A DNA stretch of 63,830 nt, filler included, from Lenisia limosa (GCA_001655205.1; 8 parts of 8 records of this genome joined end to end with filler, not necessarily neighbours in it), one strand, 5' to 3'. Numbered from the whole stretch's first letter, positions 1 through 63,830 are shown. Numbers and translations are program-made. Notes: generated by a model not told the origin, from the letters alone.

Positions 1-609
1 AGGTACAAAGCAGAAGATTATAAAAGAAAAATTCTCATTCCTTTGGTTCGAAAATCTATGCACCCATTCACACTGCCAAGGTACTTTTAACTCGCTGTCT
101 TACTTTTTTAGGCTATTAAATCGTATTTTGAAAAGACTGATTACTCTGTTCTGGAATGGACTTCGCAATCACCTGACCTCAACCCAATTGAGCACTGCTG
201 GGGGCTTCTTGACCGGAAATTGGAAGAAGCCAACGCGAAACCATCATCAGAAGCTGCAATGATGACATGCTTGAGGGATGGATGGGCTAAAATCACTACG
301 GAAGAGCTCTGTTCGCTTATCAACTCAATGCCACGACGTTGTGAAGCTGTCATTAAAGCCAAAGGAGGTCCAACAAAGTATTAGTTGTTGATATTGTGTT
401 GAAGTTTTGAAAAAATATACATATTTGTGACCAAAAAAATGTTTTTTTTTGTGCCTTTTCAGAAAATTCATAAATTTAAACCGTGAATTGATGAAAAAAT
501 AATTCTAAAGTTGAAAATCATAAAGCTCGCGGCTTTTAATATTGAAAATGGTTGTACCACACTCTGAAACCAAAAATAAACTTTCTCCCAAAATATAACC
601 ATTTGACTG
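1..609 (+). mobile_element. Right part of a Tc1/mariner-type DNA transposon, truncated by the window start
   Basis: Transposase C-terminus at 57-384. The element ends ...CATTTGACTG at 609 followed by TA, i.e. a CAGT-type terminus with a TA target site. Confidence 0.8.
57..384 (+). pseudogene. Tc1-like (DD34E) transposase C-terminal fragment with a 31-nt intron (81-111)
   Basis: Spliced translation: YAPIHTAK|AIKSYFEKTDYSVLEWTSQSPDLNPIEHCWG...SMPRRCEAVIKAKGGPTKY*. These are the Tc1 motifs APxH, SPDLNPIE and SMPRR..VI.AKGG.TKY. The expected second catalytic Asp reads Ile. Confidence 0.85.
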
Positions 610-1109
610 TATATAGTATAGTATACTATACATATCATACTAAACAGGTAATATCATTCAAAACATTGCAACTTCTTTGTTATAAAAATGAGTGCTATTA
701 TCAAAGCAAGTAAGTGTCTTTTCTATCCCAAATTTTAAATCCCAAGCATACCTTCTCTCCAAGGTATTTTTTTGGTATTTTATCTCCTGATGGAGTAGGG
801 CAATTGACCTAAATCAATTAAGAAAAAACAAGCTTCACAGTCAGTCACGCATGGTAACAGATTTCGCGTTTTGACGCATGGAGTTAAAAAAAGCATGTTG
901 GTAAAGGGGAACAGAAATTCAGGGAAATACATATATATATACTATATATATGTGATCATTTATCTAACAAATACACTACAGGTGTGATATTCATTCTGTT
1001 TATGATCTGCTGTGCCGCATACCGGTTTCCTTCGCGAGGGTGACACAACCCCCTAAACTGTGAGATACTGAAAAGGCAGCAAGCTTGACAGACATGACCC
1101 ACCCACCAC

Positions 1110-1783
1110 AGGAACTTTAGCATCAGAAACACTGGACTTCGGAACTGCCAATTTGGACAGGTTAGGCTTGGGTGCTGCCTTGACGGGGGGTTTGGGACCC
1201 TGAAAATGAGTAGGTAGATCCATAGGAGAAAGTGATAGTTTAGTACTGAGAGGAAGGGGCAAAGTTTCACATTGAAAAGTCTCCTTTTTTGCAAGATGTG
1301 GTACTGAAAGAACTACTATAAAATGAACATAACACAAAAGTCTATGAAGCTCACATTCTCAATTCAAAAAAAATAATTATAAAAAAATAAAATGGAGAAA
1401 TACACTGAGACGAAGAAATAGCAGCAAACGGACACCAAACAGAATGAAGAGAAAAGAGTCTTTTCCAACCTGAGGGGATACAGGAACAGTGGTATTGTTG
1501 CGAAGTTCCTTTGGAAGAGATGCGACTGGGAACTTTGGGGGTGGGCTTGGCTTTAACATTGACCTGGTAACTCTCTTTGTTTGCATCTTGACATGATCCT
1601 TAGGTTTCTTATTAGTCTTGACTGGAGCGACTGCAGTCTTTTCAATCTCTGCAGTCTTCTTGGAATCCTCTTCCTTGTGACATTCTTCGCTTTTTTTCTC
1701 CTTCTCCAGGAGCTTGGAGCTAGAACGAGTTTGTCTTTGCCTCAACATGTCGTGATGATGTCAAGGGAAAGTTGTTCACCAGA
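1110..1783 (-). CDS. Exons of an uncharacterised Lys/Pro-rich multi-exon gene (partial model)
   Basis: Open frames (1377-1748 and 1053-1337 in the track) bounded by GT/AG-like sites. Exon phases are not resolved. Confidence 0.35.
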
Positions 1784-2081
1784 CCTAAAACCTGCTTAGA
1801 ATTCCCCCATTTACTTTATTGAAACAAATACAGGGTCTAATAACAAGGAAGGGTAATAGTGGGACTGGGGTGTTTGAACTCTTTTGAATAATAAATGTAT
1901 TTTAATTATTACTGACTTAATTTTGATAGCAAAAAGGCGTAAAAAAAGGCATTCACAGCCAAAGAGTAAAGGAATAGTAATTCCGTAGATATTTTTAACC
2001 CTCTTTTCTTGCTCCCCTTTCTGTCTGCACATTATAACGTATAATTCATAATACTATATTAATAAATAACATAATAACACA

Positions 2082-3887
2082 ATGAATGATCTTATGCGGC
2101 GATTACAATTCATTCGGCAAGAATGTGGAAGTGAGTTCTTCTATGTGAGGTGTTTAACCCATTTTAGCTGGAAATGATGCCGAAAAAGGTCAAGCTAAAA
2201 AAGGAGACAAGGTGGATGAGTTCACCAGGCTCAAGAGAGATATTGCCAATCATTTAAGAGAAGCCAGAACGAAAATTAAGATGCGTGATCAATCCATGTC
2301 TAAAGATGGATCCACTCAAGATAGTGTTGTGGTGAATGCTAAGGTTTGTTGACCAAATTTGCCGTTCCTGTTCCTATTATGGTTTCCCATGCCATTTAAT
2401 TCCGTCTAATTGGTATTCCACAATATTATTGTCAAAAAGTCTCATATTTTGTAGATTCGTACTCTCATTCGCGAGTCCAAGGTTTGCCTTGTGTAATTAA
2501 TTACCAACCTAGTTCACTTCAAACTTTTGTGATTTGGCAAGATTATCTTAAAGGCTATGGTTTTTTAGATCACTTACCCAATGACAGGAGAGATCAAAAG
2601 AGCTTACAACTGTTCATCAACAGCTGTCAAAGAAATGGAAAAAGTCAAAAGACCCTCAACACCAGAGAATGCTTGAAACTCAGAAGGAACATGTGGGTTG
2701 ATAGCTCTTTATCTGCAGCCTTTTGTTTAATTGAAGATAGTTTTCCTTTTTCTGTTTTCATTACTGTTCAGATTGCCATTGTTAACGATCATATTCATGA
2801 GGTTGAAGAGCTTCAAAGGAAAAAGTCTGGTTTTGGATTACCTCTTCGCTCCGAATGATATGGCAGTAGTATATTATCAGCGGTGCGGTAATATCAAAAT
2901 AGTTTTAAGGTTCTGGATTTTGCTGAACTGGGATCATTTTGTTTTTTTCAAAGTCGCGCTCCTGTATTAACGTTGTTGCTCTCGCCACAATGAGATTCTA
3001 ATCGCGGACTAGGTTTGCTGTGAAGTCGAATAGACCGCAGTTGTCACTGGCACCAGTCGTGGTGGGCACCCCCCAGCCAGATGGTGTGACTACTCCTTCA
3101 GGTGGCTGCGGTTCACTTTTGCTAAGCCTGAAGCATGGTCTGTTGTATATTGACGTTTATAGATGACCCGGAAGCAACGGAACTGGCACCGATACCCGAG
3201 GAGGTTATGGAGGGTCTAGGTTGGAAGTGGCACGATACCCGAGGAGGTTGTGGAGGGTCTAGGTTGGAAGTGGATCAGTTGAGGAGGTTTTTTTGCAGTA
3301 AAGTCAGGATCATAGAGATCTGGTGTTTGAACTGTGGAGGGTTGTCGGTGCGAAGCGGATCTTTGTTGAGATTGTGAATGAGACGGGCTTCCTTCCTTTT
3401 AAATAAAGGTATATTTTGATGAATCTAAAACAGTTTTCAGTACAAAGGCAGGTATCGAAACTTATGCATTGACCCTTCAGCCCAACTGGAGGCAACGAAC
3501 ATGGTCATTGAGCAAGAACTTGACGATGTCTCAGTCGGAGTGCAGCGTCTCAAACATTTGGCCGTTGACATGAAACAGGTGTGCTGGGTTCCAAGGTTCT
3601 AACATCGTTTTGCAATGGCAACTCAATCTCATATCCTAGGAATTAGACCACCAGGACAACTTAATTGAGGATATTGAGGGTGGGATGGAGAAGACTGAGA
3701 GGGAATTGAAAAACCTCAACAAACGAATGAAGAAAACTCTCAACCGTGTGCGAAAAGGAGACAAATTCCTTATGGGTAGGGTGGGGCAAGTGTGTAAAAT
3801 GATAAGATATATCTAATTGTTTCAGATTTGGTAATGTTGTGCATTATTCTTGGTATTGCGGCATACATTTATCGAATGATGCAGTAG
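2082..3887 (+). CDS. Qc-SNARE, SYP7/syntaxin-71-like, multi-exon
   Basis: ATG at 2082 (MNDLMRRLQFIRQECG). Helical N-domain DEFTRLKRDIANHLREARTKIK...VVVNAKIRTLIRESK. SNARE heptad IEQELDDVSVGVQRLKHLAVDMKQ|ELDHQDNLIEDIEGGMEKTERELKNLNKRMKKTL. C-terminal TM anchor DLVMLCIILGIAAYIYRMMQ* (stop 3885-3887). Some internal exons are uncertain. Confidence 0.8.
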
Positions 3888-4091
3888 GGGTCTTTGATTG
3901 GAATATTTAATTTTGATGTATTTTTTTTATTATTTTTTGAGAAAAGGGATACACACACTTCCTGTGTGAAGGTGGAGTAGTTCCATATTTCTATGGTACC
4001 ATCAAGGCTAGAACTTTCTTAAGTTTAAATAATCATGCTTTACACTACCATATACAGTGTCAAAAATTCAAAAACAGTAAAATACAAATAC

Positions 4092-5735
4092 CTAAACTCC
4101 AGCTCCTGGACCGAAAGCCTCCTTTGGTTTCTTTTTCTTCCTTCTCTTCTTCTCCCCGTCCTTCTCTCCTTCTTTCTTCTTTCGTCTCTTCTTGGCCTAA
4201 ACAGTAAACAACACATTACATGCTACGATAAAGCGATAAAGCGTACCCGCGAAAAGCCCAAGATGCGCCACTTACCCCGTCGTCAGCCTGCGGACTGGTG
4301 GGCTCCATTTGGCCGCCATGGCTCACACTGCTCGTGCCGCCAACATACGTGGGATGCAGCTGCTGCGTGTTGGACACTCCAGTACCCAGGGGTGGCGGTC
4401 GTGGTCCTGAAGCATGAAAGTGAAATTGCGGTTGTTTGGCTTTGGATTGATCAATGGTGCAAACAAGGAAAGTTGTTTAAGACCATTTTATAAGGTTGTT
4501 AGACGATGTTTGGTGTTGTTTTTGGGAAAGACCTGGCAGAGGCGAGAAAATTGGCTTCGTAGGTCATCCCCAGGACACTGCAACCCACCTTTACTGGGCT
4601 GGCCGCGTTTCATTTGCATTAAGTGCGGATTCGGCTTTTGTGGAGACGATGGCGATGATGATGGTTCATTGAGATCTCCTTCTAGAATGGTTGTAAAAAA
4701 GAAGTCCAAATGGTATATTATACTATATCATATATCCTATACAATACATATAATACATACAGAGTATATAATATAAGATATGATATAATATATGATGTAT
4801 AAATAAAAATATAGTATATACTACATAATCATATGCAGAAAAGTTATTATATACTATATTTATATTATCATATAGCTAGATCATATACAGATATGATATT
4901 GTTTCCTGCCCCCCCCCCCACGAATTGGTTTCATTTTCTCAATGGGGGTGGTAGCAGCTCCCTTATTTCTCTCGAGCAGAGTTGAGACATTGCCTTGAAA
5001 GTTATTGCATCCCGAGGCTGGAAGCCATCATACCCGCCTGTGTTCCGACTAATTGGCTGACGCCTTGCATTTTGGTCCAGTTCGACTTGGCGCGCTCGTG
5101 CTGTTCAGGTGGCGTGGCTGGCCGCCGAAGATCTGTAAGGTCACCACATTTGTACACGACATAATTTTGTACTGTTCACACCCCGTTTGGCATACCTTCA
5201 GGGATATCTCTCCAAATCAGATTATGTGCAGATGGTGGGAGCGGTGGCACCAACACTCGCCTCATGATCACCTAAATCATGACGAAGCTGCCATGACAGA
5301 ATTGATGCAGTTGATTATTAATGGAAGAGAGACTGATTGTGGCGAACTTGTTTGGTGCGCGAAGGTGTGGCAGCGATGTACAGGTCACCGGGGGGGCCAT
5401 GATGGTCTGGTCCGGCTGTGGGATGGTCCTATAATGTTATTAATCCTCTCTGGTTGACGGAACGCACCGTCAGTTCGGAAGGCAGCATGCCTGAGCGGAA
5501 CACGTGAATAGACGACACAGCCGCTTTCATGTCATCCGGTACCACGCTCCATGACGCCACCACCATGCCTGGATGTGAGTTTGCGAAGGAGGAGCCAACC
5601 AGTCAGCACATCAATGGCTGCGACAAAGCCTCTGCCGCCAGGAATTTGGACTGTTATCAAGGCGTTGCAGTGGTCCTTAGGATAGACCAGGACCCTCTCG
5701 GGCAGAGCAAAGGACGTGGGGGCTTGTGTGACCTG
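4092..5735 (-). CDS. 3' exons of an uncharacterised multi-exon gene with a Lys/Arg-rich C-terminus
   Basis: Last exon AKKRRKKKEGEKDGEKRRRKKKKPKEAFGPGAGV*, preceded by an exon ending at a GTAAGT donor (~4271). Upstream exon structure is unresolved. Confidence 0.4.
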
Positions 5736-5903
5736 GGGTGATGCGTAAAGTTGCCTTGCTGCACAGACAAACCTGAATAGTTGCCCTATGCAGCAGAAGG
5801 TGCTCGTTTGGAGGGAAAGGTACTATCGATGCTGGTGGGATAATGCGTCTTTGAGCTAAGTGGAAGCAGATGACTGACAGGGTCGCAGCTGCAGTAGTGA
5901 AAC

Positions 5904-6003
5904 NNNNNNNNNNNNNNNNNNNNNNNNNNNNNNNNNNNNNNNNNNNNTTAATTAATTAANNNNNNNNNNNNNNNNNNNNNNNNNNNNNNNNNNNNNNNNN
6001 NNN
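5904..6003. other. Artificial scaffold spacer
   Basis: 44 N + TTAATTAATTAA + 44 N, exactly 100 nt, with stops in all six frames. Confidence 0.97.
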
Positions 6004-6237
6004 GGGGGGGATCTTATTATTTATACGCACCCAAAATTTTTGTGTGCTGGTCTGGATGGCTTTGGCCCTAGATACTGCTTTGTTTTATTGCACATTTATA
6101 CTGTCTCCCAGTAAGGGACGGAGGATGACATTGATTAACCTTTATAATTTGTCATCTTATTCTTTTCTTTTTTGGGTAGTATTGTCAGAAACCTTGTTTT
6201 TTTTTTTCTCATTTCCACATCAACTTACCCTTGACAG

Positions 6238-6774
6238 ACCCCCATCAACGAGGTAGCTCAGATCCGAACGTACAACGACCCCGAAGTCAGGGCTGCGTAT
6301 TTGGAGGTTTGAATTGATATTGTCATATATGTGCTGGTGTGGACGGTTTCGGCCAGATACATCCTTATTTTTATTTCTCATTGCTAGTAGTATAATGGGC
6401 TTCCTTCTTCCTCAGAAAGACAATTTCACCACAAATCACCATCTATTACAATGCACTCGCCACCACACCCCTTGCTTATCCCGCAGCTTGCCCGCTCATC
6501 GATGCTGACTTGGCCTGTTATTCAAGCCCCCTTACTGCCCTACGCTAGGAAAACGGTTGAACTGGCGCGCGAGTCCCCGAGTTTGAAGGTAATTCTGGAT
6601 ACGTCATTTTAATAATTACCACCAAGCATAACTTTTTAGAATACTGTTTGTATTTTTGTCTCTCTCTTTGCTTACCATTACCGTCACTTGGATTATCTTT
6701 GAATCACTTCCTTGTAGGTCCGTGGAATTGCGAAGGAGGTCGAACATATCATGGACAATTCTACGACTCCGAAG
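6238..6774 (+). CDS. Internal exons of an uncharacterised gene
   Basis: AG/GT-bounded exons TPINEVAQIRTYNDPEVRAAYLE, ...LLPYARKTVELARESPSLK and VRGIAKEVEHIMDNSTTPK. No family recognised. Confidence 0.4.
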
Positions 6775-6847
6775 GTGGGGAGATGGCCTTCACTTTATTA
6801 CCTGTTACATGTGAATATTCCAAAATTTGGCACTATGATGATATCTT

Positions 6848-6943
6848 GGGCTTCATTTCGGTTCGAAAAAAGATTGAGGGTCTCGATAAATCCTCAAACA
6901 CTATCAATATTTTCCCGAGTTGTTTCGAACCGAAGTGAAACCC
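6848..6943. mobile_element. MITE family A (~95 bp hairpin, TIR GGGCTTCACTTCGGTTCGAAAAA)
   Basis: GGGCTTCATTTCGGTTCGAAAAA...TTTCGAACCGAAGTGAAACCC, with the family core ATCGAT..TTTTCGAGGATTTATCGAG in reverse orientation. Confidence 0.8.
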
Positions 6944-8583
6944 TTATGATAACAATGCTGATGGTGATGATGATTCTGATCCTTACAGCGCCCAATTGTG
7001 AAGGTACCCTTGCCTGAAGGACTTCAGCAAGTGCTTGAGGGCAGGAAAAAGTGGGGAGGAGACATAATGAAGGGGAAAGGACAAGGGTTAGTTTTCTGTT
7101 AAGAGGGAAATTGTTGTGTGTTTTGTGATTAGATAGTGATCTTTCTATGAATTGCTTCGAAAATATCGGTAAAATATCGATAATTTTCGAGGATTTATCG
7201 AGCAATACAGTCGTTTTTTAAACCTAAGTGAAGCACTAGTACTAATACAGTGTCACAACTGCGGATCTCTGTGATTATGTTTTGTATCTTTTTGTATTAA
7301 AATGGTTACTTAACCAGTGTCTACATTTCTTGATTGGTCCTCGATATTTTTATATCTTTTTGCACCTTAGGAAAGCCCTATCTTAATTTTACTAATAAAA
7401 TGCCTATTTAAAAATCATCAACTAGACCGTCCACTGGATTTGCCGAACTCTTCGAAGAGAAGAAAAAGACCAAAAAAGTACTGGTAAGTCTGGTTGAGAT
7501 ACAAAAAATGTCAAAGAATTTTCGGATTAAATTAATAGGTAGTATTTCAGAGTTACAATCAAGACCTTTGAATACTACCATATTGATTCAGTATGAGTAC
7601 ATATCATATGATACTCCAAATACATAGTATTCTATTTCAACTAACATCTTGACAGAAGAAGAAGAAGAAGAAGGTTGTCCAGAAGGAGCAAGAAAGCGAT
7701 TCTGACGACGATGAAGATGAAGCAGTGATCCCTGATTTCGCGGCGCCTTCCACCGCACCTTCTCTTCTTACTACTTCTTTAAGTTGGCAGAAAAATATGT
7801 TTTCAGAAACTAACATCCTATTTCACATTCAAAACTCGCATCCTCCCATCAATTATTCATTGTTTTTGTGATCTTTTCATCTGACTCAGGGTTTCAATTG
7901 GTCCGAAAACCAGACCCAATTTCTCGAAAACACGAGTGAAATATTCATATATCACTCTATTTAACTCGAGATTGAATCATTCTCCTAATAGTATATAAAC
8001 TGTTTCCCTTCTTTAACAAACCAGCCTCCTCTGCGACCCTTCCTCCTTCCGCCCCCTCAATTCCCTCCAAACCCTCTGAGGTAAGTATCAATCCTAATCA
8101 TCTTCTTTTTTTCCAATATCTCTTACAAGCATGATGGAGGACGGCTTCAGCCAGATACANNNNNNNNNNNNNNNNNNNNNNNNNNNNNNNNNNNNNNNNN
8201 NNNNNNNNNNNNNNNNNNNNNNNNNNNNNNNNNNNNNNNNNNNNNNNNNNNNNNNNNNNNNNNNNNNNNNNNNNNNNNNNNNNNNNNNNNNNNNNNNNNN
8301 NNNNNNNNNNNNNNNNNNNNNNNNNNNNNNNNNNNNNNNNNNNNNNNNNNNNNNNNNNNNNNNNNNNNNNNNNNNNNNNNNNNNNNNNNNNNNNNNNNNN
8401 NNNNNNNNNNNNNNNNNNNNNNNCTGGCTGAACCCAAGGTATAAAATAATATACATATCTCGGGCTATCTATAATTTTCGAGGATTTTTCGAGAAATTCA
8501 GTGTTTTTTCGAACCGGAGTGAAACCCTATAATAGTATTATTTTTTCATATTTATCTGATTTCGGGTCCACAAATTTTACATA

Positions 8584-8698
8584 ACACCGGCGCATGGCTT
8601 GGGAATCCCATAAACATCTTCCGACTTCCATAAAATTCCATGTAAAATTTGGGAATCCCAAGTTTTTCACAAGAATCCCAAGTCGAGGCGCTGTAGTG
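8584..8698. mobile_element. MITE family C (TIR CACTACGGCGCATCGACTTGGGA), degenerate copy
   Basis: CACCGGCGCATGGCTTGGGAATCCC...GAATCCCAAGTCGAGGCGCTGTAGTG, matching copies at 17526 and 46757. Confidence 0.65.
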
Positions 8699-10289
8699 AA
8701 ATTTAAGTAAAATTCGTGTAAGAACGTTCTAACTTATTTTCTGACCTTTTGAGGGAATTGAAGACGAGCCTGAAAACGATCAAGGGGCTTCGTCATCTGA
8801 TGATGATGATGCTATTCCCCAAATCGTGTTCTAACTGTTTTCTCGCTTCTTTGTTCTTATGTTTTGTTTCGGTTGTGGTAACAATAGAGTTCTTTCCCGC
8901 TGGCATATGAACAGCAAGAGATGATTTCGGAGGGTTTATCTTTGTCTTTTGGTTGGATCTTGATATAATGCAGTCGGTCGACCGTGGGAGGGGGGAAGAC
9001 TCTCTGTTTTACAATTTTCTCATTTACAATTTAACATAGTGAAGTGACCTTAGTATGGANNNNNNNNNNNNNNNNNNNNNNNNNNNNNNNNNNNNNNNNN
9101 NNNNNNNNNNNNNNNNNNNNNNNNNNNNNNNNNNNNNNNNNNNNNNNNNNNNNNNNNNNNNNNNNNNNNNNNNNNNNNNNNNNNNNNNNNNNNNNNNNNN
9201 NNNNNNNNNNNNNNNNNNNNNNNNNNNNNNNNNNNNNNNNNNNNNNNNNNNNNTTGGATTATTTTCACAATCATTTTCCGATGATACTTTTTTTTATGTT
9301 ACGATGTTAATATCTATGCCCCGGGTCAACGAAAAAAGACAACTGATTTTACAGGAGGAAGGATACATAACATTCAAGAATCAGGCTTATACTCCAAAAC
9401 TTCCGCTTCTGTGTTGACTGACCTAGGTGATTGAGGAAATGGGGGAGTCACAACATAGTTGAAGGAACGTGNNNNNNNNNNNNNNNNNNNNNNNNNNNNN
9501 NNNNNNNNNNNNNNNNNNNNNNNNNNNNNNNNNNNNNNNNNNNNNNNNNNNNNNNNNNNNNNNNNNNNNNNNNNNNNNNNNNNNNNNNNNNNNNNNNNNN
9601 NNNNNNNNNNNNNNNNNNNNNNNNNNNNNNNNNNNNNNNNNNNNNNNNNNNNNNNNNNNNNNNNNNNNNNNNNNNTGTATATCGATATTGTATGTATCGA
9701 AGTTCTATTTGTGCATTTTAACAGTTTTTCTAGCTTTGGTTGTCGCAGCCCCCTAGTTGAAGCTCAAATAAGAATGCACCAACTTACGGGTCTTCAGCAA
9801 CTGTGGCACTATCATTGTTGGTATCAAGGGTTTCCCTGTCTTTTTGGGGGACTTCAGGAGGTGGCGGAGGGGCTATCGGGTGTACAACAACTTCCTGAAC
9901 AGAATCAAAAATTTTGCAGTGAAGTCAAAACGCAACACTACTTCTCAAAAAAGGGGGTGTAAAAACAAAATAGCGAGAGAAAAATGAAAACAAAAACAAT
10001 ACCACTGATATGATAAGGCATACCTGGAGTTGTGTTGGAGGAGCTGCCAAGCCTTCTTCTGAAAAATTAGCGACATATAGCATACATATTTGAAAATTGT
10101 TGCGCCTTTTTTTAACAAATTATGTTTAAATCCCTTTATTTGTGCAAAACTTATCTGTGCATAATATAATTAGCAACTATTAAAACATCATTCTGGAACC
10201 AAAAAAAAAAAAAAANNNNNNNNNNNNNNNNNNNNNNNNNNNNNNNNNNNNNNNNNNNNNNNNNNNNNNNNNNAGTCATTGGGAACTGA

Positions 10290-12790
10290 GACAAATCCAA
10301 CCTGGGGGTAAATCGGAGTCGTCAAGATGAACAAAGTTTTCATTAGTCGAAGAATAAATGGCCAGCCCTGGATTCCTAAGGAGCGTGTACGTTTTCTGCC
10401 ACCTGAAATATCAAATAAAAAATAATCACGACTCCGCGCAGTTAGTTGAAAGTTTAATTGCCAAATTTGAAGTAAGATACTATTATGGGAACTCCATTCA
10501 GACACTTTCATTTCACATTTTGTCAATTATTTAAAAATTAATTGCATGGAGCTTTAAAAATAATGAAGGAATTAAATGCCACAAAATGTGTTCGTGGCCA
10601 AAAGGACAATATTAAAAGCAGGTTGCGGTTGGAGAGAATTGTCACGGATATCCTGAGACAAACTTCCGGTGACGTCATATTTTTATTACTTTTTATGAGA
10701 ATTTAACTAAACCATTGATCATTATGAAAATAGTAATTACTTTTAATACATTTAATCTAAATCACGCGAGCTACGCTCGTTTATGGTTCTTTTTGTCCTT
10801 CGACCGAGCCAGGTTCTCCAACCGCAACCTGCTTAAAGTTTCCCTTTCAAAATAGTCTTCAAGAGGCCCATATTCCCAAAGCAAAGCTTCTTTACCTTAG
10901 TAAAGCTCTTCGCTTTCCGTAGCTCGCATCAACGGTGACATCACCATCCCTTCGTAGGTACATGTCTGAAATGGTCATTTCAATGAACAGCAAAACAAAA
11001 AAGCTTCGATTTAGGTTCAAAAAGAATGGTAAATAAAAATATTTTTGGTACCGAAATCAATCTCTAAAAAGAGTAGTATATGTGCAATATCGACCAAAAG
11101 ACGAGTAATATCAACACCCTTACTGTGGGCCAAGAGATATCAACACCCCTAACTGTGGGCCAAGAGATATACAAAAGTGGAGACCACAGGGTTACCGTAG
11201 CGGTGATGTTGAATAACCATTGCCATAACTAAAATGTGAATAAAACAAGGGATTTTAGGATTTATTAGTTCGAAGTGAAGGCAACGAGATGAGGTAAAGT
11301 TGTGAAAATACCATAGTATAAAAGGAAAACCTTTCAAAAAAAAACACATACAAATTCAATGAGAAGTAGCGAAGCTCTATTCCACACCCACATATTTTGA
11401 AACCACCATCAGGCTTAAAGACAAAAGAAAGAGGACGCTTAGGCGGCAGGCTGGCAAAGGACGTGTTTTTATCAAGGCGTGGGAAGTTCAAAAGCATCTA
11501 AATATTGATAAGACGCAATTAATATAATGTTAACTTCTCTCCACATAAAAGTAGTTAATCCCCCCTTTGCATAAAATCACCCCTCCCACAAAGATGAAGT
11601 TCTTGACGAGGAACACAATGCCGGCCAAAATGCCGCCGACAAAGCCGATGAATGTCCCGATGTAGTCGAAGATGGCGTACATCGTCCTCCTGGGGGGGGG
11701 GGGGGNNNNNNNNNNNNNNNNNNNNNNNNNNNNNNNNNNNNNNNNNNNNNNNNNNNNNNNNNNNNNNNNNNNNNNNNNNNAAGGGGGAGTCGGAAAAGGA
11801 ATTAGTACCCCCCCGATGAGAAGGATTAGAAGAGTCCATAATTACGATTTTGAGACAAAAAGATGGAATGTAAACTGACTTTTAGAATTACGATTTTACG
11901 ACATTATACGATTTTATGGCAACGTACGTGACAATGGTATAGCCTTAAACTGACCTTTTGACTCGTTCGCGTCCATCAGTGGCTACAAAGCGAATCAAAA
12001 TCATGTTCATCAGCTTGTACCAGACTGCCAAGGATCCTGATGGTGTAAATGAATATTTCTTTTTAATTTCAGAAAAAACATGAAAAAATATACTGGTATA
12101 TGTACATAGTACTATACATATATACATGTATAACTAACTATTAAATGAAACAAAAAAAATCATTCGTATCAATAAATCAACGATGCAAACCAAAATACAG
12201 CAGTACCGATCGCGACCCTTTCTCAACCGCTTCCACAGCTGACGGCTTTGCGACAAGAAGAATGAGGGTGCAGGAGCTGACTACAAAAAGGACTGCCAGG
12301 GAGAAAAGCAGAATCCTTCCGGCCTAGCGGGGGGGGGGGGGNNNNNNNNNNNNNNNNNNNNNNNNNNNNNNNNNNNNNNNNNNNNNNNNNNNNNNNNNNN
12401 NNNNNNNNNNNNNNNNNNNNNNNNNNNNNNNNNNNNNNNNNNNNNNNNNNNNNNNNNNNNNNNNNNNNNNNNNNNNNNNNNNNNNNNNNNNNNNNNNNNN
12501 NNNNNNNNNNNNNNNNNNNNNNNNNNNNNNNNNNNNNNNNNNNNNNNNNNNNNNNNNNNNNNNNNNNGGTGAAAATTGGAAAATTTAAGAAACAAAAAAA
12601 GCCCAAAATCAACGGAGGGGTAGGTTGACTCATCAAGAATTTTCACAATTACTAATTTCAAAAATGGGACAAATCCCACACCCACCTGATGACCAGTATA
12701 TTTGGCACACTTATGTGGGGGGTACTTGTACCTTGGGCCGTACCATCCGTCACCTCTTCGAACCGAAAGGTACTACAGATGAGATTGGTT
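10290..12790 (-). CDS. Exons of a probable multi-pass membrane protein gene (gapped, partial)
   Basis: AG/GT-bounded minus-strand exons encoding hydrophobic segments RTMYAIFDYIGTFIGFVGGILAGIVFLVKNFIFVGG (~11580-11690) and RILLFSLAVLFVVSSCTLILLVAKP (~12240-12325). Confidence 0.35.
10617..10833. mobile_element. 217-bp MITE with a perfect 19-bp TIR and a TAAA duplication
   Basis: AGCAGGTTGCGGTTGGAGA at 10617-10635, its exact reverse complement at 10815-10833, and TAAA on both flanks. Confidence 0.8.
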
Positions 12791-13384
12791 GGAATTGAGT
12801 ATAAATGCTGAGAATTGATGAGCGTTACGGGAATGGAACAATGATTTCTCTTCTTCAAAGACGGTGTTGTTCTCCCGCAAATTTATTTCACAAATAATAC
12901 CAGTAAAAAAAATGGCAATAGTCTGAATCCCGTATCAGCCAATGGACTAGAGGCAGATTGTGTATTTTGTTGTTAAAAAAATGGGAGAAAAACAAACAAT
13001 AAGGGGGCACTATGACCCAAACATAACACAACTAGTGGTGACTATTCCTCCTCTATAAAATGCTGAATGTTAAATTGGTAGTCTAGTTCTTTTTCTCTTC
13101 ACAGCCTTGATTTTGAAGAGTCTGCCAGGAGAGCAATAAGAAATGTCCAGCGGAAGCCCCCCCCCCCCNNNNNNNNNNNNNNNNNNNNNNNNNNNNNNNN
13201 NNNNNNNNNNNNNNNNNNNNNNNNNNNNNNNNNNNNNNNNNNNNNNNNNNNNNNNNNNNNNNNNNNNNNNNNNNNNNNNNNNNNNNNNNNNNNNNNNNNN
13301 NNNNNNNNNGTGTCGCCACAATCAAGCCCGCCTATCAAGGGTTGGTTAGGAGCTATCAGAAAAATACATCAAGGGTTGTTAGTA

Positions 13385-13478
13385 GGGCTTCACATCAGTT
13401 TGAAAAATACTGGTAAAATATCGATAGTTTTCGAGGATTTATCGAACAATTAAGTCTTTTTTCTCCGAAGTGAAGGCC
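13385..13478. mobile_element. MITE family A copy
   Basis: TA|GGGCTTCACATCAGTTTGAAAAA...CTCCGAAGTGAAGGCC|TA, with the shared core. Confidence 0.8.
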
Positions 13479-16320
13479 TAGTTACACGGTTATTCGGTAC
13501 CATTTAGCAATATGTAAATTGAGGAGAAATATAAATTCTATGAAACTTGATAAATCCTTGCTAAATATCAATAGAATGTATGAATACCTTTCTGAAACCG
13601 AAAGTGAAGCTCAAATAGAACCCCCCCCCCCCNNNNNNNNNNNNNNNNNNNNNNNNNNNNNNNNNNNNNNNNNNNNNNNNNNNNNNNNNNNNNNNNNNNN
13701 NNNNNNNNNNNNNNNNNNNNNNNNNNNNNNNNNNNNNNNNNNNNNNNNNNATCGTCTGCCTATGAAAGTTAGAAGTTTTTATTTTCATCAAATATATTCA
13801 TTCTTATATTACACCAGCCAATTTGCCTGGGGATATCAAAGGTATATAAGTTGTGCTTCACTTCGGTTCGGTAAAATATCGATAGTTTTCGAGGATATAT
13901 CGAGAAATGAAGTCTTTTTTCGAACCGAAGTGAATCCCTATTTTTTTCAGGGAAATGAATTGGATGTAAATCAGAAAAAGTTCAATCCGGAATTGAAGTT
14001 TAAACGAATGCACCGTCCAACGTTTTTCGAGGCAGTTGACACGGCATTTGCAAGGGACGCGGAGGGAGAGTCCTGTCCTGCAATCATTGTTGGGAGTGCA
14101 GCAAGTACCTGGTGAGGAGGGTAAGAAAAATGAAATGTCACAAAACCCCAAAAAAACAGAAATGGTTTGGGGGGGGGGGGGAGAACTAATTTGTCTGATC
14201 TAACACCTCTAAAATAATCAGTAACAACAATTGATACTTTATTGGAATTATGAATTTATGAGAAAAAAAAACCTGAAATCAACTTCCCAAAAACACAATG
14301 TATCTGTCAGTGAGATCAACAATTGCGAAAAAAAGACAAGCGGGCTAACGAAAGGAAATTTCAATACTAACGATAGAGTTTAAGAAGTGAAGAAACATGA
14401 AACTTCAAAGACTAAAGAAAAACAGATAAACACACAAGGCCGATACTGGCATTTCAATTTCCAAACTTCTGGTAATCTGAATGTAACATCCTCTTTGATT
14501 GATAAAACTGCCGAGGCCGAGGAGGCTGAGAAGTAGTTTCCTGTTGATACATTATCTCATGGGGTCGTGGGTCAATTTTGGTTTTCGCATTAGACGATTT
14601 ACTTCCATTATTTCTTCCCATATAGGCCATAAAGTGTACCGAAAATTCGACCAGCGACTGCACCGTAACCGGTCCTCAGACAGCCGAGGGTCTTCCACGA
14701 CTGCTTGCGCTGACAACTGAGAGTTTGCTGCGAAAATTGGATCTGATCTCCAGGAAGCTCAGCTACGTAGGAGGAAGTCCTATATATTCGGTTCTTCCTC
14801 TTCTTGATGTTTGGTTTTTGTTGTTTTTGCTTTCTTTTTTCCTTTTTACCAGCTTGACATTGCTCCTCCCGTATGGCTCAACGAAGAAGGACATCCTTTC
14901 CTGCTTTAAGGTGAGCTGAAGTCAGAGGGAGGTTATGTATCACAACATTGGTGCGAAAATGTACGTACCTTCCTTAAAATTGACACCCTTTCAATTTCAC
15001 AGCTCTGGGGTTCTTATCAGCTCTTTGTTCAGTCGTCTCTGATAGACCACTGTGTTCGATGTGATACTGATCAACTAGTTGTTTCACAATATTATACTAT
15101 GACCTGGACCATGCCCATTTTAAAACCAACACCGTTCATTTAACTTTAGAAGAGAACCCATCTTTCCCACAGTAAATTCTGTTCAACTTGAACCCGTGGT
15201 GGAGATGGTAGTCTCCGGAAACTGTGTAAATCTCTTCAATGACTTCGTAACATCAAAAGGACTTACCTGTCAGCTGAAAACTACGTGAGATATAATTTTG
15301 GAATTTCTGTAATCTGAAACTGTACCACATATTCAAGCCGAACCGCATGGATTGTAACGGCAAAGGTTATTGATGACCTCTTCAAAGTTTGTCTATATTA
15401 ATTGGGCGTTCTTTACCTTCGGCCACCCTTGTATTCTTTCAGACAATCCGGACCGAATCTGAACCTATCGCCCCTGCGACAAAAAATGTTACAAGGCACA
15501 ATGTTGCCCTCGAGAGAGCCCCTGCTATGAAAGTTTTTCCACCGCCTAGAGGACCTTGACAGCGAGGGGGACTCGGATTCGGGTATGTTGGTTGAAGAGT
15601 TCTAGATTTTTTTTTTCTTTCTTTAACATTACGGTTGAAAAATATTCTAGACGACTGTATTTCAGCAATTTGAGTACTGGGTTAAGTTTCTCAAAACTCA
15701 TGATATAGATAAAGGAGCTAGGAAGTTTTATAACTGCCGTTTGAGATTTTGGAAATAAACAACAAAATAAACAACAAAATAAAAGAGATAGGGATTATCT
15801 ATTTGATAGAATAACCTCATCTGGCCATAATGGCAAATTGGTCTTTTCCAAGACTGCCCCCCCCCCCCCANNNNNNNNNNNNNNNNNNNNNNNNNNNNNN
15901 NNNNNNNNNNNNNNNNNNNNNNNNNNNNNNNNGAGCTGCATCAGCTGCATTACCAACATCTGCCACTGTGGAGTCTGGAGTGGAGGGTAAAGGAGATTCT
16001 TGTTTCATATCATATACTACTAGGGGAGGGGGGTCTTCCCTCAAGAGACAGAGTGATTGAATTATGCATAACTATAATCATTTAAGTAACGACAATATTT
16101 GAAGTGTCTCTCTCAAATTAAATTTACAATACAATGTGTCACTCAATTATTGTTTCAATTAATTACACGAGCCCTACTATATACCCACCAATCTGGTCGT
16201 GGTTTCTCGAAAGGTACACAGCGCTCTCCAAGCTGCTTTCAGCTAGCTGGAATCGGACCTTCTCAAGACCTTGGCTGAACCATAGCAGTCCGCAGTAAGA
16301 CACAAGGGCAAGGAGGAAAT

Positions 16321-16398
16321 GGAGCTAAGATTGGGTGAAAAGGAGCTAAGATTGGGTGAAATTGAGCTAAGATTGGGTGAAATTGACCTAAGATGGGG
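16321..16398. repeat. Tandem repeat, 21-nt unit GAGCTAAGATTGGGTGAAAWT, ~3.7 copies
   Basis: Direct reading of the sequence. Confidence 0.85.
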
Positions 16399-16546
16399 TC
16401 TCTTTTCCAACACACAAAGTCACTATCATACATACCCAAATGCTTATCGCGAAGGTGAGCATGAGTCTTTGGGGTCGTAAGTACTTCTTGTACGCCTAAG
16501 GTATCAGCGACATAATAATAAACAATGAAGAAACATATCGATAGTA

Positions 16547-16642
16547 GGGGTTCACTTCGGTTTGAAAAAGACCTTTTAAATATCGATATTTATCAAGGAT
16601 TTATCGAGATATTTGGTCTTTTTGGGACCGTAGGGAACCCCT
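16547..16642. mobile_element. MITE family A/B hybrid copy
   Basis: Left end GGGGTTCACTTCGGTTTGAAAAAG is type A. Right end TTTTTGGGACCGTAGGGAACCCC is type B. TA flanks. Confidence 0.7.
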
Positions 16643-17286
16643 AATAGTAATCTACAATTCTATAGGTAGCCATATGAACAGGGAAATGTTTGTGTACACC
16701 CCCCCCCCCNNNNNNNNNNNNNNNNNNNNNNNNNNNNNNNNNNNNNNNNNNNNNNNNNNNNNNNNNNNNNNNNNNNNNNNNNNNNNNNNNNNNNNNNNNN
16801 NNNNNNNNNNNNNNNNNNNNNNNNCCCCACGCGTGGAGGCTGCGGGTGGGGAACAAGGAAAGTTTTTATCGACATTTTCATTGACAACGCTGTGGCCCTG
16901 AAGAACTGCAGAGGTGAGGGTGAGGGTATAGTCGTATATGATCCTGTATGAAGAAGTTATGAAGAATACGAGTGTCTGCAAAAAACATAATGATAGACCT
17001 TCGTTAATAAACTAAGACTCGATTCCCGATAAATAACTGAGTGTACAGGAAATAATGAATTAATGAAAAATGTCAATATTAAATCAGCTATTTGCGTTCA
17101 AAAGTAGCTCTAACCCACCTTGTAGAATGCGTTCCTTTGGTGCAGTGGGTGCTAAAAAGGGATTAAATGACACATATTACAGCATACAATCAGACGAGAA
17201 AAATGGTTCAAGTTGATTTTGAAATGAAGTGGTAGAAAAAACGGGGAATATCGGACACTTCACTACAACTACTAAAAGTATAAATT

Positions 17287-17379
17287 GGGCTTCCTATGGT
17301 CCGAAAACGACCGTCATTATATCGATAATTATCGAGAGTTTATCGGGAAATTCAGTCTTTTTGGGATCGTAGGGAAGCC
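17287..17379. mobile_element. MITE family B (TIR GGGCTTCCCTAYGGTCCGAAAAAGAC)
   Basis: GGGCTTCCTATGGTCCGAAAACGAC...GTCTTTTTGGGATCGTAGGGAAGCC, with the same core as family A. Confidence 0.75.
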
Positions 17380-17525
17380 TTAAGTATAACCTCAAACATC
17401 TTGGTTGTTCTGTATTCTCGACTCAATACGTTCGTCCTGCTCAATGGTGGTTTTGCCAAGATGGAGGAATGAAAGGAGTCCGCTGGATTGTGACTGAGGA
17501 ACAGCGTTTGAAATAGTCAAGGTTA

Positions 17526-17668
17526 CACTACGGCGCATGGACTTGGAATTCCCATGGATTATTTGGGAATCCCATAAATTTTCTCGGATTTCCAAAAATT
17601 ACACGGGGTTCCCATGTAATAATGGGAATCCCAACCTTTCCATAAGAATCCCATGTCAATGCGCCGTA
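17526..17668. mobile_element. MITE family C copy
   Basis: TA|CACTACGGCGCATGGACTTGGAATTCCC...GAATCCCATGTCAATGCGCCGTA. Confidence 0.75.
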
Positions 17669-18297
17669 CCCTTCCCACAAAAGGCTCTAATATATAAAAA
17701 AAAATTCTCCTACAGTTTTGCCTTTGTAACAACACCAGGGCCAGGTGGAGTGAAAGGTGTCGCCAGTTTCCCTGTTGTTACAAGGGAAATCAGCTCGATT
17801 GGATTGCGCCTGTCGACTCGAGCGGAATATAAGGCCTCCTGGGGTGATGAGCGTTAGAATGCATACTACATAATATATAATTGTTTTTTAACGACAAATA
17901 AAATTTGCAAGTAACAAAATACTGAAATTTCCCAAAAACCTTGTAGTTTGCTCTAGTGATGGCTGCCGAGGCAACCAGCGGGGACTGTTCGGGTGAATTC
18001 ATTGAGCAGTCTTAATGATGCAGCAGATTCGTTATTGAGGCAATAATGTTGACTGCATCCCAATTATTTGTACGTGTTTGTATCTATGGCTCCACTTCGG
18101 TTCGAAAAAGTCCGGAAATTATCGAGACATTCAGTCTTTTTCCGAAGCAAAGTGAAACCCTATTTGTATCAATATAATATATCCTATGTTATTCATGTAT
18201 TGTATTGCTCTTAAAAGATGCCCCCCTACCTCCAATTGCATTAATTTGCCCACAGCTGGCTGTTTCTCTCTCTGGTAGTTTTTGCTTGCCTAAAAGA

Positions 18298-18397
18298 NNN
18301 NNNNNNNNNNNNNNNNNNNNNNNNNNNNNNNNNNNNNNNNNTTAATTAATTAANNNNNNNNNNNNNNNNNNNNNNNNNNNNNNNNNNNNNNNNNNNN
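18298..18397. other. Artificial scaffold spacer
   Basis: 44 N + TTAATTAATTAA + 44 N. Confidence 0.97.
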
Positions 18398-19055
18398 AAA
18401 AAAAAAAAAAAAAAAGTGGTAAATATCCTCTGCGTGCCTCCGTTAAAGGAAGTAATGTATTAGTTGTATTCTTTGGACCCAAATGAGGCTGCAGGAAGGT
18501 CGATAAAAGATAGATAATACGACATATCAAATAGTAGTAGGTATCATACATTCATCTCCCATACAATCTTCAACTCCCCAATCCTCCTTTATTCCTTGAC
18601 CCTTACCCCTATAGGTAAGACGCTTCGTCGTCGCAGGGGAGATTAGCTCTGTATAGTGTAGTCTAGGTATTCTGTTAGGTCTTTTGCTCCAATGTTCATT
18701 ATTTAACACTTTTATCGTTTTCTGGGGTTCTATCATGTCAGAGGCATAAAGTCAAGAGATGTTATTAATAAATGATACAAAAAAACAAAAAAAAAAAAAT
18801 TCTCCAGCAATAATCCGCTATCCTTTTCTTTTTTGCCGTTTTTTTAAAAAAACTGAAAAGAGATTTGGATTCCAGTGAGAGTCACTGTTACACCAGTTTC
18901 GAGTGAAACTTCCCAGGCTCTGTTAGGTTCACTAGAGCGACTATTGGAACCACCAAATGGGTTATCTATGCAACTGTATTGAATTACCTCTCGTAATATA
19001 CACTATAGAAATAGCAATGAAACAAACGAAATATGATATGCAGGTAGCGTTGTGA

Positions 19056-19650
19056 CTAGTTTTGGAAGGGCTCTATCCTCTCCTGGACTGGCTTTCTGCA
19101 GAAGGGGCAAATTTCAAGGGTCAACCTGGGGTGGGGGGGATAATGGAGTGGCATGGAGTAAATTTGGAAATTTTTTTAAAAACAAAAACAAAAGCCCAGA
19201 ACAACTCTGTTGGATGAAAACACATGAGAGTTGACAATAACAAAACAAACAAAGCCCAGGCCAGTCTCTCTGCAGCAAACATAAAATTCAAAGTAGGCGA
19301 CTGCTATAAACGGATAATTTTGTGGTCTTGTCCGTGATATATAGTACTACACTCTGAGTAGTAATACACCCATATAGTATTACACAACTTCGTGTTATTG
19401 TGATCTCACTCAATCATAATCATACTTACATATTTCTTAGATCGTTGTACTTTAGTTATACCCACAAATAGCAAATATTAACATGTAAACAGCAAAAAAT
19501 CGCCACATACCCGCAGGCGCTACAGAGATTATAGTGTTTGCAGGGGAGCAGGATGAGAGAAACGGGTCGATCGCAGCAGATGGCACAAAGCCGGCTTGGG
19601 TTACTGCTCTTCTTGAGGATGGAAAGCTCAGAAGTAACACGGTTCGACTA
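19056..19650 (-). CDS. C-terminal RING-HC (C3HC4) finger, last two exons of a probable E3 ubiquitin ligase
   Basis: Exons ~19650-19511 and 19125-19056 splice to LCAICCDRPVSLILLPCKHYNLCSACG|LTLEICPFCRKPVQERIEPFQN*, which has all eight Zn ligands in IAP/MDM2/LUL-type spacing. Upstream exons probably lie at 20.1-22.8 kb. Confidence 0.8.
19126..19272 (-). repeat. Intron-resident repeat (module B) at the 3' end of the RING gene intron
   Basis: Sense strand GACTGGCCTGGGCTTTGTTTG...CAACAGAGTTG..GGGCTTTT...ATTTCCAAATTTAC..CCCCCCACCCCAG|exon. Confidence 0.75.
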
Positions 19651-19683
19651 GGTCGTGAGAATGCTGTAAACAAAACACAAAAC

Positions 19684-19714
<31 letters not shown>

Positions 19715-21991
19715 AAATAGACAGGAAGTTTGGTATTAGAAATATAACGGGAACTAAAGAGTTGTTTCATTGTTGCAGTGGGAAATAGTAGTGGTAAGAA
19801 AAGGGCATGTATAAAATGGAACTTACTCAAACAATTGAATATTTAAATAATATACATGGCGGGAGGATAGGAACAAAGGAGTATGATTGGGTCGTCATGT
19901 ATAGATGCCTCGTGGATTTGTGTTGAGTGTGTGGCGTGTTTCCAAGGAGAATACCCATATGTTGAAGGTTCAGACAGAAAGTAGTCGTACACGAGGGAAG
20001 GGTGGTTTGCGTTGATTGATACAATTTTTTATGCACATATGACATATATATATAATACAATGGCTTGATACTTCCTTGAATATTTCTCTTTTCTACATAC
20101 TATTTAATGCAATCAGAATCTACTTGTCAAACAGGGAAATGTATTCCTGCAGTGTAGGAATAGCAAGAGGCACATGCTGTTGTTGTCCCCGGTACACCAG
20201 TGCCGGGTTATCAAAACCTCGCCTTAGAGTGAAATACACTTCACTTGGCTACCAAGAATGTTCACATGGAAACTTGCAATTGCTTGAAAGAACTTATTGC
20301 TGTAATTGAAGGAAAATCGGGTTATTGGGGGAATGGGGTTATAATTGGTGGCCGTTGAGGACTCAACTTCAGGCAAGTTAGAGGTCTTTAGAATTACACG
20401 TTACGGGCGCATCGTGTACCGTTTAAGGATGTTTTAACTGCGATCTTTTTAACTTGCCATAGGTTTGCCATCAGGTGGTGTGCTCCTGCCAGAGTTCATG
20501 GCCACCGTGTTCAAGGGCAGAGTGTGGGGTACCGATGGAGTCGTTTACATAACGGCCCTTTGTGACGACGCGATTCTTGCAATATCATGTTTTGGCTTAC
20601 TCATCTGCCACGGTGTACCCAAAGGACTACATGACTCTTGGGAAGCTTCTCGGTTCCTAGTTTACGACAATTTGCATCCTCCAAATCTGCTGGCTACTAG
20701 ATCAGAGCGAAGTCTCACATAGCAACTTGCCTTTTGCTTCTGCGTAATAGCTTTATATCGCCATTTTGCCCTCAAAAGTCACAAATATGTTTCCAAATAA
20801 AAAATCGAGCCTTCTTTCGAACCTCTAACTTCTTTTCCCGCAGCACACTATTTCGGTAAGATATTCTTAGCTGCTAATGCAGAAAAAAACCATCTCTGAG
20901 CAAGGTATTTTTTTTTGTAATGTATTGTATGATTGGTAAATTTGAGCATTGACCAATAATGCGATAAGCTCTATTATTTTGTGTCAAACTGTTTTAATTT
21001 TACCTTAAATTTCAACTGGTTTCACCTTGAACTTCTTTTTTTTAATTTCTTCTTTAGCCCGAGGAACCGTCGGCAAGTCAACGACCTTCTGTGGACAGCT
21101 GACTACTGAGAAGGCGGTTCCCGCAATGAAGGTTCGCAAGTCCATTTCAGTAGGGAACAGGAGCGGTATGGTGGACTCTCAATACAATTGGTGTTGAATG
21201 TCATCATATTTTCCATGAAGCGTGCTTATTTCTCTTATGGGGGAGAACAACGAGGTCTAACAGCTTGGCATGCGCAAGGCCAACGACGCCGCTTCCACCG
21301 AGCGCAACTTGGAACCAACAGTTCTCGCCACATTTCTGGAGCAGTTCCCTCACTGTAAGTTCCGCTTCATATCATAATATTTCTGTAGCACACGGTCGAT
21401 TTTCAGCAGTCCAGGAGTAGGCTAAACGAGATTTTCTTTTTGGTTTACCATTGAGACATAACGTGCGGCGATAATATATGATATTAAGAATCAAGTATAC
21501 TCTGTTTTGTTGTAGGAAAGTTTCAAAAATAGTAGATAGATACATGATGACCCAGAGTAATAAGGAACTGGAATAAAGGAAAAAAACAAAAAAGTACCAC
21601 TCCTATCTCACCCATTGCTGTTTATTAACCCTTTTCATGAGCCCCCCCAGGCTTCTATTGTTAGTTGGCTATGGTTATTAATACCTCACCCCCCCCAACA
21701 AGAAATGTTGGAAGAAGTTTTCACCCCAACCAAAGCTACAAGCTTTACCCCCATCATAATATGTCCAACTAGAGTTCGGTACAATTAATTGAAAAAATAA
21801 TTGCACAATTTGAAGAGCGACATATTGAAATGTAAACTCAATTATTTTCTATGTACGCGGTACTAGCCCTAACCAAAGTAATAGCATTTACCCCCACCTT
21901 AAACGTTCGGACGAAGTTGAGCGCTGCGTCCATTTTGTTGGTGAGGAAGTCGATATCCTCAAGAGACATTGACCTGATTCGGTAACACTAG

Positions 21992-22086
21992 GGCTTCCCT
22001 ATGGTCCGAAAAAGACCGTTAAAAGATCGACGTTTATCGAGGATTTATCGAGAAATTCAGTCTATTTTGGTACCGTTGGGAAGTCG
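21992..22086. mobile_element. MITE family B copy
   Basis: TA|GGGCTTCCCTATGGTCCGAAAAAGACC...TTTATCGAGGATTTATCGAGAAATTCAGTC...GGTACCGTTGGGAAGTC. Confidence 0.75.
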
Positions 22087-22906
22087 AAGGTAACACGCAG
22101 TATGATCAGTCTTTTCAGGCCAAACCAAAACAGGTATTATATCATCTCTTTGTAAAATTTGAGAAACACTCTACGGTATACAGAGGGATACAAAATGAAA
22201 AAGTGAAGCATTTCTGTTCATTTTTTAAATTAAGCAGTTCAAATCTGAGTGGAAGAAGAGTCACTCATATATTAGTGCTATCGATATGAAACCAAGCAAA
22301 CGATAGTTCTGTGTCTGAAAAGTTCTTTCCTGGAAACCGCTCCAACATATCTTTGAACGTCTAAACAATGAGAAATGATACGATATCGACACGCATAGGG
22401 CGGTTTAAAGAATGAATTTCTCGACAAATCCTTGAAAACTATCAATAGTTTCCTGGTTTTTCTCTAACCTAAGTGAAGCACTACATACGCATAACTATTA
22501 ACCAAACAGCCTCATAGTCTAATAATTACCTACCTCATGTTTGTGATTTTTGTTTAATTTTCCATACATTCCCATTTTAACTCTCAATCCTTTTGTTTGA
22601 GAAGGAAATACACTCAACACCCTCAGTCCCCTCTCACGATTGGCCTTTTTCGTTCAACAGCAAGGGCGGCAAAGACACCCGACGAACCCATTGTCTGGGT
22701 GGTTAACAAGTAAAATTGCAAGACGGTATAGTAGCCCAATGTCGACGGCGTTGGCTATGGGAAATGGAAGATGTTACAAGATAACCCTGCCTACTACACT
22801 TGAGCAGGCTGAAGACTCGGTTTCTTGGATGGTCGCTTGAAAAATAAGTAAAAAAAACAGAGACATTCCCGAAAAGGGAGTACTTCCCTCATCTTATCAA
22901 CAAATA

Positions 22907-23006
22907 NNNNNNNNNNNNNNNNNNNNNNNNNNNNNNNNNNNNNNNNNNNNTTAATTAATTAANNNNNNNNNNNNNNNNNNNNNNNNNNNNNNNNNNNNNN
23001 NNNNNN
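22907..23006. other. Artificial scaffold spacer
   Basis: 44 N + TTAATTAATTAA + 44 N. Confidence 0.97.
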
Positions 23007-23647
23007 TGGGGGAGGAGGAGGCGGAGGAGGGGGAGGCGGAGGAGGGCCACCTGCTGTCTGAAACAAGTTAAAAATTTAAGTTTTCAATGTACAGAATCTG
23101 AACAAAGAAAGGAATATATGTTATTTGTTTTAAAAAACTTGTCCGTAGTTTTGATGTGCCCAGTTCATTTTGAATGTTGGCCAGCACTTTGATGGTCCCA
23201 TACATGTATATTATTTCATGTTCAAAAAAAATTACTAGTAGGAACAAAATATGATACACAGTGGCCGGGATAAGTCTTGACCTATTTTCTTGGGATATCA
23301 TTTCGCTACATAAAAAGACCATTTTCGAACCAAAGTGAAGCCTTAGAAATCATCATTGTANNNNNNNNNNNNNNNNNNNNNNNNNNNNNNNNNNNNNNNN
23401 NNNNNNNNNNNNNNNNNNNNNNNNNNNNNNNNNNNNNNNNNNNNNNNNNNNNNNNNNNNNNNNNNNNNNNNNNNNNNNNNNNNNNNNNNNNNNNNNNNNN
23501 NNNNNNNNNNNNNNNNNNNNNNNNNNNNTTCTTAGAGCCCTTCGGCGTACCCGGCCGCGATCTTGAGGATCTGACAGGTGTTGTGGGGATGGAGTTGGAC
23601 TCCTGGAAGTCCAGCGCCACGGATCCTGAGGCGGCTGCTGAGGGTGT

Positions 23648-23925
23648 AAAACGAAGGAAATTTCGATATAGATACTAATCACGAACTGAATGATCTGCAA
23701 CTCCAAACAAACACACATCAAGCAATAAAACGAAGGAAATTTCGATATAGAATACTAGCGTTAAGGTAATAATCACGAACTGAATAATCTGCAACTCCAA
23801 ACAAACACACATCAAGCAATAAAACGAAGGAAATTTCGATATAGAATACTAGCGTTAAGGTAATAATCACGAACTGAATAATCTGAAACTCCAAACAAAC
23901 ACACATCAAGCAATAAAACGAAGGG
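23648..23925. repeat. Tandem array of a 94-nt unit (3 copies plus a partial; first unit 79 nt), intronic
   Basis: CGAAGG starts at 23652, 23731, 23825 and 23919. The unit resembles 61287-61360 and 35110-35170. It abuts a minus-strand acceptor at 23638-23639. Confidence 0.85.
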
Positions 23926-24787
23926 AATTACGATGAAGAAAACTGTAGTAATGGGTCAATTGATTGCACAGAGTCTGTAGAAATTGGAGGCGATTTTTTT
24001 TTAATTGAAACTTTTTTGCATCCAGGAAAAAATACGGTTTATTTTATTATTTATTTTTATTCCTTCCATTTCAAACAGAAATGTCCTACTGACAACAGGT
24101 TTGATTAAGGCTTCACTTCTGGCAAAAAAAAGACTGAATTTATCGATAAATCCTCAAAAATTATCGATATTTCACTGGCATTATTCAAACCGAAGTGAAG
24201 CTAGGTATGATATGAGTAGATCTTCCCACCGGTCCGAAAGACCTTCGAAATATCAATATTTCTCATGGATTTATCAAGGAATTCAATCTTTTTGGGTTCG
24301 CAGGGAACCCCTAGATATGATACATATTATCCCTATCAAGAAGTCTTGGCATGAAGAAAATTAATATACAATTTTTGTAACAACTGACGTTTCCCAAAAA
24401 ATTCCACCCCCCATTATAGGCAAGTCTAGCAACTCAACCCCATTTTTAATTGAGCCTATGTCCCCCCCTCCCTTTTTTTTTAACATTTCCATCCGTGAAA
24501 CTCTATTCCAATATTTCTTCTATACAAGCGCAATAGTGTGACGGCTTCGGCAGATGCTATAATTCAATATCTGCGTGATGGTGTGGACGGCGTCGGCCAG
24601 ATACAACCTTACTTCTCATTGCTAAATATCATGTGTTTTTATTGAGGTATTAAACTCAATGTTCAACCTATGTATATCATGTAAAAAACCCCGTAAAAAT
24701 TAAGACATTTCCATGCAGTTATTATTCGAGGAATTGGCCAATTTTTAACAGTAATTTCTCACTTATTTGACGGAATAAAAGCCAAGT

Positions 24788-25540
24788 TCAGAATATGCCC
24801 CTCATACTAGCTTGGAGTTTTTTGTCCAACTTTTCAAGCTTGCCCAAGAACTTCTCACGTTTGACCTTAAGCTTTTGCTCCTTCTTCATCTCCTTCTCAC
24901 GAATCTTCTCTTTCTCTTTCATTTCCTTCTCACGTACTCGCTCTCTCTCCCTCTCCTCCTTCTGCTTCTCCTTCATCTCCTTCTCCCGAAGCTTCATCAC
25001 TCTCAACCTGTGCTCCTTCAACGCAGAACCCTCCGCGATAACCGGGGGAGGGGCCTTCTTTAAAGGAGTTGTGGGGTCAACATCGTCTTTGATCTCGCCA
25101 GCAGCCTTGATCCCGGCCTCAATCTTGTGTTCATGAAGAGCCTCTTTCTCTTCCCACTTTTCCTTCTTCATCTTCTTCAGGGTAGAGGCGAGTGTGATCT
25201 TGGTCTTCTGAGGAGAGTCGTCTTTGCCTTTCAGCTTTCTGGTGTGACTGAAAACCGTTAGAAGAACCTGTGCAGCAAAACCACAAAAGGTTCATTTCGG
25301 CCCAAACTCACATTCCTTGTTCAAGATTCTTCACTTCGGCCAACTAGAAAGGATTAGAAGCTGTAGACAAAGGGGAATACCAACTCTTTTCTTGTCCATC
25401 TTGTCTTTTTTTGAGGCGTGTGATTTCCAGGAGTCGAGCTGCTGATCCTGGAAGAGAGCAAGGACGGACTTTCTCGTGAACTCGTCAGCGTTCTCCAGAC
25501 CAAGCTCCTTCAGCTTGGCTGCGTCTGATTCTGCTGTCAT
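24788..25540 (-). CDS. Lys/Glu-rich coiled-coil protein, spliced, uncharacterised
   Basis: ATG at 25540 (MTAESDAAKLKELGLENADEF...), short introns around 25270-25390, and a long last exon with EKEMKEK repeats ending at 24788. Confidence 0.6.
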
Positions 25541-25796
25541 CTTTACTGCGTTTAAGTTCAATACAGGGGGAAAAAAGAGGGATTTTCGGATTCATTTCCA
25601 GTTGTTTTAAACACAGTCGTATTTTTCATGGGCACATTTACACACGGCTTTTTTCGTTTGCTTTTTCAGAAAGTCAGATTGTCAGATTCGAAGTCTATTA
25701 TTCCATTATATTGTTACATTGTGCGAATTCTAGAAAGAAGTCCTTTTCATTTTTAGAACAAATTCGCATTCTCTTTCTGAGTAGCTGTTAGGCAAT

Positions 25797-26328
25797 ATGT
25801 CCGCCTTTCCTGAATTATCAGAAGAAGATCTTCAGGCTGTTTACGCCTGGGTTGATGAGATTCCCCTCTCTCGCCCCAAGAAGAACATTGCATCCGATTT
25901 TAGTGATGGAGGTAAGCTTTTAGGCCAAATGTAGATTGTTTTGGGCGGATTTGACGCCCCAGTCCTTTGTGCTGAGATCGTTAAACACTACGTTCCCAAG
26001 ATGGTCGAGCTCCACAACTACTCATCAGCAAATGGCGTCAAGCAGAAGCTTTATAACTGGCAAACCTTGAATCGTAAGGGGAGGATTTTTGCGCGGCCCT
26101 CCTTCTACTCGTTGCTATTCTTCTTCCTTGCCCTACCTGTCTATTTTAGTTAATTTAATCACTTTCATTCAACTTGACGCGGTAAAGGATGCCAACGCCT
26201 TACTTACCCCTTCAACAGAGAAGATCTTCAGAAAGCTGAACTTCCAAGTTCCTGATGAGGAGCTCAATGGCATTGTTAACCGTCGCCCATACTGCATTGA
26301 GAGACTGCTGATTGCTCTTAAGACCAGG
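25797..26328 (+). CDS. SPEF1: SPEF1 (sperm flagellar protein 1)-like calponin-homology protein, first three exons
   Basis: MSAFPELSEEDLQAVYAWVDEIPLSRPKKNIASDFSDG|VLCAEIVKHYVPKMVELHNYSSANGVKQKLYNWQTLNR|KIFRKLNFQVPDEELNGIV..RPYCIERLL is the conserved SPEF1 CH domain. The C-terminus was not resolved. Confidence 0.85.
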
Positions 26329-26572
26329 GTATGGGGCTGCTGAGGGCTCGTAGCGGGTTGGGTCGCCTTGTCTCCATATTCTAGTGGTTGCCTTTTTCTA
26401 CTTTTTTTCATTTTTCATTTCTACTTCAGTATTTTTGGAGTTATACAAGGCATTCCTACGGTCAGCAGAAAGATCGGGAAAAATCGATGTTTAATCGAGG
26501 ATTTATTGAGAAATTTTGACTTTTTTGGTGCCGAAGGGAAGCCCTGATTATACCATGGTTAAAGCATGATTA

Positions 26573-26660
26573 GGGCTTCACTTTGGTTCGAAAAAGTATG
26601 GTAAATCGATAGTTTTCGAGGAGTTATCGAGAAATCCAGTTTTTTTGAACCGAAGTGACA
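26573..26660. mobile_element. MITE family A copy (a type-B-ended copy lies just upstream at ~26448-26544)
   Basis: TA|GGGCTTCACTTTGGTTCGAAAAA...TTTTTGAACCGAAGTGA. Confidence 0.75.
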
Positions 26661-27441
26661 AGTGATGACAGTTTCGGCCAGATACTCACTTTCTAACCTG
26701 TATATGTAAAATCTGATCTTCAAATCATTACAGTAATTCCTAAAGAAAGCAAGTTAGTAAGGTACTCATGAGAAATACAAGAGTTTCTTGAGAGCCGGAA
26801 TAAGGCTCAATAAGTAACAATCCCGGGAAACAAAGTTATACATTGGGGCATCATAAACAGGAAAACAGTGTACTTTGCTGCATTTCGGAGATTTTGTTTT
26901 ATGCTTTTAGATTGCCCAATACAAAACAGATCCGAAGGAGTCCAAGCCTAAGTGTATGCTGAGGGTTGTTTTGTGGGATTTGGTGTGGTCCCAAAAAGAC
27001 CGAAATTCCCAATAAATCCTCGATAAGTATAAATATTTTACCGAGCAGAAAAATCAATACCTTCCCTTCATGATTGTAAGAAATACAAAGCAATGTTAGG
27101 CCTATGGGTTTCTGTTTTCAACTTCGTAATAAGTACGATTCAGCTCATAATTAGATTGTCCTTATGATCCAAACAACTAGGACTCCGTGCGATTAATTGG
27201 AGATATTAATTAACAAAATTTCAATTTGAATGGCGAGTCCCCATTACGAATATTTCCCACTTTAAATTGTGAAACTAGTTTTTCAAATATGTGCAGCCTA
27301 CCAGGAATACTGATAGATTATCAATAGTTCTCTTGAAGATGCATTCCTGTTTATCCAATAAAGCCCCCCCAACCCATATTTCTTGCTATTTATTTCGATG
27401 GGACTATAAATGTATCTTTCTGTTTAGCGACTGGCCGGGCT

Positions 27442-27541
27442 NNNNNNNNNNNNNNNNNNNNNNNNNNNNNNNNNNNNNNNNNNNNTTAATTAATTAANNN
27501 NNNNNNNNNNNNNNNNNNNNNNNNNNNNNNNNNNNNNNNNN
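27442..27541. other. Artificial scaffold spacer
   Basis: 44 N + TTAATTAATTAA + 44 N. Confidence 0.97.
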
Positions 27542-27886
27542 CTTTAGCGTAGTGGGAGTATTTCCTTTTACATGGGAGGAGGGAGAGTTGTGAGCAGTAA
27601 CATGGAGGTGGTTTAGCCTAAGCTTCTCATTTTTCAGTCTTTCACCGATGTAGTCTTTTTCTCGCGATGGTGCAAGCGCCTCATTTGTACACAACAATGA
27701 GGTAAGCAATTGGTACTAAGAAGGATGTTTGTTGCCCCCCACTATCGTGAACTATATGCACTCACCCCCCACCCCCCGTACGTTGGATGGAGCGATGGGA
27801 TGCGGTGCNNNNNNNNNNNNNNNNNNNNNNNNNNNNNNNNNNNNNNNNNNNNNNNNNNNNNNNNNNNNNNNNNNNNNNNNNNNNNN

Positions 27887-27997
27887 TTTTGTGTTTCATA
27901 AATTGTCCAGTTGTACTCCCCCCTATCGTGAATTTTGTGGTTGTTTCGGTTTTTTTTTTTCATAAAGGTTCCAATTATTCCGTCCTCCCTATTGCAG
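27887..27997 (+). repeat. Intron-resident repeat, duplicated 3' part of module B ending at a YAG
   Basis: TTTTGTGTTTCATAAATTGTCCAGTTGTACTCCCCCC...TTTTCATAAAGGTTCCAATTATTCCGTCCTCCCTATTGCAG. Confidence 0.6.
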
Positions 27998-28071
27998 TTT
28001 TGTTGTTCCATCCCACCCAGAATGAAATTCAAAGATAAGTTTTCCCAGAGTTTTATCACATTTAATCTCTT

Positions 28072-28205
28072 GGGCTCTGTGCAATAAATTTTTGAGGAAA
28101 TTAATTGACAAAACTAGAAATTAAAGTGTCTGAAATGGGGTTGTCGTTACAAAATGCCCCACTTCAAAAGTTGAAATTATTTTGGCAATTAATTGCACGG
28201 AGCCC
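28072..28205. mobile_element. MITE family E (TIR GGGCTCYGTGCAATWAATT)
   Basis: GGGCTCTGTGCAATAAATT...AATTAATTGCACGGAGCCC|TA. The core AGAAATKAAAGTGTCTGAAATGGGGTT recurs at ~40285, ~43845 and, reversed, ~10490. Confidence 0.75.
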
Positions 28206-28509
28206 TAATTTCCTAGGACTACTTCCTTGATCTCCAACACGTTTCTATGGACAAGGTAAATTGGAATAGGCCTTTGGTAATGCTGACCCTTATCCACTAG
28301 TGATATTAACTAATCCTTATGCTTCTTCAGTTTTGGAATTATAATCTTAATCATTCTATCGAACCCACAATATTGAATCATATCAACTCTCTTAACCATT
28401 CTTCCCAAGTTTATCTACAGTTTTCGACTTTCTTAAATATTCTCAATGTTTGAATCCAAACATTCAGAATATATTAACCTCACTTCAACGATGTCTATCT
28501 TACTACTTG

Positions 28510-28586
28510 CAGTGACCTGGGAAAGTCTTGACCTATTTTCCTGGGAAATCACAAAGCAAATCGGTCAAGACTTATCCCAGTCACTT
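28510..28586. mobile_element. MITE family D (TIR CAGTGACCGGGATAAGTCTTGACC)
   Basis: CAGTGACCTGGGAAAGTCTTGACC...GGTCAAGACTTATCCCAGTCACT. Confidence 0.8.
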
Positions 28587-29959
28587 TATATTGTTTTTAT
28601 CTTATCACTAAGATCATCACTGATGGATTCCAACCTGTGCTGAACATCAAGGGTGTCGAAACTGAAATTCCCATTGATGAGTATGTCCCGATAAATGGGG
28701 GGTTCATGATCTAACCAGACGGAAAAAGACTAAATGTTCACCCATATCCAGTAGTGTTTTGATCATAGTGTGTGTTCGACAAATATGCCACAGGATATTT
28801 CTCAAACTGGAATGAAGCCCTCATGTTACTTTTTAACGCTCTAGTCTGGTGCATGAGGACTTCTGCTTAATGGAAGGCCTGGCTACAAAAAACAACGTCT
28901 GGGAGGTTCAAAGCATTTCTCGAAAATCATCGATATTTTTGAACCGAAGTAAAACTCCTAACGGTAACAATTGTCAAGATAGCACATGTGGATATGGGAC
29001 CTGACGCATTTAGAATGAAACCGGCCATGTTACCCTTCAAGCTTGCTACGGTGTTCACGGCATTATAAATGTAAGAACAAGGTCAAATATGTTCAAAATG
29101 TATGCCAAATGCCGTATCCAAATGCTTATAGTGTTACTTATATTAGCTAAATATGGCAGCTTATGGTGTTACCAATGAAAACTAAACTGGTTAAGTTGTA
29201 CTATATGATATGTACATATGATATTCTCTTGAGTTTTGCTTGTTTATACTCTAACATAAGCAGTTACTTAGATAGAAGGTTCTGTGAAGCCATATTCGAA
29301 TCCCTTCTGAGACCTCTCACCAAAGTAGTTCCCTTCCATGACCCTGTCTCTGGACAACCCTCAAAACACAACCCCATCCAAAAGACGCGGAAATGAATTG
29401 GTCTGCACTTTTATCAATTTTTCCTCATACCGTCGCTATTAATCTAACTAATATCATATTTTCCTCAAAAAGAGGGCTTATCTCTTGCACCCCCACCCCA
29501 TTGTGTTTTTATCTCGTTTGTTTTACAAATGCGTAGCCAACAGAGTATATTTTGGGAGGTTTCATAAATTTTCCTGAAACGTGTTTTTGATGCTTTTCTT
29601 GTTTGTGTCTCTTGGAGTGTTAGAATATTCGGTTACTTATTTGTACCTTTACGCCAGTATTGTATTTCCATTTTTCTCCCCATTCCCAAATGCTTGGCAA
29701 ACTGAATTGTTTTTGGCTTTTTGTTTCATAAATTTCATAATTTGAAGCGAAGAAAAGCTTCACCATTGACGAACATGCTGTAATTGCGCATTGTATCCCC
29801 TTACTATCGTCACAACTACGTGAATGAAACATAAAATGATCTAACTGGTGAAACTTGGTAACCCCCCCCCTTCAGAACGTTGCGGTCACAAAGTACTCAT
29901 CGGATTTTGTGATGCAGCCTCTTGATGAACGAAGATCGGAAAGTGGTGGGTGGTGTGAT

Positions 29960-30065
29960 GATATGGTGGTGATGCTGGGTAATGATGATGTTGATGATGG
30001 TGATGATGATGTTGTTGTTGTTGGTGGTGGTGGTGGTGATGACCGTGATGTTGGTGACGTGGATT
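29960..30065. repeat. (GAT/GGT/GTT)n trinucleotide low-complexity tract
   Basis: Direct reading. Confidence 0.85.
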
Positions 30066-31827
30066 GTGGGTAATTTATGTTAAGTGAAGTAAATTGGGTG
30101 GTAGGTAAGGCAATAATTAACGGCTGTGTTTTATTTGTTTCACGTTCAAAACCGATACTGTACCTCTCAAACCTTTTCACACAGAAGATGAAGGCTTCAA
30201 ATGTGGTATGACCGAAGCCGACTTGAAGTTCGAAGTGGGGGGGGGGGGCGNNNNNNNNNNNNNNNNNNNNNNNNNNNNNNNNNNNNNNNNNNNNNNNNNN
30301 NNNNNNNNNNNNNNNNNNNNNNNNNNNNNNNNNNNNNNNNNNNNNNNNNNNNNNNNNNNNNNNNNNNNNNNNNNNNNNNNNNNNNNNNNNNNNNNNNNNN
30401 NNNNNNNNNNNNNNNNNNNNNNNNNNNNNNNNNNNNNNAAGAGGGAAATTGTTCAGAAGTAGGCTGTTGTTTATTTGAATTATATCATTCTTCTACCTAG
30501 GTTTATTATCTATTTAACCCTCTAGGTACCTTTACTATGACTTAAATGTTGACGAAGCCTTTGTAAATTGTGAGGGTACTAGTACTATTTGTAAATTGTG
30601 TGTGCGTGTGAAAAGGGGGCACAATTAATTACTCATGTTCTTATTTCTACCCCTCTCAAATACTCAGTCTTTTTCCAACTAGTACAGCTTTACTGATTTT
30701 GTCGAGTATTATATTATAATATGTAATTCTTGAGAAATTGAATTTAAACCCTGAGTTCATTTACTAGAAATCATTTTTAACCTCTTTATCCACCCATTCA
30801 TTTAGAAATTGAATATAACCTCTTCGTCTATTAACTTAGAAATTGAATTTAACCTCTTCGTTTATTATTTCTAACCAACTTAGAGATCAATTTTTACCAT
30901 CTATTAGGGCACAGAGGAAACATTCCTGCACTCTACGCGGATGTGCTGTTTCTCAAATACATTATGGAGGTTGGTTGGACAGGTTTGGCCATAGAGGGTT
31001 GTGCTATTGATTTGGTGGTTGTAAGGTTTGGTTGACACTTCAGAAACAAGATTCAAATATTTTTTAAATGAGTATTGATCAACTTTATCCATATCAACAT
31101 AAGTACATATGATATCACATTAACCATCATTTTGACTGCTGTGAACAAATATTTTCCACGGGGTGATGTAATATCACATCGTTTATTATTGACAAAAGGT
31201 CTCAAGGGTACTGAAACACTAAGGATGAACCTTTCATGTGTTGTCAAATACCTAATTGTACCAGATGGGAATAGCCTCAATGCGTCCTGGTAACTTCCAA
31301 ATCAACATGCGATGCTACCGTATGGTCTTGTTTGTCGGTATGAGGGCCAGTTTTTGTTCATGGATATAGGGGGGGCTTGTTTATGGTATGTTTGGGAGCT
31401 GTACATATCTTTACAGTGACCATAAGAAATATTGACAGATTATCATGAATTCAGTTTGATAGATAGGTCAAGATGTAATGGGTGCATATGCGGTGTCAGG
31501 CTTTGTTTGTAGGCTCTATAAATCTGAGTAAACAAATTCTCACTTTTGGGTCACTTTGATACTTTTGGGTCACTTTGACACTTTTGGGTTATTGTCCACG
31601 AGGGCTGGGTGGGGGGGGGGTGCCAAAAAAAGGTAACGTATGAACATCAGAATGGGGNNNNNNNNNNNNNNNNNNNNNNNNNNNNNNNNNNNNNNNNNNN
31701 NNNNCCTGCATTGCACTTTCGTCAACACCTTTAGAGGGAGATCCGTGGGATGCTGTAATCGCTCACTCCTCAGGATACGACTATGTCGACTCACACGAGT
31801 ACGCTTTCTCATTTTGCTACATATATA

Positions 31828-32649
31828 TGCTTCGACACTAAACCCGAATTTTTATAAACAGTTTGAAATAATAACCAAATGAAAAATTTCACACAAATTC
31901 CTGAAATTTGGCACTCCGGGCCGGGCGCCCGGGCAATTATTCTTCAAAAATCAGGACTAAATCTTGCTACTGTTGTCATTTTGCGATGTTCTTAGATTTG
32001 GAATTAAGTTTGCGGAAGTTTCATAACTTTTGCGATATTTTTTGATTTGGGACCTAAATGTTCCAGAAAAATTTGATACTTGCCTAATTGAGAAAACAGG
32101 GTTGAAAAGGTAAAAAAAAACGGTCATTTCATCATACGGCCCTTTAAAACTTCTCATGACTTCAGAAACATAAAGCCAGACTCCCAAAACCCTTAAAATG
32201 GTCGAATCTGATTTTAAAATAGCGTTAGTAGGCTCGAGATATAAATCCTGACATTTTGATTGAAATTACCAAAAATCTCTAATGTTCCACAGTTGCTAAT
32301 TTCAGTCAAAATGTCAGGCATATTATCGTGTTTCTGTTTTTGAAGGCATTCAAAGTTTTAAAGGGCCATATGATGAGAAATGACCGTTTTTTTCTACTTT
32401 TCAACCCTGTTTTCCCAATTAGGCAAGTATCGAACCTGGAACATTTAGGTCCCTAATCAAAAGTTATGAAACTTCCGCAAACTTAATTCCAAATCTAAGA
32501 ACATCGCAAAATGACAACAGTAGCAAGATTTTGAAGATAATTTGTGTGAAATTTTACATTTGGTTATTATTTCATATTTCCAATGGTTTTTAATTGTAAG
32601 AGGGCAGTTTATAAAAAATCGGGTCAAATCGGGTTTAGTGTCGGAAGCA
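31828..32649. mobile_element. Foldback-type non-autonomous element, ~820 bp, with ~300-bp inverted arms
   Basis: TA|TGCTTCGACACTAAACCCG...CGGGTTTAGTGTCGGAAGCA|TA. 31961-32170 is the reverse complement of ~32325-32532 apart from short indels. An inner hairpin CCTGACATTTTGA...TCAAAATGTCAGG lies at ~32247-32320. Confidence 0.85.
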
Positions 32650-33276
32650 TAATATGTGTTTTATATGATATATCGATATATTATATATACACATCTGTCG
32701 AAGCATTTTTTTCAAAAAACACTAGCAATGGCCTATACAAGGTGGTGTCAACTTCAAGCTGTCCGAGAGTTTTGATGTGTCCGGGAATTTTGAATGATGT
32801 CCGGAGCTTTGAGGACCCACATATATATATATATATATATAGTATATATATCTTTAGAAAAGAGACATAAATGATGATTATATATACTATGTAGGAAGTA
32901 GATAAAAATAGTTAAATAATTAAAATTTTCGTTTTTTTTTATCAGTCGGACACTTATAATTTTCACTTAGTATATATCTTTTGTTTTTTTTTTGGGGGGG
33001 GGGGGGGTNNNNNNNNNNNNNNNNNNNNNNNNNNNNNNNNNNNNNNNNNNNNNNNNNNNNNNNNNNNNNNNNNNNNNNNNNNNNNNNNNNNNNNNNNNNN
33101 TTTATTTCTCATTTGTACATATACGTACACGTATATATTAACATATATAAATATAATATGGGTGAATTGATACTAAACTGTAATCCAGTATCTCTGATAA
33201 GCGTGATGGTGTGGACCCAGATACATCCTTTTGTAGACATATACATATGATATTTAATTAGCTATNNNNNNNNNNC

Positions 33277-33929
33277 GGCCCCGTGCTTGCTGCTAGAGTA
33301 TGGGTGTATTAACTTTTAGTATCATATTCCTAGACAGAATAAGTCTTATTTTTTATTTCTCATTGCTATATATCTTAAAAGAATATTTGGGTATAATGTT
33401 TTACTTTAGAATTTAGTGTAAAACAGTAACAACACAAAATATTAACAAAGTGTGTATGCATTGATAAGAATGACCAGTAAATCTTATTTTCCTAGGCCGG
33501 ACTCAACATTTTGGATATTGGCATTCCTCTTCTGTCCATGCACTCCATCAGAGAAATGCTCTGCGCTAAGGACCTTGAGGACTCTGTTACCCTTTACAAG
33601 GTGGAGGGAGGCAGTTTGGTGTTTTGTTTCATGGAATTTATCATCCACATACCCTTTCTCCTGGAGTGCAGATGCGANNNNNNNNNNNNNNNNNNNNNNN
33701 NNNNNNNNNNNNNNNNNNNNNNNNNNNNNNNNNNNNNNNNNNNNNNNNNNNNNNNNNNNNNNNNNNNNNNNNNNNNNNNNNNNNNNNNNNNNNNNNNNNN
33801 NNNNTTTCGTAATTTACTCCCCACAGTATTGAAATTGCAATTGTCATTCCCCTTTTTTTTGCTTACCCCCTGTAGGCATTCTTTGAAAAGTGTACACTCA
33901 CCAGCCGTGTTGAGATTGACGAGTGGTAG
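33277..33929 (+). CDS. DNPEP: Aspartyl aminopeptidase (peptidase M18), last three exons
   Basis: GPVLAAR|AGLNILDIGIPLLSMHSIREMLCAKDLEDSVTLYK|AFFEKCTLTSRVEIDEW* contains the M18 C-terminal D.G.P.LSMHS.RE motif. Exons are 33277-33297, 33496-33600 and 33876-33929. Confidence 0.85.
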
Positions 33930-34645
33930 TTTACTGACCTTGTTGAAATGGGAGGTAGTTTACTGACCTTGTTGAATTGGGAGGTAGTTTACTTAATGAA
34001 TTGGGGGGGATTATATAATATTTTACTTGAGGTGTACTGTCTCTAAACAACGTCTTCACTTCTGAAAAGCCCTTTTCAATAAAGGAGAACCGNNNNNNNN
34101 NNNNNNNNNNNNNNNNNNNNNNNNNNNNNNNNNNNNNNNNCCACGATTTATTTCCACTTCCCATCACCATCACACAAACGGGGACACCAAAAACTAGAGT
34201 CAATCTGTAGCTCTTCTATCAAGTTTCTTCTCCCAAGTTGCAATTAAAGGGGATGAACTAGAAACTAGCCTTACGGGGGAAATACTTATAACCCTAGGGC
34301 TGAAACACTCTGAACGTGGCTGAAGGTAGGTGTGGCGATGTGGCGTAGGTAAGTGGCGAGAAGACAAGTAGAGTTGCTGAGCTGTTGCTGAGGAGAAGTG
34401 TGGTTTGGGAGAAGTTGTTTGGCAGCTTTCTCAAGGACGAAGATCTAGAAGATCTATTCTGTGTTGCTCCTTTGTTCCGGTCATATTTTTTTTCTTGGTA
34501 TTATGCAGATCAAGGTTTCAACTTTAAGTTGCTGTAAAATTTGGTGTAATATTTTTGAGAAACTCTAAAACCACTCTGGGTTGGGGAAAGATTCATCGCA
34601 ACCCTTAGCTAAAAGGAAGGTAGAGATAAAGCAAAAAGGAGCTGT

Positions 34646-37600
34646 TTACATCTCGTCATCGGAGTCGACAGGCTCGTCATCGCTGGAAATGTCGGAGAGG
34701 TCGTTGATGGCGATCTTCTCCTACTAGTGTTAACATGGGAACATTTACGAAACAAAAAAAACTCCTACTAGTGTTAACATGGGAACATTTACGAAACAAA
34801 AAAAAAGCCTGAACTCTATGTTGGCAGCATCCAATCACCAGCGTACCTCAAGGGTCTTCTTGCGGGTCTCAATCTCCTTCTCGTTGTCGATTTTCTTCTG
34901 AGCCGAGGAGGCCTTGAAGGCGTCGAGCTTCTCGTTGATGACCTCGATCATCTTGGTGGCTTCGGCCTGGGGGGTAAAATTGGAAAATTTATGAAACAAA
35001 AAAAATCCAAATCAACTCTGTTGGCTGACAACACACAAGGGTTGATAACAACAAAATAAACAAAGCCCAGACCAGTCGCTTCGGGGGATGAGATGCAGGG
35101 GTGGGCGGAGTAAACCGAATGAAATTTGGACGAAGAATAGTGGAGTGAAGGTACTAATTACGAACCGAATGATATGAGGGAAAGAAGAGAGCACAACAAT
35201 CACAACGCCAACCTTGGTGGGAGGGGGGTTGAGGCCGAGAGTGCCGAAGTCGTGGACGGCAGTCACGGAGTGCGAGAAGGTGGCGTCCTTCTTGCTGACA
35301 TTCTGTGGGGTGAAACCATGGTCAATTCATGGAAAAGACTTCCCGTAAACCCCCCCCCCCCCCAAGTANNNNNNNNNNNNNNNNNNNNNNNNNNNNNNNN
35401 NNNNNNNNNNNNNNNNNNNNNNNNNNNNNNNNNNNNNNNNNNNNNNNNNNNNNNNNNNNNNNNNNNNNNNNNNNNNNNNNNNNNNNNNNNNNNNNNNNNN
35501 NGTTGGCTGACAACACACAAGTATCGTCATGCCAGCTGGAATTTAATAAGGATTATCCTTCGCAAGTGCCTTTTGACGCAAGGTTCGTTAGAATTTTATT
35601 GTTTTAATTGCGAAAAGACAAATACTAGCTGATAAACATTTGATTTACGATAGCATATGAGCACAGACTTTGAAAACAAGAGCATACGATACGCCAAAGT
35701 GACAATTAACACTAGTTTACCAACTTTTGGTTGACGACATTATATACAATATAAAAGCCAATGTTAGCACTAGTTAATCTGAAAAGTTATGAGCTAGCAG
35801 GCCCTTTGCTTCTATCTGATGGTAGTATAATGCAATGGTATAGTACTACATAGCAGACCTTGCCGGAGGCGGAGACGGTGGCGTTCTTGACGTTAGTGCT
35901 GCGGTCCAAGGTAGTCTCGGTGGGAGCGGGGGCTGGCAATGTAAGGGAGAGCGGGGTTGAACAATAAAAGAAAAATATTTTAAAACTAAGAAAGAGATGA
36001 AAAATGTTTTGTACGGGAGAGGGGGGTAATATTGATTCTGATCCTGCCGGCAGGATTATAGCAATTAAGGCACCCCCCCCCCCCGGGCACCNNNNNNNNN
36101 NNNNNNNNNNNNNNNNNNNNNNNNNNNNNNNNNNNNNNNNNNNNNNNNNNNNNNNNNNNNNNNNNNNNNNNNNNNNNNNNNNNNNNNNNNNNNNNNNNNN
36201 NNNNNNNNNNNNNNNNNNNNNNNNNNNNNNNNNNNNNNNNNNNNNNNNNNNNNNNNNNNNNNNNNNNNNNNNNNNNNNNNNNNNNNNNNNNNNNNNNNNN
36301 NNNNNNNNNNNNNNNNCTACTTCTCGAGACGCTTGCGGTGGCGGGCGATGTTGTTGGCCTTGTGCATGTCGGCGTTTTGGAGCTTGCGGTAGGCCTTGAT
36401 GTAGGTCTGGAAGCGGTCGGTCTCCTCCTTGTTGACCTTCTTGGTCTCGCGGAGCTCGTTGTAGAGGGCGTTGAGGTCGTTGCGGACAGAGTCGCGTTCG
36501 GCAAAGAGCGCCTTGATCTGGGGAGGGCGGCGATGAGGGGGGCAAGGGAGAAACAAAATCAGAAAAAATAAAAAGGATGGTGAAAAATGCTCTTGTTAAT
36601 CGGTGAATGGTGACAGAAACGTCAACTCCAGCCTACTCTGGCCTGCTCGGGCTTGGACTTCTTGAAGGTGTTGTCGAGAACCTCAGCGAGCTTCTTCTCC
36701 TCACCCTTAGAGTTGTCCATCTCGGCGTTCTTCTCCTGCATCTTGGCGAAAGCGACGTCCATAGCAGCCTTGAGGGACTTGATCGACTCTTCGAGCTTGG
36801 CGGCGGCGGCAGCGTTGCCTTCGGAGGCCTTGAGGGTCTTGATCTCTCCAAGGATCTGGCGCTCCTCGAGACGGTTGCCGGAGGAGTTCTCAAGCTTCTT
36901 CTCAAGGGCGCTGAGGGGGTTAGGTTGGGAGGATGGGTCAAATGCGGTTGGTCCGTTAGAGGCGAGATCATCCTTGGTGACAGATTGTGATGGAGAAGGG
37001 AAGCCGAGAATGGCCGCTGACGGAAAGAATTACCAGCAAATAGAGAAAAACCGCATGTACAAAACGATAGAAAGGAGAAAAGGGACCCTCATACGCGACA
37101 CGCTTCCTCACTTCCTCGACGGTGATGTTGTTGTTCTTCTTGGCGCGGTTCTTCTTGCTGAGTTCGATCTAATCCAGTTAGTACGGCTAATAAAAGTAGT
37201 TCCCAAATTCTTCGCAGAGAAGGAGGAAAAAATAACAAAACCTGGTTTATGCTGCAAACAAGCCACATACCTTCTGGTTACGCTCGGCCTTGAGGGTGTT
37301 GAGCTCATTACGGAAAACATCACGTTCCTCGCGGAGCTTGGCAAACTTCTCACGGTATTCGGTGATAGTAACACGGGTCTTCTCCTACAAAAAAGTAAAT
37401 AAAGGTCTCAACAAAGAGTAAATCCTACAATTCCCTTCTTGCGTTCCTCGTTCTCGTCCTTCTTGTCATGGAACTCGTTGATTTGGGTACGGAGAGAGTC
37501 CTGAAAGGATAAAGCTGTCAACAAAAAACAAAAAAACTCACTCTCTTGAGAGTAAGCTCCTTGATTTTGTCATTGAGACCATCAATCTTGGCAGTGAAGG

Positions 37601-38025
37601 CCTTCTTGTCCGGGGCCTCAGCCTGTTGTGTCAGATATAATTTAGTGAATGAACAGAAACTTCAATTTTCCCTCCCATTGGCAGTAATAAGAGTAGTGTT
37701 TATTTATAACAAGGATGAAAGTAAAACCAGCATACCTTGGGAGGAAGGGATCCCTCAGGAACTAAAAAAGGTCAATTTTAAAAAATATCTCAAATATCAG
37801 TGCAGTAGGCATATCACTTGATAAAAGCCAAAAGACAGAAAAAATATCTTTGTGAGCAAATTTGGAAAACTAAATTATGCAGGATAAGTCGTGAAAAAGT
37901 CATGTTCTGAGGGAGAGACCCAATTAAGAATTGTGACATCATGAAGAAAAAAAGATTCACTCAAAATCCAAGAAATGCATACCCTTGGTGGGAGTTTCCT
38001 TCTCAATTACGTTCTCGTTTGACAT
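34646..38025 (-). CDS. Long coiled-coil protein, BFR1/PPI1-like, multi-exon
   Basis: ATG at 38025 (MSNENVIEKETPTK) and strongly biased codons. Segments LEERQILGEIKTLK, IKALFAERDSVRNDLNALYNEL and the C-terminal FSHSVTAVHDFGTLGLNPPPTKAEATKMIEVINEKLDAF resemble my recollection of the Bfr1/PPI1 layout. Acidic tail ends at TAA 34646-34648. Confidence 0.65.
34967..35175 (-). repeat. Intron-resident repeat (modules A+B) filling most of intron 34967-35212
   Basis: Sense strand ...TTCGGTTCGTAATTAGTACCTTC...GACTGGTCTGGGCTTTGTTTATTTTGTTGTTATCAACCCTTGTGTGTTGTCAGCCAACAGAGTTGATTTGG...TTTCATAAATTTTCCAATTTTACCCCCCAG|GCC. Confidence 0.85.
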
Positions 38026-38236
38026 TCTATTACTTCTGCACTAACACTGGGTGAAAGGGACTTGTTTTTTGAAAATAATTGGTGAAAAAGGAAAATCGAA
38101 ATTAGTGACAAAAGTGACAGTCCTTTTTTAGTGAATGCTAAATTTCCCACCTCCTCATTTATCTCTTGTATATTTTTGATAGCAGGCCACCTAACATTTT
38201 GTTAAGCGGGTACATCATCCATAAAACACGATAACT

Positions 38237-39030
38237 ATGGAAGCAGAGCAGACCAATGAACAGATACCCTTCAAAATTGTCCCTCTTGACGGTGACGGGG
38301 CCGAAGAAGCGTTAGAAATGATCTTAAACGGCGAGGCAGGTGCTGTCCAAGATTGGGTGGAGGAGGGAGGCGACCCAAACGCGTGGATCCAGGTTGGTGT
38401 GGGGTCACAAGCGTTTTATGAAAGATATGTGTGGCTGATGTTTGTGCATTTTGTTATATTATTGGTCTCATTGATAATAATCACTCATGTCAAACTTATG
38501 GGAGCGGGGACGGGGNNNNNNNNNNNNNNNNNNNNNNNNNNNNNNNNNNNNNNNNNNNNNNNNNNNNNNNNNNNNNNNNNNNNNNNNNNNNNNNNNNNNN
38601 NNNAGTCGGCACACGTGATGGTGGGGGTGGCTTCGGCCTGATACTACGGACACTATTAATGTGATGGTGTTGGTGGATTCGGCCTGATGCTACTGAATCT
38701 ATAAACGTGATGGTGGTGTGGGTGGATTCGGCCTGATACTTTTTTTTGCATATTATCAACGGCTTGCGGATAGGTTATACCAGTTCCAGTGTTTATATTT
38801 TTCATTTTATAAACTGGACTGGTTTATTCTATATCTACTGGCGTTTCTAATTGTCTTATGTTTTAATGTACAGTGAGCAGGTGATGTTTTTACATCAATA
38901 CATGTAGCATGTAATTTATACACGTGATTTATCAATACAATTACCGTGGTGAATTTCATGAAAAAGGGCTCACATTTGCTCCATGCCGCCGCCAGCACGG
39001 GGAACAAAATCACCCTCGGGGTGCTGCTTC
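38237..39030 (+). CDS. Ankyrin-repeat protein, 5' part, cut by a scaffold end
   Basis: MEAEQ...EGGDPNAWIQ ends at a GT donor. A later exon, GSHLLHAAASTGNKITLGVLL (38967-39030), fits the ankyrin T.LH.AA..G consensus. Confidence 0.6.
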
Positions 39031-39130
39031 NNNNNNNNNNNNNNNNNNNNNNNNNNNNNNNNNNNNNNNNNNNNTTAATTAATTAANNNNNNNNNNNNNN
39101 NNNNNNNNNNNNNNNNNNNNNNNNNNNNNN
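39031..39130. other. Artificial scaffold spacer
   Basis: 44 N + TTAATTAATTAA + 44 N. Confidence 0.97.
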
Positions 39131-39273
39131 GCTAAAACAAGACAAAACCAGATGACAAACACACAAAACAAGCCCGAGCCAGCCTTTGAAGAGTCCCACC
39201 ACCGCTCGATCAGGGTGAGGGGTAGGAACGAGGGCGCAGAAGCATGATAATTTGTTTATGGTATCTAATTAGG

Positions 39274-39485
39274 TCTTCACTTCTGTTCGAAAAATACCGG
39301 TAAAATCAATAACTGTCGAGGATCGGTCTTTTTTTTCGGACCAAAGTGAAGCCCTAGTCGCATAGAGTCCCACAACATCTCCCATACAAACAAGAGTCCT
39401 TGGGCTTCACTTCGGTTTGGAAAAAAACCCCGGTAAAATATCGTTTTTCGAGAAATTCGGTCTTTTTTGAACCGAAGTGAAACCC
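39274..39485. mobile_element. Two neighbouring MITE family A copies (~39274-39355 and ~39402-39485)
   Basis: CTTCACTTCTGTTCGAAAAA...CCAAAGTGAAGCCC|TA and GGGCTTCACTTCGGTTTGGAAAAA...GAACCGAAGTGAAACCC. Confidence 0.75.
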
Positions 39486-39520
39486 ACAATATCTCCAATA
39501 CTAAGGAGAGTCCCACCCAC

Positions 39521-41545
39521 CTGCAGGGTATATCTTGGAGGAAGGGTCACAGAAGTTTCCCAAAACCAGTCAAAAGAGCTCGCAAGCTTGATCTGTAGAC
39601 GGGAGTAAAATCGGAAAATGTATGAAACCAAAAAAACAAGCAATAGAGTGAAATTGGACAATTTATGAAACAAAAAAAAAAGCCCAAATCAACTCTGTTN
39701 NNNNNNNNNNNNNNNNNNNNNNNNNNNNNNNNNNNNNNNNNNNNNNNNNNNNNNNNNNNNNNNCCCAGCAGAATCACACAAGGGTTGAGAACAAGAAAAC
39801 AACCAACCAGGCCAGTCGTTTCTACAGAACCGCATTTCATTTGTTCTGGAATTTGAAATCATGAAAACGTTGTATTTTATTAACTTATAGCAGGTCCTGT
39901 TTGGACTAATGAGAGAAAGGCACCCACTCTATCTGGAATACATGTACTATATTGGTCCAAAAAAGAAAATTATCTAGAATTATTCAAAATTTATGATTGG
40001 TTGTGTGGGGATGTTGTCATTAAAGCAGGTCTCCAAACCAGACTCATTACGTAATCTTAACCGAGCCCCAAATCCATGAATGTTGGTAAAAAAGTTGTCA
40101 AAAGCTTAACCCCAAATCCATAGGAAAACCTGTACACTCAGAGGTTTCATTCTAGTTAAGCGGCCAGCTTTACCCCCCCCCCATCTCCATCTCACGTATA
40201 CGCCACCAGGGTTGCTCAGAACTGGAAAGTGAGAAAATTGTGAATGGTGGGTTGTAATTTGTAAAGAAATTAATTGACAAAATGAGAAATGAAAGTGTCT
40301 GAAATGGGGTTATTGCTACAATAAGTTTCAATTCAGATTTTTAAACTATTTTTCGACTATTTGCACCGATCTATAGTATATTGTGAATGTTGCGCTGTAG
40401 TTAGGGATTCGTTTCGGTTGAAAAAAGACTGAGTTTCTCGATGAATCCCCAAAAACTATCAATATTCTACCAGTCTTTCGCCGAAGTGAATCCCTAGCTA
40501 AAATGCATACAAGTTACCCTGGCGGCAAAAGTTACCCTGCTATCCCTATGCTTTAGTAATACATGTAGTATATATCATATAGTATATCAATACTATACAT
40601 TTACTATGTACATTCCCAGTTACCTTGGTCATTGATCTGCTGGCCCAGGTCAATTGAGGGGTCCAAAAGAGCAACAGTGGGGAATTCGGCAGCATCGACC
40701 GTCAAACGTTTCCCATCTGCAAGAGGAATATTACTTACCAAGATTATGTTACTGATTAGGTAGCAATGTAACATGGGTTGCCAAGGCTTAGGTAGTTTTT
40801 TTTGGACAATTAAATATAAATAGTAGTATATTATAGTATTTAAAAGTTAGAGATGGAGAATCAGCAAGAATGTTAATTTATTATTCAAATTTACCAAGAA
40901 TTAAGTATGAATGACATGGTTTTGCAAAGTAAGTAGGAATGCAACTTGCCAAGATTATGTAACCTAGATTTGACAACGATTAGGCTGTAATGTTCCATGG
41001 GTTTGCCAAGGCTTAGTTAGTTTTTGGACAATATTGTTACATGGTTTTGGTAGGAATGCTACTCAAATTTGACAAGGACTTGGTAGATGTTAACGCACCC
41101 CCCCCCCNNNNNNNNNNNNNNNNNNNNNNNNNNNNNNNNNNNNNNNNNNNNNNNNNNNNNNNNNNNNNNNNNNNNNNNNNNNNNNNNNNNNATCAAGTAT
41201 CATCATAAACATGATCATTATCATCATCCACATCATTATCATCACATTTATCATCATCATTAATATCATCATTATCATCATCATTAATATCATTTAACAT
41301 CATCATCATCATCATCAACAACATCATCAACAACATCATCAACAACATCATCATCATTATCATCATCATCATCATTATTAACATATGCAAATATCATCCC
41401 CCCCATATACACACACAAATTCCCATTACTCCTCCCACCAATGGAACCAGTCAGCGTTTCGATGACGGCAGAGCCCGCGGTAAGAGTGGTTACGTTTCCA
41501 TCATCGGCAATGAATGAGCCGACAGAGAGGTCATTGACACCTGCA
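39521..41545 (-). CDS. Exons of an uncharacterised gene
   Basis: AG/GT-bounded exons GVNDLSVGSFIADDGNVTTLTAGSAVIETLTG (~41420-41540), DGKRLTVDAAEFPTVALLDPSIDLGQQINDQ (~40625-40720) and IKLASSFDWFWETSVTLPPRYTLQ (39521-39592). Confidence 0.45.
39593..39835 (-). repeat. Intron-resident repeat (module B with duplicated 3' part) ending at the acceptor
   Basis: Sense strand GCGGTTCTGTAGAAACGACTGGCCTGG...AACAGAGTTGATTTGGGC...TTTCATACATTTTCCGATTTTACTCCCGTCTACAG|ATC. Confidence 0.75.
41193..41385. repeat. (ATC/AAC/ATT)n trinucleotide microsatellite
   Basis: Direct reading. Confidence 0.9.
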
Positions 41546-42939
41546 TAAACGAAGATCAACCAAGTGATGTTTAGTACAATACAAAACACCCATCAATATT
41601 AAATACTATAGACACTTTTAACTCGTTAAATGATGTCAAAAGGTATTCTGTTCTTGCGAAGGTAATGAAGGTGCAAACCGTTTTTGCCCTCGCTGTTTAT
41701 TACAAAGGCAGTAATTAGGGCAATTAAAGTAAATAGGACCGTGAAGGTGCTCGAAAGCTGCATTTTTGGCTGACTTGACTTTGCCAATTTTCTTCAACTC
41801 CTCTCCCACTCTCTGCTATTTCTCTATTATTAAATTGAATTTATAGAATTATATCATGGGGGTCCATCAGAGCCAGCCGGTATAACATATTTTACTACCC
41901 CATGTTAGTGAAAGAAGAGGCAGAGAAGTGAGAGAAGAGGGTTGTGGAACAGAAACTGCTGGAACAAAACGCTGAGTTCAGATAATTACTCCGTCACTCC
42001 GTCACCAGTGACAATGCTACAAAGGACTGTGACAGTTCTTTTGTTCCTGGTAATATGGTTGCGGGGGTTGGTTAATTGAAATGGGAGGGGGAATTTCATA
42101 CCACTTTTTGTCAAAGTGATATGATCCACTCGTTTGACATATGACAATTGCCCGACAAGTCTCATTTCTGTTTGAAATCCACTAATAATATGACCATGTT
42201 AACCCATACCCACTAGTGATATAATCATTTTGATCATATCACTAGTGGATATGAGTCAACATTTCGACTCGAAAGTCGGCCATATGATCATATCACAAGT
42301 GAGCGTTTCAGCAAACTTGTGAAAATTACCGAACATGATACTTTGGACTCTGTGCTCTTTTTTTTTGAGGACAGCATTTGACAAAATCTGAAATGGAGTT
42401 TTTGCTGCAATGTGTCTCACTTCATATTTTTACAGTATTTTCTCAAGTAATTTACTTGAGCCTACTTTGACTTTGGTTGGGAAATCTGTTGGTTTAACAT
42501 ATCAAGTACAATCCCCGCCATTACTTGGGCTTCACTTCGGTTCAAAAAAGACGGAATTTCTCGATAAATCCTCGAAAACTATCGATATTTTACCAGTCTT
42601 TTTTAGTCCCTACTTATTATTCACTTTTTAGGACGACCGCACTGACGCTCACTCCAGACTTGGTCACCACCATTGACAAGGTTTGTATTTAGGGCTTCAC
42701 TTCGGTTCGGAAAATACCAATTTACCCCCCCCCCCCCNNNNNNNNNNNNNNNNNNNNNNNNNNNNNNNNNNNNNNNNNNNNNNNNNNNNNNNNNNNNNNN
42801 NNNNNNNNNNNNNNNNNNNNNNNNNNNNNNNNNNNNNNNNNNNNNNNNNNNNNTCAAATTGAACGAGCTCATCTCGACCCCCTCCTGCACTCCAGCTGAT
42901 GAAGGAACAATCATGTGGGCACCACTAGGGTTGCATGTA

Positions 42940-43381
42940 GACTTCACTTCGGTTCAAAAAGTCCAGTAAAACATCGATAGTTTTCGAGGATTTATCGAGA
43001 TATTCAGTCTATTTTCGAACCGAAGTAAAACCCTAGTTGCATGTAATGGCTTCATCACGTTTAAGAATCATTGAAGTAGAGTTCTGGCTAAAATATATTC
43101 GACTTCAAATTTTGAAATTAATTTCAAAATGAATTGCATTAAGTCCAACAATAATCATGATTATCACTAATCACCCTCTAGCCGCGTGAAGGACATGGGT
43201 GTCTTGATTTGCAGTGACAGTGAATGGGCTTCAATTTGGCAAAAGGACGATTCAGGTAGGGTGGGAGTTTTGTGTGCGATTTTTAGGGCTTCAATTCGGT
43301 CTGAAAAATACTGGTAAAATATTGATATTTTTCGAGGAAATATCAAGAAATACGGTCTTTTTTCGAACCAAAATGAAGCCC
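42940..43381. mobile_element. Two MITE family A copies (~42940-43033 and 43287-43381)
   Basis: Both have A-type TIRs, the shared core and CCC|TAG right ends. Confidence 0.75.
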
Positions 43382-45330
43382 TAGTTATTTGGTATCCTTA
43401 GATTTTACGTAATGTTTCTCTGATTGGAGTTAATCGTGGGGTTTCCTCTTTTTTTGACAAGTTAGGTGTTTTATTTTCCTTTCTTTCTTTATATCCGGCA
43501 GTTCTCATCCCCCCCCCCCACCCNNNNNNNNNNNNNNNNNNNNNNNNNNNNNNNNNNNNNNNNNNNNNNNNNNNNNNNNNNNNNNNNNNNNNNNNNNNNT
43601 GTGTTGTCAGCCAACAAAGTTGATTTGGGCTTTTATTTTTGGTTTAAAAATTTTCCAATTTTACTCCCCTCCCCCCCCTCGATAGTTTTTTTTTACTATT
43701 CAGTGAGTCAGTTTATCGGCCGATCAACTAACACCACTTTTCTTGAAGCTGGATTTTCTTCATTTGACAGCTACCATGAGAATCTGTGGGTTCAGACAAG
43801 GGATACGTGTATTATTATTTTTTGAGGAAATTAATGGACAAAATTAGAAATGAAAGTGTCTGAAAAGGGGTTCTCGTTCCACTATGTCCCACTTCAAAAT
43901 TTGTAATAGTTTTCCAATTAATTGCACGGAGCCCTAGTTCAGACTGAAGAGAAAGAATGATCTCCAGTGACCGGGATAAGTCTTGACCGGTTTTCCTTAA
44001 TCATAAAGCAAATCGGTCAGGACTTATCCCGGTCACAATACATCCTTAAACAATATATCTAGAACGCTTTAACATGCTTTAAATCCTTGCGTTTTCCTCA
44101 ATCAAGTTAACCTTACTAGGTTTGGCAACTACGTGGCTCAAAAAGTCATTGTTAACGGACCATCCATCACTGTCGCTACCCCAGGAATTTATATGGTGTC
44201 TGCCACTACTACCACCGTCAGGTAGGGCACGTTAAGCTTGTAGTACGCTAGTTTGTAGTTTTACTGCAAATAAATTAATATCAATAGCATCATAGTTGTG
44301 ATGGGCGGCTTGTTGTATTTCTACATATAAGCCCCCTCAACATACAAGGTTTGCATCTTCACTTTCGGTTCTTAAAAAGACTGAAATCTCGAAAAATCCT
44401 GGAAAAGTATCGAAATAAAACTCTAACAAGGATTAATAACAACTTTTCTTTGAGCAGACGTTTTTAATAGACCATATTTAGGGCTTCCTTGTGGTCCGAA
44501 AAAGACCGTTAAAATATCGATATTTATCGACGATTTATCGAGATATATGGTCTTTTTTGGGACCGTAAGGAAGCAGTATCCATATTAAATAGACCATAAC
44601 TGACCAACATCGCAGCACCACTCCAGCAAGTGTTTTCCTCGTGTCGGGAGGGACAAGAATCGCTGAGCACTTTTTGGCTGTCACTTCCTTCCCCAACGCC
44701 CAAACTCTGATCGGTTCCAGAGCTACTGTGGGTTTGTTGACTTGGCTGGGCTTTTTTTGTTGGTACATGTATATTCACTTTTGTGGAATTGTGGTCTGAC
44801 ACTAAGATAAAATGTATCTTATTCTATATGACATGGTATATCATATAGCATATGTAGGGCTTCACTTCGGTTCAAAAATGACAAAATTTCTCGATATATC
44901 CTGGAAAACTATCGATATTTTGTCGGAATTCTTCGAAGTTCTAATCATATGTATTTTCGTATTAATATGATATTTGACATTTAGACATTTATGAATCCTA
45001 ATTTTTACATATTCACCACACAGCTTTTTGAAATTCCGGAGGGAGCGGCAGAGGCGGACAGAACATTTCGCTTTGACCTGAGTGATGCTAGCTCAATGGT
45101 GGAGGTCGGTTGTTTTACACCGCCCCGACCCGGGATTCTCATGAACGCTACGACGCACCCCACCTCGCACCTCTACATACTACGATGACCCCACAGACAT
45201 AACCAAATAACCACAGAATTAAACATAAGCAAAAAAAACATCACAAATCTTATACAACATGATTTTATTGTTTCAGCTTGATGTGTCAATTCTCTTCTTA
45301 CGGGAGTTGCCCGGAAGTCTTCCGAGAGGT
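43180..45330 (+). CDS. Exons of an uncharacterised, probably beta-rich protein
   Basis: AG/GT-bounded exons RVKDMGVLICSDSEWASIWQKDDS, VNLTRFGNYVAQKVIVNGPSITVATPGIYMVSATTTTV, LFEIPEGAAEADRTFRFDLSDASSMVE and LDVSILFLRELPGSLPR. Confidence 0.4.
43600..43703 (+). repeat. Intron-resident repeat (module B) ahead of an acceptor
   Basis: TGTGTTGTCAGCCAACAAAGTTGATTTGGGCTTTT...AAATTTTCCAATTTTACTCCCCTCCCCCCC...TTCAG|TGAG. Confidence 0.7.
43965..44038. mobile_element. MITE family D copy
   Basis: CAGTGACCGGGATAAGTCTTGACC...GGTCAGGACTTATCCCGGTCACAA|TA. Confidence 0.8.
44481..44572. mobile_element. MITE family B copy
   Basis: TA|GGGCTTCCTTGTGGTCCGAAAAAGACC...GGTCTTTTTTGGGACCGTAAGGAAGC. Confidence 0.75.
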
Positions 45331-45944
45331 ATTGGGGTTAGGGCTTCACTTTGGTCCGAAAAAACGGAATTTCTCAATAAAACCTCGAAAATTATCGATA
45401 TTTTACCCGGCTTTTTCAGACCAAAGGGTGGAAGGGGGAATGGGTCCTCGTAAGTTTGTATTTTTAGAGGAAAATAATTGAAAACTATTAATATTAAAAT
45501 GTCTTAAGTGTAGTTGCGTTTACAATATGCAGCACTTTTATCTTAAATTTTATTTCTAAAACAATGATGTGGACAGATTCGGACAGATGCTTCCGTTTAT
45601 ATTTCTCACTTCAAAATAATATGTTTTATAATTCCTCTTTTCTCATTGAGCCATATCATATGTGTTTTTATTCTTTTTTTGTCTTGCCATCGCAGATTTT
45701 GCCTTTTGTTTATTGACAACCGCAGATTTTGTCTTTTGTTTATAACAATTGCAGATTTTGCCAGCTTTGGTGCCTTTTTGGACGGTTCCTCAATTTCGAC
45801 ATACATAGTTCAAGTCCCAAGCTCAGCCTCTCTGTCGGTAGCGGCAATCTTGTTTTTTTGTTGAGAGCAAGACCATACAGTGACCGCGATAAGTCATAAG
45901 CATACTATATCATACTAGATATGATATGATATGATATGATATCC

Positions 45945-46005
45945 AATATCTCTAATAAGCGTGATGGTGTGGACGGCTTCAGCCAGATACAACCTTTTTT
46001 TTATC
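45945..46005 (+). repeat. Dispersed short repeat family F (GATGGTGTGGACGGCTTCRGCCAGATAC)
   Basis: Related copies at ~6335, ~8131, ~24536/24575, ~26665, ~33205, ~38615-38740 (three variants) and ~45566. Confidence 0.7.
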
Positions 46006-46756
46006 TCTATACATGTAGCCATAATATATAACGATTGCCCTCATTTTGACTTCACTTCAAAACAACTAAATTTCTGGATAAATCCTCGAAAACTATCGAT
46101 ATTTTAGTGTTTTATTTTCAAACCAAAGTGAAACCCTAGCCCTAAACTGCTGTATTTAGACAATTGCCCTAACCTGCTGTATCTAGATACGGCCAATTCA
46201 TTGATTACACATTGGAATCCGACGGGGCCTCTCCGCACTACTTCGGAGGTGTCGGACTATGTGTTGGTGCCGCCAAGTTTGGGGCTGGGAGGAACCTCAT
46301 GGACATCCACAACATCAATGCGGCCACCAAGGTTGGAGACTCTGGGAATAATATGATATTATTATGCTACAGTTAGGGCTTCACTTCGGTTCGAAAGATG
46401 CCGGGGAAATATCGATTTTGGAGGATTTATCGAGAAATTCAGTCTTTTTTCGAACCGAATCCCTAACCACAATTTGTATTATTACTGCCAAAGCTTCAGA
46501 GTACTATCATAATATGCTTCCGAGGTTTGTCTTGGCTTTTCGGATAATATTGGCTCTAGAGTTCTTTGAGAATATAGTAGTATATATCAAATATTATGTA
46601 CACACAGGGTGTATTTCTACTACATGATATTGTAGCTGTACCATATCATATATATCTGTATTATTACGATATTATACACTGACTGCGAGAAGTCCTGAAA
46701 CGGAGACTAGATGGAATGTGTTTAGTAACATAGCTTGCACACAACCGACATATCTT

Positions 46757-46903
46757 TACTATGGCGCATCGACACTCGGGACTCCCTGTTCTTATTTGGG
46801 AACCATAAATTGCTTTGAATTACCATTAAATTCCATTGGATTCCCATGTAAAATATGGAAATTCCATTGTTTCACAAGACTCCCAAGTCGATGCGCCGTA
46901 GTG
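46757..46903. mobile_element. MITE family C copy
   Basis: TACTATGGCGCATCGAC...CCCAAGTCGATGCGCCGTAGTG|TA. Confidence 0.8.
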
Positions 46904-46905
46904 TA

Positions 46906-46991
46906 AGGCTTCACTTCATTTCGGTAATATATCGATAGTTTTCGAGGATTTATCGAGAAATTTGGTCTTTTTTTGAACCGAAATGAAGCCC
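46906..46991. mobile_element. MITE family A copy abutting the family C copy
   Basis: TA|AGGCTTCACTTCATTTCGG...TTTTTTGAACCGAAATGAAGCCC|TA. Confidence 0.8.
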
Positions 46992-47391
46992 TACTTACCA
47001 CCCACCAGAGGGAAGTTCTAGACTTCAAAACTGCTGTTGCCGATACTGTCATTGGTGGCGAGGGTTGCATTCTTCATATTACTACACATAGTTCTTCACT
47101 AATGGGTGTTACTGGATTATGGGGATTACGTATCATATGTTTAACCAAGAGTGCTTTTGGGTTTTTGTTTCATAGTTTTCCATAATATTGTTCGAACTTC
47201 CCTACAGTCCGAAAACCGTTTACATATCGAAAGTTATCGAGGATTTATCGAGAGATTCGGTCTTTTTTGGGACCGTAGGGAAGCCTTAGTTACACCCCTC
47301 ACCCTCTTCTCAATAAAGTCGATTCTGGTTTTCCGAAGCTACTGGTCTGTTTTTTTTTTGTTTTTCCTATCCCTCGATGGTTCTCAGCCAT

Positions 47392-47469
47392 CAGAGTTGA
47401 TTTTGGGCTTTTTTGTTTCCATAAGTTTTTAAATTTTACCTCCCCCCCTCCCACATTCTTACACCGCAG
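47392..47469 (+). repeat. Intron-resident repeat (3' part of module B) ending at a CAG
   Basis: CAGAGTTGATTTTGGGCTTTTTTGTTTCCATAAG...AATTTTACCTCCCCCCC...CCGCAG. Confidence 0.65.
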
Positions 47470-48171
47470 GATTTTCTTCGTTGCAATCAGCTGACGCTGG
47501 CCAGGTCTACAAACTCTCCCGGTTCGCATTCCCAAAAAGACTTAATCCTCGATAAATCCTCGATAAATATCGATATTAGACTTACACCACTGTCACTGAA
47601 TGATATATTGCAGCATACAAATGTATTTGAATGAGCCTCCAACCAATTTGGTACCTCAACTATCCAACTTTCCTTATACCCCCCTCTCCTTCTGCGGATA
47701 TCGGTCTTCCAAGGTTTTTAGATGCAAATTTGATAGATTGCAATCCCCAGGTTTTTATTAAATGTAATATATTTCTTGCCTTCGAAATACAAACATTTAT
47801 TTCGTTGTAGCTTCGATGATTCCTCATCTTATTTCCATGGTGAACGCGCGACAATGGAGGGCGGATGTGTCCTGTTGGATCATGAGCCGAAATTGGGTAG
47901 GCTTTCCCTAAGGTATTAGCTTGGGATTGTCATAAACGCTACGGTACATTAGCTTGGGATTGTTATGAACACAGTTCGGCGCATTGACTTGGGTTATAAT
48001 GAACACTATGGCACATTGAATTGGGATCACTACAGCATATTGACATGGATTTCTGATGAAAAAGTTGGGATTGCGATATTAACATGGGAATCCTTTGTAA
48101 TTTGATGGAAATCTGAAGATATTTGTGGGATTCCCAGATTAATCATGGGAATTCCAAGTCGATGTGCCATC

Positions 48172-48249
48172 CAGTGACCGGGATAAGTCTTGACCGAATT
48201 TCGTTGGGAAATCACATAGCAAATCGGACAAGACTAATCCCGGTCACGG
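48172..48249. mobile_element. MITE family D copy
   Basis: CAGTGACCGGGATAAGTCTTGACCG...CGGACAAGACTAATCCCGGTCACGG|TA. Confidence 0.8.
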
Positions 48250-48519
48250 TACATAGTATGCAGTATGTGTTTTTCCATCTGATACTAGGTACGTTTGCTT
48301 CTGTCGAGTTCCATCCAAATGAATGTGGCAGCTACCCATGCCCGACAACATCATTTAGGTGGGCGTTGCATTGTTTGTAATGATTTTTATTAACAAGGGA
48401 AATCGTATACATTAGAAATCTAGGGAAACAAAGGATAATATTAAAGAATTACCAAAATCTCGTGCCTACGCTAATTAATTACTTTACACCACAGAGTTGA
48501 TTCTTGGCTTTTGTTTGTT

Positions 48520-48619
48520 NNNNNNNNNNNNNNNNNNNNNNNNNNNNNNNNNNNNNNNNNNNNTTAATTAATTAANNNNNNNNNNNNNNNNNNNNNNNNN
48601 NNNNNNNNNNNNNNNNNNN
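48520..48619. other. Artificial scaffold spacer
   Basis: 44 N + TTAATTAATTAA + 44 N. Confidence 0.97.
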
Positions 48620-51600
48620 ACTTGGGGTTCCCGCGTAGTATTAGGGAGTCCAATATATTTCTTCGGTTTTCCATACAATCACATGTGCTTCACATGGAAA
48701 CAATGAGAATCCAAAGTCAATGCGCCATGGTTTACTATTTTTGATTGGGATATCAACCGAATAATGGAGGGTTAAGAGCGCTTTAATTATACTGAGAGGG
48801 GGGGGGGGGNNNNNNNNNNNNNNNNNNNNNNNNNNNNNNNNNNNNNNNNNNNNNNNNNNNNNNNNNNNNNNNNNNNNNNNNNNNNNNNNNNNNNNNNNNN
48901 NNNNNNNNNNNNNNNNNNNNNNNNNNNNNNNNNNNNNNNNNNNNNNNNNNNNNNNCCTGTTTAAAGGTCAAAACAACAGGAAATACCGGGGACGGTAATG
49001 GTGAATATTAGGTCAAACAGAGGGAAGGTTACCGCTTCATACATTCCTTATTACCCCCTCCCTCTAGGGCCTCATTTCGGTTCAAACAATACTGGTAAAA
49101 TATCGATAATTTTCGAGGATTAATTGAGCAATTCAGTCTCTTCTCGAACCGAAGTGAAGCCCAACAAATCTCCCACTCCCATGTTACAAACAAATAGCCC
49201 CTATTTTATCATGTGAAATTGGAAAATTTATGAAACAAAAATAAAAAGAGTGGGGGTTTCAGTAACGAGGAAAAGTCTTGACCTATTTTCCTTGGGAAAT
49301 CACATAGCAAATCGGTTTAGACTTATTTTGGTCCTGTATAATCAGATACATCCTGCGCACTAGACGTAATTGACGCGCACGGGCTGAGCATAATGCTCTG
49401 ACTCGGGNNNNNNNNNNNNNNNNNNNNNNNNNNNNNNNNNNNNNNNNNNNNNNNNNNNNNNNNNNNNNNNNNNNNNNNNNNNNNNNNNNNNNNNNNNNNN
49501 NNNNNNNNNNNCTTGTGTCAGTGGTGGCGGTGAAAATGTTGACCAGCAATACGACATGAGTTCAATTTTTATCATTACATATCCTCGAAATAAGAAATTT
49601 AACTAAAAAGTGCGAGCTATTTATTCTGACTGCCATTTTTGCCGATAAGGCATGATAAGCACACTCACACCTGGACCCAGCTCCCGAAAGACCTTGATCA
49701 AGAGGGTAGTTTAAAAGAGGCGCTATCATTGTAAATCATGAAATTGTCTCATCGTTTCAGATCAGCCCTGAACCCTCCATCGCTGACCTCAAGAAGTTCA
49801 ACCATCATGTCCCCCGGCTGCAGTCGCCCTACCCATCGGGATACTTTTATATGTTTGTTATTGTTGTTTTTGCATTCGATCTTTGCTTCTAGTTATTCGC
49901 AGTAACTTTGAACAAAACACTGCGCCGTGAACTTTCACGCCTCTTGCTTGCGCCTTGAAACGATTGCCGCATACGATCTCGCAGATGTGGGTTGATTGAT
50001 GCTCGGTTGTTAATGGAGTTCTTAGAGTTTAATGTGATGATGTTCCTTAAGGCTATTTTTCTGGTGTCACAGCGACATTGTAATTGAAAAATAAGAATTG
50101 CAGAAAACAAACAAAAACAAAAACGAAAATAATAAAAAAAAATAAAAATCAAAATAAAAAAGAACAGAATAATCATGGAAGTGGTGCGAATATTCCATCA
50201 ATACAGATATTATTGATAAAAAGACAAGACAACCAACCAATTCACTCTACGAAAAGAAGAAATTTTTTTGACACCCCCTTCCCACGCTATGAGAAACCGG
50301 CATTCGTGATGCTGATGACCTGCCCTGGTAACCCTCGGGTGGCGTGAGCGTGACGTGGTTGGCGGGCTTTAGTGTAGCACGGATGAACTTCTCATCCGGC
50401 GTGGGTCCCAGGGTGTTCAGCTTGAGGAGGGTTCTGGGGAGTGGTGGTAAACAAAATCGTTATTTCTTTCAAAAGAAAAGAGAAGCAGGGTTGTTGGAGT
50501 TGTGAGAGTTCTGGGGGTGAGAAAAATCTGATTTAAACTGAAATCTAACAAGAAGCCTAAACAATTATTGACACCCTACCCGTCAGGGGTTGTTAAGAAC
50601 CAAACCTTCATCAGGTACACGAAATTATTGATAATTATTGCCCCCACCTGTCACATTATAGTGTACGAATTATTGACAATTATAGCCCCACCCCCACCCA
50701 CCCGTCGGTAAAGAGCGCGGCCATTCCACCGATGGAAGAGCTGACACAGGCTACTTGCGAGGTTCTNNNNNNNNNNNNNNNNNNNNNNNNNNNNNNNNNN
50801 NNNNNNNNNNNNNNNNNNNNNNNNNNNNNNNNNNNNNNNNNNNNATAGATAGGGCTTCATCCAGACGGAATTTCTCGATAAATCATAAATGATATCACAT
50901 AGTACATAAATAATGGCTTCATTTTGATTCGAAATACCGGTTAAATGTATCGATAGTTTTCGAATATTTATCGAGAAATTATAAATCAAAGTGCAGCCCT
51001 AGTCTATATGCATCAGACTATATGTTTCGCTTGTCTTATTCGGACTGCCCATCAGAGGACCCCCAAACGGTTCGACAGAGAGGAAGACGGTGGTTTGAGG
51101 GGGGAGCATCTCAAAGACCACCAGCGACGTCGTGGTCATGTCAGTCAGGGATACGCGGCTGAAATTGTGAAATGCCATGAAAACAGAGCTCAAAATCCAG
51201 TAAATTTTGGTCAATAAAACACAAATATTCTTTATCCCTCCTCCATATGAACGTACTCCTATTTCCCGCAGCAAACACAAGGAACAATTTAGACGACGTT
51301 GCAACAACTGTCCAAAGGCAGTCAACACCCAGTTTTGCCGCAACCACAGGGGACGACGTGACGACAGCGGCTCGACCGCTGGATATGCCCGGGGTGGGGG
51401 CAGCTTGTTTGGAGTGGATCACGAGATCACATCTCCACTCTCCTTTGACAGTGGCTCTGTCAGGGGTGAAAAACGGACCATTTGGAAACGACAAAAACAT
51501 AAAATAGAATTTTGTGAAAAATTTAGATTGTGGGTGGGGGTGATTTAAAGATAGATATTTAGATGAAAAATAGTCGAAATCCCACCTCATACAATATATG

Positions 51601-52424
51601 TAGCTATATCCATCATATATATCATATAGAGATGAGAAGAGGAAGAAAAAACAAGTAAGTGTCTGGCCTAAGCTGGTCCACACCACGCTTAAGGAGATAT
51701 TAGATTTTAGTACAACATTCACCCCCACACTACAGTCCACAATGAAATAATTATTATGGTAAAATGTCAATACTAGACAAAAATGCTAATAGATATGAAC
51801 GTTACCCACGGTTTGATTTCAGCATTCTCCTCGTTTTTTTCGGGCGTTTCTTCAAGGGAATTGTTGTCATCCGTGCTTTGAGCATTTTGGGACATTAGCT
51901 GTGACGCTGGTACAAATGAGAGTAATTTGTATTCTGGTATCCCTATGTATTTACTTGATCTCAGATTTTTAATGTAATATATGATAGTATGAGCTATGAT
52001 TTCTTGCTGTGACAAAGGGGGGAAAAAGAGAGAGGGGGAAGGTAGGTAAATGAGCATATCCATATCATTAAATTAGACCTCCACCCCCCCCAATTTCTTT
52101 CATCATTATTGACCAATTCCAATTATCATTAACAGCCCCCCTCCCCTTCTAGGGTCTTTGGTGCTTCTTACCTCCTTGATTGAATTGGGAGTCCTGGGAA
52201 GTAAGAGGAAAACGAAGATGATAACAAAACAAAACAACAAATAATCAAAATAAAATAATGTTTGTTTTGAAAAATCCACAATTTAGATGATATTTCAAGT
52301 ATTTCCACTGTATCTATCCATGATTTATGTATATATGTATCATCAACACCAATGTTACCCCCGTATAAACAATACCCCCACATAACCCATAAACGGAGTA
52401 AAATTAGTTACAACCCCCACATAC

Positions 52425-52546
52425 CCCCTTATAAACGGAGTGAAACTGGCTATAGCCCAGGTTCTGCTCTTCGTTAAGGTAAACATCCGGGTCCAACGTC
52501 ATATTCAACGAATCGTCTTGAGTCATCGACAGCGTGGCTCCATGAA
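52425..52546 (-). CDS. Internal exon of an uncharacterised gene
   Basis: C-tract acceptor CCCCCTCCTCGCAG, GTATGT donor, and open frame HGATLSMTQDDSLNMTLDPDVYLNEEQNLGYSQFHSVYKG. Confidence 0.45.
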
Positions 52547-54059
52547 CTGCGAGGAGGGGGGAACGGAGATTAAGAAAATATTAATAATAATAATAATAAA
52601 ATAAATAATAATAATTATCAACTTTTTTGGCTGACAAAACACGAGGGTCAAAACAGACAAAACACAGGGTGAAAATGAAAAATATACAAAAAAAATAAAA
52701 AAGGTGGGGATGGAAAACCTCGACAGGAGGGGAAAACCTCGACAGCTCTCAAGAAAATGAATGATGATATTTTATGTTAAAAAGGATTTGTTTCTTTCCT
52801 ACAATGGCGTCGGACAAGTTTATTTCCAAAAAAATATGTCAAAACAAAGCAATAACATGGTTTTAAATATCGTATAATTGCGTAAGAAGAAGAAAAATAA
52901 TGGGCAAATATGAGGAAATGGGCCAAACAGGGGACTGATTTTTTTTTAAAAGTTTGCTGTTCAGATCTCAAAGTTTTGTGATCAGCGATCTTTACCCACT
53001 TATTTTTTTTACCAAGCAAAACACTTAATAGTTAATCAAAATATAGTATTTAGTTCATTTATGTCAATTCTTCGGCGCTTTGACAATTTGAAGGACCAGG
53101 TGAGGGTTTTGTCTTTGGCCCTTGTTAGAACTCCTCCAAGAGTGCGCCTCCATCTGTCTTTATCCAGTTTTTTTGATAATATCTGCACTGTAAAAAGAGT
53201 TTCAATTCGGTAAAATCGCCCAATCTTGCTTATCTTGATGTCATCTTTAGGAACCCGAATTTTCCCAATCATTGAAATCTTACTCATTTTCAAGGTACAA
53301 AATGACTTGGAGCCACTGAGGCTTGCAGTCAGAAGCTGTCCTGACTTTGGGTCACTTGCCATTGAGGAAAAATATCTACTTCGTACTCCCTTGCGGAGGA
53401 CAAAGGTGTCTTAGAATACCTTTCCGAGTCCACCGCTGCATGTCTCCTCAACGAAAGGAGGCAAATTGTTGTATTCACTGATGAAAAAAGTCTTTTTTTT
53501 TTGTGTGATTTTTTATTAATTGATTAGGTGAAACGCAACCAGGTCTCAAAATATAAAAATACAACTATCAAGCGAAGGCCTGGACGCACAACCTATCTCC
53601 ATCCAGATATCTCTGACCACTTTCTAAGACTTGTTTTGGAGCGTATTGTCCGTNNNNNNNNNNNNNNNNNNNNNNNNNNNNNNNNNNNNNNNNNNNNNNN
53701 NNNNNNNNNNNNNNNNNNNNNNNNNNNNNNNNNNNNNNNNNNNNNNNNNNNNNNNNNNNNNNNNNNNNNNNNNNNNNNNNNNNNNNNNNNNNNNNNNNNN
53801 NNNNNNNNNNNNNNNNNNNNNNNNNNNNNNNNNNNNNTAATAAATAACATTCCATTATTTTCATATATTTTTTGTATTATCGTGTACCATTTAAGATGGT
53901 TATAACCTCTTAGTTCTTGTTTCTCCATATTACTCCCATGGTTATTGATGTTCATTGACAGTAAAAGAGTAGCATACTACCACCACTATCAATCATACAC
54001 TCAATTATTGCATCCCTAATGCTTATTGTCACTTTCTCTTACTCTCACAGACACCCAAT

Positions 54060-54670
54060 ATGCTGGACTCTGCCAGGGAGAAAGCATTGACTGAAGGACG
54101 TCTGATGCAACATGCACTGGTCCCTTTCAAGTCATCCTCCACTCGTCCCTCCGCACCAACCTTGTCAAGAAGGCCCCTGCTGATGTTTCCAACGCCGTCC
54201 ACAACCGCTGCGTCGCCATCGCCGCATGCCTCGAGGCCTTCCATACTGCCACTTCTCCATGGAAAATCAAAAGTGCTTTCGCTGCTGGGGGTCTTGTTGT
54301 CACCATTGACACCTCTCAGTTGCTTTGCTGTCCACCATCCTGGGTCACTTCATTTTTCAAACGCCCCTGCCACCTGCCAGAACAGCCCTATATTCCTGCA
54401 TCCTCAACACCCCCGAGCTCATTTCCTTGATTGAGGTTGCCAAGGAAAATGAGGACGCTGCCGTTACCAAGGACTCTTGGGTAGAAGTTGCCAAGTACCG
54501 TGACCAACTTACTGCTGCTGAAGTCGAACTTTTCCTTGCTGACCGTGACACCCTCCCTTGGGCCAAGTACNNNNNNNNNNACCATTGAGCATTATATGGC
54601 CAAGCTTCTTCAAGAAGTGGAGGCCGCTGAGGCTGAGAGGCGTCGTCAACTCGGTAGTGGTTGGAGTTAA
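54060..54670 (+). pseudogene. Coding-like segment that needs two -1 frame changes; interrupted by a 10-N gap
   Basis: Strong C/G-ending codon bias follows frame 54060, then frame 54131 (VILHSSLRTNLVKKAPADVSNAVHNRC...), then frame 54319 (VALLSTILGHF...LPWAKY), then TIEHYMAKLLQEVEAAEAERRRQL after the gap. The frame path is inferred from codon bias only. Confidence 0.45.
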
Positions 54671-55075
54671 CTTTTTGCTGTTGTTTAGCTCCACTCTAAT
54701 GGTATAGACGTTCAAGGTGAAAATCGCCAAAAGCAAAAGAAGAAACCTCATGGTTTGTTGTATTTTCCTATTATTTCCCGCTTGATGCTTTCCTGCATAA
54801 CCTGTTTGGTCTATTCTTACACGCCTAGCTAACAAGAGCCCACAGGATTCACCCAGTTGCTGTCGATAAGCCTCGGCGAGGTATGTATTATTATTCTTGT
54901 TGAGATTTAACCTTTTACTTTTCCGTATCACATGTTAATTAATAGCACAATTTTCCTGTCATATTCCGCGTGTTTTCTTTGAAAATTCTCACTTCTTTTG
55001 GAAAAGAAGTCTCGTTAGTATTTGTCCTTTTTTGTTGTATTTGTTATTGAGTTTTATCTGTACATCAATATCAAG

Positions 55076-56830
55076 GTCGCTGCTGATGTGTTTTCCCGTC
55101 ATATGTCAGGCACAACCTTCCTTGAGTTCATCATTGGAGCTGAGGATGATGGTCATGCTACAAAGTATTCTATGCCTTCCAACGTGTCCAAGGAGGCCCT
55201 TGTCAATCATGTTACTAACACTGAGCCAATTCCCAGCCACGTTCCTTCCATGAGCACCATGCTTGGTGATGAAACGTCCAACAAGGTTATCAAATATGTC
55301 CTCAAGGATGGTGACAACAGTGTTGAGTTCAGATTCAACACCATTATGGAGTTCCCATTTGGTCTCGGACAAACCGCTTCATTGTTCTCAAAGACTATTG
55401 AGGCCAGAACCAAAACCAGTGATGGTATGTTCGATACCCAAAGCAAAGACAGAGTATTCATTTTCTCTCCCAAGTTTGTCGATTCTCTCATGAATGCTGT
55501 TACGAAGAATAACTTCACTGGACTTCTTGAATACCTCCCCAACAGGTATGAGCAATATTACAACCGTGAATTCCGCGAGGTTATGGAGGTGAAAAAGAAG
55601 AAGACCATTCCCACTTTGGATCCTGAGGAACATCTTGATGAGGCCTTTATCGAGCAGAATATTAGACACAACGTTTTCCAAATGTCCAACGCCATTGGTG
55701 GAGAGGCTGATGTGCTCAAGCACTGTTCTGTCAGACTCTTTTTCCATCTCATTCATAACCAAAAGGGGTGGAGCAACATTGTTCACAACATCATGCTGTC
55801 CATGGGAGCCTCTACTGATACCCAAAAGACCTTCAGTTTTGGTGAGTCTGGAAATGTCCATGGATTCATTAACATGAACAGAGATCTTACATCTCTCCAT
55901 ACCGATTTCTCAAATCTTTACCACCCAGATCTCAATTGCAAGGTTAGACATCTCTACAAGTCCTATCTTGCCAAAACCATGACTGAACCTTCCGCTGATG
56001 GAACCACAATTGCCGTAGCACCTCGTGGAAGAAGAGGTAGGAGCAAGAAGAGTGCCCCCAGCAAGAGACAACAGGATTATGTCACAGCCAGAGATCAGTA
56101 CCTCACCGACAGCGACCCTGGTGGAGCTATGGATCACCTGGTCAATAACATTTCCAAGATGAGTGTCAGCGAGATCATCGAAAATGTTGAGGTCATTGAT
56201 ACTGACAAATATGCCAACGACGATCACAAGGAGATGTGGGAACAATATATCAGTGTCACTCAGGCCGAGATGGAGCAGAATATTGACATCATCAATCGTC
56301 ATCTGGAAGAAGAGGGTGTTGATAGGAACCAGCTCATTGACCCCAATAGCTATTACAGATACATTCTTGATCCCTATTCACCTCAACGTGTTCTCCGCAC
56401 TCTCAAACTTTGCGATGATCATATCCCAGAGGCCCCTAGCGCTAAACCCACTGGTCAATCTAGTGCTGTTGATAACGCCATCTCGCACGTCTACACTTCT
56501 GTTATGAATGGAAAGTCTGACACTCCCATTGGTGGTAACGATGGAATCCATCTCAAGAATCAAGTGATTGGAACACATGTCCAACAGGCCGCTGACAAGC
56601 GTGAGATGGAGAAGATGAATGATGTCTATATTCTTTCCACCCTTCCTAATTCTGGCAATGCCTATTACACCACCATCAGTATTCTGTTGAAGATGGGTAA
56701 GAGTCCATTGGTTGATGAGGTTGATAAATTGGTATGTAAATGTGATGGTTCTAACCGTTATCCCATGTACAATTCAGAATGGTCCAGAGATGTTCTCAAC
56801 CTTCTCATCAGTGCTATCAGGAGACTCTAG
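55076..56830 (+). CDS. Large uninterrupted ORF of unknown function (575 aa from ATG 55103; may be the terminal exon of a spliced gene entering at 55076)
   Basis: 1.75-kb open frame with biased codon use, a basic NLS-like stretch PRGRRGRSKKSAPSKR and a mostly helical/acidic C-half. No family recognised. Confidence 0.9.
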   Translation, partial: VAADVFSRHMSGTTFLEFIIGAEDDGHATKYSMPSNVSKEALVNHVTNTEPIPSHVPSMSTMLGDETSNKVIKYVLKDGDNSVEFRFNTIMEFPFGLGQTASLFSKTIEARTKTSDGMFDTQSKDRVFIFSPKFVDSLMNAVTKNNFTGLLEYLPNRYEQYYNREFREVMEVKKKKTIPTLDPEEHLDEAFIEQNIRHNVFQMSNAIGGEADVLKHCSVRLFFHLIHNQKGWSNIVHNIMLSMGASTDTQKTFSFGESGNVHGFINMNRDLTSLHTDFSNLYHPDLNCKVRHLYKSYLAKTMTEPSADGTTIAVAPRGRRGRSKKSAPSKRQQDYVTARDQYLTDSDPGGAMDHLVNNISKMSVSEIIENVEVIDTDKYANDDHKEMWEQYISVTQAEMEQNIDIINRHLEEEGVDRNQLIDPNSYYRYILDPYSPQRVLRTLKLCDDHIPEAPSAKPTGQSSAVDNAISHVYTSVMNGKSDTPIGGNDGIHLKNQVIGTHVQQAADKREMEKMNDVYILSTLPNSGNAYYTTISILLKMGKSPLVDEVDKLVCKCDGSNRYPMYNSEWSRDVLNLLISAIRRL

Positions 56831-56837
56831 AGTGTTT

Positions 56838-58259
56838 TTAAAACTTTACATCTACTATAGTGGTTGATTTATAATAGGCAAAGATTGAGTGTGGAATATC
56901 AACATCCGTTTGAAAAATAATCCATAGCACTCGACATTTGTCCTGCAACATCTGGTACAGGGATAATCGTTCAAAGGAACACTCTCCTCGGATAATTACA
57001 TTGAATTCCGCTTGAATCTTATGCAAATGTCTAGAGTCCCCTTTGTAGATTACACCACCCTCCCAATCCTTTGTATGGACCACTTTTACACTCTTTTCAG
57101 GCAGTGGTAGAGCGTTGGCAGAGAGTATAGAGACCACTTGGTCATTGGATTTCTGTGCTTGTATATGGCCAATGAATGAGACATAGGGGGAATAGGGAAT
57201 AGACAACTTCCATTCGTCTCTAGTAATAAATCCAACCTCAATTTGACTCAATCTACCGGTTCTTGTTAATGCTGGATCCAACTGTGAAGGGTGCTTATTA
57301 GTTGTCAGAATAATGATCAGATTTGGCTGTATGGGTACTTGACCAATGCTAGAGAGAATGGTCGATCGTTGGTTGGCAACATACTGCTCACCTTCATCCA
57401 GGAGCATTGTGACAATTGGAGATTTCTCTTGATAGACCCTAAAAAGGTGTTGTGCAACGTCTATTGCACTAGTGTCAGTCATCATTCTAGTGCCTCTGGT
57501 TATTTGTCTAGCAAGGTGTGTTTTACCTGTTCCAGGAGGTCCCCAAATACATATTCCAGGTGAGCTCTGGAGAGCGTTGTGCAAGGCCTTTTGAATACTT
57601 TTTCTTGCATCTATAGAGACCATCTGGATAAATATTTCCCTTTGATCACATCGAATTTCATTACTCTGGGGCATTGGAATATACGACGGTAACATTGATC
57701 TACGGACCTTGTTTAGGGTGTCTAATTCGCTCTCAGCAGTGATGATGTGGAATGAAAATACATCTAGCGATAACAATGATTTCAGTACCTTTTGATCACA
57801 GTTCTCATTGAATTTTGCAAAGAATAAACGCTCAATATCAAATGGTGAGAGGCTGTGTAGCTCAACCACCTTGAAGTGTGAAAACGACGGTTCCCTCTCT
57901 TTGGAAATGACTATAACCGTTGGCATTTTGCATATTGAATCTCTCATTCCGGAAATAATTGAGCTCATTGTGGAAGAGTCTCCTAGGTCATTGAACCCGT
58001 TGCAAATCATTACAGAACCCTCATTATTACACTCCTCAATCAGCTCATTCAGCTTCTTCTGGGACTCTCCTATGTATTTGTCTAGTAGACTTGGGAGGAA
58101 GATCTTTTTGTGAGTTCTATTAACCAGGGATAGAATATCCGATGCAAAACCGACTCCATCCTCTGTGTGAGGGGTAACTATTTGTAGCTGAAGATTGTTT
58201 TGAAAATTGCAGATTTCGGACTCATGACCTATAAGATATTTGCCACCAAAACCTTCCAT
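56838..58259 (-). CDS. Highly divergent CDC48-like AAA+ ATPase (473 aa from MEGFGG), intronless
   Basis: Second module has Walker A GPPGTGKT (57519-57542), Walker B MLLDEGE, sensor-1 LTTN and the Arg finger LDPALTRTGRL. The first module keeps the pore-loop LLDKYIGESQKKLNELIEE but has no Walker A/B. Confidence 0.88.
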   Translation of the reverse strand: MEGFGGKYLIGHESEICNFQNNLQLQIVTPHTEDGVGFASDILSLVNRTHKKIFLPSLLDKYIGESQKKLNELIEECNNEGSVMICNGFNDLGDSSTMSSIISGMRDSICKMPTVIVISKEREPSFSHFKVVELHSLSPFDIERLFFAKFNENCDQKVLKSLLSLDVFSFHIITAESELDTLNKVRRSMLPSYIPMPQSNEIRCDQREIFIQMVSIDARKSIQKALHNALQSSPGICIWGPPGTGKTHLARQITRGTRMMTDTSAIDVAQHLFRVYQEKSPIVTMLLDEGEQYVANQRSTILSSIGQVPIQPNLIIILTTNKHPSQLDPALTRTGRLSQIEVGFITRDEWKLSIPYSPYVSFIGHIQAQKSNDQVVSILSANALPLPEKSVKVVHTKDWEGGVIYKGDSRHLHKIQAEFNVIIRGECSFERLSLYQMLQDKCRVLWIIFQTDVDIPHSIFAYYKSTTIVDVKF

Positions 58260-58296
58260 CTGTAATATAATATAGACGAATATTGTATAGTTCCTG

Positions 58297-58869
58297 ATGA
58301 ATTTTATGGATGTTATAGACACTCCTAGATATATCCAGCGTAATGATTCCAAATTATTATTCAAGACTTTCCATAGTGATGAGGTCACGGATGAACAATC
58401 CTCGGACACCTTTATATACATCAAAAGAGATGTTAAATCAATGTTCATGGCTGTGATAAGGACTAGTGATTTTCAACCGTTACTGGCATTCAAAACCAAC
58501 ACCCCTAGCATTATTTCCTTCGACCTTTTGATGCCAATTATCAATAAAGATTTGACCATAAACAAATATCGATTTATCTCATACAATTCTGAGGGTACAA
58601 CTTCCACTAGGTCTCATATACTGACCTTCGACAATCCAAACTATCATCTGAGTGTCCCTGACGATTACTTTGACGATGGATATATCCTAATTCTCGACCC
58701 TGATATTAGTGCTAGGATATTGGATGACGCACACATCACAGACCCTTGGAACAAGATCACCCTGGGTTATAATCAAAGACGAATCGCCTATAATCAGAGC
58801 CTTAGACCATTGTGTGAAGTCGATATACATTCCACATCCTACCGTATTCAAAAGGAATATGTTCTCTAA
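58297..58869 (+). CDS. Intronless ORFan, 187-190 aa
   Basis: ATG at 58297 or 58306 to TAA at 58867-58869, divergent from the AAA gene. No family recognised. Confidence 0.75.
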   Translation: MNFMDVIDTPRYIQRNDSKLLFKTFHSDEVTDEQSSDTFIYIKRDVKSMFMAVIRTSDFQPLLAFKTNTPSIISFDLLMPIINKDLTINKYRFISYNSEGTTSTRSHILTFDNPNYHLSVPDDYFDDGYILILDPDISARILDDAHITDPWNKITLGYNQRRIAYNQSLRPLCEVDIHSTSYRIQKEYVL

Positions 58870-58999
58870 GCTAAAGATGATAGTGGTTTCCCCAAAGAAT
58901 AATGGAGAGACGACAAAGGTTGTGTCACAGCGTGTCGCTATCAATGAGGGATTGAAGAATTTGGATATTACACAATGTGGATATTTCTTTGCGGATTGA
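58859..58999 (+). CDS. Possible 46-aa micro-ORF (MFSKLKMIVVSPKN...)
   Basis: Fills the gap between two ORFs exactly and overlaps the upstream stop by 11 nt, as in compact genomes. Too short to verify. Confidence 0.4.
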   Translation: MFSKLKMIVVSPKNNGETTKVVSQRVAINEGLKNLDITQCGYFFAD

Positions 59000-59036
59000 T
59001 TCTTAATAATCTGTTATTTAAAACTTGGTAGTTCCA

Positions 59037-59804
59037 ATGTCCAACTTTTTACCCATTAGCAAATCCAAACATCTCATGAACAATTATCTGAAGCAGAATC
59101 GTCAGCTGTACAAGATCACTAACAAGGACTACACCGACACCCCTGGGGACTTAGATATTATATTCTCCTGGAGGGTCCAAAACAATAACTATGCAACTGT
59201 CCATGTGGTCAATGCCAGCACTTTCAAACCACTTCTGTGTTGTAATATAACTATTGAGGAAAATGCTAGTACACACCCTCCAAGTGTAATTATTAACAGA
59301 GTATACCATAAGAAGCACCATTATGCCAAGATATTGAATCCTCCTGACAATTGCCATTGCACACTATTCGGTTCTGAAATAAAAGTACCCATATCGGAAA
59401 CTAGAATGGGAATTTGCTCTTATAAGATTATTGATCAGAGCACTGTTCGATCTTTGTTGGAGAAGTCTCCCAAGGTCCCTGAGACAGTTGATTCTAGTAC
59501 CACCTTCTCTATGTATTTGTACACAGGGTCTGGTGAGAGGCTCTACGGCCTAATATTGAATGCCTTTGTCAACAGACCTCTGCGACAAATAATTGGACCT
59601 CGTTCTAAGTCAATATTCTGTGGTTTCGCATATGTATACATGGATCCTGTGGACAGATTTCAGTTTGGAGAGAAGGTGAATCCATTTGCCAATCCTATAT
59701 TACGCAACAATCTTCTGACCAATGTATTGAGCTATCAGATATTTGAAAGTCGTGAAGTTTCTATCCAAAATCAAAAGGCATCTTTGAAGAGAGAAAGGTC
59801 TTGA
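59037..59804 (+). CDS. Intronless ORFan, 255 aa
   Basis: ATG at 59037 (MSNFLPISKSKHL...) to TGA at 59802-59804. Beta-rich appearance. No family recognised. Confidence 0.8.
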   Translation: MSNFLPISKSKHLMNNYLKQNRQLYKITNKDYTDTPGDLDIIFSWRVQNNNYATVHVVNASTFKPLLCCNITIEENASTHPPSVIINRVYHKKHHYAKILNPPDNCHCTLFGSEIKVPISETRMGICSYKIIDQSTVRSLLEKSPKVPETVDSSTTFSMYLYTGSGERLYGLILNAFVNRPLRQIIGPRSKSIFCGFAYVYMDPVDRFQFGEKVNPFANPILRNNLLTNVLSYQIFESREVSIQNQKASLKRERS

Positions 59805-59833
59805 CTAGTCCCTGAGGGGTTTTTAAAACACAA

Positions 59834-60289
59834 CTAATATTTGATGAAGTAGTACTCTGAACAGTGATTATGGACCATATAGTAACCGTCTACACCATCC
59901 TTGTAATTATACATCAGATCGTGGGTAACATCTTTCAGATATTCGTGAGGAGGCTTGTATCCATTCTTTTCATGAAATATTATTCTCTCAACAATGATGA
60001 GATCTAGAGGTTTCGCATAATAATCATACAGCTCCATTATATGATCTCCTACCAGTTTCCCTTCCTCTGATTCAAAATCTAACAAGGGCTGTCTGGACCA
60101 ATCCAACACAATATCTAGAACCGGATTGGGCTTTGGTTTAGTACCCTCTACAAACTTATCAGTGGAAATATGCAAGAATGAGGCGATGAAATCTTTGGTG
60201 GTATAATAGTCTCCGGAATATAGCTCGAGATAGATAAAGGGTTTCCAAATATTGTTGTGATAGGCCTTTCGTCTAAAATCTTTATACAT
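59834..60289 (-). CDS. Intronless ORFan, 151 aa, Tyr-rich
   Basis: ATG at 60289 to TAG at 59834, convergent with the 255-aa ORF across a 29-bp gap. Confidence 0.75.
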   Translation of the reverse strand: MYKDFRRKAYHNNIWKPFIYLELYSGDYYTTKDFIASFLHISTDKFVEGTKPKPNPVLDIVLDWSRQPLLDFESEEGKLVGDHIMELYDYYAKPLDLIIVERIIFHEKNGYKPPHEYLKDVTHDLMYNYKDGVDGYYMVHNHCSEYYFIKY

Positions 60290-61142
60290 ATATATTTTGA
60301 AAAGAGTTTTGATTTACATTTTTGGCCTGAAAGTTTTGTTGGATATTGTGTATGCCTATTGATGACAATTTAATTAGCAATTACCCCCACTCTTTTTCAT
60401 TTTCCCCAAAAAAAATTATCGAGGTTTCCCTTCCCCCTGTCGAGGTTTTCCACCCCTGTCTGGGTTTTCCACCCCCACTATATACATATCATATATATAT
60501 ATCTATATATAATAGTATGTATTTTGTGTTTGACACTCCTCCCTCAATTATACATACATCTTTCCTACCCCCCTTTTACTCCGCATAATTTAACCTTATT
60601 TACTCCCACCCTCTTGTCTAACGCCCTTTGAGTTATTACTAGATGTAAAACATGAATTATCCTAGTATCACTAGCTCCCAATTAGATTCTTATCCACTAT
60701 AATCATTCTGACAGGAAAGAAGTTGCCCCCCCACACACACACACCCACACCATCANNNNNNNNNNCAAAATCATCTCCAATTTCAAAACCCATTTTATTT
60801 TACCCCCCAATATCTCACATTGTCCATGTGACAGCGCCTCATCATCTTCATCAGGTAGGTCGAAGATAACGTCCTTGGGAGGAAGGCAGTCTAAGGAATT
60901 GCGCCTCCAGAGGATTGTCGAGTTGTCGTTGAAGATACAAATTTGGTTGGCTACAAGGCTTTGAGTGAATGTGATAATAATAAACACAAAAGATAACAAA
61001 AAAAAAAAAAAACTACAAAAATTGTAATTTAAAAAAGAAATGTTCCATTAAAATCCCCCTTAACATCCCCCCGAATACCAGTTGACGACACCAGTGGCAT
61101 GATCTCCCCGCAACAAACAGGGGTATCTTCGGACGTTTCTGC

Positions 61143-61400
61143 CTGTAGGGGGGGAGTAAAACTGGAAAATTTATGAAACAAAAAGCCCAAAATCAACCCT
61201 GTTCTGACAACACGCGAGGGTTGATAACAACACAATAAACAAAGCCCAGGCCAGTCGTTTCAGCAGCACCGCACCTCATCACTGGTGAAACGAAAGAAAT
61301 TTCGATGAAGAATATTCGCGTAAAGGTACTCATCATAACTGAATAATCTGAAACTCCAAAAAAAAAAAAATAATAATAATAAAAACAATAAACACTAGCC
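61143..61400 (-). repeat. Intron-resident repeat (modules A+B) ending at an acceptor
   Basis: Sense strand GGAGTTTCAGATTATTCAGTT...ATCGAAATTTCTTTCGTTTCAC...GAAACGACTGGCCTGGGCTTTGTTTATTG...TTTCATAAATTTTCCAGTTTTACTCCCCCCCTACAG|GC. Confidence 0.8.
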
Positions 61401-62241
61401 TAGTCAAAAACCAGGAGACAAAAACAAACAAAGCCNNNNNNNNNNNNNNNNNNNNNNNNNNNNNNNNNNNNNNNNNNNNNNNNNNNNNNNNNNNNNNNNN
61501 NNNNNNNNNNNNNNNNNNNNNNNNNNNNNNNNNNNNNNGGGGGCAAGGTATTTCACCCCCCCCCCACGGTCTGAACAGGAAGGGCGGTAGCTTGTCTATC
61601 TCCGTTTCGCCACGACAATACCCCGGGAACATGCAGGGGAATAAGGGGGACGGTCGAAATGGCTGGCTGGTTGGCTGCTGGCACTCTGGAGGACGGTGTG
61701 ATAAGTTTGGGACTCAACAGGGAAAGGATTATGAAGGGGGTGATTTGGTGATGGCATGTGTATATGTACTATATGTCAGAGGGGAATAATGGGCTCTTCT
61801 AAAAAGGGGGTGGCAGCGTCTTTAATTAAAAAACTAAAAAGTGAGAAAAGTGGTTTTTTGATGAGCAAAATTCAAAAAGGATTGTTTGCAACTACAGACG
61901 TTTTTTAAAGAGCCGCCCCATTTTTAGAACAGCTGAATAGTGGGGGTGCGTTGGTGACTGAAAATAAATAAAACACCAGGTGTAAAGGAATGCTAGCCCT
62001 CTTCCCACAATGATCTTGAACTTGGTTTTGGGAGGTTGTTAACAGGGATTGAGGGGGGCGGAGTGGGCTTGAGTGCCGATTTTTGCAGCACAGGGAGGTT
62101 ACTAGAAGCGTCTACTGGAAATCAGAACCTCCTGCAAAAAAAAAAACACTGTGTATTTTACTTCCCTTATCCAGGTCTGCGATAATACTTGTTTCAACTC
62201 ATTTCTGATTATAAATCTTACTTCTACCCCCACCCTCATAC

Positions 62242-62341
62242 NNNNNNNNNNNNNNNNNNNNNNNNNNNNNNNNNNNNNNNNNNNNTTAATTAATTAANNN
62301 NNNNNNNNNNNNNNNNNNNNNNNNNNNNNNNNNNNNNNNNN
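62242..62341. other. Artificial scaffold spacer
   Basis: 44 N + TTAATTAATTAA + 44 N. Confidence 0.97.
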
Positions 62342-62925
62342 CTAGTCCATACCTCTGGCATGGAGGGGCTTTTAAAACCTGGTAAACGCTCTCAAGTAGG
62401 TCGGATACAGGGCAAGAATCGCAAAGAGGCGTAGATTTTTGCCTCTTTTAGCAGCGAGGGGATCGAATGCTTCAAGGCGCCATTCTCCAAAGACTAACCC
62501 GAGCTCTTTTTTTTCTTTGTTATTTTCTGTTCTTTTACATTTTTCACAATGGTTCAGCCCACAATTCATCCCCCCCCCCCCCNNNNNNNNNNNNNNNNNN
62601 NNNNNNNNNNNNNNNNNNNNNNNNNNNNNNNNNNNNNNNNNNNNNNNNNNNNNNNNNNNNNNNNNNNNNNNNNNNNNNNNNGTCAAAATGCAGAGTAGTC
62701 TGGCGAGAGAGTCCGAAATGTCACGTGACCGTCTCCTTGCATCGGCCGAGATTCTCTGGGTAAAGGTTTGTTGGGATTTTGGTAAGGATGCGTCCTGCTT
62801 TCCCGGTTGTCATTCTGTTAGAGCTATTTATATTTTGATAAACAACACCATGTAGTAGTAGTATATCTATTTTCCAAAAGACACCTGAGTTCCATTGTTA
62901 ATGCGCATTCCAACTGACTCCACAG

Positions 62926-63735
62926 CCTCTCGAAGATGGTGTCATGCCTGCTGTTGGAGAACATCCCAAGTCTGACGTTTGGAGGAAGATTGTGCGCCAC
63001 CAAGCCCCAATGATGAGTGTCTTCACTGGGCCGGGACGCGTCAACAAATATTCGGTGGGTGTGCAAGATGAAAAGCCAGGGGGGTATTTGGGGGGCTTGT
63101 ATTTTTATTCCCTTCCTGTTCCTAAGAAAAATTCTCAACTCTTATGTACTATATGCCAATATATATATATATATATATCTGTAATATCTGTTCTCTTTCT
63201 TAATTCATTACAGAGTGAAGAAAAATCATACTGTCTTTGCGTTGGAACTATAATCACGAATCGAATCATCAAGAAAGTTAGGGGGGGGGGTAACTTCCTT
63301 TTCTTTGGGGTTTTCAAACTTTCAAATGCCACCTCTCTTCGTGAGCTTTATTTGATCATTTGGTCGTTTTATTCTTATTACACATTTCTAATACCGTAGA
63401 TTATCGGTACATCGAGTGCAGTGGCGCTGGTGCTTGATGGTCAGGCCTTAGCTGCTAACTCCGGGGCCCCTCCGGGGCACCTCAACCCTGGCTCCCTCTA
63501 TAACTTCAGCATGGTAAGAGAGGGGGTGTTTTTATGATGGTGATAATGTCTTCTGCCAGCTATCATCATAGAATATCATTAAGTGCATAAATATAAATGG
63601 TGTCCATATCCCCGCCTTACACCACAGTATTCGGTCCTTGTTCTTCAAAGTGACTCGGTGGTTTTGGTATGGCCGCGACAGCAGTTCTTGGAGTGTACCA
63701 GCGACTCCAAGGCCAGTTCAATCCTCGGCTCATAA
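62926..63735 (+). CDS. 3' exons of a gene, possibly with a cyclic-nucleotide-binding/Popeye-like domain
   Basis: AG/GT-bounded exons ...VALVLDGQAL...HLNPGSLYNFSM and YSVLVLQSDSVVLVWPRQQFLEC...* loosely resemble the end of a cNMP-binding fold. The resemblance is weak. Confidence 0.25.
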
Positions 63736-63830
63736 GTTTTTCTCTATTATTCCACGAATGGTGTTCTGATTTGATGGTACTAATGTTTTTTTTTTGTTGT
63801 TGTGTTTATAATATAGATCCTCCCGTATAT

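Follow-up and report, generated by a model that had tools for sequence, protein, structure and literature searches.

How does a compact, intron-free block of open reading frames on both strands come to lie in an intron-rich eukaryotic genome, and what was its source? The block was originally placed at positions 55076 to 60289 of the window, the whole stretch of DNA analysed here (63,830 nucleotides, filler included, from Lenisia limosa, GCA_001655205.1, eight parts joined end to end). Recomputation reproduced the strands, order and gaps first claimed (7, 37, -11, 37 and 29 bp, left to right), and the block does lie in the longest of the 48 N-free stretches of the window (54581-60755). Its genes and main spacer are:

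55103-56830 from the first ATG (frame open 55064..56830), plus strand: ORF1, 575 aa, orphan
58259-56838, minus strand: ORF2, 473 aa from the ATG at 58259, predicted tandem (type II) Cdc48-like AAA+ ATPase
58260..58296, no strand: ORF2/ORF3 spacer, 37 bp, AT-rich (27% GC), predicted bidirectional promoter
58297-58869, plus strand: ORF3, 190 aa, orphan
58859-58999, plus strand: micro-ORF, 46 aa, overlapping ORF3 by 11 nt, putative gene
59037-59804, plus strand: ORF5, 255 aa, orphan
60289-59834, minus strand: ORF6, 151 aa, orphan

The composition of this DNA differs from that of the host. It has no homopolymer run of eight or more letters, against 71 in 51.9 kb of host DNA, and its longest stop-free frames reach 603 and 544 codons, against 262 elsewhere in the N-free DNA. 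Its 4-mer profile correlates with that of the host at 0.66, compared with 0.86-0.97 for nine of nine equal-size host tiles, which are themselves part of the host profile. The island has no match in the rest of the window, and no Rfam match falls within 52000-61500. A coding share of 97%, the absence of a Shine-Dalgarno match upstream of all six ATGs and the 37 bp that separate the divergent ATGs of ORF2 and ORF3 suggest the style of a eukaryotic virus. All three occurrences of TTTAAAAC in the insert lie at gene ends, which make up 2.2% of its length, and the micro-ORF is followed by it like the other genes concerned; both occurrences of TAGTTCC stand 1-2 nt ahead of an ATG, in the ORF2/ORF3 spacer and in the spacer before ORF5. 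These common motifs, picked after the fact, suggest one source for the insert genes.

The island is real, an insertion, and single-copy. Contigs from a DNA run (X1, probably the source sample of the window itself), through which the other copies of a surrounding element were seen, delimit a 5,219-bp insert by comparison of filled and empty forms, with the 5-bp duplication TACAT on both sides:

52704..52745, plus strand: left terminal inverted repeat (42 bp; contains a repeated motif), 37/42 identical to the right arm
52746..55060, plus strand: left body of the element, a decayed, intron-bearing gene for a predicted pogo/Fot1-like transposase
55061..55065, no strand: left TACAT copy, from the empty-site joint read against the window junctions
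55066..60284, no strand: the insert itself (5,219 bp), single-copy and lacking terminal repeats
60285..60289, no strand: right TACAT copy, from comparison of filled and empty forms
60437..60478, minus strand: right terminal inverted repeat, 42 bp

The empty-site joint, seen in contigs of other element copies, runs from 55052 to 60285 with 12 letters between, and the single TACAT of the empty form is matched by two in the filled one (chance probability for a 5-mer ~0.002-0.009). A single X1 contig spans 54967-60320 with no differences, bridging both junctions and reaching 99 and 36 letters beyond the insert ends. Of the checks proposed at the outset, k-mer composition was compared above, and contig depth is 33.5 in the island, 27.3 and 34.4 in the unique flanks and 106.7 at the empty-site joint; the search for an empty site was answered by paralogous copies of the surrounding element, the empty form being a paralogue because further indels separate it from the window copy. 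No direct or inverted terminal repeat was found within the end 150 bp of the insert, which has no recognisable means of moving itself.

The flanks, first described as plain host intron and low-complexity DNA, are instead the left and right ends of an element (52704-60478) that has terminal inverted repeats of 42 bp and occurs in multiple copies, with joints straight across the island in other copies; the left border likewise lies at 55066 and not at the splice acceptor proposed at 55076. Read depth climbs from 27 to more than 140 at the left terminal repeat, element contigs reach ~4-6 times the depth of the unique flanks, and left-body contigs (depth ~130-188) align with substitutions and frameshifting indels. 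The empty element measures ~2.5 kb and exists in several copies, some of them transcribed and spliced, with introns at 53453-53527 and near 54654-54707 in their RNA contigs; the window copy carries frameshifts and has lost splice sites. A search for a TA, TAA or TAAA target duplication found TA after the right terminal repeat and AG before the left one. The family is likely pogo/Fot1-like, on the basis of what we take to be HTH-like and C-terminal motifs; none of eight transposase fragments matched Pfam and none gave a significant PDB match, the gene being in pieces and partly in N gaps. An apparent catalytic motif, VFTDE (53366-53524), was dropped, as it lies inside an intron spliced out in RNA.

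Transcript evidence joins the island to host exons on its right. An RNA contig (X2; 238 nt, depth 2, no mismatches) enters the island at 60147, where 48 nt of it lie, beside a cryptic splice acceptor inside ORF6 at 60148; both segments that it skips are GT-AG on the minus strand, and the host-island joint, seen once and at low depth, carries a stop codon.

60819..61136, minus strand: host exons 61136-61079 and 60950-60819, joined to the island by splicing in this RNA contig
52449..52546, minus strand: predicted continuation of that host gene past the element (its native next exon, from sequence and not from RNA; 3' end approximate)

The predicted native exon, the best of seven candidates, has 14 pyrimidines among 16 positions at its acceptor and is in frame with the upstream exons. 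We infer that the window copy of the element sits in an intron of a minus-strand host gene.

On balance, we lean towards an accident of break repair in which part of a eukaryotic DNA virus, itself unsequenced, was recently captured as a single-copy insertion in a decayed element copy. A staggered double-strand break in the AT-rich 3' region of that copy would have been mended by end joining with a stretch of foreign DNA that was in the nucleus; TACAT would thereby be duplicated, and ORF1 (probably ORF6 too) would lose its 5' end. On this view the donor would be a DNA virus, densely packed with genes that have short promoters of their own and a common gene-end signal; ORF2 would serve it as a Cdc48-like unfoldase, and the codon-biased ORF1 would be made in quantity and may be structural. 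The insert acts, as seen once at low depth, as an exon trap through which the host transcript gains its stop codon at the splice joint. The kind of event is known; the donor is new to the collections searched. The capture is likely recent, for decay has reached the surrounding copy but left the ORFs intact. Over 1,131 bp of flank, at least 30 substitutions and 9 indel events separate the copies, and ~16 ORF breaks would be expected if half of these changes fell on the window copy (P of two or fewer 1.4e-5; for a quarter of them, 0.013).

The original prediction of an integrated fragment of a virus or plasmid-like element thus stands as to integrated, foreign, gene-dense DNA, on the empty site, the TACAT duplication, the spanning contig and the spliced RNA, while its viral or plasmid origin can only be inferred, no hallmark gene having been found by which to classify the donor. 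Pfam, NCBIfam, PHROGs and PDB identified no capsid, packaging ATPase, polymerase, primase or integrase among the island ORFs. A double jelly-roll major capsid protein gave no profile or PDB match, the structure models being poor, and integrase, tyrosine recombinase, pPolB and primase-helicase were absent from the Pfam, NCBIfam and PHROGs matches, although very remote forms could escape; nor were the Nucleocytoviricota hallmarks (MCP, PolB, A32, VLTF3, D5) found, one of which a 5-kb piece need not carry, and the likeness to that group is a generic AAA one.

By its sequence, ORF2 belongs to the tandem Cdc48-type AAA+ ATPases, from which it has diverged strongly. It matches PF00004 (AAA) at E 5.5e-14, against ~0.015 for RNA_helicase and Parvo_NS1, which speaks against an HUH Rep with SF3 helicase; and as the sole P-loop protein it is a classical AAA protein with an arginine-finger motif, not an FtsK/A32 packaging ATPase. 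Three ORF2 segments fit a profile of 34 homologues as a remnant first domain lacking the catalytic residues and an intact second domain with Walker A/B, sensor 1 and arginine finger, both modelled at pLDDT 58-80; a C-terminal part of ~130 aa is unmatched. Viral and metagenome contigs gave no match to ORF2 and phages only weak AAA matches. Its best PDB matches are Cdc48/p97; by sequence it comes closest to cellular proteins of Cdc48/Afg2-like type, which align to 15-29% of its length with 22-33% identity. In structure comparison the cellular match (5.5e-12) beats the viral one (1.7e-8), with a model itself built on cellular homologues. Tandem AAA proteins of Orpheovirus, a marseillevirus and hytrosaviruses resemble ORF2 in their ~500 aa and classical AAA fold, but at 12-17% identity and TM 0.21-0.25, and ORF2 differs in a first ring without catalytic residues.

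These cellular matches favour, among the alternatives, a cellular donor captured in the same way, whether a eukaryotic parasite with a compact genome, an endosymbiont or a prokaryote, and reduced parasites also have short intergenic spacers. We nevertheless consider such a donor unlikely. ORF2 is far too diverged to work as a cellular Cdc48, and its first Walker A remnant, at residues 33-39, leaves no room for the Cdc48/p97 N-domain; no Shine-Dalgarno match and no credible match in prokaryote contigs or plasmids was seen; and four of the five adjacent long ORFs have no family or solved-structure match, which would be unexpected in DNA of cellular origin. The large protein searches covered ORF1, ORF2 and ORF5; ORF1 and ORF5 recovered only themselves there, and ORF5 had no usable Atlas match. 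ORF3 and ORF6, searched in narrower collections, gave no credible match (ORF3 in Pfam, NCBIfam, PDB and viral contigs; ORF6 in Pfam, viral contigs and metagenome contigs). Five of seven sequences looked up in protein clusters are singletons, two extended forms being absent, and the ORFs searched yielded no orthologues. A Desulfobacula contig match (L001; 28 columns, 50%) is attributed to chance, since it was built around a seed pattern and no other ORF matches there. Paralogy of ORF3 and ORF5, raised by a common motif, was ruled out (BLASTP E 0.57, shuffle p 0.16-0.35), as was ORF6 as an SF3/Rep remnant, which has no Pfam match and an SF3-like Atlas neighbour at TM 0.32, under the bar.

The left end of ORF1 bears on whether the insert is a fragment or a complete unit. 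The 13 codons upstream of its ATG score 4.9 as coding, against 6.7±2.5 in frame, a value reached by none of 86 off-frame windows, while real spacers score -10 to -21; the test was trained on ORF1 itself, and two upstream flank windows score only -1.4 and -1.8. The N-terminus of ORF1 has thus likely been cut by the left junction, so the insert would be a fragment and not a self-integrating unit; ORF6, whose ATG sits in the right TACAT copy, may be truncated as well. Against this, the insert might be whole, a circle of 5,224 bp (a plasmid or a small virus) that entered through one crossover at TACAT. A crossover duplicates its core, and the joined ends would set the ATGs of ORF6 and ORF1 head to head, 37 bp apart as in ORF2/ORF3, in a closed layout of two divergent and two convergent gene pairs. 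A circle is quite doubtful, however. With 46% GC, no TAGTTCC and a coding-like reading in the ORF1 frame, the spacer formed by joining the ends agrees with the true one at just 12 of 37 positions. Neither a Rep nor a polymerase or recombinase is recognised, and the contig that covers the island continues without interruption across the two junctions at the depth of a single copy, with no end-to-start joint among the three joints listed. ORF1 is otherwise strongly codon-biased (ATA in 0 of 36 Ile codons, TTA/CTA in 0 of 41 Leu codons), sharply unlike the other island ORFs (p ~1e-5), a contrast that could point to a mixed origin of the insert. Its basic stretch starts at residue 307, plasmids gave no match to it, and its single-sequence model (pLDDT 33) is unusable, so that the fold search on it was uninformative, also as regards the HK97-fold MCP, triplex, portal or terminase of a Mirusviricota fragment.

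DNA transposons often lose internal DNA between short direct repeats, and the filled 7.8-kb form could accordingly be an ancestral composite transposon from which the empty copies arose by deletion between the TACAT repeats. Terminal repeats still alike at 37 of 42 positions would fit such an origin, as would the existence of transposon-virus fusions, of which Teratorn is described in parts of one account (PMC10175614). It is improbable nonetheless: RNA contigs over the transposase region match intact copies, ORF1 is cut at a junction upstream of which the DNA is T-rich and differs by non-triplet indels between element copies, the ORFs were spared the decay of their flanks, and depth indicates one filled copy only. 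By the partial account in PMC7386202, the empty form, at ~2.5 kb and with 42-bp terminal repeats (Fot type 40-60 bp), is like pogo/Fot-like transposons and falls within the pogo range of 1.2-5.2 kb, which the filled copy exceeds; the decayed fragments also differ from that family in their lack of a Pfam match.

Uptake of fast-evolving host genes or retrocopies by the transposon (Pack-type) finds some support in ORF1, whose codon preferences resemble those of two host exons tested, at small counts. It is nevertheless highly improbable: the 5.2 kb contain no intron although the host is rich in them, genes lie on both strands, the 4-mer profile is distinct, nothing matches in the rest of the window, and the single-copy depth gives no hint of a close parent locus. 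A false join to contaminant or symbiont DNA might be suspected in a gap-rich short-read assembly with both junctions in a repeat, and with X1 probably the source sample, but it is scarcely credible, and we see no sign of the chimeric join that would have undone the original prediction, because RNA splices unique host exons into ORF6 via GT-AG introns, a separately assembled contig bridges both junctions at the depth of the unique flanks, and the 5-bp duplication is present.

Returning to accidental capture of viral DNA, the insert can be set beside known systems. A 5-6-bp target duplication is typical of the integrase of Polinton-like viruses, Mavericks and virophages. These elements share with the insert intron-free compact genes in protist genomes, as described in part of PMC10120064, whereas the insert is much shorter, has no terminal repeats and breaks inside a gene, and capsid, packaging ATPase, pPolB, primase-helicase and integrase are not recognised in it. 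Endogenous giant-virus islands of Acanthamoeba, in the portions of PMC12210455 that describe them, are likewise incomplete sets of intron-poor orphans without mobility genes, tied to host mobile elements and possibly integrated by accident, but there hallmark genes name the donor and transposons colonise viral DNA, while here 5.2 kb of foreign DNA with exact breakpoints and no hallmark gene lies inside a transposon. Teratorn, a piggyBac-herpesvirus fusion, also holds viral-type genes within cut-and-paste transposon ends; part of its account (PMC10175614) gives it as 180 kb, a recognised herpesvirus and widespread in fish, in contrast to one filled copy with a broken transposase and partial cargo. 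No virus-like fragment nested in a pogo element was found in the literature searched. A bolder reading, which we hold to be rather unlikely, makes the insert the sole sequenced remnant of a lineage of protist DNA viruses that falls outside all described groups. Flanked by terminal repeats that can still be recognised, in a family with other, transcribed copies, it would form a 7.8-kb trans-mobilisable virus-cargo pogo element, a miniature, early Teratorn-like fusion that truncates a host transcript.

This capture event is unusually clean, since one can see the site both filled and empty, the junctions to the base, a relative date and an effect on the transcript, and it bears on whether viral pieces in protist genomes stem from accidental repair or from decayed proviruses, a choice called debatable in part of PMC12210455. 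The first reading of the locus had missed the nesting in a decayed DNA-transposon copy, the likely truncation of ORF1 and the tandem AAA+ nature of the P-loop protein. The island genes themselves offer bait for a donor without close relatives in the collections searched.

Re-examination of the sequence bore out the six open reading frames of the original prediction, with their strands and gaps of 7, 37, -11, 37 and 29 bp, in a block that it took to be an integrated fragment of an unrecognised virus or plasmid-like element. The features discussed here are:

52704-60478: multi-copy, transposon-like element with terminal inverted repeats (TIRs), surrounding the island
55066-60284: the island, or insert, a gene-dense single-copy block
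55103-56830, plus strand: ORF1
58259-56838, minus strand: ORF2
58297-58869, plus strand: ORF3
58859-58999, plus strand: micro-ORF
59037-59804, plus strand: ORF5
60289-59834, minus strand: ORF6

The coding share of the island is 97%, and homopolymer runs of at least 8, of which 51.9 kb of host DNA has 71, are absent from it. Its CpG observed/expected ratio is 0.49 (host DNA, 0.73), and its 4-mer profile correlates with that of the host at 0.66, compared with 0.86-0.97 for all nine host tiles. The island is not a chance feature.

Contigs were taken from a public DNA sequencing run (X1), which contains 99% of sampled island words and may be the source sample of the window, and from an RNA run (X2) belonging to the same study. 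The island contig has a flat X1 depth of 33.5, with unique DNA on its two sides at 27.3 and 34.4, while depth reaches ~105-190 at ~52700-55052 and 60285-60480; both island flanks are parts of one repeated element. The multi-copy region ends in a 42-bp inverted repeat (arms 52704-52745 and 60437-60478, identity 37/42) and measures ~2.5 kb without the island. RNA contigs that match intact element copies show splicing at 53453-53527 and close to 54654-54707; in the window's copy, a point change has removed one of these splice donors and a 19-bp gap the other, and frameshifts are present. The element also encodes peptide motifs that we take to be pogo/Fot-like. Together with its size and TIR length, these motifs suggest a pogo/Fot-like transposon, a placement that is provisional because none of eight element fragments matched in a Pfam search and the target duplication is ambiguous. 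Pogo/Fot-like transposons are outlined as 1.2-5.2 kb in size, with Fot TIRs of 40-60 bp (PMC7386202).

Several other repeats were observed. A dispersed, MITE-like family of ~65-100 bp, partly palindromic and in both orientations, occupies many sites across 6841-51003; its family D4 has 18 copies, with none inside the island among the matches listed. An extremely high-copy repeat at 61145-61425 (summed X1 contig depth ~143,000), present in RNA too, has related pieces (family D19) at 34969, 39600, 49208 and 52664. A perfect 74-bp inverted repeat (31959-32032 and 32458-32531, 425 bp between arms) is a candidate young MITE.

The element also exists without the island. In one X1 contig (depth 106.7), 55052 is connected to 60285 through 12 intervening letters; the shorter side of this contig measures 36 letters. 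The sequence TACAT occurs once in this empty form and twice in the filled form, at 55061-55065 and 60285-60289, and the insert is therefore 55066-60284 (5,219 bp). The empty-form contig carries several further indels nearby and would thus represent paralogous copies rather than an allele. A single X1 contig covers 54967-60320 with zero differences and crosses both junctions. There is good support for the insertion, the breakpoints and the setting, all of which we hold with high confidence.

Three stretches, 61136-61079, 60950-60819 and 60147-60100, are brought together in a 238-nt X2 contig of depth 2 that shows no mismatch; the two intervals that it skips are minus-strand introns with GT-AG borders, and a TAG stop is created at the splice joint into ORF6. 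Beyond the far TIR, a strong acceptor at 52546, the best of seven candidates, continues the same host frame. This splicing and the in-frame acceptor make it likely that the whole element lies inside a host intron, and the one low-depth contig indicates that some host transcripts are likely trapped by the insert. Nearby, a 10-N gap (60756-60765) may hide ~1.3 kb, because a 1,742-nt X1 contig matching 60340-60721 has 1,360 further letters without a window match. Elsewhere, TTAATTAATTAA, between N runs at ~5948, 48565 and 62286, is presumably a scaffolding linker and not genomic DNA, and a minus-strand peptide around SMHSIREM (33496-33966) is one that we take to resemble the C-terminus of M18 aspartyl aminopeptidase.

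In a coding-score model trained on ORF1, the stretch of 13 codons that leads from the left junction to the ORF1 ATG scores 4.9 in the frame of ORF1 (6.7 ± 2.5 within ORF1 in frame), a value reached by none of 86 off-frame windows; true spacers score -10 to -21. The ATG of ORF6 is the CAT of the right TACAT copy. Thus ORF1 and ORF6, the genes at both ends, are probably cut. In a count from listed alignment rows, at least 9 indel events and 30 substitutions separate the island flanks from intact element copies over 1,131 bp. Were half of this decay to have fallen on the window's copy, its rate would predict ~16 ORF breaks in the island, where at most two are possible (P for two or fewer, 1.4e-5; 0.013 for a quarter share). 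It is likely that most of the decay of the element copy preceded the capture.

The most probable mechanism begins with a staggered break in a dead transposon copy, within its AT-rich 3' part; repair would have drawn in foreign DNA that was in the nucleus and left a 5-bp duplication. Among structural alternatives, the main one is a circle of 5,224 bp that integrated at TACAT. Once its ends are joined, the ATGs of ORF6 and ORF1 are separated by 37 bp, the same distance as for ORF2 and ORF3, but the spacer at this joint is GC-richer and coding-like, unlike the true spacers. Size, the intact island ORFs and the RNA matching intact copies all speak against the reading of the filled element as ancestral, with empty copies arising by deletion. 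We consider it unlikely that an integrase acted on a complete element, given that no terminal repeats of the insert's own were found and its border breaks inside a gene.

All three occurrences of TTTAAAAC in the insert fall at gene ends, zones that make up 2.2% of it, and both occurrences of TAGTTCC lie just before the ATGs of ORF3 and ORF5, both motifs having been picked after inspection of the insert, which we read as derived from one coherent donor. None of the six island starts is preceded by a Shine-Dalgarno match, and the 37 bp between divergent ATGs would leave little room for bacterial promoters. ORF1 lacks ATA codons (0/36, against 34/101 in the other island ORFs) and TTA/CTA codons (0/41 against 29/92; p <1e-5 for each), a bias suggesting that it may be a highly expressed gene; a separate origin of ORF1 is possible.

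ORF2 matches PF00004 (E 5.5e-14) and Cdc48/p97 structures, and its 34 non-self matches are all distant cellular Cdc48-family proteins, whose profile reveals in ORF2 a first domain reduced to a remnant, a second domain that is intact, and no space for an N-domain. The homologue alignment was also used to build a model (pLDDT 49.5), which matches Rix7/Cdc48/p97 and viral AAA proteins, including ~500-aa proteins of Orpheovirus, a marseillevirus and hytrosaviruses; these predicted resemblances would be compatible with a large DNA virus and are not proof of one. The C-terminal residues 345-473 (56841-57230, minus strand), which have no match and alternate strands and helices, could form a third degenerate AAA-like module, in a region where the model is very poor. 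ORF1 matched only itself among 1.84 billion representatives and in a word search of 5.8 billion clusters, as did ORF5 in the latter; narrower searches with ORF3 and ORF6 gave results that were all negative or rejected. None of the island ORFs was identified as a capsid, packaging ATPase, polymerase or integrase. A basic, AT-hook/NLS-like stretch begins at residue 307 of ORF1 (listed with 55406-56053). Overall, we consider a viral donor fairly likely.

Literature surveyed at overview level yielded no matching published case. The island fails the structural tests outlined for Polinton-like viruses and virophages (PMC10120064), and mirusvirus signals are summarised as widespread across protist assemblies (PMC10827195). 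Teratorn is described in outline as a transposon-virus fusion able to become mobile (PMC10175614); in the present case the evidence points to a single filled copy. The viral islands of Acanthamoeba, as sketched in PMC12210455, are similarly fragmentary, intron-poor and orphan-rich, but the nesting is reversed here, with the foreign DNA inside the transposon.
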